Shown here in pieces: positions 1 to 50,481 of a stretch of DNA of 50,481 nucleotides. The stretch lies in NCBI GenBank assembly GCA_040882355.1, contig JBBEBM010000004.1, forward strand, positions 62,001-112,481. The letters run 5' to 3'. The notes beneath the pieces were generated by a model. That model had not been told where the DNA came from. It saw nothing but the letters and a program-made list of their open reading frames with translations, and searched no databases. The position numbers and the translations under genes were made by a program. The stretch is from Dehalococcoidia bacterium. GTDB taxonomy: Bacteria > Chloroflexota > Dehalococcoidia > DSTF01 > RBG-16-68-14. Each line of letters begins with the position of its first letter. Within the stretch, counting starts at the first letter, position 1.

Positions 1-136
1 CGATGACGATGTCGACTCGTGCCTGGCCTGAAGACAGGTCATCAGTGAGTGAGAGGAGGGCGAGGGTCATGACCCACAGGGCGACCGTCGCAATAACGGA
101 CGCGAGGCCCACCAAACGTGACCCTCGAGGGCTCAT
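1..136 (-). CDS. Partial membrane/secreted protein (N-terminus; runs off window)
   Basis: ATG at 136 after GGAGG; own translation MSPRGSRLVGLASVIATVALWVMTLALLSLTDD, hydrophobic N-terminus, co-oriented with the cupredoxin gene. Confidence 0.5.
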   Translation of the reverse strand, partial: MSPRGSRLVGLASVIATVALWVMTLALLSLTDDLSSGQARVDIVI

Positions 137-193
137 CGCCGGGCCTCCGACGCTCGCAACCGAACCGAGATCGTCGCCGGTTCCATTGCCTTG

Positions 194-988
194 CTACTGC
201 ACCTCCAGCGTGCCCTTCATCGACTCGTGACCGTCGACCGCGCAGTGGTAGGTGTAGCTGCCTGGGGCCAGCGCGGGCAATTCAATGAGCTCCTCACTGC
301 CGGGCCGGACCGTCACATCGATAGCGAAGTCGTCCATGGTGAAGGTGTGCAGGAACGCGTCATCATTTTCCACGACGACGCGCGGCGCTTCGCCCCCGGC
401 TACCTCGATCTGCTCCGGCGAAAACTCCGTCTTGTGCATCCTCACGGACAGAGCTCCGACCTTGTCCTGGGCGCTGACGGTGGAGCGGCCGGACACGGTG
501 AGCACGCCCGATACGACGAATAGGACGCCCAGGACAACGACGATCGTCCCGGCGACAGCACGCTCCACGGCCGATGGCGAGAACCGAACGGCGTGGGCTC
601 GCGTTTCGCGCAGCGCCACAATGCCGCTGGTAACCACGATAACCGATCCGGCGAGCCCAATCATGCTGGGGATGAAGTCGAAGAAGCTCTCCGGATGGAG
701 GAGCTCGTAGTAGAAGTTGTAGCCCTGGATGAAGAACCAGACGACGAGCGCGAGAATGACCACCGGGATCATGGCCCGCGCTCCGAAACGCAACACGAGC
801 CCTGCGAGCAAGAAGGTCACCACAAGCGCCGCGCCGCCAAAGACGAGCGCGCCTCCCCAGTCACCGGATATGCCGAACCCCACAGCCTCGAGCACGACCG
901 ACAGGGCGAGGAGGGTGAGTCCCAGCAGAGCGCCTTGCTTGTAGACGGGCAGCCCCTCTGCAGCCTGGGCGGAAGCTCCCATAGCCAT
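194..988 (-). CDS. Multi-pass membrane protein with C-terminal cupredoxin domain
   Basis: About 5 hydrophobic segments, then HTF and YHCAVDGHESM type-1 copper ligand pattern. Confidence 0.85.
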   Translation of the reverse strand: MAMGASAQAAEGLPVYKQGALLGLTLLALSVVLEAVGFGISGDWGGALVFGGAALVVTFLLAGLVLRFGARAMIPVVILALVVWFFIQGYNFYYELLHPESFFDFIPSMIGLAGSVIVVTSGIVALRETRAHAVRFSPSAVERAVAGTIVVVLGVLFVVSGVLTVSGRSTVSAQDKVGALSVRMHKTEFSPEQIEVAGGEAPRVVVENDDAFLHTFTMDDFAIDVTVRPGSEELIELPALAPGSYTYHCAVDGHESMKGTLEVQ

Positions 989-1043
989 TCGTCCGTCTCC
1001 TTTCTCGTGACCGGCGCCGCTTTGGCGCGCTGGCTTCTGTTCG

Positions 1044-1088
1044 ATTGTATGTAGCCGGCGTCACGAGAACGTTACGACAACGATGCCC
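1044..1088 (-). promoter_or_regulatory. -10 box TACAAT plus 11-bp-period direct repeats (putative SARP binding site)
   Basis: ATTGTA at 1044-1049; CGTCACGA at 1059 and CGTTACGA at 1070, weaker third copy at 1081; next to a SARP-type gene. Confidence 0.6.
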
Positions 1089-1156
1089 GGTTCCTGTTCG
1101 TTGCGCTGGGTCATGGTGTCGAGTATCACATCGGTAGGGAAGTGAGGCAAGACACG

Positions 1157-4075
1157 ATGCCACGCCTGGTTGTCCGATTGCTCGGCCCGCCCATCGCCGA
1201 GCTGGACGGCGCCCCAATCGAGGTCGACACCCGCAAGGCGACCGCGCTGCTCGCCTATCTGGCCGTCACGGAGCGGCCGCATGCCCGCGATTCGCTGGCC
1301 GCGCTCCTCTGGCCCGACTACGACCAGACGAGCGCTCGCGCCGCCCTCCGGCGGACGCTCTCAACGCTGCGAAAGGCGCTGGCCAGCGGCTGGCTCACAA
1401 CACAGGGCGACCTGATCGGGCTCGACAGGGATGACCTCTGGCTCGACGCGGAGCGCTTCCATAGCCTCGCCGCGCCGCGCGCCGATCACCCCCACCCGCC
1501 GTCGGAACCGTGCGCGGACTGCCTGGTAGCGCTCGAGGAAGCGCTGGGGCTCTACCGGGACAGCTTCCTCGCCGGCTTCTCGCTGCGCGACAGTCCTGAG
1601 TTCGACGACTGGCAGTCGCTGCAGGCGGAGGCGCTGCGCCGCGAGCTGGCCGAGGCGCTCGACCGGCTCGTCGCGGGCTATATCGCCGGCGAGGACTATT
1701 CGGCGGCCGCGCGCCACGCGCAACGAAGGCTGGCGCTGGACCCGCTGCACGAGCCCGCCCACCGGACGCTGATGCTGCTCTACGCCTGGACCGGCGAACG
1801 CGGCGCCGCACTGCAGCAGTACCGCGCTTGCGTGCGCGCGCTCGACGAGGAGCTGGGGGTCGCGCCACTGGAGGACACGTCGCGGCTCTACCACGCGATC
1901 GTCGGGGACCAGGCGCCGCCTCCGCCGCGGCGCTCGGTCCCCGCGGCGACTACCCCGGCTCCCGAGCGCTCTCCGGGCCCCGGGCCGCCGGCCGCGCGCG
2001 CGGGACCGCTTGCGCTGGCTGGCCGCGACATAGAGTGGCGCGCGCTGAAGGCAGCCTATGAGCGGACCGACGCCGACGGCCACCTGGTGGTGCTGGAAGG
2101 CGAAGCGGGCATCGGCAAGACGCGACTGGCCGAGGAGCTGATGGCGCATGCGAGCGCCCGGGGAGCGCGCGTCCTTGTCGCGCACTGCTACGAGGGCGAG
2201 TCGGCGCTGGTCTACGGGCCGTTCATCCAGGCCCTGCGCGCGGCGGTCGCGTCGGAGCGTGGCAAGGAGCTGCTCGCCCGGCTGCCAGCGCAGATTGTGG
2301 CGGAGCTGTCGCGCCTGGCGCCCGAGGTACGGGACCAGCGGCCCGACACACCGGAACCGTCTCCGCTCGACAGTCCCGGCGCGCAGGGACGGCTGTTCGA
2401 CGCCGTGACGGAGACGCTGGGGCAGCTCTGCGCCCGGCCGCCGGCAGGCGTCCTGCTGCTTGAAGACCTGCACTGGGCGGACGAGGCGTCCCTCGATCTG
2501 CTCAGCTATCTGGCGCGCCGGCTGCGAGCGCGGCCGATGTGCGTCGTAGGGACGTGGCGCAGCGAGTCGACTGCCGCGGGCGGCAGGCTGCGCCGGATCA
2601 TCCAGGACGGACAGCGCGACGGCTGGGCGACACTCGTGTCGCTTTCGCGGCTCACGGCCGCCGCCGTCGCAGATCTCGTCGAGGCGGGAGCGCCAGGCGC
2701 GGGCGCGATCGCCGGACGGTTGTTTGAGGAGACGGAGGGCGTGCCGTTCTTCGTCGTCGAGTACCTGGCGTCGCTCGCGGAAGGATCATCGCCCGCGGAT
2801 GACGATGAGTGGGCCCTGCCCGGCGGTGTGCGCGAGCTGCTGCGGTCGCGCGTCGCGAGCGTGAGCGAAGCGGCATGGCAGGTCCTCACGACGGCGGGCG
2901 TGGTCGGCCGCTCGTTTGAGTTCAACGTGCTCCGTGACGCAAGCGGCCGGAGCGAAGAGGAGGCGGTCACCGCGCTCGAGGAGCTCATGCAACACGGGCT
3001 CGTGGCGGAAGTGGGCCGGGAAGGCGCCGGCGACGTGGCCTACGACTTCAGCCACGAAAAGCTGCGGACGCTGGTCTACGAAGAAACGAGCCTGGCGCGA
3101 CGCCGCTTGCTCCACCGGAGGGTCGCGGCGGCGCTGACCCGGAATGCCCGCGGGCGTCGCGACCGCGGGCTCGTTGCCGGACAGATCGCATTCCATTACC
3201 GGCTCGCCGGCGATGACGCTGAGGCGTCCGAGTACTACCGCCTGGCCGGCGAGCATGCGCGCGCCCTCTACGCCAACGCGGAAGCGGTCTCCCACTTCCA
3301 GGCAGCGCTCGCATTGGGCCACGCGCGGCCGGCCGAGCTGCACGAGGCGATCGGTGACCTGCACACCCTCGCCGGCGAGTACGGCGCGGCGTTGCACAGC
3401 TACGAGACCGCGGCGGCCCTCGCGGAGCCCGCGCGCGCGGCCGTCCTGGCGCACAAGCTGGCCGCCCTCCACCATCGCAGGGGCGAGTGGGAGCTGGCGG
3501 AGCGTCACTTTGCGAGCGCGCTGGACGAGCTGGAGAAGACGGGCCGCGTCGACGAGAGCGCTCGGCTCTACGCGGACTGGAGCCTCACCGCGTACCGACA
3601 GGGCGACGTGGCGCGCGCGCTGGAGCTGGCAGAGCGGAGTCTATCGCTGGCGCAGGGCGCGGCGGACCGATCGGCGCTGGCTCAGGCGCACAACATCCTG
3701 GGCATCCTGGCCGGCGCGCGGGGCGAACGCGACGCGGCGCTGGAGCATCTGGAGCAGAGCCTGGCGCTCGCCGATGAGCTGGGCGATCTTGGCGCGCAGG
3801 TCGCGGCGATGAACAACCTGGCGCTGGCGCACGTTGCTCGCGGCGAAGCGGCCCGCGCGATCGAGCTCACGGAACGCGCGCTGGCCGCCTGCACGGCGCT
3901 GGGGGACCGACATCGTGAGGCAGCGCTGCACAACAACCTGGCGGACGCGCTCCACGGGGAGGGACGCACCGACGAGGCGATGGAGCACCTGAAGCAGGCG
4001 GTCGCCATCTTCGCCGAGATCGGCGCGGATGAGGGGCCGTCGCAACCGGAGATCTGGAAGCTGACGGAGTGGTGA
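1157..4075 (+). CDS. SARP-family regulator: wHTH + BTAD + AAA ATPase + TPR repeats
   Basis: RLLGPP/KATALLAYL N-terminus, LALDPLHEPAHRTLM BTAD motif, Walker A GEAGIGKT, Walker B LLLEDLHWAD, C-terminal TPRs. Alternative start 1142. Confidence 0.92.
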   Translation: MPRLVVRLLGPPIAELDGAPIEVDTRKATALLAYLAVTERPHARDSLAALLWPDYDQTSARAALRRTLSTLRKALASGWLTTQGDLIGLDRDDLWLDAERFHSLAAPRADHPHPPSEPCADCLVALEEALGLYRDSFLAGFSLRDSPEFDDWQSLQAEALRRELAEALDRLVAGYIAGEDYSAAARHAQRRLALDPLHEPAHRTLMLLYAWTGERGAALQQYRACVRALDEELGVAPLEDTSRLYHAIVGDQAPPPPRRSVPAATTPAPERSPGPGPPAARAGPLALAGRDIEWRALKAAYERTDADGHLVVLEGEAGIGKTRLAEELMAHASARGARVLVAHCYEGESALVYGPFIQALRAAVASERGKELLARLPAQIVAELSRLAPEVRDQRPDTPEPSPLDSPGAQGRLFDAVTETLGQLCARPPAGVLLLEDLHWADEASLDLLSYLARRLRARPMCVVGTWRSESTAAGGRLRRIIQDGQRDGWATLVSLSRLTAAAVADLVEAGAPGAGAIAGRLFEETEGVPFFVVEYLASLAEGSSPADDDEWALPGGVRELLRSRVASVSEAAWQVLTTAGVVGRSFEFNVLRDASGRSEEEAVTALEELMQHGLVAEVGREGAGDVAYDFSHEKLRTLVYEETSLARRRLLHRRVAAALTRNARGRRDRGLVAGQIAFHYRLAGDDAEASEYYRLAGEHARALYANAEAVSHFQAALALGHARPAELHEAIGDLHTLAGEYGAALHSYETAAALAEPARAAVLAHKLAALHHRRGEWELAERHFASALDELEKTGRVDESARLYADWSLTAYRQGDVARALELAERSLSLAQGAADRSALAQAHNILGILAGARGERDAALEHLEQSLALADELGDLGAQVAAMNNLALAHVARGEAARAIELTERALAACTALGDRHREAALHNNLADALHGEGRTDEAMEHLKQAVAIFAEIGADEGPSQPEIWKLTEW

Positions 4076-4128
4076 GCGCGATCCGCTCAGGCCTGTCGTG
4101 ACTGGTACACTGACGCCGTCGAACCAAC

Positions 4129-5094
4129 ATGCGCGCTGTACGACTCGTTAGTCTCGATGGCCCCGACGGGCTGGAGGTAGCGGACATTCCTGAGCCGGCG
4201 AAGGGCGATCGCCTGATCGTGGAGGTCCACGCGGCCGGCGTTGGCTTCCCGGACCTGCTCATGACCCGCGGCCGCTATCAGTTCCGGCCCGATCCGCCCT
4301 TCGTCCCGGGTATCGAGATGGCGGGCGCCGTCCACTGGGCGCCCGAAGGCTCACCGTTCGCGCCGGGCGACGGCGTCGCCGCGTGGTCGCCGTTGGGGTG
4401 CTGGGCCGAGTACGCGCACGCCTCGCCGCTCGCGACGTTCCGCATCCCGGATGGCATGTCGTATGCCGAGGCGACGTCTCTTGTGAACTACCAGTCCGCC
4501 TACTTCGGCCTCGTCGAGCGCGGCGAGGCGCGAGAGGGTGAGAGCGTGCTGATTCATGGAGCCGCCGGCGGCGTTGGCAGCGCGGCGGTCGATCTCGCCC
4601 GCGCGCTCGGTCTCGTGTCGTTCGCCGTCGCGCGAGGCAAGGACAAGCTCGCCGTGGCGGGCGCGCTCGGGGCGGAGCACCTCCTTGACGCCGACAGCGA
4701 CTGGCTGGCGGAGGTGCGGCGTCTCACCGACAACCGAGGCGTCGACCTGGTCTTCGATCCTGTCGGCGGCGATCGCTTCCTCGATAGCGTGCGGGCCCTT
4801 GCGGTCGGCGGGCGGCTCTTGGTCGTCGGCTTCGCCGGCGGGGCAATACCCGAGGTGAAGGTGAACCGGCTGCTCCTAAAGAACACGGCCGTCGTCGGAG
4901 TCGCCTGGGGCGAGTACACGCGTGTCGATCCGGAGATGCCACAGCGCGTGGGGCGGGCGCTGGCGGAGCTGTGGAGCGCCGGCCGGCTCCACCCTGTCGT
5001 CGGCGCGACCTATCCGCTGGAGCAGGCCGCGGACGCGCTGCGCGACATCGAGTCCCGTCGTGCCACCGGCAAGGTTGTGCTCGCTCTCCGCTAG
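4129..5094 (+). CDS. NADPH:quinone oxidoreductase (MDR family)
   Basis: PFVPGIE, HGAAGGVG nucleotide-binding motif, terminal GKVVL. Confidence 0.9.
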   Translation: MRAVRLVSLDGPDGLEVADIPEPAKGDRLIVEVHAAGVGFPDLLMTRGRYQFRPDPPFVPGIEMAGAVHWAPEGSPFAPGDGVAAWSPLGCWAEYAHASPLATFRIPDGMSYAEATSLVNYQSAYFGLVERGEAREGESVLIHGAAGGVGSAAVDLARALGLVSFAVARGKDKLAVAGALGAEHLLDADSDWLAEVRRLTDNRGVDLVFDPVGGDRFLDSVRALAVGGRLLVVGFAGGAIPEVKVNRLLLKNTAVVGVAWGEYTRVDPEMPQRVGRALAELWSAGRLHPVVGATYPLEQAADALRDIESRRATGKVVLALR

Positions 5095-5107
5095 GGCCGC
5101 TCGGCCC

Positions 5108-7360
5108 TTAGCCCGTCATCGTCGAGGCTTCTGGCTCGAGTCCGGCGGAGATCCGACGGTCAGCAGGCGCTTCCGCCGGCGCCTCCACGCGCACGTCGGG
5201 GAGCCAGTGCAGCCAGCTCGGCAGGTACCAGTTCCAGTCGCCGAGCAGCTTCATGCTCGCTGGCACCAGGATCGAGCGCACGATGGTCGCGTCGAGCAGG
5301 ATGGCGACGCCGGCGCCAAAGCCCATCTCCTGGAACATGACTAGATCGCCGGCGGCGAATCCTGCGAAGACGGCCACCATGATCAACGCGGCGCCGGTGA
5401 TCAGTCGCCCGGTGGAGCGAAGGCCGAAGACCACGGCGTCAGTGTTGTCGCGCGTCTGGTCGTAGCGCTCCCGGATGCGGCTGAGCAGGAAGACGTGGTA
5501 GTCCATCGACAGGCCGAACAGGATGGCGAAGAGGAAGATCGGGAGCCACGCTTCGATGCTCTCCACCTGCTGGAAGCCGAAGAGCCCGGCTCCGACGCCT
5601 TCCTGGGTTACCAGGACCAGGATTCCGTACGCCGCTCCAACGGAGAGCAGGTTCATGATGACGGCCTTGATGGGAACGACGATCGACCGGAAGACGACCA
5701 TTAGCAGGATGAAGCTGAGGCCGAGCACGAAGGCGAAGACGATTGGCGTGTACATGGCGAGCATGTCGAAACCGTCGAGGTTGAAGGCAATGAGGCCACC
5801 GACGAGCACGTTCGCGGATACGCCATCGAACGCCTGCGGGATGTAGTCGTCCCGAAGCCGCGGCACCGCGGCTTCGGCGGCGTCGCTGTTGGCATCGCCG
5901 GCGACGGGGAACGACAGGAGGGCGAGGTCGCCGGCCTCGTTCGCCTCAAACGTCGGTTCGCTGAACGCCGGGTCGCCGTTAGTAGTAGCCTTGAGCCGTT
6001 CGATCGCCTGCTGCACTTCGGGCGACTCCACATCGCCATCGATGACGACCTCCGCAGGCGCGACGAGACCCGCCGAGAACTCCCGGTCCAGGACGAGGAA
6101 TGCCTGCTTCGATTGGAGGCTGTCCGGCATCGTGCTCACGCCGGAGAAACCGGTGTTGATGCTGAAGTAGGGGATGGATGCGGCAATGAGTAGGCTCGCC
6201 GATACGGTGAAGAAGGCGAGGGGATGCCGCATCACCCCACGGGCGAGGCGGTCCCAGAAGCCGCCCGGCCGCTCTTCGTCGAAGTGGGTCTGCGTGCGCT
6301 GGACGAAGGGAATGCGACCCCAGTTCACGCCGTCACCGAGCAGGCTGAGCACCGCCGGCAGCAGCGTCAGCGAAGCCGCGACGGCCATGATCGCGACGAG
6401 CACGGACCCGGCGGCGATGCTGCGGAAGATCGTCTGCGGCACGATGAGCATGCCCAGCAGCGCGATCACGACCGTGACGCCGCTGAAGAGCACCGTGCGG
6501 CTGGCGGTTGCGCCGGAGCGCGCGATCGCCTCCGTCTTGTCGAGGCCGTGTGCCCGTTCCTCGCGGTAGCGGGAGATTACAAACAGCGAGTAGTCGATGC
6601 CGACGGCCAGGCCGATCATGGTGATGACGTTCGTGACGAAGAAGGAGAACTCGAACTGCGTACCGAGGACGGCGGTTGCGCCCACCGCCAAGACGATGGA
6701 TACAATCGCCAGCACGATCGGGATCACCGACGCAGCGATGGCGCCGAAGACGAGCGCAAGGATGAGGAGCGCGATCGGGATGCCGAACATTTCACCGGTC
6801 GCCAGGTCCTGCTGGGAGGCTTCCTCGAAGTCCTTGCCCATGCTGGCGTTTCCGGCGATCAGCAGGCTGAAGTCGCTCTTCTCCGCTTCGTCCATCACAT
6901 CGAACACGGAATCGATGTTGTCGCTCGCGTCTTCGAACGTGCCAGCCATGGCGAATGGCAGGATGGTGGTGCGGCGGTCGCTCGAAACGAGCGACTCATC
7001 GCCGCTCTGGAAGTAGTTCGTACCGCCGGCGATGACCTCCGGTCCGAGCGCCGTGATGTCCGCGTACAGGCCTTCCACGAGGCCTCGGAACGCGGGATCG
7101 TCCACCGTGGCGCTTTCCGACTGGACGATGATGATCTCGTTGTCACGCTGCGGGCCGTGCAGGCGCTCCTCGATCAGCGTCCTGGCCTGTTTCGATTCGG
7201 GGTTCGTGGTGATGTCCGCGTCGGTTGTGAGCGCATCACCGAGCAGGGTGGCGATCAGGTAGCCGGACAGGACGAACAGGACCACCCAGATGCCGATGGT
7301 CGGCCAGGGCCGCCTCGCGGCCAGGCGCGCCAGGCGCTCTGTCATGCTGATCGATTTCAT
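5108..7360 (-). CDS. MMPL family RND transporter
   Basis: GLAVGIDYSLF and FGLSMDYHVFLLSRIRE motifs, two TM repeats. Confidence 0.95.
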   Translation of the reverse strand: MKSISMTERLARLAARRPWPTIGIWVVLFVLSGYLIATLLGDALTTDADITTNPESKQARTLIEERLHGPQRDNEIIIVQSESATVDDPAFRGLVEGLYADITALGPEVIAGGTNYFQSGDESLVSSDRRTTILPFAMAGTFEDASDNIDSVFDVMDEAEKSDFSLLIAGNASMGKDFEEASQQDLATGEMFGIPIALLILALVFGAIAASVIPIVLAIVSIVLAVGATAVLGTQFEFSFFVTNVITMIGLAVGIDYSLFVISRYREERAHGLDKTEAIARSGATASRTVLFSGVTVVIALLGMLIVPQTIFRSIAAGSVLVAIMAVAASLTLLPAVLSLLGDGVNWGRIPFVQRTQTHFDEERPGGFWDRLARGVMRHPLAFFTVSASLLIAASIPYFSINTGFSGVSTMPDSLQSKQAFLVLDREFSAGLVAPAEVVIDGDVESPEVQQAIERLKATTNGDPAFSEPTFEANEAGDLALLSFPVAGDANSDAAEAAVPRLRDDYIPQAFDGVSANVLVGGLIAFNLDGFDMLAMYTPIVFAFVLGLSFILLMVVFRSIVVPIKAVIMNLLSVGAAYGILVLVTQEGVGAGLFGFQQVESIEAWLPIFLFAILFGLSMDYHVFLLSRIRERYDQTRDNTDAVVFGLRSTGRLITGAALIMVAVFAGFAAGDLVMFQEMGFGAGVAILLDATIVRSILVPASMKLLGDWNWYLPSWLHWLPDVRVEAPAEAPADRRISAGLEPEASTMTG

Positions 7361-7652
7361 CGGTTCCCTCCTTCGGGCGGTCGCCGCAGGGATGTATCCC
7401 GCTGACGCTGGGCGTCAAGGCCATTCGTCCGCCATCAGCTACTGGATACACTAAGTATAGTTTCATAGGCAAGTCCCGTTCTGTGAGCTACTTCACACAA
7501 CGAGTGGAAGGTCGCGTACTTTGCGTTGCTGTCGAGGCGCGCCCTTCTTGATCTTGCGTCGTCGGGCCGGGTAGTGTGGGTGCGTCCAGGCGCCTTGGGT
7601 GAGGCGCAGCGAACCTATGGGTTGGGGCGGCGATTTCACGAAGGAGGAAGTC

Positions 7653-7868
7653 GTGGCAGAGAGCGTATACAAGGTCATCGAGCTTGTGGGGACCAGCACG
7701 GATTCTTGGGAGAAGGCGGCAGCTGCCGCGGTCGAGCGGGCTGCTGCCTCACTGCGTGACCTGCGCATCGCCGAGGTCGTCGAGCTTGATATGCAGCTCG
7801 ACGGCGGCAAAGTGCTGGCCTATCGAGCCAAGGTAAAGCTGTCGTTCAAGTACGAGGGCGGGGACTAG
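7653..7868 (+). CDS. Dodecin (flavin-binding protein)
   Basis: GTG after AGGAGG; SVYKVIELVGTS...YRAKVKLSFKYE. Confidence 0.93.
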   Translation: MAESVYKVIELVGTSTDSWEKAAAAAVERAAASLRDLRIAEVVELDMQLDGGKVLAYRAKVKLSFKYEGGD

Positions 7869-7902
7869 GTCCGGAGCGCAGCGAGCTCCCGCCGGCCGTT
7901 CT

Positions 7903-7931
7903 GGCTGTGCCGGCCACAGGCCGGCACAGCC
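7903..7931. terminator. Perfect 13-bp hairpin between convergent genes
   Basis: GGCTGTGCCGGCC-ACA-GGCCGGCACAGCC; no U tract. Confidence 0.5.
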
Positions 7932-8009
7932 TCCTATCGCGTTGCCCACCGGGCGCCCTTCGTTGGTCCTCCGTCCGCCTGGTGCAGAGCCGCCCTGCCG
8001 TCGAGCCGC

Positions 8010-8221
8010 ACGGCCCTGCCCCGACTTTGAGTTGTCGTTCGCGGCGGATGGCGTCGGAACGGGTTGGGAGGGGCCCCTGATGAACGAGCTGCCACGGGCC
8101 ACGGCTTCTCGTCCAGCGGGAGAGGCCCTCTTGGTGTTCGGCGAGGCGGCGTTCGATGTCGTTTGGTGGAGCCGGTGTACAATCTGCCTGCAGAGTTCTG
8201 AAGTACGTAGACGTAGTACAT
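8010..8221 (-). pseudogene. Small GIY-YIG nuclease with two +1 frameshifts
   Basis: MYYVYVLQNSAGRLYTGST / NDIERRLAEHQEGLSRWTRSRGPWQLV...AIRRERQL / KSGQGR over three frames; extra A near 8162 and 8027. 3' end approximate. Confidence 0.85.
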
Positions 8222-8261
8222 AGCGTGGACCCTGATTCCAGGGGCGGTTCGCTGCCGTGAG

Positions 8262-8355
8262 TAGGAGCTACAACCTGGCCGTCACCCGCCTGCCGGTGAG
8301 CCGCCCTACCGTCAGAGTGTGCTTTGGCTCCCCGGGCAGTCCGCCTGCGGCGGAC
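8262..8355 (-). pseudogene. Degenerate tRNA-Asn-derived sequences with inserted hairpins
   Basis: CTACAACCT (8268-8276) equals 42225-42233; CCGCCCTACC vs tRNA CCGCTCTACC; TTGGCTCCCCGGGCAG next to GTCCGCC-TGC-GGCGGAC. Confidence 0.65.
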
Positions 8356-8409
8356 CCTCTCTATCGATGCGCGGTCCACTGCAGGCGGTGTCGCTTTGGC
8401 TCCCCGGGC
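8321..8409. repeat. Two att-like copies of the tRNA-Asn 3' end
   Basis: GCTTTGGCTCCCCGGGC at 8321-8337 and 8393-8409; 16 bp and 14 bp identity to 42200-42215. Confidence 0.85.
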
Positions 8410-8568
8410 GGGTAGCGAACGCTACGCTACAATTGCTAGGAGCGAAGACGGCAACTCTCACGCTCACGAAGTAGCGCTCACACCCCTATGGCCTGGGCCA
8501 CCCGCCGCCAGCTGCGGGCCTCTTGGGCTCGTCCGCACCCGGCTAATCTGACATCGCTCGCACCGCGG

Positions 8569-9385
8569 CTAGGCCTGGCCGCGTGGGTGCTCCTCGCCGG
8601 GGGGCAGCGCCCCCGCATCCGATGGCTCATCACGGGGGAGTTGGGGGGCAGGCTGCGTCCAGGGCTTGATGTCCTGCACCACTTCTCGATAGAAGCGATC
8701 CACGAGGGACGAGAGGTCACCCATGAAGCTGCCCTCTCCGGACTTGCGCTCGGCGCCAACGCTCTTCGCCAGAGTCAGTCTGAACGACTTGGGCTGACGA
8801 TTTGCGCCCAACAGTATGCGCCTAGGGTCTTGGATGACGTTGCTGAGAAGCTCGGACGATGTATCTCGTGCCCAGAGGAACGCTACGTCCATCCGAAGAT
8901 CCCCGGGAGCATTCTTCAGTTTTCTGAGAAGCCAAATGAGCCGCGCGCTCGGTCGCTGTACATCAGGGGCCGAGACATCTATCGATGCCTCGGCGGTCAT
9001 CGTGCGCAGGTTGGCCCTTAGAAGAAGAGGCGCTACTGCATGGGGAATCCTCATGGCCGCGGACATGGCTCCTTCGTCAACGAGTTCACGTACTGTCGCG
9101 TTAATTCGAGAGCCCGGGTTCTCGACCTCTGAGCGACTGAGCACCGGGCGCACCTCGCGGCCCAGACGAGCGGCCAATCGAAGACACAAGAATTGAACGA
9201 GCTGATCCCAACGACCGGCAACGCCCCGTACACCTTCGTCAGAAAGACGGAGGGTCATGTCTTTGGCGGCATTGCGGATCGTCGGCCAGTGCATGCCCAT
9301 GTCCTCGAAGGACAGGGCGCCGGACCCTTCGTACTCCAGGTAGCGAATGAGCTCGCCCAGGATCCATGCCTGGTCGCTGTCGGCA
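8569..9385 (-). pseudogene. C-terminal part of a conserved 'stress response protein'-type hypothetical; N-terminus lost
   Basis: DQAWILGELIRYLE...FEDMG...WLLRKLKNAP...FYREVVQDIKPW matches a family I recall from Actinobacteria; resemblance stops near 9385 with no start codon. Confidence 0.65.
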
Positions 9386-9399
9386 TCGCTGGGGTACCG

Positions 9400-10045
9400 C
9401 CCGGTCGCACACAACTCGCACTTGACGAGGCCATGGTCCGGGACGCACCAACGGCTCAGCTCGCAATCGAGGACAAGACGTTCGTCCCACCCGTCCAGAC
9501 CGAAGGCGTCTACGTGTTGTGCTCGGCTGGCGATGTGCGCCAAGCCTACTTCACGACACCGGAAGGTGCCCGCGAGGTGGACGTCGCGCTGGCCACTCGC
9601 GCGTTCCGCTGTGAGCGCGACGAGCCGTCGCGCGCCCGTCCGGCATGGCTCAACGTCGCTGTCCAGCATGCTCGCACGGAGTTCGCCGAGGCCATCGATC
9701 GGTTGCAGTCGGCGCCTGCCGTAACCCGACCAGCGGCGCAGAAGTGGGTACTGAAGCAGCTTGGCGACCTCCGTGCGGGCGACCGAGGAAGAGGCCCAGC
9801 GCCGCCAGCTGGGGGCCCTACATCGAGCGTTCAACCGACCGCTCAACCAAACCATCATTCACATGCTGCGCCGCCTTCAGCGTCAGGACATCCGCGGTCC
9901 AGACTTCATCAGCGAGCTAGACGAGATCGCGTCGGCCTACATCCTCTACGTTGAAGACGAACGACCTTCCGAGACGAGGACGGTGACACCGGCAGACATC
10001 CGGGTGGTTTGCTCTCAAGTACACCTTCCTGCCGGTATCAACTAG
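9400..10045 (+). pseudogene. Frameshifted C-terminal fragment, possibly of a restriction-associated SNF2/PLD helicase
   Basis: EGVYVLCSAGD...KWVLKQL continues after a +1 shift near 9778 into ...DIRVVCSQ; family assignment from memory only. Confidence 0.4.
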
Positions 10046-10237
10046 CCGCGTCTATCCCCACGTATTGTAGGTGCCCTTTAGTCCGGTGAGGACCCGTCGG
10101 CGAAGCGCGCCGGGCGCTCTTGCGCTACGTCGCGCGTGCTGTGTGGCGGCCCTTGGCAAGAGTGCCACCCGATATGCTTGCCCTACTAGCGCCCACCAGC
10201 GTCCTTACCGGCCCACTCCACGTGGGCTTGGTCCCAT

Positions 10238-10810
10238 GGCGCCGCCGCCGTCTCGGCTGGCGGTCTCCACATGTGCGCCCTCACGAACGCCGGAGGCGTC
10301 AAGTGCTGGGGCGCCAACAACTTCGGCCAGCTCGGCGATGGAACCATCGCGAACCGCAGCATCCCGGTGGACCTCGGCGAAAAGGGCCACCTGCCCACGC
10401 CGACGGTCACGCGCACGCCCACGGTCACTCGTACCCCGACGCGGACGAGCACCAGGACGCCCACGCCTACGCGCACCCCCACGCCTACTCGCACGCCGAC
10501 GCCCACGCCTACCGTGCTCGGCGGCGGAACCCAGCGCCTTGAGGGCACGACGTCTCAAGGTCAGCCCATCTATCTGGACGTCGCCTTGGACGGCACCCGC
10601 GTCTTCCTCTTCCATTTCCGCTGGACCTGCGACACCAGCACGGTCCAGGGCGACTTCACCGGCCAGTACCCGGTCACCGCAGGCGCCTTCGAGCGTCACC
10701 TGTCCGGCGCCTTCGACACCGACATCCAGGGCACGATCGGGCCGGGCAAGACCGCGCAAGGGACCGTACGCAATCACGAGGAGGCCCACGACCACTACGA
10801 GCCAGCGTAG
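10238..10810 (+). pseudogene. Fragment of RCC1-repeat surface protein with Pro/Thr linker
   Basis: [33 protein letters not shown] is one RCC1 repeat; no signal peptide or further repeats. Confidence 0.75.
10394..10513 (+). repeat. Coding tandem repeat (TPTxTR linker)
   Basis: Degenerate 18-bp units such as CCCACGCCTACGCGCACC. Confidence 0.8.
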
Positions 10811-10940
10811 CCAACGCGGCCCAAACCCGGCCTGAACTAGCCCGAGGGCCGCTGCTTCAAGGCCGAGGCCGACAAGGGTGAGCCTGATCTGCGTGTCTTC
10901 GTTCATGCCGCGCCGCTCAAATGTTACATCACTTTGCCTT

Positions 10941-11102
10941 CAGATCATGGACTGGCTGAACCCCGTGGCCGTGCGGCTGGCCGGCGCGAACATCAACCGG
11001 CGCATGGTGGAGAGCGTGCAGCTCGCCGGGTTCGACAACGTCGAAGTCAGCAGCCACTTGCTCAACATTGTGAAGTCGATCGACGCGCGAAAGGCTGGCT
11101 GA
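10941..11102 (+). pseudogene. C-terminal fragment of class I SAM methyltransferase
   Basis: MDWLNPVAVRLAGANINRR...AGF...IDARK; SAM-binding part absent. Confidence 0.65.
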
Positions 11103-11159
11103 GAGGGTGGAACGCGCCACGCGGATGGGCTGGCGTGATAGAATCGGCTACGACCTGAT

Positions 11160-11444
11160 GTGGTCGAATCAAGCCGCGCAGTCGACGAGGAAGGGAGAAG
11201 GCGCTTGGCGCGAACGGCAATCGCCCCGAGGGGGCCCAGGGCACGCTGTCGCGCGACCTTTGGCGTTGGATCGACGAACGGCTGGGACTCGAGTCGCTCA
11301 GCTATCCCGTCCCGTCCGGCCGAGGTCGTCGGGCTCGCCATGTTCGTCGCGGCGCTCGCGGGCGTCGCCGTCGCGCTGCTGTGGCTGAGTGTGGCCCGGC
11401 CGCGCAGGCCGGCCCCACGAACGAAAGAGGAGACGCCGTCATGA
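11160..11444 (+). CDS. Small hypothetical membrane protein (start uncertain)
   Basis: One TM segment; stop overlaps next ATG (ATGA). Confidence 0.35.
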   Translation: MVESSRAVDEEGRRRLARTAIAPRGPRARCRATFGVGSTNGWDSSRSAIPSRPAEVVGLAMFVAALAGVAVALLWLSVARPRRPAPRTKEETPS

Positions 11445-11551
11445 GCGGGGATCAGATCGCGCGCGTCATGGACAAAATGCCGTACGGGCTCTACGTCGTC
11501 GGTTCTACGATGAACGGCGAAGTAAACGGTATGATGGCCGTTCGTACCTAG
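11441..11551 (+). pseudogene. Flavin reductase N-terminal fragment (36 aa)
   Basis: Own translation MSGDQIARVMDKMPYGLYVVGSTMNGEVNGMMAVRT*, GAGGAG RBS. Confidence 0.75.
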
Positions 11552-11809
11552 GGCCGATCACACGCTTTTCGTGGCTCGCGTACTGAAGGCTATGCTCGTG
11601 CGGGGACGCGCAGCCGCTGCCGTCGTCCTACACCGGCCGGAACTACAGCGGGCAGAATCCTCTGGGGACGGCTGCTGCCTGCGGCCATGTCCCGACCCCG
11701 GTGCCTGAACGAAGCATCGGAGGACTGATCGTCGATTCGAATGAAGAGGTTGGGACGGCTGAAGCCACAATGAGCCGCGTCATGCCGCTGGTGTCCATGA
11801 TGCGGGCCG

Positions 11810-11963
11810 GCCATTCCCGTCCGCTGCGGGCGTGCTCTATCCCTCCCTGAATCTGGAGTTGCGGCCGGAGTGGGCCGCACTGCTCATGGCGTTTAGTTCC
11901 TTCGTCGTGGCCACGAACGCCGTGCTGCTGAAACGGGTGGAGCGAGATCTCCAGGAGGGCTAG
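11810..11963 (+). pseudogene. C-terminal fragment of P1B heavy-metal (CopA-like) ATPase
   Basis: Own translation AIPV/AAGVLYPSLNLELRPEWAALLMAFSSFVVATNAVLLKR with MxxSS motif. Confidence 0.8.
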
Positions 11964-11972
11964 GGATCAGGT

Positions 11973-12524
11973 ATGCAGGACCGCTCGGCTGAGAGCGAGC
12001 CAGAGGAACCGGCAGGCCAGCAGCCTGTCGCTATGCCCTGTGCCTGTCCGTCCGAGGCGGGCGCCGCCACATGTGAGTTGCGAGCCACCTCGGGGCCTGC
12101 CGCCTGCGCCTTGTGCGGCGAGGGAGGGAAACCCGTAGATACGCTCACGGTCAAGGCGCTGCTCGCAGTCGCGCTCACTCAGCTTCGCAGTACAGACTAC
12201 CGATTCTGCCGGACGCAGGCCTGCCCGGTTGTCTATTTCAGCGCTGACGGTGACCAGCGGTTCGTGGAGGATGAGGTCCGCGAGGTGGTCTACCAAAAGC
12301 GCCCCAATGATGAGGATGTATTCGTCTGTTACTGTTTCCGGCACACGGCAGGCAGCATGCGGAGAGACCTTCGCGACAAGGGCACGACCGGTATCATCGA
12401 AGCTATCAGCACCGGGATCCGACTCGGACAGTGCGCTTGCGATATCCGCAACCCTCAGGGGAGCTGCTGTCTCGGGAATGTCCGTGCGCTGGTGCAGCGT
12501 CTCGAAACAGGCGGCAGGGCCTAG
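11973..12524 (+). CDS. CopZ-N-like Zn/(2Fe-2S)-binding protein
   Basis: YRFCRTQACPVVYF, VCYCF, CACDIRNPQGSCCLGNV. Confidence 0.85.
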   Translation: MQDRSAESEPEEPAGQQPVAMPCACPSEAGAATCELRATSGPAACALCGEGGKPVDTLTVKALLAVALTQLRSTDYRFCRTQACPVVYFSADGDQRFVEDEVREVVYQKRPNDEDVFVCYCFRHTAGSMRRDLRDKGTTGIIEAISTGIRLGQCACDIRNPQGSCCLGNVRALVQRLETGGRA

Positions 12525-12545
12525 GGGGCCCACCAGAGTAATGCT

Positions 12546-13745
12546 GTGAGGATTCTTACGCTCAATTGCGGCAGCTCCACCCTCAAGTTCCGTTTGTTTC
12601 AATCGACGGGTGAACGTGGCGCGGCTGATCTGCGACCTGAAGCCGACGGGATCGTGGATCGCATCGGGGGTCGGTCGTTCACGGACTTCACCTTGGGCGG
12701 CGAGCGGCTGCGCCAGGAGCACGATGTCGCCGACCACGCGGAGGCAACACGCCTCATCCTCGATTGGCTGGCCAGCATCTATGGCCCCGAAGCGATCGAC
12801 GCTGTCGGCTACCGCATCGTCCACGGAGGGGCATCGTTCGTCGAGCCGACGCTGGTCGACGACGATGTGCTGGCAGGCATCGAGTCGCTGAGCGAGCTGG
12901 CGCCTCTGCACAACGCGCCAGCACTTGCTGCGATTCGCGAGGCCCGCGTTGTCCTCGGCGAATCCGTGCCCATGGTGGCCGTCTTCGACACGGCATTCCA
13001 TCGCAGCATGCCGGAACGCGCCGCGCGGTACGCGATCCCCACTGACCTTGCGGACAGGCACCGCGTCTATCGCTACGGGTTCCACGGGCTCGCCCATCGT
13101 TACATGACCGAACGGTACGCCGTGATCACAGGAGCAGCGCTGGAGCGGACAAAACTGGTCACGCTCCAACTCGGCAACGGTTGCTCGGCCGCAGCCGTGG
13201 ACGGCGGGCGTTCCATCGACACGTCCATGGGGTTCACCCCGCTCGAAGGCCTCGTGATGGGCACCCGCTCCGGCGACATTGACCCGTCCGTCGTGAGCTA
13301 TCTGGCGGGCCGCGAAGGAGTCGAGCCGCGCGAAGTGGAGCGGTGGCTCAACGCGCAGTCCGGCCTGCTAGGCGTATCGGGACGCTCCGCGGACATGCGC
13401 GATCTCCTCGAGGCGAAGGCCCGCGGAGACGATCGGGCCGCGCGGGCCGTGGAGCTGTTCTGCTATCGTGCGCGCAAGTACATCGGGGCCTACCTGGCGG
13501 CGCTCGGCGGCGCGGACGCGGTCGTCTTCGGCGGCGGCATCGGCGAGAACGCGCCAGCGGTCCGAGCGCGCATCTGCGCCGGCATGGAGTGGTGTGGCCT
13601 GCGGCTACACGCGGACCAGAACGACGCGACTGTCGCCTCCGAGGGGCGGATTAGCGCCGAAGACTCAGAGGTTGCGGTCTACGTGCTGCCCGTGGATGAG
13701 GAGCTGATCATCGCGCGCGACACCGCGCGCTGTGTCGGGAAGTGA
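12546..13745 (+). CDS. ackA: Acetate kinase
   Basis: LNCGSSTLK, APLHN, FDTAFH, YGFHGLAH, DTSMGFTPLEG, GGIGEN. Confidence 0.95.
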   Translation: MRILTLNCGSSTLKFRLFQSTGERGAADLRPEADGIVDRIGGRSFTDFTLGGERLRQEHDVADHAEATRLILDWLASIYGPEAIDAVGYRIVHGGASFVEPTLVDDDVLAGIESLSELAPLHNAPALAAIREARVVLGESVPMVAVFDTAFHRSMPERAARYAIPTDLADRHRVYRYGFHGLAHRYMTERYAVITGAALERTKLVTLQLGNGCSAAAVDGGRSIDTSMGFTPLEGLVMGTRSGDIDPSVVSYLAGREGVEPREVERWLNAQSGLLGVSGRSADMRDLLEAKARGDDRAARAVELFCYRARKYIGAYLAALGGADAVVFGGGIGENAPAVRARICAGMEWCGLRLHADQNDATVASEGRISAEDSEVAVYVLPVDEELIIARDTARCVGK

Positions 13746-13799
13746 TGGCGATGAACTTCCCACACGGGTGCTCGCCGGAGAGCGGGAAGGAGGCAGGTC

Positions 13800-14885
13800 A
13801 TGGCTAGCGCGATTGAGAAGGTTCACGTGGCAGGTCAGAGCACGTGGCTGGACTACATTTCGAGGAGCCTCATCGCCTCAGGCCGTCTGGCGCGCATGGT
13901 CGAAGACGGCTGGATCACGGGCTTGACCTCCAACCCCACGATCTTCCACCGGGCGATAGCGGACTCGGCGGACTACCAAGACTCGCTCAGGCGCCTGTCA
14001 TCGCAGACTTCGCTCTACGAGGCCTACCTTGCCATAGCGGGCGAGGACATCCGGGCTGCCGCCGATGTGCTGCGGCCGGTCTATGACCGCACCCAGGGTG
14101 AGGACGGTTACGTTTCCTTCGAAGCGCAGGCGGGGATAACCGACGAGATGATCTCGGAAGCGCGGAGGATGTTCCGCTCTGTTGACCGACCGAACGTCAT
14201 GATCAAGATTCCCGGTGTGCCCGACGGCATCGAAGCGGTCAGCACCCTCATCGAAGAGGGGATCAGTGTCAACATCACGCTTCTTTTCGACGTCGAGGTC
14301 TACGAGCGGTTCGTCGAGGCGTACCTAAGCGGCCTCGAGCGCCGGTTCGCTTCCCACCAACCCCTCGACCGCGTGGCGAGCGTTGCCTCCTTCTTCGTCT
14401 CGCGTGTTGATACGAAGATCGATTCAAGGCTGCCCGAGGACTCGACCCTGAGAGGCAAGGTCGGCATCGCCAACTCGCGGCGGGCGTATGAGCAGTTTCT
14501 GCGGGTCTTCAGCGGGCCGCGCTGGGAACGGTTGTCGGCCAGCGGCGCGCGCCTCCAACGACCGCTCTGGGGTTCGACGAGCACGAAGAACCCCGTCTAT
14601 CGGGACGTCATGTATGTGGAGGAGCTCGTCGCGCCTCATACCGTGAACACGATGCCGGAAGAGACGCTGCTGGCATTCCTTGACCACGGCGAATTCGGAT
14701 CGACCATTCCGGAGCGCTTCGACGAAGCAAACAGAGTGCTGCAGGCCGCGGCCGCAGCGGGGATCGACCTTCACGCGGTCGGCAGGGAGCTTACGGAGGA
14801 GGGGGTCGCGGCCTTCGACGGCGACTTTCAGAAGCTCCTTGAGGCGCTCGGGGCCGCTCTTGAGACGCTCGCGTCAGCCAGGTGA
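13800..14885 (+). CDS. tal: Transaldolase
   Basis: GLTSNPTIF, NVMIKIPG, VNITLLF, ASFFVSRVD. Confidence 0.93.
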   Translation: MASAIEKVHVAGQSTWLDYISRSLIASGRLARMVEDGWITGLTSNPTIFHRAIADSADYQDSLRRLSSQTSLYEAYLAIAGEDIRAAADVLRPVYDRTQGEDGYVSFEAQAGITDEMISEARRMFRSVDRPNVMIKIPGVPDGIEAVSTLIEEGISVNITLLFDVEVYERFVEAYLSGLERRFASHQPLDRVASVASFFVSRVDTKIDSRLPEDSTLRGKVGIANSRRAYEQFLRVFSGPRWERLSASGARLQRPLWGSTSTKNPVYRDVMYVEELVAPHTVNTMPEETLLAFLDHGEFGSTIPERFDEANRVLQAAAAAGIDLHAVGRELTEEGVAAFDGDFQKLLEALGAALETLASAR

Positions 14886-14892
14886 AGGCGCG

Positions 14893-15909
14893 ATGCTTCT
14901 AGCGGGCGATATCGGTGGCACAAAGACGATCCTCGCCATGTACTCGCGCGAGGCGGGCCCGCGCGCCCCGCTCGTCCAGGCGGAGTTCGCCAGCAGCGAC
15001 TTCCCGAGTCTTGAAGCGATGGTGCAGCAGTTTCTGGCAACGACGAGTTTGGAGGTCGACGCAACCTGCTTCGATGTTGCGGGGCCGGTTGTGGATGGCC
15101 GCGCCGAGCTGACCAATCTGCCCTGGACCGTCGATTCGGCCAGGCTGAGCCGGGACCTGCGACTTAAGCAGGTTCACGTCATGAACGACCTGGAGGCGAC
15201 GGCTAAAGCCGTGCCCAGTCTGCGGCAGGAGGACCTCTGCACACTCGCGCCTGGCGAACCGGTCGCCGGAGGTGCGATAGCCGTTATCGCGCCGGGCACC
15301 GGCCTCGGCGAGGCCTTTCTCACCTGGGACGGGCTGCGCTACCGAGCTCATCCTTCGGAGGGCGGCCACGCCGACTTCGCTCCCACCAATGACGGCCAGG
15401 TCAGGCTGCTCGCGTACCTGCGGGAGCGCGTCGATCATGTCAGCTTCGAGCTTGTCGCTTCCGGCATCGGTATCCCGAGCATTTATGACTTCCTGCGGGA
15501 CAGCGGCCACGCGCGTGAATCGCCGGAACTCGCCGAGCGGCTCGGCGGCGTGGCGGACAGGGCGCATCTCATCATCGACGCTGTGCTGGCGACCTCTCCC
15601 GATCCCCTGTCCACCGCGGCGCTTGACATGTTCGTTTCAATTCTCGGTAGCGAGGCTGGGAACCTGGCACTCAAGTTGTTCGCCACCGGCGGCGTGTATC
15701 TCGCTGGCGGCATTCCCCGGGCCATCCTGCCGCTGCTCAAGCGCGGCCAATTCGTGAAGGCCTTTCAACGCAAGGGGCGCTTGAGCGATCTCCTCTCTCG
15801 CGTGCCGGTGCATGTCATTGTCTGTCCGGCAGCGCTGATCGGCGCCGCGATTCACGTTCTTGAAATGTCTGCCCTGTCGAGGCAACGCCTGGAGGCGAAA
15901 CATGAGTGA
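14893..15909 (+). CDS. glk: Glucokinase
   Basis: [27 protein letters not shown]. Confidence 0.95.
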
Positions 15910-15940
15910 TGGCACTAAGCAAGAAATAGGAGCCGCTCAC

Positions 15941-18295
15941 ATGTCGTCGGGCCCGTCGCCTGAAGAGATACATCTGATCGACGCGTGGTGGCGTGCCGCA
16001 AACTACCTTTCCGTCGGGCAGATCTATCTCCTGGACAATCCGTTGTTGCAGGAGCCGCTCCGGCTCGATCACATCAAGCCGCGACTGCTCGGCCACTGGG
16101 GCACGACGCCCGGCCTCAACTTCATCTACGTCCACCTCAACCGCGTCATCAAGGAGCGCGACCGCAACGCGATGTACGTCATCGGCCCGGGCCACGGCGC
16201 GCCCGGGATCGTCGCGAACGCCTTCCTCGAGGGCACGTACTCGGAGGTCTATCCGCACATCACGCAGAACATCGACGGGCTACGCGCGCTCTTCCGCCAG
16301 TTCTCCTTCCCCGGCGGCATCCCGAGCCACGTCGCGGCGGAAACGCCTGGCTCGATCCATGAGGGGGGCGAGCTCGGCTATGCCCTCGCGCACGCCTACG
16401 GCGCGGCCTTCGACAATCCCGACCTTATTGTGTTCTGCGTCGTCGGCGACGGCGAGGCGGAGACCGGCCCGCTCGCCGCGAGTTGGCACTCGAACAAGTT
16501 CCTCAACCCGGCGCGTGACGGGGCCGTCGTCCCCATCCTCCACCTCAACGGCTACAAGATCGCCAATCCCACCGTGCTCGCGCGCATCCCTGAAGCTGAG
16601 CTGCGCAGCCTCCTCGAGGGCTTCGGCCACAGCCCGTACTTCGTCGAGGGCGACGAGCCGCCGGCGATGCACGAGCGCATGGCCGGCGTCCTCGACCAGG
16701 TCGCGGACGACATCGAGCGCATCAAGCGTGAGGCGCGCGAGGGCCACCAGCCGGAACGACCCCGCTGGCCGATGATCGTGCTGCGAACCCCAAAGGGCTG
16801 GACGGGGCCGAAAGAGGTAGACGGCCTGCCGGCAGAGGGGACGTTCCGTTCTCATCAGGTGCCGCTCACGGGTTTCGCTGAGCACCCGGAGCACGTCCAG
16901 GTGCTTGAGGACTGGCTGCGGAGCTACCGGCCTGAAGAGCTCTTCACGCCTGAAGGCTCTCTACGCCCGGAGATCGCCGCTCTGGCGCCGGAGGGCGAAC
17001 GGCGCATGAGCGCCAACCGCCACGCGAACGGCGGAGCGCTGCTCCGTGACCTCGCGCTGCCCGATTTCCGCGAGTACGCCGTCGATGTCGCCAAGCCGGC
17101 TACAACGTTCAGCGAAGCCACGCGCGTCCTTGGCAGCTATCTGCGCGACGTGGTGAAGATGAACGCTGACAACTTCCGCATCATGGGGCCGGACGAGACG
17201 GTCTCCAACCGGCTTGCCGCCGTGCTGGAGGCGACCGACCGCGTCTGGATGGCGGAGCGCGAGCCTACTGACGATCACCTCGCGCCCGAGGGCCGCGTCA
17301 TGGAGGTGCTCAGCGAGCACCTCTGCGAGGGCTGGCTCGAAGGCTATCTCCTCACCGGCCGGCACGGCCTGTTCAACTGCTACGAGGCGTTCATCCACAT
17401 CATCGATTCCATGTTCAACCAGCACGCCAAGTGGCTGAAGGTGTCGAACGGGATACCCTGGCGCCGCCCCATCGCGTCCCTGAACTACCTTCTCAGCTCG
17501 CACGTCTGGCGGCAGGACCAGAACGGCTTCTCCCACCAGGATCCGGGCTTCATCGACCACGTCGTCAACAAGAAGGCGGACGTGATCCGCGTCTACCTGC
17601 CGCCGGACACGAACACTCTGCTCTCCGTGTTCGACCACTGCCTGCGAAGCCGGCAACACGTGAACGTCGTTGTGGCGGGCAAACAGCCTTCGCTCAACTA
17701 CCTTTCGATGGAGGAGGCGGTCGACCACTGCTCGCGCGGCGCCGGCATCTGGGAGTGGGCGAGTAACGACGAAGGCGCCGAACCCGATGTCGTCATGGCC
17801 TGCGCCGGCGACATCCCAACGATGGAGACGGTCGCCGCCGTTGCGCTGTTGCGCGAGCACCTGCCGGATCTTCGCATGCGGGTCGCGAACGTCGTTGACC
17901 TGATGGCGCTGCAGCCGCCGAGCGAGCATCCCAACGGCCTGACCGATGCGGAATTCGACGCGATCTTCACAAAGGACCGGCCCATTCTGTTCGCCTACCA
18001 CGGGTATCCCTGGCTCATCCACCGGCTGACGTACCGCCGCACCAATCATGACAACCTGCACGTGCGGGGCTACAAGGAGGAGGGCACCACCACAACGCCG
18101 TTTGACATGGTGATGATGAACGACCTCGATCGTTACCACCTCGTGATGGACGTGATCGACCGCGTGCCGGGCGTCGGGCCGCGGGCGGCGCACGTGCGAC
18201 AGCTCATGGTGGACGCGCGGCTGCGGGCACGCCAGTACACCCGCGAGCACGGCGAAGACATGCCGGAAGTCCGCGAGTGGACCTGGCCATTTTGA
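15941..18295 (+). CDS. xfp: Phosphoketolase
   Basis: [37 protein letters not shown]. Alternative start 15902. Confidence 0.96.
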
Positions 18296-18349
18296 CCGCG
18301 CTTCCGCGAATGAGTGCCCGCTACCAGGTGAGAGACAAGGAGGCCCGAG

Positions 18350-18968
18350 ATGCTGCAGCTCGTAGACGTTGCTGCGAAGCCCCTCGACCGCTACGAGGCG
18401 ATCATCGGCTCGGAGAAGCTCGCGGAATTGAAGGAGTTAGGGGCACCGCATCGGAGGAAGCGCGTGGCGCACATCAACGCCACGGTGTACGGCGGCGGCG
18501 TGTCGGAGCTGCTACGCTCGCTCGTGCCGCTCTACCGGGCACTAGGCATCGAGGCCGACTGGCTGGTGATCCCGGGGAGTCCTGAGTTCTTCGAGGTGAC
18601 GAAGGGGATTCACAACGCGCTACAGGGCGCCCCTTTCGATCTCACGGAGCAGGTCAAGGAAGTCTACCTAGCCCAGAATCGGCAGATTGGCGGTCTGTTG
18701 GACCGCGAGTACGACTTTATCGTCGTGCACGATCCGCAGCCCGCCCCTCTCCGCGTGCTTCACGGGCGGAACATTGCTCGCTGGGTCTGGCGCTGCCATA
18801 TCGACACGTCTCACCCCAACGCGGAAGTACTCTTGTTCCTCAAGCCGTACCTTGGAGCTTACGACGCACTGGTCTTCACCATGCAAGAGTTTGTGCCGGC
18901 CGACTTGTCGGAGCGGCCCGTCGCCATCGTCCCGCCCGCCATCGATCCGCTCAGCCCCAAGAACATGG
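18350..18968 (+). pseudogene. treT: Trehalose synthase TreT-like GT4, truncated
   Basis: HINATVYGGGVSE, TKGIHNALQG, HDPQP, WRCHID, PAIDPLSPKN; C-terminal domain replaced by unrelated sequence. Confidence 0.85.
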
Positions 18969-19006
18969 TGGCGCCGATGGAGATGGACGCGGGAACCGGA
19001 GCCGGC

Positions 19007-19147
19007 TCACTCGCCGTCCACGATCACCCGCACCTCCACGTGCTCCAGCACCCGCACCGTCTGGCGCCCGCAGGCCGAGCAGGGCGGCGCCGGGCGCTTC
19101 GGGCCCTCGGTGAGCCGGCAGCAGAACACGCAGCGGTACGTCGCCAC
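19007..19147 (-). CDS. Small zinc-ribbon protein
   Basis: YRCVFC...PPCSACG; directly follows upstream stop. Confidence 0.45.
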   Translation of the reverse strand: MATYRCVFCCRLTEGPKRPAPPCSACGRQTVRVLEHVEVRVIVDGE

Positions 19148-19149
19148 GA

Positions 19150-19712
19150 CTACTGCGCTCGCTCGTAGAGGGCCGGCACCACCTCCAGCGTCTCCTCGTC
19201 GGGCTCGGGCAGCTCGAACGGCCCCAGGTACCACTGCGCCGTCTCGTGCGCGTCCTCCAGCTCCTGGCGCAGGTGGTCGATCATGTGGCGCACGTCGGGC
19301 AGGCACGGGTCCTCGCCGTCGAACGCCCCCTGCGCCTCGGCGATCATCATCTCGATGGCCCGCTGCTCCCGCCAGCGCTTCTCGATCCCGTCGCGCAGGG
19401 CGCCCTTGTTCGCCTCGGCGGCGTCGTCCACCTGGCCGCGCGGGAGCAGCGCGAGTTGCGGCCGCAGCTCCTCAGGCCAGTAGGTCTCGTGGAACACGCC
19501 ACCGATGCTCGGCGCCCGGTCCAACGCCTCCCAGGCGTGCTGGCGCAGCCGGCGCCGCACCGCGACGTCCTCGGCCTGGTCGTCGGGCACCACCTCGAAC
19601 TCCAGCCCCCGGTCGGGCAAGGCGGGCGTCTCCTTGCCCTGCCAGTCGCAGAACGAGCCGTTGTTGACCTTCAGGCGCCGGCCCTTCCCCTTCCCCTTCC
19701 CTTGGAGCGTGC
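19150..19712 (-). pseudogene. Hypothetical protein, 5'-truncated
   Basis: Protein-like acidic ORF with GC-rich third positions; no convincing start. Confidence 0.5.
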
Positions 19713-19736
19713 CTCGCCGAGTCGGCACTGTGGGCG

Positions 19737-20021
19737 ATGGCGACCCAGCAGCTGCGCGACTACATCGCGACGGAGACGAAGGAGCCGATCACCGAGAGCG
19801 AGTACCGCCGCAAGGTCGAGGCGGCGCGGGCGGCGTTCGTGCCGGTGGCGGAGCTGGCCGACGCGCTCGCCTACGACCACGAGGGCTGGCGCGAGGAGGA
19901 CGCTGAGGGCAAGCACGCCGACGGGACGCTGATTATCGAGGACGAGGCGTGGGAGCGCGTCTGCCGAGAGAAGGAGCGCGAACTGGCCAGGCTTGTCGCC
20001 GACGAGGCGGGCCTCCGCTAG
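19737..20021 (+). CDS. Hypothetical fragment (possibly inverted piece of neighbour)
   Basis: Acidic helical ORF, opposite orientation to both neighbours. Confidence 0.45.
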   Translation: MATQQLRDYIATETKEPITESEYRRKVEAARAAFVPVAELADALAYDHEGWREEDAEGKHADGTLIIEDEAWERVCREKERELARLVADEAGLR

Positions 20022-20255
20022 CGAGAGGTCGACGTAGACGACGGGCACGCTCTTGTGGCCCAGCCGCCGCGCGGCGAGCAGCCGCTGGTGGCCGCCGATC
20101 ACTATTTCCGTCATGTCGTCGGGCGATGATCGGGTCGATCAGCCCGAACTGCTGGACGCTCCTGGTCAGCGCCTCCAGCTCCTGGTCTGAGATCCGGCGC
20201 GGGTTGGCTGGGTCCGGCTTGAGCGTGTCGGGCGGGACGTGCTCGAGCTGGAGCG
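20020..20255 (-). pseudogene. ParB-N domain fragment (phage ParB-methylase type), frameshifted
   Basis: LKPDPANPRRIS...FGLIDPII / VIGGHQRLLAARRLG..VPVVYVDL. Confidence 0.8.
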
Positions 20256-20432
20256 GCGCCGGCGGGGCGACGCTATGGCCTGATGGTGCGGGCTCGCCCA
20301 AAGACAAAGGCCCTCCTTCACAGAGGGCCACGCTGGGCACGAGGTCCGCGCTAGGCGGAGGGCACGAGGGCCACGAGCTACAATGTTACTGTACCGTAGT
20401 TGGCTGAGCGCTCCAATGCCACATTCGCAAGG

Positions 20433-22343
20433 CTAAGCCGCGCGGCCAAGTGCCCGCTCCAGCGCCGCCTCCTGTTCGGAAGTGACGGGACCAAAGAGAA
20501 AGCTCAGCAGTCTGTCGCGCGCGCCGGGCGGGAAGGTCGTGAAGAGCATTCCCGCGCCGTACCTGCGGCCCTGGGCGGTTTCGACGATCCGGCTGTGGCG
20601 CGCCACGCCGGCCACAGTCAGTGGACCGTCAGGGAGCTCCAGCACTGCGCGCAAGGGAGTTCCGGGGTCGAGTTCTTCGAGGCTCAGGAACCCAACGCCT
20701 TCGGCGTTCAGATCGAAGCTCACGGTTGATGTGTAACGCTGAGGCTTGCGGTCGATGGCAAAGCGCAGCGGGATCTCGACAGGGAATCGGTACGTGCTCC
20801 TACGGTAGCGGCGCTTTAGGATTAGCCCCGCACCCATGCCAATGATACCGACGTTGTAGAGAGCCCACAGGCCCGTGATGTAGACGCCGAACTTGATTCC
20901 CGGCTCGGCTTCGCTCGGCAGGACGCGGAGGTATGCCCACGTCAGCGCGAAGACGGTCAGTCCAACCAGCGCGAAATACGGCGAGAGAAGCGTAAGGTCC
21001 GTCCGTCGCCGCTTCAAGCCGCCGGTCACGGACTTTGGCGTTACGCGGAACCGGATCGGCCGGCCCCACAGGAGCGCAATACTCGCCCACACGAACACGG
21101 TCGACTTGAGCACATTGAATTGCTCCGTGAGAAAGTAGCGCCCTCTTCCGCGCGACAAGAGGCTGTTGGCGAGTTGCGCGAGTAGAAAGTAGGGAGCGAA
21201 GCGAATCAGAAACTCGAAGCCCATGGAGCGCATCGGTAGCGTGCCTGTCGTCAGCACCACCAGCGGCACGATCAAGAGCACCAGCTTTTGGTGCGCCTCG
21301 AAGTAGGTGCTCATTGACGCCCAGTAGTTGATTCGCTGGCGCCAGTTGAGGCCGCGGACGAGGAGCGGATTGTCGGAACGCAAGAGTTGCATCGCGCCCT
21401 GCGCCCAGCGCAGCCGCTGGGTCAGGAACGCCCCGTAGTCGGCCGGTGCGATACCGGTGGCAAGCGTCCGGTTGAGGTAGCGGCTCTTCCAGCCCGCCTG
21501 GTGCAAGCGCATTGAGGTGTGGATGTCTTCAGTAACGGTTCCGACGGCAACTCCGCCCACGCCTTCTAGCGCGCTGCGGCGCAGGAGCGCGTTGCTCCCG
21601 CACCAGAACGCCGCGTTCATCCGGTCTTTGCCGGGTTGGATGACGGAGTAGAACAGGGTCTGCTCGTGCCAGACGTCGCCGGTGCGCGGGTCCGACACGT
21701 GCTGCACCGAGTCAAGGTTGTAAAAGTCTTGTGGCGTCTGGACCAGTGCCAGACGATCATCCTGGAAGAACCCCAGCGTCCTAACCAAGAAGTCGGGGTG
21801 CGGTACCTGGTCCGCGTCAAACACCGCGATAAACTGGCCATCCGTTTGGCTGAGCGCGTTATTGATGTTGCCAGCCTTGGCGTGCGTGTTAGCTGGGCGC
21901 GTCAGGTAGTGGCAGCCCAGCTCCACCGCTAGGCGCTCCACCTCAAGTCGCTGGCCGTCATCGAGGAGGTAGGTCTCATGCGGGCGCTCCATCGCGAGGC
22001 AACCCAACGCTGTCGCGCGTAGGATCGAGATGTCCTCGTTGTAGGTGGTGATGAAGACGTCCACGCTGGTGTGCGCCGGCGGCGGCGGCTCATCGACTTC
22101 TGGTATTCGCCAGACCATGAACAGGAACATGGTGAAACTGAGAAAGCCGTAGATCTCGGCGAGCAGGAGCGGAACTGAGAGCCAGAGGGCATGCAAGTTC
22201 AAGGACGCCGTGACCCGCCAGAAGAGGTAATAGCAGGCAACGGCCACGAAGAGCAGCCCAGCGGCTCTCGCCGCCGCCTCGCGCGAAGCGTCCGGCCTGC
22301 CCTTTCCGGCGAGCTTCCTGCGTGCCTCAGTTAGGGCGTTCAT
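20433..22343 (-). CDS. BcsA-like GT2 polysaccharide synthase with PilZ domain
   Basis: DDG, HAKAGNIN, DAD, QTPQ, FWCGS, TED, QRLRW; PilZ RxxxR (RRSTYR) and DLNAEG. Confidence 0.92.
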   Translation of the reverse strand: MNALTEARRKLAGKGRPDASREAAARAAGLLFVAVACYYLFWRVTASLNLHALWLSVPLLLAEIYGFLSFTMFLFMVWRIPEVDEPPPPAHTSVDVFITTYNEDISILRATALGCLAMERPHETYLLDDGQRLEVERLAVELGCHYLTRPANTHAKAGNINNALSQTDGQFIAVFDADQVPHPDFLVRTLGFFQDDRLALVQTPQDFYNLDSVQHVSDPRTGDVWHEQTLFYSVIQPGKDRMNAAFWCGSNALLRRSALEGVGGVAVGTVTEDIHTSMRLHQAGWKSRYLNRTLATGIAPADYGAFLTQRLRWAQGAMQLLRSDNPLLVRGLNWRQRINYWASMSTYFEAHQKLVLLIVPLVVLTTGTLPMRSMGFEFLIRFAPYFLLAQLANSLLSRGRGRYFLTEQFNVLKSTVFVWASIALLWGRPIRFRVTPKSVTGGLKRRRTDLTLLSPYFALVGLTVFALTWAYLRVLPSEAEPGIKFGVYITGLWALYNVGIIGMGAGLILKRRYRRSTYRFPVEIPLRFAIDRKPQRYTSTVSFDLNAEGVGFLSLEELDPGTPLRAVLELPDGPLTVAGVARHSRIVETAQGRRYGAGMLFTTFPPGARDRLLSFLFGPVTSEQEAALERALGRAA

Positions 22344-22423
22344 CTGCGATCCTCAGTGGATACCCCTAAGGGGCTTTTCGGCAACAGGATGCCGCGGAAG
22401 CAGCCCCGCTGACTCGTCCTATT

Positions 22424-22453
22424 TCCGACTCAGGCACGTCCGACTCAGGCACG
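22424..22453. repeat. Perfect 15-bp tandem duplication
   Basis: TCCGACTCAGGCACG x2. Confidence 0.9.
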
Positions 22454-22631
22454 CTGACAAGGGGCCATGGCTCTAGCGGCCAGGTACGTCCCGCCTTGCC
22501 AGCAGCGGCTCGCGGTCCACGCCTTGGGGCATCGCTATGGCGAGATAGTGCCCCCGAGGACCGCTGACGGTCAAGCACCGACGGGCAGGTAACATCTCGC
22601 GGCCGGCGGACGATATCCTAAGTGGGTGCAG

Positions 22632-23165
22632 ATGCGTGTAGGCGCGGTCATCGTCGGGCTGATCTTTCTCTTCCTCATCGCCCGCGGCGTTGGGGCGGCT
22701 ACCGTTGCCCTAGTGGTGGCCGGCCTCGTCCTGCTGACAGGCGCGGCCACGCTCGTCTCGGCGTTCGCCGCGGGATCGAGGCGCGAGACGGCGGAACAAT
22801 CGCCGTGGGCAGAGGACGTAGCTGCGGACGTGCCCGGCGACCCCGGTGATACCCTACCGCGCCCTGCCCATCCAGCCGCTCCGTACATCGTGACGGCGCT
22901 CGCCGTGGCGATGGTGTTCGTTGGCGTCTGCGGCGTCCGGCTCCTCGACGCAAGAGGCGACTCATTCGACGCCCCTGCCTCGCTCACGGGTCCCATCTTG
23001 CCAACCATGTCGCCACCGATCACACCAACGTCGACTTCTCAACCAGCATCGACGCCGAACGATGTGATCGCTATCTCTACGCCTGAGACGCTCCCCACGG
23101 ACAGTCTCGCCCCCGAAGAAGCTGACCGCTGTCCGCGGGGCAAGCAGAAGCACGGCCGGTGCTAG
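22632..23165 (+). CDS. Hypothetical membrane protein with Pro/Thr tail
   Basis: Three hydrophobic segments, PT-rich tail, ends CPRGKQKHGRC. Confidence 0.55.
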   Translation: MRVGAVIVGLIFLFLIARGVGAATVALVVAGLVLLTGAATLVSAFAAGSRRETAEQSPWAEDVAADVPGDPGDTLPRPAHPAAPYIVTALAVAMVFVGVCGVRLLDARGDSFDAPASLTGPILPTMSPPITPTSTSQPASTPNDVIAISTPETLPTDSLAPEEADRCPRGKQKHGRC

Positions 23166-23191
23166 TCCAGTAAGGACGCGAGCCTGCGGTA

Positions 23192-23330
23192 TCAGCTGCC
23201 ACTGTCGCAGGACCCGCGCGCGTTTGCCGCCTTACAGCGGCCGCACCGAACCTCCCAAGGCTGCGTCAGCCGCTCGCCCAGCTTCCGGTTGCAGCGCCAG
23301 CAGCGCGGGGCGACGGATGTTTTCTCGCGT
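23192..23330 (-). CDS. Com-like zinc ribbon protein (start uncertain)
   Basis: RCWRCNRKL...VRCGRCKAAN. Confidence 0.55.
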
Positions 23331-23774
23331 AGAGGATCTGTTGGAGAACAAACATCGTCTTCGCGCACCTTAGCTTCAGAACCCTTCACCGAATGTCGAG
23401 GAGCTTGGCCTTCAGCACCCGCCGCATGAATGTCGCTCTGGACGCGCCACGCCCGGCGTCGTAGCGGTCGCGCTGGCGCCACCAATGGACGAGCGCTTCC
23501 TGGATCAGGTCGTCCTCGGTCAGGTGGTGCCAGAGGTGCGGGCGTGTGCTCCAGAAGTCCTCGCAGACGCGCTCCGCAAGTTGGAGCTCCCAGTCCTCGA
23601 AGCCGCTCTGCGGTGGCGAGTCAGCGGGAGGGTGCGCAGAGTGACACCCTCTTCATCTACGCCTTTTTTCGCTCCGCCAACATTGCGGAGGTCAGCGGAG
23701 GAACTCCGGAGGTCTTCGCCCTCTAGGCAGCCCGACAGATCGCGGACGGTTTCCGTATAGGAACCTTGAGGACC

Positions 23775-23963
23775 ATGCGGAAGACCGTTCGCCGCTACGT
23801 ACCGAGCGACCAAGCCCGAGAGCGCGGGCCGCGCCTTGCCGCCCTCCTGGCGTTGGGCCTCGAACGGCTACTTCGAAAAGAGTCGCCTAAGGCGCTTGAT
23901 ATCCCCGCGAATCTATCGCTATATGGCGATGCCCCGCCCGACCCGGCGGAGGAGGAGCAGTAG
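23775..23963 (+). CDS. Small hypothetical protein preceding recombinase
   Basis: GAGG RBS; ends 3 nt before recombinase start. Confidence 0.5.
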   Translation: MRKTVRRYVPSDQARERGPRLAALLALGLERLLRKESPKALDIPANLSLYGDAPPDPAEEEQ

Positions 23964-23966
23964 CGC

Positions 23967-24419
23967 GTGGTACTCGAAGCGCCAGCCCGACCGAGCCTGA
24001 ACGGCCACCACGAGGTGCCGGTGCGCCGCGTCGCGCTCGTTGCGAGGGTGAGCACCGACCGCCAGGCGGCCAACCCGGAAGGCTCCCTCACGACCCAGCT
24101 CCAGCGGCTGCGCCAGCACATCGAGTACAAGTGCTCGGTGGCCGGCGAAGAGTGGCGGGAAGTGGAGGTCTACGAGCTACGGGCGGTGTCAGGCAAGGAC
24201 TCGATGCGGAGCGACGAGTACGAGGAGCTGTTCGCCGTCATCAGGGCCGGGCGCGTCAACACGATCTTGTGTACGGCGCTCGAACGGCTCTGCCGGTCGG
24301 TGAAGGACTTCCTCCACTTCGTCGAGTTCATCAACGAGCACGGGGCGGAGTTCGTCTGCCTGAAGCAAGCCTACGACACGACCACGCCGCAGGGGCGGCT
24401 CACTTCAGGTGAAGGGTAG
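23967..24419 (+). pseudogene. Serine recombinase catalytic domain, truncated
   Basis: VARVSTDRQ, SGK, ERLCRS, YDTTTPQGRL then early stop. Confidence 0.88.
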
Positions 24420-25158
24420 GGCTCTCCAAGGGCGACATGAATGGGCGCGCAGCATTCTGGAGGTCAATGCGCCCACGGTGTCTGCCACGCCACCACCAGG
24501 CCATTTGGACGCCTGGATTCAATTGGTCGCTCATTTGCTCTCGTGCCTGAACGATGTCGGAGACAAGAAAAACGCCCTCATCTGGTTTGGGCGGCTCGAG
24601 CCGTACGGCCACCTCATCGTCCCACACGGCTGTCCTGCACTCGAGTTGGGCCGCGCAGCGCGTCTCAACGAACAATGGTCGGATGCCTTTCACTGGTTCG
24701 AGCAGGCTCTGGAGTGGTCAGTTCGAGAAAGGGCTCGGCCTTTCGCCGCCATTACCATACTCGAGCTCGGCCTCCTCCATTGGCGCCGCGGCCAGGGTGA
24801 CGACCTGCGCCACGCGCGTCGGCGCTTAGAGGAGTCGATCGATCTGTTCGAGAAGCTAGGCATGCACCGCCACCGCGACCAGGCAGTCCGCAATCTTAAG
24901 GGCGTGTGTCAGCGCCCAGCTGGGGGTTTAACCGAGCGGCAGAAGCAGATCGCGCGGCTCGTGGCTGCAGGAAACACCGACCGTCAGATCGCGCGACTGC
25001 TGTATCTTTCCGAGAAGACAGTAGCGCGGCATGTTCACAATATCCTTGTCAAGCTGTCCTTGCCTAACCGGACAGCCCTTGCGACTTGGGCTAGCAAGAA
25101 TGGGTTGGACCCTCAGGAGACAGGGCCGCCAAACGAGTCGGCGGGCGACCGTACATAG
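24409..25158 (+). pseudogene. C-terminal TPR + LuxR HTH fragment of a large regulator
   Basis: LTERQKQIARLVAAGNTDRQIARLLYLSEKTVARHVHNILVKL; begins at recombinase break. Confidence 0.75.
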
Positions 25159-25191
25159 TCCCACTCACAAATCTTCTTTTTCTCGATAGAT

Positions 25192-25227
25192 ACAGGAGCG
25201 CCCCGAAAGGGGTGCTCCTGTTGTCTT
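25192..25227 (+). terminator. Intrinsic terminator
   Basis: ACAGGAGCGCCCC-GAAA-GGGGTGCTCCTGT then T-rich tail. Confidence 0.75.
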
Positions 25228-25544
25228 CGTCTCGCCGGCCAGCATTATCGGCGCATAGAGGTAGCCAATTGCGGGGCCTCCGGCGGGCGCCTGCTCGGAG
25301 CGCTACACTTACGACGCCTACGTCACTCCCGAGCGTCTCGTCGATCGTGCCGTCGCCGTTCGGGTCCTTGTCCAGCGTCAGCCACTCGCGGAGCTTGGCG
25401 ACCGTCACACCCCAGGGCAATCACAGCGTGGCTGCCGCACAGCCCGGACGCCCCGGCCATCCTCGTCCCTGGAGACATGCCAGGCAGCGACGTTCTTATC
25501 CCGCTCCAACAGCCTCTGCTGCCCCGCCCTAGAGCCGCCTTGAC

Positions 25545-25869
25545 GCGCTCCGACCACGAAGAGGCCAAGCCACACGGCATCACGGTGACGTGTCTGTGTC
25601 CGGGCCCGGTGAGAACCGAGTTCCAGCACCTGGCCGGCATCAAGTCAGACCGGATGCGCGGCCGAGTCGTGCTCCGTTATATGGCCGGGACAAGCGCGGT
25701 CGAAGTTGTGGCTGCAGCGATTGAAGCCATGGAGGCGGGCAAGGCCGTAGTGATTCCAGGCGCAGTCAACCGCGCGATCGTGGAGACGGCCCAGGCATTA
25801 CCCCGTTGCGTTGTCCGGCGGATGGCCGGCGCCGCATTCGAAGGCCAGGCTCGGCGCGAACGGCCGTGA
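25545..25869 (+). pseudogene. C-terminal fragment of SDR oxidoreductase
   Basis: HEEAKPHGITVTCLCPGPVRTEF...VIPGAVN; no GxxxGxG or YxxxK. Confidence 0.75.
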
Positions 25870-26014
25870 TGAGAGACCCAGACAGTCCTAGGCCCGAGGT
25901 TGCCGCCGGCGGTCTGACGGTGCGGGTGTCTGGCCTCGATCTCTTCGCGATTCCGGGGCGGTTCGGCACTAGCGACGATCCGGCCATCGATCCGCCGCCG
26001 ACGACGGGGCTCGG

Positions 26015-27580
26015 CTAGCCGCCTGCGACAGTCCGGGCGCGCTCGCGCTCGATCAGCTCGCGACGGAGGATCTTCCCCGAGAGGCTCCGCGGCACAACCT
26101 CGACGAACTCGACCTCGCGTAGGCGCTTGTGCGGGGCAACCCGATCCGCGACGAAGCGCATGAGTTCCTGCGAGTCCGGCTCGTGGCCCGGGCGAGGCAA
26201 CACGAACGCCTTCGGCACTTCACCCGAGCGAGCGTCGGGCTTGCCTATCACTGCCACGTCGAGCACCGCCGGGTGCTCGAGCAACAGCGCTTCCAACTCC
26301 GCCGGCGCGACTTGGAATCCTTTGTACTTGATCAGCTCCTTCCTGCGATCGACGATGTACACGTAGCCGTCCTCGTCCGCGCGCGCGATGTCTCCCGTGT
26401 GGAGCCAGCCGTCCGCCGTGACGGTGTTCGCCGTCTCTTCTGGCTTGCCCCAGTAGCCGAGCATGATCTGCGGCCCGCGCACGCACAGTTCGCCCTCCTC
26501 GTCGTAGCCCAACTCGCGGCCGTCTTCGAGAGAGACAATCTTCTCTTCCGTATCGGCGAGCGGCTTCCCTACCGACGGCGGGCGGGCGCCCTCCAGTAGG
26601 TCGACGTTCGCCGCGGCGGTCGTCTCCGTCATGCCGTACCCCTGGAGGACGGGCACGTTGAACAGCCGTGAGGCCGTCTCCGCGATCTCCGGCGACAGCG
26701 GGGCGGCGCCGCTGAGGATGTAGCGGAGCGACAACGTATCGTGGCGGCTCGCATCGTGGACGTTCGCCAGTGCCAGCAAGGCGGGGGGCACGACGAAGAG
26801 GCTGGTGACCCCGTGGCGCTCCACCAATTCCAGGCATTCCTCGGGGTCGAACCGCGGCATGATCACCTGCGTCGCCCCGCTGGCGAAACCACCGTTCATC
26901 AGAACGGTCATGCCGTACGTGTGGAAGAAGGGCAGGAAGTCCAGGAAGACCGAACCCTCACTCGCGAGACCGGTGCCGAGCATCTGCTCGGCGTTCGCGA
27001 CAAGGTTCGCGTGGGAGATCATCACGCCTTTCGGCAGTCCTGTGGTGCCGCTTGAATAGGGAAGCGACACCAGGCTTGCGGCGGGATCGCCCGGCACGGG
27101 CGCGGGCTCGGGCGGGGCCTCCTGCGCCATGGGCCAAAGGTCCTCCATGGCCCACACGTGGCGGATCTGGGGCAACTGATCTCTGATGGCCTCAAACGTC
27201 GGGGCCAGCAAGCCCATGACGAACACGGCCGACGCCTCGCAGTCCTGCAACTGCGTAACCACCTCGTGCGGCTTGTAGAGCGGGTTCAGCGTGGTGACGA
27301 CCGCGCCCGCGTGCATGGCTCCCTGAAACGCGACGAGATACTCGGGCACGTTCGCTGACAGGATCGCGATGCGCTCGCCGGGTTGGATGCCCTGGTCCTG
27401 CAAGAACCGCCCCACGCACAGGCCGTCGTGCCAGACCTGGCGGAACGTAAACGTCCTGCCGTCCGTGGTGATGAGCGCGGGCCCGTCGCCGAACCTCTCG
27501 GCGGCGCGCGCAAGGTACGCGCTCACGGTCATCTGTTGCGTGTCCAGCGGCAGAGGCTTCAGGTGGCTGCGGATGATCAT
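26015..27580 (-). CDS. Acyl-CoA ligase (4CL/long-chain type)
   Basis: YSSGTTGLPKG, GYGMTE, LHTGD, DRRKELIK, SGKILR. Alternative start 27622. Confidence 0.93.
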   Translation of the reverse strand: MIIRSHLKPLPLDTQQMTVSAYLARAAERFGDGPALITTDGRTFTFRQVWHDGLCVGRFLQDQGIQPGERIAILSANVPEYLVAFQGAMHAGAVVTTLNPLYKPHEVVTQLQDCEASAVFVMGLLAPTFEAIRDQLPQIRHVWAMEDLWPMAQEAPPEPAPVPGDPAASLVSLPYSSGTTGLPKGVMISHANLVANAEQMLGTGLASEGSVFLDFLPFFHTYGMTVLMNGGFASGATQVIMPRFDPEECLELVERHGVTSLFVVPPALLALANVHDASRHDTLSLRYILSGAAPLSPEIAETASRLFNVPVLQGYGMTETTAAANVDLLEGARPPSVGKPLADTEEKIVSLEDGRELGYDEEGELCVRGPQIMLGYWGKPEETANTVTADGWLHTGDIARADEDGYVYIVDRRKELIKYKGFQVAPAELEALLLEHPAVLDVAVIGKPDARSGEVPKAFVLPRPGHEPDSQELMRFVADRVAPHKRLREVEFVEVVPRSLSGKILRRELIERERARTVAGG

Positions 27581-27781
27581 GGCTGTTTCATTGCCGCTTC
27601 TCGGCCTGTCTGGTAACATCATGCCGCCTGACCGGCTGCGCCGCGAAGTGCCACATGGCCCCCGATGGGCGTGTCAGATCGAGCCGTTCGGCTCGTGACG
27701 AGGCGCGGGCCCTCTGTCAGGATGAGCGGAACACAGCCTCACGCGACCTCAGGACGATGGCGAGTTGAGCGGGAGGGCAGC

Positions 27782-28666
27782 TTGGAAGAGTTCGTTCAAC
27801 AATTCACCACGGGTCTGGCTACGGGGAGCGTGTATGCGGCCCTGGCCCTCGCCCTGGTGCTCGTCTACCAATCGACCGGCGTCGTGAACTTCGCCCAAGG
27901 CGAGATGGCGATGTTCTCGACGTTCATGGCGTGGTCGCTGCTGACGCGGATGGAATACTGGCCCGCGTTCTTCGTAGCGCTCCTCCTGGCCGCCGTGATG
28001 GGAGCGGCGATAGAGCGCCTGGCGATGCGGCCAGTGGAGCGGGCGCCCGTGATTAACGCGGTCATCGTGACGCTCGGCCTCTTCACTGTGCTCAACAGCA
28101 TTGCGCTCTGGCTCTACGGAGGTGTTCCCAAGCCATTCCCGCTGCCTGCTGTCTTCGACGGCTCGCCCCTGTCGATTGGGGAAGTGACCGTCAGCCGGTT
28201 GAACATCGGCATCTTCTGCATGGCGTTGCTGATCATGGTTGCCCTCTTTGCGTTCTTGAACGGCACGAAGTGGGGCCTGGCTATGCGCGCCGTGGCGCAG
28301 AATCCGGCGGCCTCAAGGTTGGTCGGCATACCCGTCGGACGCATGCTGACGCTCGGCTGGGCGCTGGCGGCGGCCGTCGGCGCCGTCGCAGGCATGCTGC
28401 TTGCTCCGCTCCTTTCGCTGCAGCCTAGCATGATGTTCGGCGTGCTGATCTTCGCGGTCGCAGCCGCGGTGTTGGGAGGCCTGAACAGCCTGCCTGGCGC
28501 GATCGTCGGCGGCCTCACACTCGGGGTCACGCAGAACCTGGCCAATACGTACCTCACACCCCACACCGGATCGATCGACGTCACGATCGCCTTTCTCGTC
28601 ATCGTCATCGTTCTCCTGGTGCGTCCAACCGGCCTGCTGGGCCACACCGTGAAGCGGAGAGTGTGA
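27782..28666 (+). CDS. Liv-type ABC permease (LivH-like)
   Basis: VVNFAQGE, GLAMRAVAQN, LVRPTGLLG. Confidence 0.93.
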   Translation: MEEFVQQFTTGLATGSVYAALALALVLVYQSTGVVNFAQGEMAMFSTFMAWSLLTRMEYWPAFFVALLLAAVMGAAIERLAMRPVERAPVINAVIVTLGLFTVLNSIALWLYGGVPKPFPLPAVFDGSPLSIGEVTVSRLNIGIFCMALLIMVALFAFLNGTKWGLAMRAVAQNPAASRLVGIPVGRMLTLGWALAAAVGAVAGMLLAPLLSLQPSMMFGVLIFAVAAAVLGGLNSLPGAIVGGLTLGVTQNLANTYLTPHTGSIDVTIAFLVIVIVLLVRPTGLLGHTVKRRV

Positions 28667-28667
28667 G

Positions 28668-29774
28668 ATGGCCCCTCAACTTCGCGTCGCGCTGGTCGCC
28701 GCCTCACTCCTGCTGCTCTTGGCCTTTCCGTACCTTGAGACGTGGCCCTTCTTTGGAGCGTTCCTCAACGAGTTTCGGACGTTTCAGGCCGCGCAGTTCG
28801 GTGTCTGGCTGACCGTCCTGGTGGGCCTCAATCTGCTCACCGGCTACAGCGGTCAGATCTCGCTGGGACACGGCGCGTTCGTCGCGATCGGGGCGTACGC
28901 CGCGGCGATCATGATGAGCGACCTTGGAGTGCCCCTCTACGTCGCCGTCCCCGCTGCGGGTCTTGCCACGGGCGTGATCGGCCTTGTCCTCGGCATTCCG
29001 GCGCTGCGATTTACGGGGCCCTACTTGGCCATCGCGACGCTGGCGATGATGATCGCTTTTCCCCAGGTCATGAAGTTGAACGGGATCAGCGCCTGGACGG
29101 GCGGCAATCAGGGGATCATGCTCGACGAACCACGCGCGCCGGCGCTCCTCGATGGCTTGGTCACGGACCGGCAGTGGCTCTACTACTGCTGCATCGTCCC
29201 GGCCGTGCTCTTGCTCGGGGTGGCCTGGAACCTGACGCGCTCGCGCATCGGCCGGGCTCTGCGCGCGCTCCGGGACACTGAGATCGGAGCCGAGCAGATG
29301 GGCATCCATGTCGCGCTCTACAAGATGACAGCGTTCGGCCTCAGCGCGTTCTACGCGGGCATCGGCGGGGCGCTCTTCGTCTTCAGCTCGTCGTTTATCA
29401 GCCCGCAGAGCTTCGACGTGACCATCTCGATCACGATGCTGGTCATGATCGTATTGGGTGGACTCGCCTCGATCCCTGGAACGATCATCGCGGCGGTGAT
29501 CATGACGTTCCGGAACGAGATCGTGAATGGCCTGGCCGGGATCGGCCTGCTCGAGGCGTTCGGCGCCCTCGTTCCAGGCGAGCAGCAGTCGCCGGACACG
29601 CTGCGCGGAGCGCTCTACGGACTCATGCTGATCAGTACGGTCATGCTCGTGCCGCGCGGCATCGCGGGGTTCCTCGACGACATGCGCAAGACGGGTCCGC
29701 GCCAGTCAGTCGTGGCGGCACGCCAAGCGCTCGCCGGCTGGGTGTCCCGGCCGGAACGAAGACAAGCCCGCTAG
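28668..29774 (+). CDS. Liv-type ABC permease (LivM-like)
   Basis: GYSGQISLGHGAF, GPYLAIATL, GRALRALRD. Confidence 0.93.
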   Translation: MAPQLRVALVAASLLLLLAFPYLETWPFFGAFLNEFRTFQAAQFGVWLTVLVGLNLLTGYSGQISLGHGAFVAIGAYAAAIMMSDLGVPLYVAVPAAGLATGVIGLVLGIPALRFTGPYLAIATLAMMIAFPQVMKLNGISAWTGGNQGIMLDEPRAPALLDGLVTDRQWLYYCCIVPAVLLLGVAWNLTRSRIGRALRALRDTEIGAEQMGIHVALYKMTAFGLSAFYAGIGGALFVFSSSFISPQSFDVTISITMLVMIVLGGLASIPGTIIAAVIMTFRNEIVNGLAGIGLLEAFGALVPGEQQSPDTLRGALYGLMLISTVMLVPRGIAGFLDDMRKTGPRQSVVAARQALAGWVSRPERRQAR

Positions 29775-29796
29775 CAGATAGCCAGGGAGGAAGACC

Positions 29797-31068
29797 ATGC
29801 GCAGATACGTACATCGAATTGGGCTGCTTGTGGCCGCCGGTCTAGTCGTCGCCCTGCTCGGCGCCTGCACGGAGGAGGATGCCGCTGGCGATCCCACCGC
29901 GACGAATGCCGACGCGACGGGTGAGCCATCGGCCGGCGATGCCACCGGGGTCAGCGACACCGAGATCAAGCTGGGCAGCCACATGCCGCTCAGCCAGTCG
30001 CCGGCAGCCGCCTACGCGATCATCGCGGACGGCATGCAGGCCTACTTCGACTACATCAACGAAACGGAGGGAGGCGTTGAGGGCCGCAAGATCACGCTGT
30101 TGGTGGGAGATGACCACTACTCGCCGCCGGACACGCTGGAGGTCGTGCGGAGGTTGGTGGAGCAGGATAAGGTGTTCGCCATCGTCGGGGGCCTGGGCGA
30201 GTCAACGCACTTCCAGGTCTGGAAATACCTGGAGGAGCGCGGCGTGCCGGACCTCTTCATCTCGTCCGGCATCGAGGACTGGACCGACCCGGTCGTCAAG
30301 ACCCGCTTCGGCGGCAATCCGGTCTACAGCCAAGAAGGCCGGATGCTGGGGCAGTACATCGCTTCGGAGTACCCGGGCAAGAAGCTCGGCCTCCTCGTCC
30401 AGGATGACGCGTTCGGGCATGAGGGGGAGGCCGGGGTCCGCCAGGGGATCGAGGGAAGCGATGTCGAAATCACCACGGTCCAAACGTACGATCCCGCCAA
30501 CCTCCTGGGCGACGTGACCGGCCAGACGCAACGCCTCAAGAACGAGGGCGTGGACGTCGTCGCGGCGTATGCCCTCCCGCCGCAGGCCGCGAGTTTGATC
30601 AAGACTGCCCGCGAGGTCCTCAACTGGGACGTCCCGGTCGTCATCTCGGGAGTCAACGCGTCCGACGCCTTCGTCCAGCTCGCCGGCGTCGAAAACGCAG
30701 AGGGCGTGGTAACGGTCTTGTTTGGTCATCAGACCTGGGAAACGGACAATCCTGGCGTCCAGCAGTTCCTCCATGTGATGGAGACGTATGCGCCTGGAGC
30801 GTCGGTTGAGAACTTCAGCGAATACGGCTACATCATCGCGGAGCTCACGGTAGAAGCGCTGAAGCGGGCTGGCCCGGAACTCACCCGTGAAGCCCTCACC
30901 GACGCGCTCGAGTCGATGAAGGCCTATCAGTGCTCAATCTGCATCGCGCCAATCAGCTTCAGCCCGACCGACCACCGCCCATTCGAGATCGAGACCTACG
31001 TCCGGTTGGAAAACGGGAAATGGGTGCCCTTCGGCGACCTCGTGGATTTCGAGTCGACGCCGGACTGA
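29797..31068 (+). CDS. ABC substrate-binding lipoprotein 1
   Basis: Lipobox LLGAC, GVSDTEIKLG, DDHYSP. Confidence 0.9.
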   Translation: MRRYVHRIGLLVAAGLVVALLGACTEEDAAGDPTATNADATGEPSAGDATGVSDTEIKLGSHMPLSQSPAAAYAIIADGMQAYFDYINETEGGVEGRKITLLVGDDHYSPPDTLEVVRRLVEQDKVFAIVGGLGESTHFQVWKYLEERGVPDLFISSGIEDWTDPVVKTRFGGNPVYSQEGRMLGQYIASEYPGKKLGLLVQDDAFGHEGEAGVRQGIEGSDVEITTVQTYDPANLLGDVTGQTQRLKNEGVDVVAAYALPPQAASLIKTAREVLNWDVPVVISGVNASDAFVQLAGVENAEGVVTVLFGHQTWETDNPGVQQFLHVMETYAPGASVENFSEYGYIIAELTVEALKRAGPELTREALTDALESMKAYQCSICIAPISFSPTDHRPFEIETYVRLENGKWVPFGDLVDFESTPD

Positions 31069-31101
31069 TCTGAGGACTGACCAGTGCGAAGAGGAGCAAG
31101 G

Positions 31102-32358
31102 ATGAAACGCACGCCGGCGGGGTTGCCGCTCCTGGCGCTTGCGCTGGTGTTGGCGTCCGCCTGCGGTAGCGCAGACCAAGAGCGCGAGGCCGACAGCACG
31201 AAGGCGGCGCCCGCCGGCGTGTCGGAGGAGGTACCCGGCGTAAGCGACACCGAGATCAAGCTGGGCACACACATGCCCCTGAGCCAGACGCCGGCGGCCG
31301 CCTACGCGATCATTGCGGACGGCATGAAGGCCTACTTTGACTACATCAATGACACGGAGGACGGCGTGCATGGCAGGAGGATCACGCTCATCGTCGGAGA
31401 CGACCACTACTCGCCTGCGGATACGGTAGAGGTCGTGCGAAGGTTGGTGGAGCAGGACAACGTGTTTGCCATCGTCGGCGGGCTTGGCGATGCCACCCAT
31501 CTGGCGGTCTCCGGGTACCTGGAGCAGCGTGGGGTGCCGGACCTCTTCATCTCGTCCGGAATCCAGTCGTGGACCGAGCCCGTCGTGAGCACGCGCTTCA
31601 GCGGCAACCCCCTCTATGTCCAAGAAGGGGCGATGCTTGGCCAGTACGTCGCGGAGCACTTCCCTGGAAAGAAGCTGGGCCTCCTGGTCCAGGACGATGA
31701 GTTCGGCCAGGAGGGAGAGGAAGGGATCCGGCGCGGGATCGAGGGGAGTGATGTCGAGATTGTGGCCGTTCAGACGTACGACCCCGCCAACCTCCTGGGC
31801 GACGTTACCGGGCAGACACAACGTCTCAAAAACGAGGGCGTGGACGTCGTCGCGGCGTACGCGCTGCCGCCGCAGGCCGCGAGTCTGATCAAGACAGCCC
31901 GCGAGGTGCTCAACTGGGACGTCCCGGTCGTCATCTCGGGAGTCAACGCGTCCGACGCCTTCGTCCAGCTCGCCGGCGTCGAAAACGCAGAGGGCGTGGT
32001 AACGGTCTTGTTTGGTCATCAGACCTGGGAAACGGACAATCCTGGCGTCCAGCAGTTCCTGGACGTGATGGAGAAGTACGCGCCGGCGGCGCCTGTCGAG
32101 AACTTCACGGAGTATGGCTATGCCATTGCGGAGCTGACGGTCGAGGTGCTGCGGCGGGCCGGGCCCGACCTGACGCGCGAAGGCCTCGTCGATGCCGCGG
32201 AGTCGATCCGGGGCTACGACTGCTCGATCTGCTACGCGCCTGTGAGCTTAAGCCCGACCGACCACCGGCCGGTCGAGGTAGAGAGATACGTCCGGTTGGA
32301 GGACGGCAAGTGGGTGCCCTTCGGCGACCTTGTGGATTTCGAGTCGACGCCTGAGTAG
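31102..32358 (+). CDS. ABC substrate-binding lipoprotein 2 (tandem paralog)
   Basis: Lipobox LASAC; aligns to SBP1 at offset 1290. Confidence 0.9.
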   Translation: MKRTPAGLPLLALALVLASACGSADQEREADSTKAAPAGVSEEVPGVSDTEIKLGTHMPLSQTPAAAYAIIADGMKAYFDYINDTEDGVHGRRITLIVGDDHYSPADTVEVVRRLVEQDNVFAIVGGLGDATHLAVSGYLEQRGVPDLFISSGIQSWTEPVVSTRFSGNPLYVQEGAMLGQYVAEHFPGKKLGLLVQDDEFGQEGEEGIRRGIEGSDVEIVAVQTYDPANLLGDVTGQTQRLKNEGVDVVAAYALPPQAASLIKTAREVLNWDVPVVISGVNASDAFVQLAGVENAEGVVTVLFGHQTWETDNPGVQQFLDVMEKYAPAAPVENFTEYGYAIAELTVEVLRRAGPDLTREGLVDAAESIRGYDCSICYAPVSLSPTDHRPVEVERYVRLEDGKWVPFGDLVDFESTPE

Positions 32359-32456
32359 GACATTCGGCCCGACAACCGACGGCTGTCTGGCCCTGTTCGT
32401 CCAGCACAGCAGCGCATAGCATGAGTATGCGGAAACCCTTGAAGGAGGAGAATGTC

Positions 32457-32957
32457 ATGGCATCCAAGACTGAGGCCGCGCGGGACAAGTTCTTCGACGC
32501 TATCAACGAGACGTATGATGCCTTCATCAGCGGCATTGAAGCGGCTGAGGAGCGCGGGCACCGGGTTTCGCAGAGGCTGTTGAACGAAGCTCGAAAGAGC
32601 GAGGAGGAGGTGTCCACGCTAGGCCGAACGTGGGCGAATGCGCCGACCCGCGTCCACGAGAACCTGGCAGCCATGATCGACGCCCAGGCGCGGTCGCAGC
32701 GCCGGGCGCTGGAGATGGCGCGGGACTCGCTGAAAGGCACCGAAGCCTACCGGGATGAGGTGCGGGAGGCGCTGCGCCGAGTGATCCGGGCCAACCGGAC
32801 GGGTACGGACGCGATGGTCGATGTAGCGAGGGCTGCCACGTCGCGCGCCGCCAAAGAGGTAGACCGTTTGCCCCTCCCACGCAGATCATCTCCGCGCCCG
32901 CGGCCATCGCGTATTGCGGTAGTCGAAGGCAACGGCGCGGAGACGAAGGCCGGCTAA
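32457..32957 (+). CDS. Amphipathic helical protein, phasin/apolipoprotein-like
   Basis: AGGAGGAG RBS; A/E/R-rich, no TM, directly before WS/DGAT. Function inferred. Confidence 0.6.
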   Translation: MASKTEAARDKFFDAINETYDAFISGIEAAEERGHRVSQRLLNEARKSEEEVSTLGRTWANAPTRVHENLAAMIDAQARSQRRALEMARDSLKGTEAYRDEVREALRRVIRANRTGTDAMVDVARAATSRAAKEVDRLPLPRRSSPRPRPSRIAVVEGNGAETKAG

Positions 32958-33019
32958 GGTCCGGCCTGCTGGACGCGCCTCGCGACCACACGGTCGCCGG
33001 GCGCGAGTGGGGTGCTGTG

Positions 33020-34525
33020 ATGGGCGACAAGTTGCCGGAGCGACTCAGCTATGAAGATGCAACGTTCTTGGCGTTCGACCGGGACGAGTTCCCGTACAAT
33101 GTCGGTTCAGTCGGCATCTACGAGGGCGTCATCTCCTTGGAGCGTTACGCGGCGCACGTGCGGCGCCGGCTGGACCGGGTGCCGCGCTACCGGCAGCGTT
33201 TGGTTCACGTGCCACTGAACCTCGCGCATCCAGCCTGGCACGACGACCCGGACTTCGACATCGGGCGCCACATCGAAGAAGTCATCCTGCCGCCCCCTGG
33301 CGATGAGGCGCAGCTTAGGCGCCTGGCTGGTGAGTTCCTCGCCGCCCCGCTCGACCGGACCAAGCCCCTCTGGGAGATCCGCGTCGTGCAGGGCCTCAGT
33401 GGGGGACGCACCGCCCATATGGCGAAGATCCACCACTGCCTCGTCGACGGTATCGCCGGCGTGCAGCTCATGGGCGCCCTGCTCGACGTCGAGCCCAATC
33501 CGCCGGAGACGGCGGCGGCGGACCCCTGGTCTCCCCCCAAGTCGCTGCCGGGCCCGGCGGAAACGCTGGTGGATGCGACGTTCGACCAACTCCTTGAGCT
33601 GACCTCGACGGTGGAGGGCGTGGTCCTGGGGCTCGTTGATCCGCGCTCCACGGCCCGTTCCATCCGCTCTATCGTGAAGTCGCTACAGGCGGCTGTGCCC
33701 CACATGTTCCGGATCGGCCGGATGCCGTGGGCGACGAGTCTGCAGGCGCCGTCGGGCCTTGCCTGGCAACGCCTCCCGTTCGACCGGGTGCAGAGCGTTC
33801 GTCACCGGCTGGGAGGGACCGTCAACGACGTCGTCTTAACGACGCTCTCCGGCGCGCTAGGCCGCTACCTCGCCTTCCATGGCCGCCAGACCGACGGCGA
33901 AGAAGTCCGGGTGCTGATCCCCGTGAACGTGCGCGGGAAGGACGAGCAACGTAGTCTCGGAAACCGCGTCTCCTTCATGCTGGCGGGCCTGCCCGCGGGA
34001 CTCAGCGATCCCCTCGCGAGATTCAAGGTGATTCACGCCGAGATCGCCTCCTTGAAGGAGATCGACCAAGCTGGAAACCTGGATAGACTCGCGAGCCTGA
34101 TTGGCCGGTCGCCGCCGTCGTTCCAGCACCAGCTCGGCGCCGGCCTCAGAATGCCGAACTTCATCTACGACTTCGTGTGCACCAACGTGCCCGGCCCCAG
34201 CTCGCCCCTCTACTGCCTGGGCCACCGCATGATCGAGCACTATCCATGGGTACCCATCGGCTGGCGGATGGGCCTCGGCGTGGCGGTGATGAGCTACGAC
34301 GGGGAGCTGTGCTTCGCGCTGACCGCCGATCGCGGCGTGCTCGCGGATCTGGACCGCCTCGCCGCCTTCGTCGGCGAGGCCTTCGACGAGCTCGAGAAGG
34401 CCGTCGGCGATGGTGACAAGGCGAGGGAGCCCACCGTTCCCCCGGTGCTCGCGGCTAACGAAGATGGCGCCAGGCGCCCGGACGGTAAGCCGCGTCGCGT
34501 CGGTGCCCCTCAGGAACCGAGGTAG
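33020..34525 (+). CDS. Wax ester synthase/diacylglycerol acyltransferase
   Basis: HHCLVDG catalytic motif, PLDRTKPLWE, TVNDVVL, TNVPGP. Confidence 0.95.
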   Translation: MGDKLPERLSYEDATFLAFDRDEFPYNVGSVGIYEGVISLERYAAHVRRRLDRVPRYRQRLVHVPLNLAHPAWHDDPDFDIGRHIEEVILPPPGDEAQLRRLAGEFLAAPLDRTKPLWEIRVVQGLSGGRTAHMAKIHHCLVDGIAGVQLMGALLDVEPNPPETAAADPWSPPKSLPGPAETLVDATFDQLLELTSTVEGVVLGLVDPRSTARSIRSIVKSLQAAVPHMFRIGRMPWATSLQAPSGLAWQRLPFDRVQSVRHRLGGTVNDVVLTTLSGALGRYLAFHGRQTDGEEVRVLIPVNVRGKDEQRSLGNRVSFMLAGLPAGLSDPLARFKVIHAEIASLKEIDQAGNLDRLASLIGRSPPSFQHQLGAGLRMPNFIYDFVCTNVPGPSSPLYCLGHRMIEHYPWVPIGWRMGLGVAVMSYDGELCFALTADRGVLADLDRLAAFVGEAFDELEKAVGDGDKAREPTVPPVLAANEDGARRPDGKPRRVGAPQEPR

Positions 34526-35217
34526 GACCGGCGCACGGCTCCGTTGTTTCGGAGCGTTTCGCCAGTACCCTCCAGAACCACTTGACCCGTCTCTAGCAGG
34601 TAGCCGTGGTGCGCCATCCGAAGGGCCAGCTCGGCGTTCTGTTCCACGAGCAGGACGGTCAGGCCTTCTTCCCGGCTGATCGTCTGGAGCTTCTCAAAGA
34701 TTTCCCGCACGAGCATGGGAGCGAGCCCAAGCGAGGGCTCGTCCAGCAGAAGGAAACGCGGCCTCGCCATGAGCGCGCGCCCGATCGCCAGCATCTGCTG
34801 CTCGCCGCCGCTGAGCAGGCCACCCTGGAGGCGCTGGCGCTCCCTGAGCGACGGGAAGTAAGAGAATACACGCTCCATGTCATCTCGAACTCCGCGACTA
34901 CCTGCCCTGGAGAATGCGCCGAGGCGGAGATTCTCAACGACCGTCAGCCCCCCAAAGATCTGGCGCCCCTCGGGCACATGGGCGATCCCCAACTGCACGA
35001 CGCGCTCCGCCGGCAGCCTGTCGATCCGCCGCCCGGCGAACTCCACGCTGCCCGTGGAGGGCCGGAGGATCCAAGAGACGACTCGCAGCATGGAGGTCTT
35101 CCCGGCGCCGTTGGGACCGAGCACCGCAACGATGCTTCCCTCCGCCACCTCCAGCGAAATGCCTTGGAGGGCAAGGACCGGCCCGTAAGCAGCGTGAACG
35201 CCTTGGATGCTAAGCAT
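34510..35217 (-). CDS. ABC ATPase (LivF-like)
   Basis: GPNGAGKT, LSGGEQQMLA, LDEPSLGLAP. Confidence 0.94.
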   Translation of the reverse strand: MLSIQGVHAAYGPVLALQGISLEVAEGSIVAVLGPNGAGKTSMLRVVSWILRPSTGSVEFAGRRIDRLPAERVVQLGIAHVPEGRQIFGGLTVVENLRLGAFSRAGSRGVRDDMERVFSYFPSLRERQRLQGGLLSGGEQQMLAIGRALMARPRFLLLDEPSLGLAPMLVREIFEKLQTISREEGLTVLLVEQNAELALRMAHHGYLLETGQVVLEGTGETLRNNGAVRRSYLGS

Positions 35218-35977
35218 CGGAATCGCCGAGGTAGGCGCCTAACACCGCTGGATCGCGCTGGACCTCCTCCGCCGTGCCTTCTGCGATTTTGGTGCCGAAG
35301 TTCAACACGCACACGCGGTCGGATACGTCCATGACCAGGTGCATGTTGTGCTCGACCAGGACCACCGTCAGCTTCAGCTCGTCACGCAATTGGCGTACCA
35401 AGTGAGCCAGCCCCGCCGCTTCTTCGAAGCTCAAGCCGTTGGCCGGCTCGTCCAGGAGAAGCAGGCGCGGCTGGGACACGAGAGCCCGCGCGAGCTCGAC
35501 ACGCTTCTTCAGCCCGAACGGGAGCCCGGCCACCGAAATGTCGCGGTGGTCTTGGAGCCCAAGCATCTCTAGCATCTCTTCCGCACGCCGACGGGCGTGC
35601 CGCTCCTCACGCCCTACGCGCGGGAGCGCGAACGCACAATCGAGCAGGCTGCTACGCATTGTCGTGTGCTGCCCGACCAGGACGTTCTCGATCACTGACA
35701 TGCTGCCGAAGAGTTCCAGGTTCTGGAACGTCCTCGCCACACCCGCCGCGATCACCTTGTGAGCGGGCAGGCGCAGCAGGTCGGCGCCGTCGAACAGGAT
35801 CGAGCCACGGCCGGGTTCATATACGCGGGTGATGCAGTTGAACACCGTGGTCTTGCCCGATCCGTTCGGCCCAATGAGCCCGAGGATCTGCCCCGGCTCA
35901 TGGCTGAACGTGACACCGTCCAGCGCGACGACGCCGCCGAAGCGGATAGAGAGGTCTTCGATCGATAAGAGTGCCAC
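35210..35977 (-). CDS. ABC ATPase (LivG-like)
   Basis: GPNGSGKT, ARTFQN, AYLG. Confidence 0.94.
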   Translation of the reverse strand: MALLSIEDLSIRFGGVVALDGVTFSHEPGQILGLIGPNGSGKTTVFNCITRVYEPGRGSILFDGADLLRLPAHKVIAAGVARTFQNLELFGSMSVIENVLVGQHTTMRSSLLDCAFALPRVGREERHARRRAEEMLEMLGLQDHRDISVAGLPFGLKKRVELARALVSQPRLLLLDEPANGLSFEEAAGLAHLVRQLRDELKLTVVLVEHNMHLVMDVSDRVCVLNFGTKIAEGTAEEVQRDPAVLGAYLGDSDA

Positions 35978-35999
35978 GGAAGGGTACCTGATGCAAGTC

Positions 36000-36392
36000 C
36001 TAGCTGAATGTCATGAACTTCGGTTCGATGAACGCTCGCAGCACGTCCGGCCGCGAGATCACTCCCACAAGCTTCCCTTCTTCGGTCACGGGCACCCGCA
36101 CGATCTGCTTCGTGTCGAGTAGCTGCATGACCTCCTCCACCGAGGCCCCGACGTCAACGCTGATGACCTCTGCGGACATAATGTCGCGGGCGATAGTAGT
36201 TTCCAACGGCTTGCCAGCGCGGATCGCCCGGATGACATCGATTTCGCTGACGATTCCCGTCACCGCTCCGGCGCGGTCGGTGACCGGCAACGCGCTATAC
36301 CCCCCCATGAGCAACTGGATCGCGACATCGCGGGCAGTTGTCGTGGGCGCCGCGGCCACGACCGGGCGGTTCATGATCTCTCGCGCTTGCAC
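36000..36392 (-). CDS. CBS-pair protein
   Basis: Two CBS repeats (LPV...GIVS; VPV...GVIS). Confidence 0.9.
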   Translation of the reverse strand: MQAREIMNRPVVAAAPTTTARDVAIQLLMGGYSALPVTDRAGAVTGIVSEIDVIRAIRAGKPLETTIARDIMSAEVISVDVGASVEEVMQLLDTKQIVRVPVTEEGKLVGVISRPDVLRAFIEPKFMTFS

Positions 36393-36560
36393 ACGCGCAC
36401 CTCCGTTCAGGAATCCCTCCAGGTTCTTCCACGATATGGGGCAGGGCCGGCTCCTCTCAAGGGCCGACTATCCTGCGAACGCAGGCCAGTCGGCCTGAGT
36501 GGAACCTGGCATGCGGAAGGGGCGCGATCGCGGGAATCTGCTAGGATTGGAGAAAGAGCC

Positions 36561-37361
36561 ATGACGAAGCCTGACGTTCTAGAGGACTTCGAAGCTGCAT
36601 CACTGCCGTTGTGGCGTGAGGCGCTGGTCGGGGTGGAGTGGCTCTCGTTGCGTGCATCCGGCGTGTTCCGCTGCATCGGCGTCCCGGAAGGGGACGGTTC
36701 GGGTGTCGTGGTCATTCCGGGCTTTCTCGGGTCGGACCGCTACCTCGGTGATCTCCACGGCTGGCTCGGGCGGCTGGGCTACCGGTCTTACCTGTCCGGC
36801 ATCGGACGCAACATCGAATGCCCCAACGTGCTCATGGGGCGCCTGCTGGAGACGATCGACTTGGCCCAGGCGGAGGCGGGCGGCAGCGTGCACCTCATCG
36901 GGCACAGCCTGGGTGGCACACTGGCACGGGCCGCCGCGACGCTCTACCCGAAGCGGATCGCATCGGTGATCACCATGGCCTCGCCCTTTCGGGGCGTCCG
37001 CGCTCACCCGCTGATCCTCCAGGCCGCCGCCTTTTTCCGCCAGCGCATCCACGGTCGCACAGGCGACTCTCGTGTGCCGGTCGAATGCTATAGCGGCTTC
37101 TGTAAATGCGATGCTGTCGACGCGCTGCGCAGGCCATTCCCGGCGTCAGTCCTACAGACCGCCATCTACACCAAGAACGACGGGGTCGTCGACTGGAACT
37201 TCTGCATCGATGGGGACCCGGAGACGGATATCGAAGTGTCCGGGAGCCACGTTGGCCTCGTCTTCAACCCGAGGGTCTACCGGCACATCGCGGAGCGGCT
37301 GGCCTGCGCGCCGCAGCGCCGAGGCCGGCGGCGGCGCCCCAAGCTGCAGACCTTCGGCTGA
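36561..37361 (+). CDS. Alpha/beta hydrolase (lipase-like)
   Basis: IPGF, GHSLGG, DGVV, SHVGL. Confidence 0.9.
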   Translation: MTKPDVLEDFEAASLPLWREALVGVEWLSLRASGVFRCIGVPEGDGSGVVVIPGFLGSDRYLGDLHGWLGRLGYRSYLSGIGRNIECPNVLMGRLLETIDLAQAEAGGSVHLIGHSLGGTLARAAATLYPKRIASVITMASPFRGVRAHPLILQAAAFFRQRIHGRTGDSRVPVECYSGFCKCDAVDALRRPFPASVLQTAIYTKNDGVVDWNFCIDGDPETDIEVSGSHVGLVFNPRVYRHIAERLACAPQRRGRRRRPKLQTFG

Positions 37362-37366
37362 GCCAG

Positions 37367-38602
37367 CTACTGCTCCGCAGCTTCCGCCTTCTCGAAGCGC
37401 ACGCGCAACCAGCCTTCCTCCAGTCGCGCACCCTTGGCCGAGTAAAAGCCGATGAACTTGGGCAGGAAGATGCTGCGGCGTTGACCGCGTACTTGCACCA
37501 CGAGCTCGCTACCGTACTGTAGTACCGACACGTCCTCGCTGCCCAGAAACGGCAGGTGGATCTCAAGCAGATAGGCTCCATTCTGGGCGCTGAGGCGGAA
37601 CGGCCGCTCGGTGGAGAAAAATGACGCCGGGTCCTGGCCGTCGTACAGCCCTCGGCCGATCTCCGAGAGCAGCGCGAGGCCCCGCACTTCTTTTCCTGTG
37701 TGCGGCACCTGGAAGACGGGCAACCGTGGGAACGCCTCCTCGATCTCCTCCAGGTATCCTCGCTGGGCCGTCAGGTACTCCTGGAAGAGCGGCCCAACCC
37801 CCTCCTCAGGGAGAACGCGATTGACGATCACCGCGTCGATGGCGTAGCCATACAGTTGCAGCGACGTGTACGCTCTCTGGCTCTCCTCGATGACCATGCG
37901 CTCCGGGTTGACCACGAGGCGAATGGAGCTCGCGGTCGGGTCGGTCAGCACGCTGTGGATGCTCGTGAGCTTCGCATAGAGGTCCGTTGCTTCCTCGTAC
38001 GCCTCGTCTTGAGGGACGGGACGCCGGGTTAGAGCCCGCACGACGGGCCCGACCGCCTTGGCCATTCCCTTCGGGAAGGCGCGCTCCACCCACCACTGCC
38101 CGACCACGGGAAGCGACAGGAGCTTCAGCGTCTCTCCTGTTGGGGCGCTATCGATGAGGATGACGTCGAAGTCGCCCTCGCGCTGAAACTGCTCGACCCA
38201 GAGGAACGTCGCCCCTTCTTCCATCCCCGGCAGGGCGGCCATCTCTTCTGCCAGCGCCTCGTCCACCTGCTGCCACCTGAAGAGCTGGACCACGTACTGC
38301 CGGAGCGTGCCCCAGTACTTCTGAATGGAGTAGTAGACATCGATCTCCTGGGCGTAGACCCGGGGCGCCACTTCTTGCGGCTCGGGCCCCAGCGTTCGCT
38401 CCAGCGAATCGCCCAGGCTATGGGCGGGGTCCGATGAGATGATCAGGACCTTGTGCCCCAGCTCGGCTGCCCGCAGCGCCGACGCCGCCGCGATCGTCGT
38501 CTTCCCAACGCCGCCTTTGCCAGTGAACAGCAAGATGCGTGGCCCGCTGCGCGCGGCTTCCGCGGGCGCCGCCTCCAACTCGGGCCTGTCAGATCTCCCC
38601 AA
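37367..38602 (-). CDS. ArsA/Get3-family ATPase with C-terminal alpha-crystallin-like domain
   Basis: GKGGVGKT, DPAHSL, DSAPTG; beta-rich tail ending WLRVRF; no Cys. Confidence 0.9.
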   Translation of the reverse strand: MGRSDRPELEAAPAEAARSGPRILLFTGKGGVGKTTIAAASALRAAELGHKVLIISSDPAHSLGDSLERTLGPEPQEVAPRVYAQEIDVYYSIQKYWGTLRQYVVQLFRWQQVDEALAEEMAALPGMEEGATFLWVEQFQREGDFDVILIDSAPTGETLKLLSLPVVGQWWVERAFPKGMAKAVGPVVRALTRRPVPQDEAYEEATDLYAKLTSIHSVLTDPTASSIRLVVNPERMVIEESQRAYTSLQLYGYAIDAVIVNRVLPEEGVGPLFQEYLTAQRGYLEEIEEAFPRLPVFQVPHTGKEVRGLALLSEIGRGLYDGQDPASFFSTERPFRLSAQNGAYLLEIHLPFLGSEDVSVLQYGSELVVQVRGQRRSIFLPKFIGFYSAKGARLEEGWLRVRFEKAEAAEQ

Positions 38603-38873
38603 GCCCAGCCTCCTTTGGCAGGGTACTGCCGGCGAGCCTGGCGGCCAAGCATACTGCGCCCGTGCCCTCGCGCCGGCTCGATCTCGAGGGCCTGGTCATT
38701 CCTGAGACAGCCGACCAGCCTCGACGCCGATCTGGCGGCCGTTCTCGCGGCTGCTGGTGAAGCGGACACGCATCGGGGCAGGGTAGCGGGCACCGGCCGC
38801 TCAACCTACACTAGGTGGGGATAGCTCTGGTCAAGGCTTGGCGATGAGCCGGGTTCGCCGTGGTGAAAGCTCG

Positions 38874-39572
38874 CTACAGAGGGGCGGTAGAGTGAAGGGC
38901 AGCGCGGCGCTTCTCTCGGCACAGTCTGAGATCGGCCGTCGCAATAAGCTCTCCGGCGGTTCGACCGTCATCCGGCCAGAACGCCATACCGTATCGGAAT
39001 CCTGCTTCGCCGAGGCGCCCTTGACCAGTGCGCCTCCGACGTATGCCGACCACAGCCAAATGCAGCCGGTTGAGCGCAGACCTCGCGCTGTGCGGGTCAG
39101 TATCCCTCAATATCAGACAGAACTCATCGCCTCCATAGCGCGCAGCGATGTCTCCTTGGCGAAGCTGGCTCCTCATCACTGCTGCCACCGCTCTAAGGAC
39201 CTCGTCTCCAGTGAGATGACCGAGTACGTCGTTGACCATCTTGAATCGATCTAGATCAAGCATGGCAACGCACAGCCGTCTACTGAACGTTCGTTCACCC
39301 GTTACCAGTTCATCTAGTCGAAGCATCAGGTGTCGCCGGTTGCCGAGATTGGTCAGTGGATCCTGCCTCGCGAGCCGTCGAAGCTGCGAAATCACGAACC
39401 GCTGGCGCTCAATCACGCCTTCTGCCCGCGAACGAGCGATGATTCCCAGCCAAAGCGAACCTGCGATAAGGCCAAGGCAGACCACGGCTGAAGAGATCCG
39501 ACGTAAGCCGGCCACCTGCGGTACCAACATGCCTCCAGAGCGGACATGGCGAGCTCCTGCTGTGACTCCCAT
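38874..39572 (-). CDS. Membrane-anchored diguanylate cyclase
   Basis: DPLTNL, DLDRFK, RQGD I-site, RYGGDEF. Confidence 0.9.
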   Translation of the reverse strand: MGVTAGARHVRSGGMLVPQVAGLRRISSAVVCLGLIAGSLWLGIIARSRAEGVIERQRFVISQLRRLARQDPLTNLGNRRHLMLRLDELVTGERTFSRRLCVAMLDLDRFKMVNDVLGHLTGDEVLRAVAAVMRSQLRQGDIAARYGGDEFCLILRDTDPHSARSALNRLHLAVVGIRRRRTGQGRLGEAGFRYGMAFWPDDGRTAGELIATADLRLCREKRRAALHSTAPL

Positions 39573-39575
39573 GAA

Positions 39576-40907
39576 CTAGGCCCCTTGTGGCGCTATCAAT
39601 CGTCGCGACACATCGATGTCGGCATCAAGCGCGTTTAGCACTGCTACCACCTTGTCATCGTGCTGCGTACCGGCGCCACCGTTGATGACTTGCATGGCGT
39701 CTGAGTGTGACAGCGCACGACGATCGGGCCTTTCTGACGTCAGTGCAACATAAGCATCCGCCGCTGCCAAGACGAGCGCTTCTAAGGGAATATCTCCACC
39801 AGACATGCCAGGGTAACCGTGACCGTCCGGACGTCTGTGGTGGCCGAGGACCCATTTGGTAATCCTCGCCAGGCCAGGCACCTCCTCTAACGCCATCTCG
39901 GCGTAGGCTGGATGTTGACGGATCGATGCCATTTCTGTCAGCGTCAGAATGTCTGGCTTGAGCAGGATCTGCGAAGGTACCGCTAGGAGGCCGATATCGT
40001 GAAGCAGGCCAGCAGCGTAGAGTTCAGCAGGGTCCAGTCGCAGGCCGCCGGCAACTCGTGCAGCCAGTTGGGCGGTCCGATGCGAATGCCCGCTTCTGAA
40101 TAAGATCCCTTTGCTGTCCGCCAACACCGCAAACACTTCGCAAAATCTCAGAAATACCTGGCCGCCGGATTCTGACCTGAGGGGAAGCTCCATCACGGAC
40201 GAAATATCCACTAGGCTCTCTCGCAGCAAGTCGCTGTGCAGGTCAGCCCAGAAATCATCCGACCTGAGCACTTGCACGAGGTAGGGTACGAGAGCCGGAT
40301 CGAGCTGGCCCCCGGCGAGTTTGCTTAGGTCTTCGTCTATGTGTCTTCGAGCATCAAGGGACGACGCACCCTGCATGAGCAGCAATTCCGTGGCATCCGC
40401 GGCGGCGACTATGCGGGCTTCCAAAGGAATGTCTTCACCGGCTCGACGTTCCGGAAATCCAGTCCCGTCCCATCTCTCATGGTGGAACCTGACTGCGTCG
40501 CCGACGGCGATCAGCAGGCCGAGTTTCTCGATGATCTGCCCACCTGAGGTGCAATGGCGAATGAGGAGTGAGCGCAGCTCAGGGTCCTGAACGTCCTCAG
40601 GCGAGAGCCCGGCGCTCTGGCCAAGCATGGCCGCGGAGAGGTTCAGAACCTGGATGCCATCGATGTCGCCCACATCATGCAGGAGGGCGCCGAAGTAGAT
40701 GATGCCCAGGCTGCGTGGCCCGGCACGTACTTCCTCCGCGAGTCTTGTCGCGATGTAGCAGACTCGGTGAGCATGACCCGGGGTCTGTTGTTCGGCCAAG
40801 CTGAGGAGAACACTGAATCCGATCGTTAGCTCGACAAGACCGGGTAAGGGCAGGCCGCCTTTGACAGATTGGCCAGACTCGCCTGCTTCCTGAATCGCAG
40901 TCACCAT
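39576..40907 (-). CDS. Tandem HD-GYP phosphodiesterase-like protein
   Basis: GGAGGT RBS; LLHDVG/HHERWDGTGFP and LLHDIG/HHRRPDGHGYP. Confidence 0.88.
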   Translation of the reverse strand: MVTAIQEAGESGQSVKGGLPLPGLVELTIGFSVLLSLAEQQTPGHAHRVCYIATRLAEEVRAGPRSLGIIYFGALLHDVGDIDGIQVLNLSAAMLGQSAGLSPEDVQDPELRSLLIRHCTSGGQIIEKLGLLIAVGDAVRFHHERWDGTGFPERRAGEDIPLEARIVAAADATELLLMQGASSLDARRHIDEDLSKLAGGQLDPALVPYLVQVLRSDDFWADLHSDLLRESLVDISSVMELPLRSESGGQVFLRFCEVFAVLADSKGILFRSGHSHRTAQLAARVAGGLRLDPAELYAAGLLHDIGLLAVPSQILLKPDILTLTEMASIRQHPAYAEMALEEVPGLARITKWVLGHHRRPDGHGYPGMSGGDIPLEALVLAAADAYVALTSERPDRRALSHSDAMQVINGGAGTQHDDKVVAVLNALDADIDVSRRLIAPQGA

Positions 40908-40959
40908 GCCACCTCCCACAGGATTCCAATGCCGCGGAAGCTTTCCTCTAGCCAGCTGT

Positions 40960-41398
40960 TCAAGCGGTTGTTCTGACCTCTCCGAGGGAGTCGTCCCTGG
41001 GCTCGCTCGACGTTCGGGCTGCCGAAGCGGCCTCGTATGCAGCCATGAAGGCTTGGACGACCTCCGGATCAAATTGCCCACCGCTGTTTCGGAGAATTTC
41101 CCCCCTCGCGACCTCGGGAGGCAGTGCCTTTCGATAGGGACGGTCGTTAGTCATCGCAAAGAACGAATCAATGACGGCGATGATTCGAGCTGCCAGGGGT
41201 ATTTCCGCACCAGCCAGGCCACGAGGATAGCCCTTGCCGTCGTAGCGTTCATGGTGGGCATGGACGATAGAGGCAACCTCAGAGAGCGAGGGTATCGCTC
41301 GGAGCTTCTCGTACCCGATTCGCGAGTGTTGCTTCAATGCTTCCCACTCTTCGCGTGTCAAGGCCCCTGGTTTCGTTCTAATGGATTCTGGAACATCG
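40960..41398 (-). pseudogene. HD-GYP C-terminal fragment
   Basis: HHERYDGKGYP, DRPYRKA; HD motif missing at recombinase junction. Confidence 0.85.
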
Positions 41399-42235
41399 CT
41401 CACAAACGTCACATATGCAGGCAAGGTCGCGTATCGTCGGCGGCACGGTGGAGGCGTCGTTGCTCAGGGAGAACATCCACCTGTTGTCGATCGCGACACG
41501 TTCGAGACAGTGCAGCGGATGCTTGTAGACAGGCGTCGCAGTCGTCGCACTCCTCGACGCCCGTTCGGCCGAGAACCGTACGCACCCTCTGGGATAGCGC
41601 TGTGTGCTTCGTGTGCTGCACCGTTTCTCGGTTCCGCGACTACAGTCGCCGGCAAGTACCGGTACCGTCACATGCGTTGCTCGACAGCACAACGCCTCGG
41701 CAAAAGCGCGTGTCGCCAGCCTATGGTGCGAGCCGAACTGCTAGAGGGCCAGATCGGAGCCTACGTGAGCGACTTGAGACTGCCACGAGAATCGCTGGAA
41801 GACGTGGTGGCGGAGCTGAAGCGACGCCGCAATGGCGCCGGCGACCAAGCAGAGATCCAAAGTCTCGAACGGGAGATCGATCGATGGCGCAGGCTCTTTG
41901 TCCTTGACGAAATCGAAGAGCCGCGCTACTTGAACGAGGTGAAGCCACTGCGGGCTCGGCTCGGCGCGCTTCAAGAGCCAAGAGACCTGCTGGACCTAGA
42001 TCGTGTGGTAGAATACCTGCATGACGTGGGAAGCCTCTGGTTGGATAGTCCACGTGGTTTGCAGCGCGAGTTCGTGCGAGAGGTGTTCCAGCGGATCGTC
42101 GTGGACGGGAAAGAAGTTGTGACCATAACGCCGAAAGCTTCCTACGCGCCTCTCTTCGTCGTCGACCGGCACGAGCGCTTCGGCGGTGATTTCTGTAGAT
42201 TGGCTCCCCGGGCAGGACTCGAACCTACAACCTAG
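41399..42235 (+). pseudogene. Large serine recombinase C-terminal half
   Basis: NVTYAGKV, GEHPPVVD, SGIALCASC...MRCS...C zinc ribbon, coiled coil; stop inside tRNA; no catalytic domain. Confidence 0.9.
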
Positions 42236-42275
42236 CGGTTAACAGCCGCCCGCTCTACCATTGAGCTACCGGGGA
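42201..42275 (-). tRNA. tRNA-Asn (GUU)
   Basis: TCCCCGGTAGCTCAATGGTAGAGCGGGCGGCTGTTAACCGCTAGGTTGTAGGTTCGAGTCCTGCCCGGGGAGCCA; cloverleaf, encoded CCA. Confidence 0.97.
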
Positions 42276-42342
42276 GCGTAACGCGTTCCCGTCCCTCCTA
42301 ACTGTCCGAACGGGCCCGCCATTTCAGCTTAGCAGCCAGGCG

Positions 42343-43350
42343 CTAGCCATCACCAGCGCTGCTCGATGGCGCGTCGCTGCCTGAGCCGCTGCCACCGGAA
42401 TCGCTGGGGGTGCTCCCGCCGGCAGGCCCAGCGCCGCCCGCGCCGCCCGAGTTCATCCGGCGCCAGAGGAGGAAGCCTCCCCCGCCCACGCCCGCGACGG
42501 CGCCGACTCCGATCACGACCCATGCCCAGACAGGCAGGCCGCCGTCGTCGTCGTCCGTGGGGCCCTCTGCTTGCGGCGGTGGCGTGGGTGCCAGCGTTGA
42601 CGTGGGGCCGCCCGGCGTGGCGGTCGGGCCGCCGGGCGTGTTCGTGGGGCCTTGCGGCTGTGGCGTGCCTTCCGGCGGAAGCGGTGTCACGTTGCCGGCG
42701 ATAATCTCCGGATCGGGCCGGTCCACATCGGCGCCGCCGCAGGTCACGCTCGCGTTCGTCAGGGACGGGTCGACCGGGGCAAGGTTTGCGTCGATGAAGT
42801 GGCTCCCGAGCTGCACGTCGTCCTCACGCGGGACGAGCGTCAAGTCTGACGATCCTTCCGCCTGGCAGACGAAGCTAAAGAGATAGACGGCGCCCGTGTA
42901 GTCGATGCCGGGCCCAGTGGGTTCGGGCAGTGGGAAGGGCACGCAGCCGTACAGCACTGAGCTGTCCACCTCTGCCTGGCTGGCGCGGTTGTCGGTGCGC
43001 GCCGGAACGGAGCAGTCCGACCACACGGCCTCGTCAAGCGGGGCCGCCGATGGCTGGTAGTCGATGACATCGCCGTTCCACCGCAGCTTCGCCTGGAAGC
43101 CCCAGTAGCCGCCATCCGGCGCCTCCGGAACGTGGATCGCAACCGTGAACGCCTGGGACCCGCCGAAGTCGCAGTCGTCCTCGATCGCCACCGTCGCGCC
43201 CTCGCAGTCCGCTGTCATGGCACCGCCCTCCGACTGAGCGCTGGCGCTCCCGGCGTTGCCCAGCAGGAAGCCCAGACTCACAACCAGCGCCGCCAGCGCC
43301 AGAAGGCCGCCTACAGCGGCCGTTCGCGTCGTACGTGTTGAATCCACCAT
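42343..43350 (-). CDS. Secreted protein with Cys-containing beta domain, Pro/Thr linker and C-terminal TM
   Basis: Signal ending ASA, PT linker, LPVWAWVVIG...WRR anchor. Confidence 0.8.
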   Translation of the reverse strand: MVDSTRTTRTAAVGGLLALAALVVSLGFLLGNAGSASAQSEGGAMTADCEGATVAIEDDCDFGGSQAFTVAIHVPEAPDGGYWGFQAKLRWNGDVIDYQPSAAPLDEAVWSDCSVPARTDNRASQAEVDSSVLYGCVPFPLPEPTGPGIDYTGAVYLFSFVCQAEGSSDLTLVPREDDVQLGSHFIDANLAPVDPSLTNASVTCGGADVDRPDPEIIAGNVTPLPPEGTPQPQGPTNTPGGPTATPGGPTSTLAPTPPPQAEGPTDDDDGGLPVWAWVVIGVGAVAGVGGGGFLLWRRMNSGGAGGAGPAGGSTPSDSGGSGSGSDAPSSSAGDG

Positions 43351-43389
43351 GTCCCTCCTCATGCTCCCAAGCGTGAGCGTTCGGCGGCC

Positions 43390-43395
43390 ATTATA
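43390..43395 (-). promoter_or_regulatory. Consensus -10 box TATAAT
   Basis: ATTATA 40 nt upstream of the 43350 start in GC-rich DNA. Confidence 0.5.
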
Positions 43396-43403
43396 GCGGA
43401 GCC

Positions 43404-44348
43404 TTATGTCTGAAGCGACGGCCCGAACGCCGCCAGCGCCCCCTGGTAGTCGTCCTCCGTGTTCAGGTCTAGCAGGACGACGGCTGAATCGACCGCCACC
43501 TCTCGAATGGCATCCTGGTGGGCGGCGACGACCCCGCGCAGGCCCTGCGCTTCTTCGGAGGCCGCGCGAAGCTCGCGTAGCAGGGCGGCCGAGAGCACGA
43601 GCGGGTGCCCGTGCCTGCCCTGGTGCGTCGGTCTGGTGACGAGGGCGCCGCTCGTTCGGTGCGCTCCAATCAGCGCACGGACAACCTCACGCGGGCGCGG
43701 CTGGTCCACGTTGAGGACGACGATCGTGTCCGCGTCGTCCGGCAGGGCGACGGCGCCCGCCCGCAAGGACGAGGCCCGTCCCTCTCGATACGCCTCGTTC
43801 ACGACGATGAGCGCTTCGCCGGGCACGTGGGGCCGGATCTCGTCCGCGGCGTGGCCGAGCACGACGATCACCTCGCAGCGGGCAGCGAGCAGCTCGCGCA
43901 CTTGGTACTCGATGAGGGTCGTGGCGCCCCACGAAAGCAGGGCCTTGGGCCGCCCCATGCGCGTCGATTCGCCGGCGGCAAGGAGGAGGGCATCGATGTG
44001 GTAGTAGACGCGCTCACCTCTGGGAGTAGCGGCGAAGTGGACCTGCTCGGCCCAGTCGGCTGGGTCCCATATGCTACCCCCTTCCAGCTGCTGGTAGCTC
44101 TCGTTCTGCGAGAAGACATGATCAACTGTGTAACCCCTGCAGAGGAAGATCAGTCCTTGCGCCAGTAGCGTGCGAACTGCCTCTCCGGCGCGAGACTCTT
44201 TATCTGCCTGACGGGCGTCGGGATCGTTCGTGTTCAAGGTCCAAACGATCTCGTACAGCCCGAACAAGTCCTCGGTTGCCATGCTGAGGACTTCTCGCTC
44301 AAGGGGCGACAGGGTTGACCAGCGGACCGGGGAGATGTCAGGCGCCAT
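43404..44348 (-). CDS. MocA-like nucleotidyltransferase with extra N-terminal domain
   Basis: LLLAAGESTRMGRPKALL, GRASSL, VDQP, GHP, DLNT; ~117 aa unrelated N-terminus. Confidence 0.85.
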   Translation of the reverse strand: MAPDISPVRWSTLSPLEREVLSMATEDLFGLYEIVWTLNTNDPDARQADKESRAGEAVRTLLAQGLIFLCRGYTVDHVFSQNESYQQLEGGSIWDPADWAEQVHFAATPRGERVYYHIDALLLAAGESTRMGRPKALLSWGATTLIEYQVRELLAARCEVIVVLGHAADEIRPHVPGEALIVVNEAYREGRASSLRAGAVALPDDADTIVVLNVDQPRPREVVRALIGAHRTSGALVTRPTHQGRHGHPLVLSAALLRELRAASEEAQGLRGVVAAHQDAIREVAVDSAVVLLDLNTEDDYQGALAAFGPSLQT

Positions 44349-44349
44349 C

Positions 44350-44407
44350 CCCTCACTCCGGCCTTCGGCCACCCCTCTCCCTCAGGGAGAGGGGACGGGG
44401 GTGAGGG
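44350..44407. repeat. Branched REP-like palindrome
   Basis: CCCTCACTCCG...CGGGGGTGAGGG enclosing GGCCTTCGGCC and CCCCTCTCCCT-C-AGGGAGAGGGG. Confidence 0.8.
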
Positions 44408-44440
44408 TGGCGCTTCGCCGAGCGTGCGAGTCGATGCAAG

Positions 44441-44788
44441 CTAGATCTCGAATACGTTGCCGTCCGGGTCGGCGACGCGGGCGAAGGGTACGTCGGGCGC
44501 GTGTTCGCCGCGCTCGAGCACCTTGCCGCCCGCCTTCTCGACGTCGGCGACGGCGTCGCCGTGCTTGATCGCGTGGTCGACGTGGAAGCCGATGTGGCGA
44601 GGCCCGCCGCCCGCGCCCTCCGCGTCGAGCAGCAGGCCGACGGCGCTGTCGGTGCCCGGCAGGCCGACGAACGCGATCCCCTCGTTGCGAAAGACTTCCT
44701 CCAGCTCGAAGGCGTCGCAGTAAAACCGGACCGCCTTATCCAGGTCACGGACCGGCATGATGTAGCTGAGGGCGGTGATCTTGGCCAT
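44441..44788 (-). CDS. VOC/glyoxalase family protein
   Basis: VRDLDKAVRFY, HIGFHV, DPDGNVFEI. Confidence 0.9.
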   Translation of the reverse strand: MAKITALSYIMPVRDLDKAVRFYCDAFELEEVFRNEGIAFVGLPGTDSAVGLLLDAEGAGGGPRHIGFHVDHAIKHGDAVADVEKAGGKVLERGEHAPDVPFARVADPDGNVFEI

Positions 44789-44789
44789 G

Positions 44790-45260
44790 TCAGCTCCTTC
44801 CCGCGCCGGACGCGCCGGTCGTCATGGCCGGGCCGGTCTCGCGCTCTTCGTGCGCCGCCAGATACTCGTCGAAGGCGGCTACTTTGTGGGTGTCCTCGAA
44901 ATCTTCCTGGAGCACGATCTTACCCCAACGAGTCTTCGCATAGATCACGCCGCGGTTCTCGTACACAACCGTGCCGTCCGGCGCCTTGGCGTGGTCGCTG
45001 AACCGCACCCATATCGTGGCGCTCCACGGCCAGCCGCTCACGATGATCTGGTGCGCCTCGAATTGGATCCCGACCCTCGCGTACCGGCGGAGGAAGGCCT
45101 CGATCGCGTTCTTGCCGCGGTGTTCGCCTCCCCACGAGCTGTCTCCCGGAAACACGAGGACCGCATCGTCCGCGTAGCTGCTGAGCATCGGGCCGATGTC
45201 ACCCTCATTGACCCGCCGGATCGACCGCCTCAGCATTAGGCCGGCTAGCCAGCTCAACAT
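44790..45260 (-). CDS. SnoaL/NTF2-like protein
   Basis: YADDAVLVFPG, GKNAIEAF, GKIV..EDFEDT. Confidence 0.85.
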   Translation of the reverse strand: MLSWLAGLMLRRSIRRVNEGDIGPMLSSYADDAVLVFPGDSSWGGEHRGKNAIEAFLRRYARVGIQFEAHQIIVSGWPWSATIWVRFSDHAKAPDGTVVYENRGVIYAKTRWGKIVLQEDFEDTHKVAAFDEYLAAHEERETGPAMTTGASGAGRS

Positions 45261-45263
45261 AAC

Positions 45264-47561
45264 CTAGAACCTCCCCAGCGCCCGTAGGATGCGCTCCGGC
45301 GTGATCGGCGCCTCCGTCACGCGGACGCCAATCGCGTCTTCGATCGCGTTGCCAACGGCCGCAGGGCCGGGGATGATCGACGGCTCGCCGACGCCGCGCG
45401 CGCCGTAGGGCCCGTCGTCTGAGGGCACCTCGACGATCTGCGTCTCGATGTCCGGAATGTCCATCGCCGTCGGCATGCGGTAGTCGAGCAGGCCGGGGTT
45501 GAGCAGGCGGCCCTGGTCGTCGTAGACCATCTCCTCCCAGAGCCCGATGCCGATGCCCTGCGTCGTGCCGCCTTGCATCTGCCCCTCGACCGACAGCGGG
45601 TTGACCGCGAAGCCCGCGTCCTGGGCGGTCGCCCAGCGCAGCACGGTCACTTCGCCGGTCTCGGTGTCGACCTCCACCTCGCAGGCCTGGGCCGTGAAGC
45701 CGGGCGCCTGCGCGCGCGCCGTGATCGTGCCGCGGCCGACGACGGGCGGGTAGAGCGCCGCGAAGCCCGTGCTGATGCCGGCCAGGCGGCGGAACGTGAG
45801 CGTCTTGTCGGGCGAGCCCTTCACCCGCACCTCGGCGCCCGCGCACTCCAGGTCGTCCGGGTTCGCTTCCAGCCGCTCCGCCGCGATGGCGAAGAGCTGC
45901 TGCCGGGCGTCTTCGGCGGCCTGCTTGACAGCGCGGCCCACCGTGAAAAGCGTCTTGCTGCCGGCGCTCATGCCGGCGAAGGGGGCGGTCATCGTGTCGC
46001 CCGTCGTGACGTGTACCAGCTCCAGCCGCACGCCCAGCTCTTCGGCGGCGATCTGCGCGAAGGCGGTGTTCGTGCCGGTCACGTCGTTCGCGCCAACGAC
46101 GACGTTGACGGTGCCGTCGCCGTTCAGCTCGACGTGAGCGCTGGCCGGCTGAAGCCCGCCCAGCCAGCCGCCGATCGCCAGGCCGACGCCGCGCTTCTTG
46201 CCGCCTGCCCGTCGGTCGGGCAGGCCTTCGCCCGGCGCGTCCTTCGTGCGCCAGAGCTCGCTCTCGCGGATCGTCTCCAGGCACTCCCGCAGGCCGATGC
46301 TCGGGTAGGGCGCCTTGCTCGGCATCAGGTCGCCCTTGCCGACGGCGTTCTGCAGGCGCACCTCTATCGGGTCGAGGCCGAGCTGCCGCGCCATCATGTC
46401 GACCTGGCTCTCGATGGCGAAGGTGACGTTGTGCGCGCCGGGCGCGCGGATGGCGCCCACGCTGACCTTGTTCGTGAGCACCTCGTACGACTCGATCTCG
46501 AGGTTCGGGAAGTTGTAGTAGCCGCCGATCAGGATGCCGCCGACGACGGCGGGCGCGCCGGGGAAGGCGCCGCTGTCGTACGCGACCTTGGCCTTGATCG
46601 CGGTCAGCGAGCCGTCCTTCTTCATGCCGGTCTTCAGCTCGACCACGCACTGCAGCGACGGAGTGGCGCCGAGCAGGTCGTCGGCGCGGGTGAAGACGAG
46701 CTTCACGGGCCGGCCGACGAGTCGCGACAGCGCGCCGGCGATGGGCTGCGTGAGCACGATCTTGCCGCCGAAGCCGCCGCCCAACTCCATGCCGATGACG
46801 CGCAGCTTCGTCTCCGGGATGCCGAGCATGTTGCTCACCATGTCACGCACGAAGAACTGCCCCTGTGTGCCGGTCCAGATCGTCATCTCGCCGCTGACCT
46901 TGTTGTAGTCCGCGACGGTGACGTGCGGCTCGATGTAGCCCTGGTGCATGGAGCCGCTACGCCACGTGTTCTCGACGATCACGTCCGCCTCGGCGAAGCC
47001 CTGCTCGATGTCGCCGCGGCTGAACTTCGCCTGCGACGCGATGTTGCTCGGCTTCGTCGATTCGATCTCCTGCACGTCGACCGACGTGTGGCCGCGCGAC
47101 TCGGATCGGTCGATGTCGGAGACGGGCTTGCGGGCGAGCGGCGAATCGTCGCGCATCGCCTCGACCGGGTCCATCACGACCGGCAGCGGCTCGTACTGCA
47201 CGTCGATCAGGTCGAGCGCTTCCTCGGCGATCGACAGGTCCTCGGCGAGCACGGCGGCGACAGGCTGGCCGTAGAAGACGACCTCGTCGTCGGCGAGGAG
47301 GTTGTAGATGCGGTTCGACATCCGGCGCGGCTCGAACTTCGGCAGACCGGCCGCGGTCACGACGCGGACGACGCCCTCCAGCGCTTCCGCCTTCGATGTG
47401 TCGATGCCGAGGATGCGGGCGTGGGCGTGGTCGCTGCGCAACAGCTTGCAGTGGAGCATGTTTGGCAACTGGACGTCGGCGGCGTAGGCCGACTCGCCCG
47501 TGACCTTGTGCGTCCCCTCTACGCGGGTGATCGGCTTGCCGACGGTGGTGAAGGTGGCCAT
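45264..47561 (-). CDS. Xanthine dehydrogenase-family molybdopterin subunit
   Basis: KVTG, HQGYIEPH, GGGFGGK, IRAPG, GVGEP. Confidence 0.95.
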   Translation of the reverse strand: MATFTTVGKPITRVEGTHKVTGESAYAADVQLPNMLHCKLLRSDHAHARILGIDTSKAEALEGVVRVVTAAGLPKFEPRRMSNRIYNLLADDEVVFYGQPVAAVLAEDLSIAEEALDLIDVQYEPLPVVMDPVEAMRDDSPLARKPVSDIDRSESRGHTSVDVQEIESTKPSNIASQAKFSRGDIEQGFAEADVIVENTWRSGSMHQGYIEPHVTVADYNKVSGEMTIWTGTQGQFFVRDMVSNMLGIPETKLRVIGMELGGGFGGKIVLTQPIAGALSRLVGRPVKLVFTRADDLLGATPSLQCVVELKTGMKKDGSLTAIKAKVAYDSGAFPGAPAVVGGILIGGYYNFPNLEIESYEVLTNKVSVGAIRAPGAHNVTFAIESQVDMMARQLGLDPIEVRLQNAVGKGDLMPSKAPYPSIGLRECLETIRESELWRTKDAPGEGLPDRRAGGKKRGVGLAIGGWLGGLQPASAHVELNGDGTVNVVVGANDVTGTNTAFAQIAAEELGVRLELVHVTTGDTMTAPFAGMSAGSKTLFTVGRAVKQAAEDARQQLFAIAAERLEANPDDLECAGAEVRVKGSPDKTLTFRRLAGISTGFAALYPPVVGRGTITARAQAPGFTAQACEVEVDTETGEVTVLRWATAQDAGFAVNPLSVEGQMQGGTTQGIGIGLWEEMVYDDQGRLLNPGLLDYRMPTAMDIPDIETQIVEVPSDDGPYGARGVGEPSIIPGPAAVGNAIEDAIGVRVTEAPITPERILRALGRF

Positions 47562-47590
47562 GGTGCCGTCCTTTCTTCGATGCGTTTCCG

Positions 47591-48034
47591 CTACTCGGGT
47601 CGTTGATAGCCGAGCGCCTCAGCCGCGTCCGCGAGGGCGCCCTGGGCGGCTTCGGAGGACGTCGCGACCACGTCGGCGCGGCGCGCTCCGAACAATTCTA
47701 CCTCAATGTTGAGCACGGCGTTGTAGAGAGCCTGCCGGACCGGCTCGTTCGCCGGGTCCGCGAGCAGTTCGGTGTCGATGACGTGGGTGATGTCGTGGGC
47801 CTGTCGAAGGAAGGTCTGCTCGGCGCCGTTCACATCGCCTCCCCGCGCCTGCTCGGCCACCTCGCCAAAGGCGGCGTAGGAGTCGGCGAACGCCTCGTCG
47901 CTGAGCAGCGGCACGGCCGGGTTCGAGGTCGAGGCGCCGCCGTCGGCCGCGTCGCCACCGTCATCGCAGGCGAAGAGCAGGAGGGCGGTAAGAAATAAGG
48001 TGACATAACACGGGCCGAGAAGACGGCGGCGCAT
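47591..48034 (-). CDS. Hypothetical lipoprotein
   Basis: Lipobox LFAC; helical domain. Confidence 0.7.
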   Translation of the reverse strand: MRRRLLGPCYVTLFLTALLLFACDDGGDAADGGASTSNPAVPLLSDEAFADSYAAFGEVAEQARGGDVNGAEQTFLRQAHDITHVIDTELLADPANEPVRQALYNAVLNIEVELFGARRADVVATSSEAAQGALADAAEALGYQRPE

Positions 48035-48061
48035 GCGATTGAAGGGCGGCGGCACCGTCGG

Positions 48062-50137
48062 CTACCCGAGATGTCGCTGGATCGGTAGCTCGCGGATGCG
48101 CTGGCCGGTCAGGTCGAAGACGGCGTTGGCGACGGCCGCGGCGACGGGCACGATCCCCGGCTCGCCTGCGCCCGTGGACGGCGTGTCCGGGTCGCCGACG
48201 AGCGCGACCTCGATCTCCGGCGCGTTGGTGATGCGCGGGACGCGATAGCGGGCGAAGCCGTTGTTCAGCACGCGGCCGCCCTGGAACTCGATCGCCTCGT
48301 AGAGCGCAGTGCCGAGGCCCATCACGATCGAGCCTTCGACCTGGTTCGCCGCGCCGTCCGGGTTCACCGTCAGCCCGCAGTCGAGCGCTGCCGCGACGCG
48401 CTGAACTGTTACCTCGGTGCCCTGGATGTCGAGCTGAAGACACATCGCGACGTAGCTGCCCACATCGAGACCCAGCGCGACGCCGACGCCTCGCTGCGAA
48501 GGCGCCGTCGCGGCGCTCCAGCCGAAGCGCTGGGCGGCGGCTTCGAGCACGCCGCGGAAGCGCGCGTGCGTGAGATTGCGCAGCCGCAGCTCGACCGGAT
48601 CGAGGCCCACGGCGACGGCGATCTCGTCCATGTGCGACTCGCGCGCGAAGTGGTTCGCGGCGCCGCCGAGAGATCGGTACGAGCCCGACCGCAGCGGGCT
48701 GTCCGACGTGAACGTCGCGACTCTCACGTTCGGGACGGCGTAGGGCGTGTCGGAGCCGCGCCGGCCGAGGAAGGGGCGGTCGCCGGCGTGGTAACCCTTC
48801 GACTCCCAGGCGACGATCGTGCCGTCCGCCTTGAAGCCGCTCTTCACGTCGATCAGCGCGGCCGGGCGGAATGTGGACCACGCCATCTCCTCGGCTCGAC
48901 TGTAGGCGACGCGGACAGGCCGCCCGGCGAGCTTGGCGAGCTGCGCGGCCTCGTGGGCGGGCCGGTACGGGCTCTTCGCGCCGAAGCCGCCGCCAACCTC
49001 CGGCGCGATCACGCGCACGAGCCCCTCGTCGATCTCGAAGCGCTGCGCCAGCTCCGCGCGGATGCCGAACGGGCGCTGTGTGCCGGCCCAGACGGTGAGC
49101 CGTCCGTCCTCCCATTGGGCGACCGAGGCGCGCGGCTCCATTGGCGCGTTCGAGACGAACGGGACATAGTAGCGCGTCTCGAGTACGCTGTCGGCCGCGC
49201 GAAAGCCGTCCTCCAGCGACCCCGCCTCCTGGGTGACGAACTCGTCGTGGGCGCTGCTCAGCAGCAAGTCGGGCATGTCCCACTGCGACGGTTGCCCGGG
49301 CGTCTCCTCCCACCGCGCCTCGACCAGGTCGAGGGCGCGTTCCGCTTGCTCGTCCGTCTCGGCGAGCATGGCGACGAGATCGCCATCATGGACGACCTGC
49401 ACGACGCCCGGCAGCAGCTCGGCGATCGACGTGTCGATGTCGAGCAGCTTGGCGTGGTAGGTGGGCGGGCGGAGCACCGCCGCGAAGAGCATGCCCGGCA
49501 GCATGATGTCCTGCGAGAACTGCGCCTGGCCTGTCACGCGCGCGACCGCGTCGATTCGAGGCGCGGGCTTCCCCATAAGCGTGAACTCGCCGGGCTGGTG
49601 GAGCGGCGCCTCGTCGTCCAAGTCGTGGACGAGCCGCTGGTCCGCGAGGAGGTCGGCGTAGCTCACCGAGCGAGAGCCATCGCCCTGCGAGACGACGCGG
49701 CCCTCGCGGCAGGCGAGCTGATCGACGGGCAGGTCGAGGCGGTCGGCCGCCAGCTCGAGCAGCCTCTGCCGCGCGGTAGCGGCCGCCTTGCGGAGCTGGA
49801 GGCCGACGCGCGAGGTCGACTGGCTGCCGAAGGTACCCATATCCCAGGGCACGCGGTCGGTGTCGCTGAGCACGACCTCGACGGTCTCGAGCGGGACGCA
49901 CAGCTCCTCCGCGACCTCGAGCGCGAGGCCGGAGCGGATGCCCTGGCCGTACTCAACCTTGCCGGCGTACGCGACGGGGCTGCCGTCAGGGCGCACCGTG
50001 AGCCACGTCGCCTTCTGGCTGCCGGGCTCCGTGTTCGCGTAGGCCACGCTGCGATAGGTGTTGGGCGGCGCGGGGAAGCCGATCGCCGCGTCGCTGACGA
50101 TGCTGAGGCCTTCGTCGATGGCGAGCGTTTCGTTCAT
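48062..50137 (-). CDS. IorB-like molybdopterin oxidoreductase large subunit
   Basis: GKVEYGQG, TFGSQS, GGGFGAK, GAGEP; ATGA coupling to 2Fe-2S gene. Confidence 0.92.
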   Translation of the reverse strand: MNETLAIDEGLSIVSDAAIGFPAPPNTYRSVAYANTEPGSQKATWLTVRPDGSPVAYAGKVEYGQGIRSGLALEVAEELCVPLETVEVVLSDTDRVPWDMGTFGSQSTSRVGLQLRKAAATARQRLLELAADRLDLPVDQLACREGRVVSQGDGSRSVSYADLLADQRLVHDLDDEAPLHQPGEFTLMGKPAPRIDAVARVTGQAQFSQDIMLPGMLFAAVLRPPTYHAKLLDIDTSIAELLPGVVQVVHDGDLVAMLAETDEQAERALDLVEARWEETPGQPSQWDMPDLLLSSAHDEFVTQEAGSLEDGFRAADSVLETRYYVPFVSNAPMEPRASVAQWEDGRLTVWAGTQRPFGIRAELAQRFEIDEGLVRVIAPEVGGGFGAKSPYRPAHEAAQLAKLAGRPVRVAYSRAEEMAWSTFRPAALIDVKSGFKADGTIVAWESKGYHAGDRPFLGRRGSDTPYAVPNVRVATFTSDSPLRSGSYRSLGGAANHFARESHMDEIAVAVGLDPVELRLRNLTHARFRGVLEAAAQRFGWSAATAPSQRGVGVALGLDVGSYVAMCLQLDIQGTEVTVQRVAAALDCGLTVNPDGAANQVEGSIVMGLGTALYEAIEFQGGRVLNNGFARYRVPRITNAPEIEVALVGDPDTPSTGAGEPGIVPVAAAVANAVFDLTGQRIRELPIQRHLG

Positions 50138-50481
50138 GCCGGGTCGCTCGCCATCGCGGCGGCGCGTTCGACGGCGCGCTGGATGCGCTGGTACGTGCCG
50201 CAGCGGCACATGTGCTCGGCGAGGGCCTCGCGTACCTGCGCGCTGCTCGGCTGCGCTTCGCGGTTGAGGAGGGCGGTCGCCGACATGATGAAGCCGGGGA
50301 TGCAGTAGCCGCACTGCATCGCCTGCTCATCGACGAAGGCCTGCTGCACCGGGTGCAGCTCGCCGTCCGTCGCGAGTCCTTCGATGGTAGTGATGGCGCC
50401 GCCCGCGACCGCGCCGACCGTCGTCATGCAAGAGCGTAGCGGCTGGCCGTCGACGAGGACGGTGCACACGCCGCAGAGGCC
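50134..50481 (-). CDS. (2Fe-2S) small subunit, partial
   Basis: CGVCTVL, QCGYCIPG, CRCGTY. Confidence 0.93.
   Translation of the reverse strand, partial: GLCGVCTVLVDGQPLRSCMTTVGAVAGGAITTIEGLATDGELHPVQQAFVDEQAMQCGYCIPGFIMSATALLNREAQPSSAQVREALAEHMCRCGTYQRIQRAVERAAAMASDPA

Follow-up and report, generated by a model that had tools for sequence, protein, structure and literature searches.

SegB, reportedly the subject of a 2008 study by Brok-Volchanskaya, is a nuclease whose C-terminal part binds DNA. It has been described as a free-standing GIY-YIG homing endonuclease, encoded in the tRNA gene cluster of T4/T6 phages, that cleaves within tRNA genes (motif RAWTSGAAC), the breaks and homologous recombination together giving rise to tandem tRNA-segB repeats via tRNA 5′-end/segB 3′-end homology (PMC13096335). 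In our own reading, this motif is the T loop as seen on the other strand. A second described system, Ssn, consists of 94-residue nucleases that bind a single-stranded DNA hairpin and cut just upstream of it. Its NTS/SRM hairpin repeats flank the gene and are also dispersed in the genome, with hairpin and nuclease variants going together; SsnA does not act on RNA, and the authors propose use as a tool (Chenal et al. 2025, PMC11893778).

Here we analysed a 50,481-nt stretch of a Dehalococcoidia genome (hereafter the window) that holds the relic of a small cassette, made up of a GIY-YIG nuclease gene, hairpins and partial tRNA copies (mimics), and compared it with cassettes in related genomes (numbered G001 and so on). 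The cassettes resemble SegB in that a GIY-YIG gene is lodged among tRNA genes, in that the T-loop motif coincides with the position of an insert in several mimics, and in that the 3′ end of the ORF overlaps a tRNA piece and mimics form tandem arrays, comparable to the tRNA-segB repeats. Unlike SegB, which has a C-terminal part, the cassette proteins are bare catalytic domains of 80–95 residues, and they are encoded in bacterial chromosomes rather than in phage genomes, for which the available part of the SegB account describes no hairpin-substituted tRNA copies (PMC13096335). Measured against Seg-type enzymes, they have the catalytic Tyr, Tyr, Arg, His and Glu and show presence/absence at one site, but lack a separate DNA-binding domain. 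With Ssn, as known from its published description (cd10448), they share a single GIY-YIG domain of ∼90 residues and flanking hairpin repeats that are dispersed genome-wide; however, the cassette hairpins sit in partial tRNA copies and the genes in tRNA operons. The cassettes are also similar to REP/RAYT and IS200/IS605 elements, in which a small nuclease gene is likewise flanked by cognate palindromes that also spread genome-wide. These are hairpin-directed single-strand DNA elements with HUH/Y1 transposases and covalent intermediates; a GIY-YIG hydrolase alone cannot rejoin DNA. Both are named in the Discussion of PMC11893778. Finally, in islands at tRNA 3′ ends and cis-mobilisable elements an intact and a partial tRNA copy bracket the insert (PMC9897764), as they do a 34-kb interval of the window, whereas a cassette has no recombinase, is about 100 times smaller and carries hairpin-remodelled tRNA copies. 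Flanks made of tRNA mimics are described neither in the available part of the SegB account (PMC13096335) nor in the main text on Ssn (PMC11893778), which does not contain the word tRNA, although the supplements of both papers may contain neighbourhood tables in which tRNAs appear.

The nuclease relic and its tRNA-Asn copies

The only tRNA called by ARAGORN in the window was an intact tRNA-Asn(GTT) at 42201–42275 on the minus strand, the source of the defective copies in the cassette. Positions 7968–8364 of the same strand appear to be the remnant of a decayed mini-cassette that was formerly situated directly downstream of tRNA-Asn. Here a GIY-YIG nuclease gene of 85 codons, disrupted by a frameshift, is accompanied by three defective copies of tRNA-Asn, with GC hairpins in place of tRNA arms; nuclease frame and mimics have both decayed since. 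The nuclease pseudogene (7975–8221, minus strand) begins with an ATG at 8221 and has lost its normal stop. As an earlier note made from the DNA alone had implied, the ORF is broken: its two pieces (8162–8221 and from 8160 downward) both matched Pfam GIY-YIG and tiled the family alignment, with a change of frame after residue 20 (∼8160–8164). The protein from G007 was 60% identical over 45 residues, and the genome to which the window belongs (94% complete) yielded no intact close homologue.

The short mimic (8325–8364, minus strand) is composed of a D-arm piece (8355–8364), the perfect hairpin TCCGCC-GCA-GGCGGA (8340–8354) and, directly after it, 15 nt that repeat the 3′ end of tRNA-Asn exactly (8325–8339), the only 15-mer of the tRNA that recurs elsewhere in the window. 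This is the tRNA 3′ end with an inserted hairpin that had been noticed before, and its three-part layout recurs in G007. The long mimic 1 (8268–8310, minus strand), recognised by alignment to the tRNA, is decayed, and the same architecture is intact in G012 and G001. It runs from a D-arm piece through the hairpin TCACC-GGCAGGCG-GGTGA, which stands in for the 5′ half of the anticodon arm, to the variable/T-stem piece AGGTTGTAG; its GGCAGGCG loop is also present in the intact copy of G001. When 2008 tiles were scored for similarity to tRNA-Asn, the top three (33, 30 and 30; mean 15.1, sd 2.8) all fell within 8251–8450 on the minus strand. In an explicit alignment, the body of mimic 1 alone scored 28, a value reached by seven tiles elsewhere, and on its own it is therefore not beyond chance. 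The tRNA body with a replaced anticodon arm, proposed in the earlier note, is upheld by the homologous intact copies in relatives.

The 3′ end of the nuclease frame runs into mimic 2 (7968–8005, minus strand), which is strongly decayed; relatives with an intact cassette have an ORF that terminates inside a similar mimic. The D-arm copy that had been claimed at the gene end did not exceed chance level against tRNA-Asn (score 16), but proved to be a direct repeat of mimic 1 (score 38; null 18.4 ± 3.4, maximum 34 in 1000 shuffles). Farther upstream, a second copy of the hairpin, inverted and decayed (8373–8388, minus strand), pairs with 8341–8356. This inverted repeat surfaced in an Rfam scan of 7400–9000, where it gave the only matches, microRNA-like and at chance level; the same scan yielded no tRNA match at the mimics (RF00005, E up to 10), and ARAGORN left them uncalled. 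Between the cassette and a convergent dodecin gene (7599–7868) lies a GC-rich perfect hairpin (7903–7931) that is terminator-like and probably outside the cassette. A DNA search with 7400–8480 in 30 relatives matched the dodecin gene alone; at the DNA level, these genomes thus lack a counterpart of the cassette.

The island at tRNA-Asn

A stop-to-stop frame on the plus strand (41246–42235) encodes the C-terminal remnant of a large serine recombinase, with Pfam Recombinase and Zn_ribbon_recom matches over 41381–42235; an N-terminal catalytic domain was not found, and the last codons of the remnant run antisense through the 3′ part of tRNA-Asn. From there, ∼34 kb of inserted DNA (8410–42200), bordered on one side by the tRNA and on the other by a repeat of the tRNA 3′ end, extend to the cassette, with a G+C content of 0.64–0.66 inside versus 0.68–0.72 outside. 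The attR-like right end (8397–8432, minus strand) consists of a pseudo T arm and an exact 13-nt copy of the tRNA-Asn 3′ end (8397–8409). This 13-nt copy was absent from the earlier note. In G018, sequence located 17.6 kb downstream of tRNA-Asn agrees with the right end at 38 of 46 positions, and the left-end sequence also follows tRNA-Asn in G018, G003 and G011. With a recombinase gene at one end and a tRNA 3′-end repeat at the other, the interval 8410–42200 is a tRNA island. Partial copies were also located 32.7 kb from tRNA-Asn in G019 and 17.6 kb from it in G018, and tRNA-Asn is an island hot spot in this lineage.

We infer that an island with a serine recombinase later entered the 3′ end of tRNA-Asn and thereby separated the cassette from its tRNA. 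The island ends support the earlier suggestion that the unit once lay directly downstream of tRNA-Asn; synteny leaves a past adjacency of dodecin and tRNA-Asn unconfirmed, because none of the dodecin loci of 14 relatives had tRNA-Asn within 1.5 kb.

Cassettes, hairpins and nucleases in other genomes

Loci were pooled from relatives and class searches, and proteins with a profile score of ≥85 bits were treated as close homologues, those below 72 bits as another small GIY-YIG type. Thirty-six of 37 close homologues, from Dehalococcoidia-like genomes, had a tRNA gene no more than 500 nt away, in all 36 cases on the same strand; for the other type, the count was 2 of 21. Scanning the homologue flanks for tRNA fragments, as the earlier note had suggested, revealed a same-strand partial copy of the adjoining tRNA within 400 nt in 34 of the 36 cassettes, so that mimic identity does track the neighbouring tRNA; in 31 of them (of 36), a mimic segment was 100% identical to it. 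The control was the window's own genome, where a partial copy within 800 nt accompanied just 2 of 43 tRNAs. More than ten types of tRNA show the cassette pattern. Cassette units measure 0.3–0.4 kb, with the nuclease ORF alone inside, no recombinase, and tRNA repeats interrupted by hairpins. Where the intact tRNA is downstream of the nuclease gene (12 of 37 cassettes), 5′ tRNA parts lie upstream of the gene.

The mimics themselves are varied. In several lineages, a hairpin takes the place of a whole tRNA arm, with junctions at the limits of that arm (positions 26/27 and 43/44), and the right-hand hairpin junction is at tRNA position 35, 45 or 62. Several mimics carry an insert in the T loop, tandem arrays occur among relatives, and most mimics have no acceptor strand, making a cloverleaf impossible. 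With a single protein as query, 58 related loci were retrieved from other phyla: 17 had a tRNA within 500 nt (17/17 on the same strand), 12 with partial copies, and 41 had no tRNA within this distance. Mini-cassettes inside bacterial tRNA genes form a widespread and, it seems, undescribed family.

In 31 of 37 cassettes, the ORF has a perfect hairpin next to it, on the flank that faces away from the intact tRNA. The enrichment of GC hairpins anticipated in the earlier note was borne out, with 5.6 perfect hairpins per kb near cassettes versus 3.0 per kb further away; around the other GIY-YIG type, the corresponding densities were 2.4 and 2.45. Stems vary among clades yet always pair (TCCGCC, TCCTTCC, TCCCGAC, GTCGCC, CCCGCC), and the hairpin family tracks the nuclease clade. 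TCCGCC-N3-GGCGGA has 28 copies in the window's own genome versus a mean of 2.3 for stems of equal G+C, and the GTCGCC hairpin has 32 copies genome-wide, again versus a mean of 2.3. Since these 28 copies coexist with no intact close homologue that we could find, the hairpins may live independently of the nuclease. We abandoned a local origin, in which the anticodon stem of tRNA-Asn (GGCGG) folded back to form the hairpin, because the same hairpin occurs in mimics of tRNA-Arg and tRNA-Val and TCCTTCC takes its place in other Asn cassettes. Taken together, the adjacency in 36/37, the matching pieces in 34/36 and the hairpin enrichment provide good support for a compact cassette tied to tRNA genes.

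The nucleases are single-domain proteins; 14 of 14 aligned homologues matched Pfam GIY-YIG. In this 14-row alignment (A1), Y5, Y15, H29, R60 and E61 are invariant and R25 nearly so. The proteins stop 10–25 residues past the catalytic core. By sequence matches, the nearest solved structures are the UPF0213 proteins 1zg2 (E = 6e-17) and 1ywl, followed by Slx1; there were also weak matches to PHROG homing-endonuclease families and a single NCBIfam match, TIGR01453 (group I intron endonuclease), below its cut-off. In a tree of 36 rows, the tRNA label required 12 changes versus a shuffled mean of 23.8, and in one of 51 rows 22 versus 34.1 (0/200 shuffles as low in either case), with the Asn cassettes of other phyla in a separate clade outside the Dehalococcoidia-like Asn clade. 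Such clustering is also expected from long vertical residence at one locus.

Filled and empty sites were found within one genus, where tRNA-Asn has the cassette in G021 and is empty in G028 and G017; tRNA positions 35–76 of G028 and the downstream flank aligned at 89.9% to the 3′ part of the G021 mimic and its flank. In genus g2, the Asn cassette is confined to G012, and a mimic lacking the gene is present in G001. These sites give no direction, because recombination between direct repeats would also yield an empty site. The clades that track tRNA identity and the genus with filled and empty sites nevertheless make a selfish, mobile nature plausible; of the compact selfish element envisaged in the earlier note, the tRNA-tied cassette is well supported and its selfishness and mobility are plausible; cutting of tRNA genes by the nuclease and marking or protection of copies by the hairpins are hypotheses.

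A probable homing-like cassette and its rivals

Our main reading, to which we assign a probability of roughly 0.6, is a selfish, homing-like cassette that is expressed from the tRNA promoter and is dead in the window. What the loci show is the anatomy, the association with tRNAs, the tracking of tRNA identity, the hairpin families and the filled and empty sites; cleavage and its target, mobility and its direction, and hairpin function are inferred. The ancestral cassette would have comprised an 85-codon single-domain GIY-YIG gene, co-oriented with tRNA-Asn and set between partial copies of that tRNA where a GC hairpin stood in for a section of the T arm or anticodon arm, and the tRNA transcription unit would have supplied its expression. 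What the nuclease recognises is probably either the tRNA gene or the cassette's own hairpin: the enzyme would break a cassette-free tRNA gene, or single-stranded DNA beside the cognate hairpin, and repair from a cassette-bearing copy would then leave one intact tRNA and a hairpin-substituted spare without the target. In the window, loss of the tRNA promoter may have caused the decay. It is awkward for a simple homing model that every cassette keeps an adjoining intact tRNA, which presumably can be cleaved. As for RNA data, the G021 cassette was represented in 22 runs by no more than a tenth of its sampled words; contigs from four runs covered tRNA-like parts only, at 90–99% likeness and from other organisms, and have no bearing on cassette expression.

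The rival that survives best, although we regard it as unlikely, is an Ssn-like hairpin-nuclease system. Its real substrates would be dispersed genomic hairpins in single-stranded DNA, tRNA operons would serve only for strong expression, and hairpin insertion together with inter-hairpin recombination would have left the broken tRNA copies as side products. Single-domain proteins of 80–95 residues, like SsnA (PMC11893778), are what such a system predicts, as are hairpins that flank genes, are over-represented genome-wide (28 and 32 copies for the two families above) and go together with the nuclease clade; an identical T-loop insert, found in the window's genome in a mimic of tRNA-Ser and in G003 in one of tRNA-Arg, points the same way. 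However, the published SRM motif had no match in window positions 7801–8500 or in nine cassette loci, tRNAs go unnamed in the Ssn main text (PMC11893778), and this rival leaves unexplained both the copies of the neighbouring tRNA in 34/36 cassettes and the nuclease clades that follow tRNA identity.

That the mimics are functional RNAs, transcribed as tRNA-like decoys, processing signals or guides working with the nuclease, seems to us highly improbable. The position of the cassettes inside tRNA transcription units (tRNA strand in 36/36), the co-varying hairpin stems and the replacement of whole arms at 26/27 and 43/44 in several lineages would agree with it, but most mimics lack the acceptor strand and with it a cloverleaf, Rfam and ARAGORN reject the window copies, and SsnA is inactive on RNA (PMC11893778). 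Moreover, the right-hand junction varies, so deletion products fit better than a selected RNA. RNA guides, as floated in the earlier note, found no support, given a protein of only 80–95 residues and the inactivity on RNA of Ssn, the nearest family to have been characterised (PMC11893778). Least probable of all is that the partial tRNA copies are integrase debris, old att sites of tRNA-Asn islands with the nuclease gene as a passenger left behind: tRNA-Asn is indeed an island hot spot with copies 32.7 kb (G019) and 17.6 kb (G018) away, the window copy at 8397–8409 truly is an island end and integration is a published source of tRNA fragments (PMC9897764), yet the units are 0.3–0.4 kb without a recombinase, their copies hold internal hairpin substitutions, 5′ tRNA parts lie upstream of the nuclease gene in the 12/37 cassettes with the intact tRNA downstream, and the pattern is seen at more than ten tRNA types.

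Returning to the homing-like cassette, we tentatively extend it, at somewhat less than even odds, to a hitherto undescribed class of minimal mobile elements of 0.3–0.4 kb, each a bare GIY-YIG domain with a cognate hairpin, that home into tRNA genes across many phyla. Recombination triggered by the nuclease would yield a working tRNA and an arm-substituted copy that is immune to cutting and forms the element end, and the hairpins found genome-wide would be footprints. If this is true, these would be the smallest nuclease-based selfish elements known, hosted by the tRNA genes of many bacteria, and the window would be a dated fossil from the end of their cycle, in which an island severs the cassette from its tRNA and gene and mimics then decay jointly. 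They would provide very small sequence- or structure-specific nucleases whose natural targets are revealed by the flanking DNA, so that specificity is directly testable and possibly useful as a tool. Such elements would also remodel tRNA loci and leave pseudo-tRNAs that confuse annotation, and they may seed genome-wide hairpin repeats.

Anatomy of the window copy

ARAGORN called a single tRNA in the window, tRNA-Asn(GTT), at 42201-42275 on the minus strand. Searching the window with every k-mer of this tRNA revealed two exact minus-strand copies of its 3′ end, a 15-mer at 8325-8339 and a 13-mer at 8397-8409, and beyond these no match of at least 12 nt. The 13-nt copy forms, together with a pseudo T arm, the right end of an island (8397-8432). 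On the same strand follow a decayed hairpin copy (8373-8388); a short mimic, i.e. a defective partial tRNA copy with a GC hairpin replacing an arm (8325-8364), made up of a D-arm piece, the perfect hairpin TCCGCC-GCA-GGCGGA (8340-8354) and the exact 15-nt tRNA 3′ end; a long mimic (mimic 1, 8268-8310) with a D-arm piece, the hairpin TCACC-GGCAGGCG-GGTGA and a variable/T-stem piece; the GIY-YIG gene, with its ATG at 8221; and mimic 2 (7968-8005), which overlaps the end of the nuclease reading frame. Beyond mimic 2 lie a dodecin gene (7599-7868, plus strand) and, also on that side, an MMPL transporter gene.

When tRNA-Asn was scored against 2008 tiles of 100 nt from both strands of the window, the top three all fell at 8251-8450 on the minus strand (scores 33, 30 and 30; mean 15.1, sd 2.8). 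The earlier note's observation of a nuclease bracketed by hairpin-bearing tRNA-Asn mimics is confirmed. In an explicit alignment, the long mimic alone scored 28, a value also reached by seven unrelated tiles, and an Rfam search of the mimic region for a tRNA at E up to 10 gave no match. The earlier note had read the copy at the gene end as one of the tRNA D arm; against tRNA-Asn, mimic 2 scored 16, which is chance level, but against mimic 1 it scored 38, above the maximum of 34 in 1000 shuffles (18.4 ± 3.4), so a real direct repeat brackets the nuclease gene.

The gene itself is broken. Pfam GIY-YIG matches are split over two frames, one starting at 8221 (residues 1-20) and the other at 8160, and the two pieces tile the family alignment of intact relatives without overlap. 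As assembled, the sequence shifts frame after residue 20 and lacks the normal stop; the catalytic-motif residues remain readable. The window copy is a dead member of the cassette family, and no intact close homologue was found in its own genome (94%-complete assembly). A second small GIY-YIG type is present there on contig C35 (L002, L004 and L007; one intact, two damaged), with a common C-terminal peptide ending DSSLRSE, repeat-derived peptide motifs in the flanks and no cassette-style tRNA adjacency, one gene lying 1.4 kb from tRNA-Val.

Between the cassette and tRNA-Asn lies the C-terminal remnant of a serine recombinase (41246-42235, plus strand), which extends in antisense into the tRNA's 3′ part; an N-terminal catalytic domain was not found. 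The sequence immediately downstream of tRNA-Asn recurs downstream of tRNA-Asn in three relatives (G018, G003 and G011), and in G018 a stretch located 17.6 kb downstream of this tRNA shares 83% identity with the right-end segment (8387-8432). The interval also has a lower G+C (0.64-0.66) than its surroundings (0.68-0.72). Because of the recombinase remnant, the recurring ends and the G+C contrast, the best reading of 8410-42200 is that of an inserted, no longer mobile island, before whose arrival the cassette lay directly downstream of tRNA-Asn. This former adjacency had been proposed from the sequence; the island ends speak for it, but it is unconfirmed by synteny, with tRNA-Asn within 1.5 kb of dodecin in none of 14 relatives. 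The cargo of the island includes genes of an ordinary metabolic kind: those for acetate kinase, transaldolase, glucokinase, phosphoketolase, trehalose synthase, a PilZ-linked glycosyltransferase, WS/DGAT, ArsA, GGDEF and HD-GYP, and for a branched-chain amino-acid ABC transporter whose two binding-protein genes lie in tandem (29945-30244 and 31235-31534 are 82% identical). A second small resolvase gene is located at 23967-24419. At 10394-10513, overlapping long open frames without a Pfam match hold a run of repeats with periods of 18 and 24 nt (five copies, 69-71% alike).

Intact cassettes and their tRNA genes

A 46-residue piece of the window nuclease had homologues in 18 of 30 relatives, and ARAGORN found tRNA genes in 14 of the 19 loci. 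When each tRNA was compared with its own locus by BLAST, exact partial copies of this adjacent tRNA turned up across the nuclease gene from it (tRNAs Asn, Arg, Val, Ala, Ser and Ile). In G021, the order is tRNA-Asn, 13 nt, the ORF and a mimic (tRNA positions 17-28, TCCGCC-CGA-GGCGGA, positions 35-76), the ORF stop codon being a TAA in the mimic's anticodon loop; upstream are three tandem 103-nt units (positions 1-28, hairpin, 35-47). A 112-codon frame in this genome (L047:1097-1432) runs into the 3′ part of the mimic and not into the real tRNA. It resembles gene ends downstream of tRNA-Asn in other relatives, a likeness suggesting that islands may also use the spare mimic copy as a landing site.

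In G003, tRNA-Arg, 10 nt and the ORF are followed by two mimics that share one hairpin, the same as in the G021 mimic, and one of them has a second insert in the T loop. The closest protein to the window nuclease (60% identity), from G007, is accompanied by an array of Asn mimics, each with the same hairpin once or twice, which includes the short form seen at 8325-8364. A mimic without a nuclease gene in G001 has the hairpin loop of the window's long mimic. The window's own genome holds two nuclease-less mimics, downstream of tRNA-Arg(GCG) (G000:C18:36540-36692) and tRNA-Ser(GCT) (G000:C77:40400-40547), both partial tRNA copies in which GC hairpins occupy the site of the anticodon arm and/or the T loop; a tRNA-Arg mimic of G003 has a T-loop insert nearly identical to that of the Ser mimic. 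At G000:C78:28124-28213, ARAGORN reports a tRNA of 90 nt whose anticodon has four bases (ctcg) and to which no amino acid is assigned.

Of 201 genomes searched in the class, 95 gave a match (E up to 1e-8) to a profile built from 14 intact proteins. The 29 new loci from this search were annotated and pooled with the earlier ones, and the pool was separated into close homologues (at least 85 bits, n = 37) and another small GIY-YIG type (below 72 bits, n = 21); L064, at 81 bits between the two, was omitted from both. A tRNA lay within 500 nt of 36 of the 37 close homologues and 2 of the 21 others, always on the same strand (36/36 and 2/2). The sole exception among the former is that of G007, where Asn mimics flank the gene and the tRNA is 4.3 kb off. 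As the earlier note had anticipated for homologue flanks, a same-strand partial copy of the adjacent tRNA was present within 400 nt in 34 of the 36, and the copies track the identity of that tRNA: 31 of the 36 intact cassettes keep at least one segment 100% identical to it, in contrast to the decayed window mimics. A partial copy was absent at L045 and L058. At L045 (G006:C18), a ‘tRNA-Phe’ directly after the nuclease gene is 100% identical at positions 43-75 to the upstream tRNA-Ile and, judging from this match, probably represents a chimeric mimic that ARAGORN took for a tRNA. As a control, partial copies within 800 nt were found for 2 of the 43 tRNAs of the window's own genome.

Beyond the class, scanning named genomes with a single protein yielded 58 loci; a tRNA lay within 500 nt at 17 of them, on the same strand in all 17 and with partial copies in 12. 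The 41 loci without one were mostly actinobacterial, matching residues 1-65 only.

Hairpins of the cassettes

Of the 37 cassettes, 31 have a perfect hairpin (stem of at least 6 bp) adjoining the ORF, invariably on the flank opposite the intact tRNA: at the stop codon for the 24 cassettes with the tRNA upstream and just 5′ of the start codon for the 12 with it downstream. The expected enrichment of hairpins at homologues was indeed observed, with 5.6 per kb near the cassettes versus 3.0 further off, and 2.4 versus 2.45 for the other GIY-YIG type. Stem sequence tracks nuclease clade (TCCTTCC, TCCGCC or TCCCGAC for Asn cassettes, TCCCGA for Val-CAC, GTCGCC for Ile/Ala and CCCGCC for Ser). In Asn cassettes with the flank read, the stem varies by paired substitutions and the left junction is constant after tRNA position 28; the right junction varies (position 35, 45 or 62), a pattern expected of deletions. 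Several other lineages have the entire anticodon arm exchanged for the hairpin (breaks at 26/27 and 43/44), and other inserts interrupt the T loop.

TCCGCC-N3-GGCGGA occurs in 28 copies in the window's own genome (mean 2.3 for stems of equal G+C), ranking second among all its 6-3-6 hairpins, and some copies sit within larger composite palindromes. One dispersed composite repeat has an outer 10-bp stem (GGACAGAGCT / AGCTCTGTCC) around two adjacent hairpins, TCCGCC-N3-GGCGGA and CCCGCC-N3/4-GGCGGG, at sites including G000:C13:33023, C29:101324, C67:18221, C29:939 and C73:51518.

Signs of mobility and a candidate mechanism

The tRNA label requires 12 changes on a 36-protein tree (minimum possible 10; shuffled mean 23.8, 0 of 200 as low), and 22 when 15 proteins from other phyla are added (shuffled mean 34.1, 0 of 200 as low). 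Since kin share labels, long residence at one site would give identical clustering. Asn cassettes of Lentisphaerota and Acidobacteriota form a separate clade (support 96), not nested in the Dehalococcoidia-like Asn clade.

Filled and empty sites coexist in one genus: G021 is filled, and G028 and G017 have tRNA-Gln and tRNA-Asn with nothing extra. Positions 35-76 of the G028 tRNA plus its downstream flank match the 3′ part of the G021 mimic plus flank at 89.9%, so the original flank continues from the mimic and not from the intact tRNA. The extra DNA in G021 is one discrete unit (fresh tRNA 3′ part, ORF, D-arm piece, hairpin). Such a unit would result from breakage within positions 29-34 and repair off a filled copy, and also from single-crossover integration of a mimic-bearing circle. 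Loss by recombination between the repeats gives the same filled/empty pair, which therefore indicates no direction.

The closest analogues are SegB, a GIY-YIG homing endonuclease of phages T4 and T6, and the single-domain Ssn nucleases. SegB cuts within tRNA genes at a motif given in PMC13096335, where segB is also described as co-localising with tRNAs in phages and tandem tRNA-segB as amplifying by homologous recombination. A separate DNA-binding domain, a defining feature of such homing endonucleases, is absent from the cassette protein. Ssn nucleases and their hairpin repeats are described in PMC11893778, in whose main text the word tRNA does not occur, and they differ in one defining feature, the cassette hairpins falling outside the SRM motif. 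This motif has 37 matches in the window's own genome versus 9 in a reversed-sequence control, none of them at the cassette. Passages in PMC9897764 name integration events and CRISPR activity as the sole sources of tRNA fragments in prokaryotes, and our full-text literature search found no paper on small GIY-YIG genes flanked by hairpin-substituted tRNA copies.

The cassette family is real and widespread, and the earlier note's interpretation is partly supported; the selfish nature it proposed is what we infer. With a probability of about 0.6, the cassettes are selfish, expressed by read-through from the tRNA promoter, as suggested by spacers of 10-13 nt, too short for a promoter, and propagating or persisting by nuclease-induced breaks and recombination. 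The target of the nuclease might be the tRNA-gene segment lost to the hairpin, a tentative assignment; by analogy with Ssn, the enzyme could instead bind its own hairpin in single-stranded DNA and cut beside it, an equally doubtful alternative. The main difficulty for the mechanism is that an intact tRNA always stays beside the nuclease gene. For selfish, tRNA-linked cassettes of this kind, the window copy is consistent with the last stage of a homing cycle, in which separation from the tRNA would be followed by decay of the gene and mimics.
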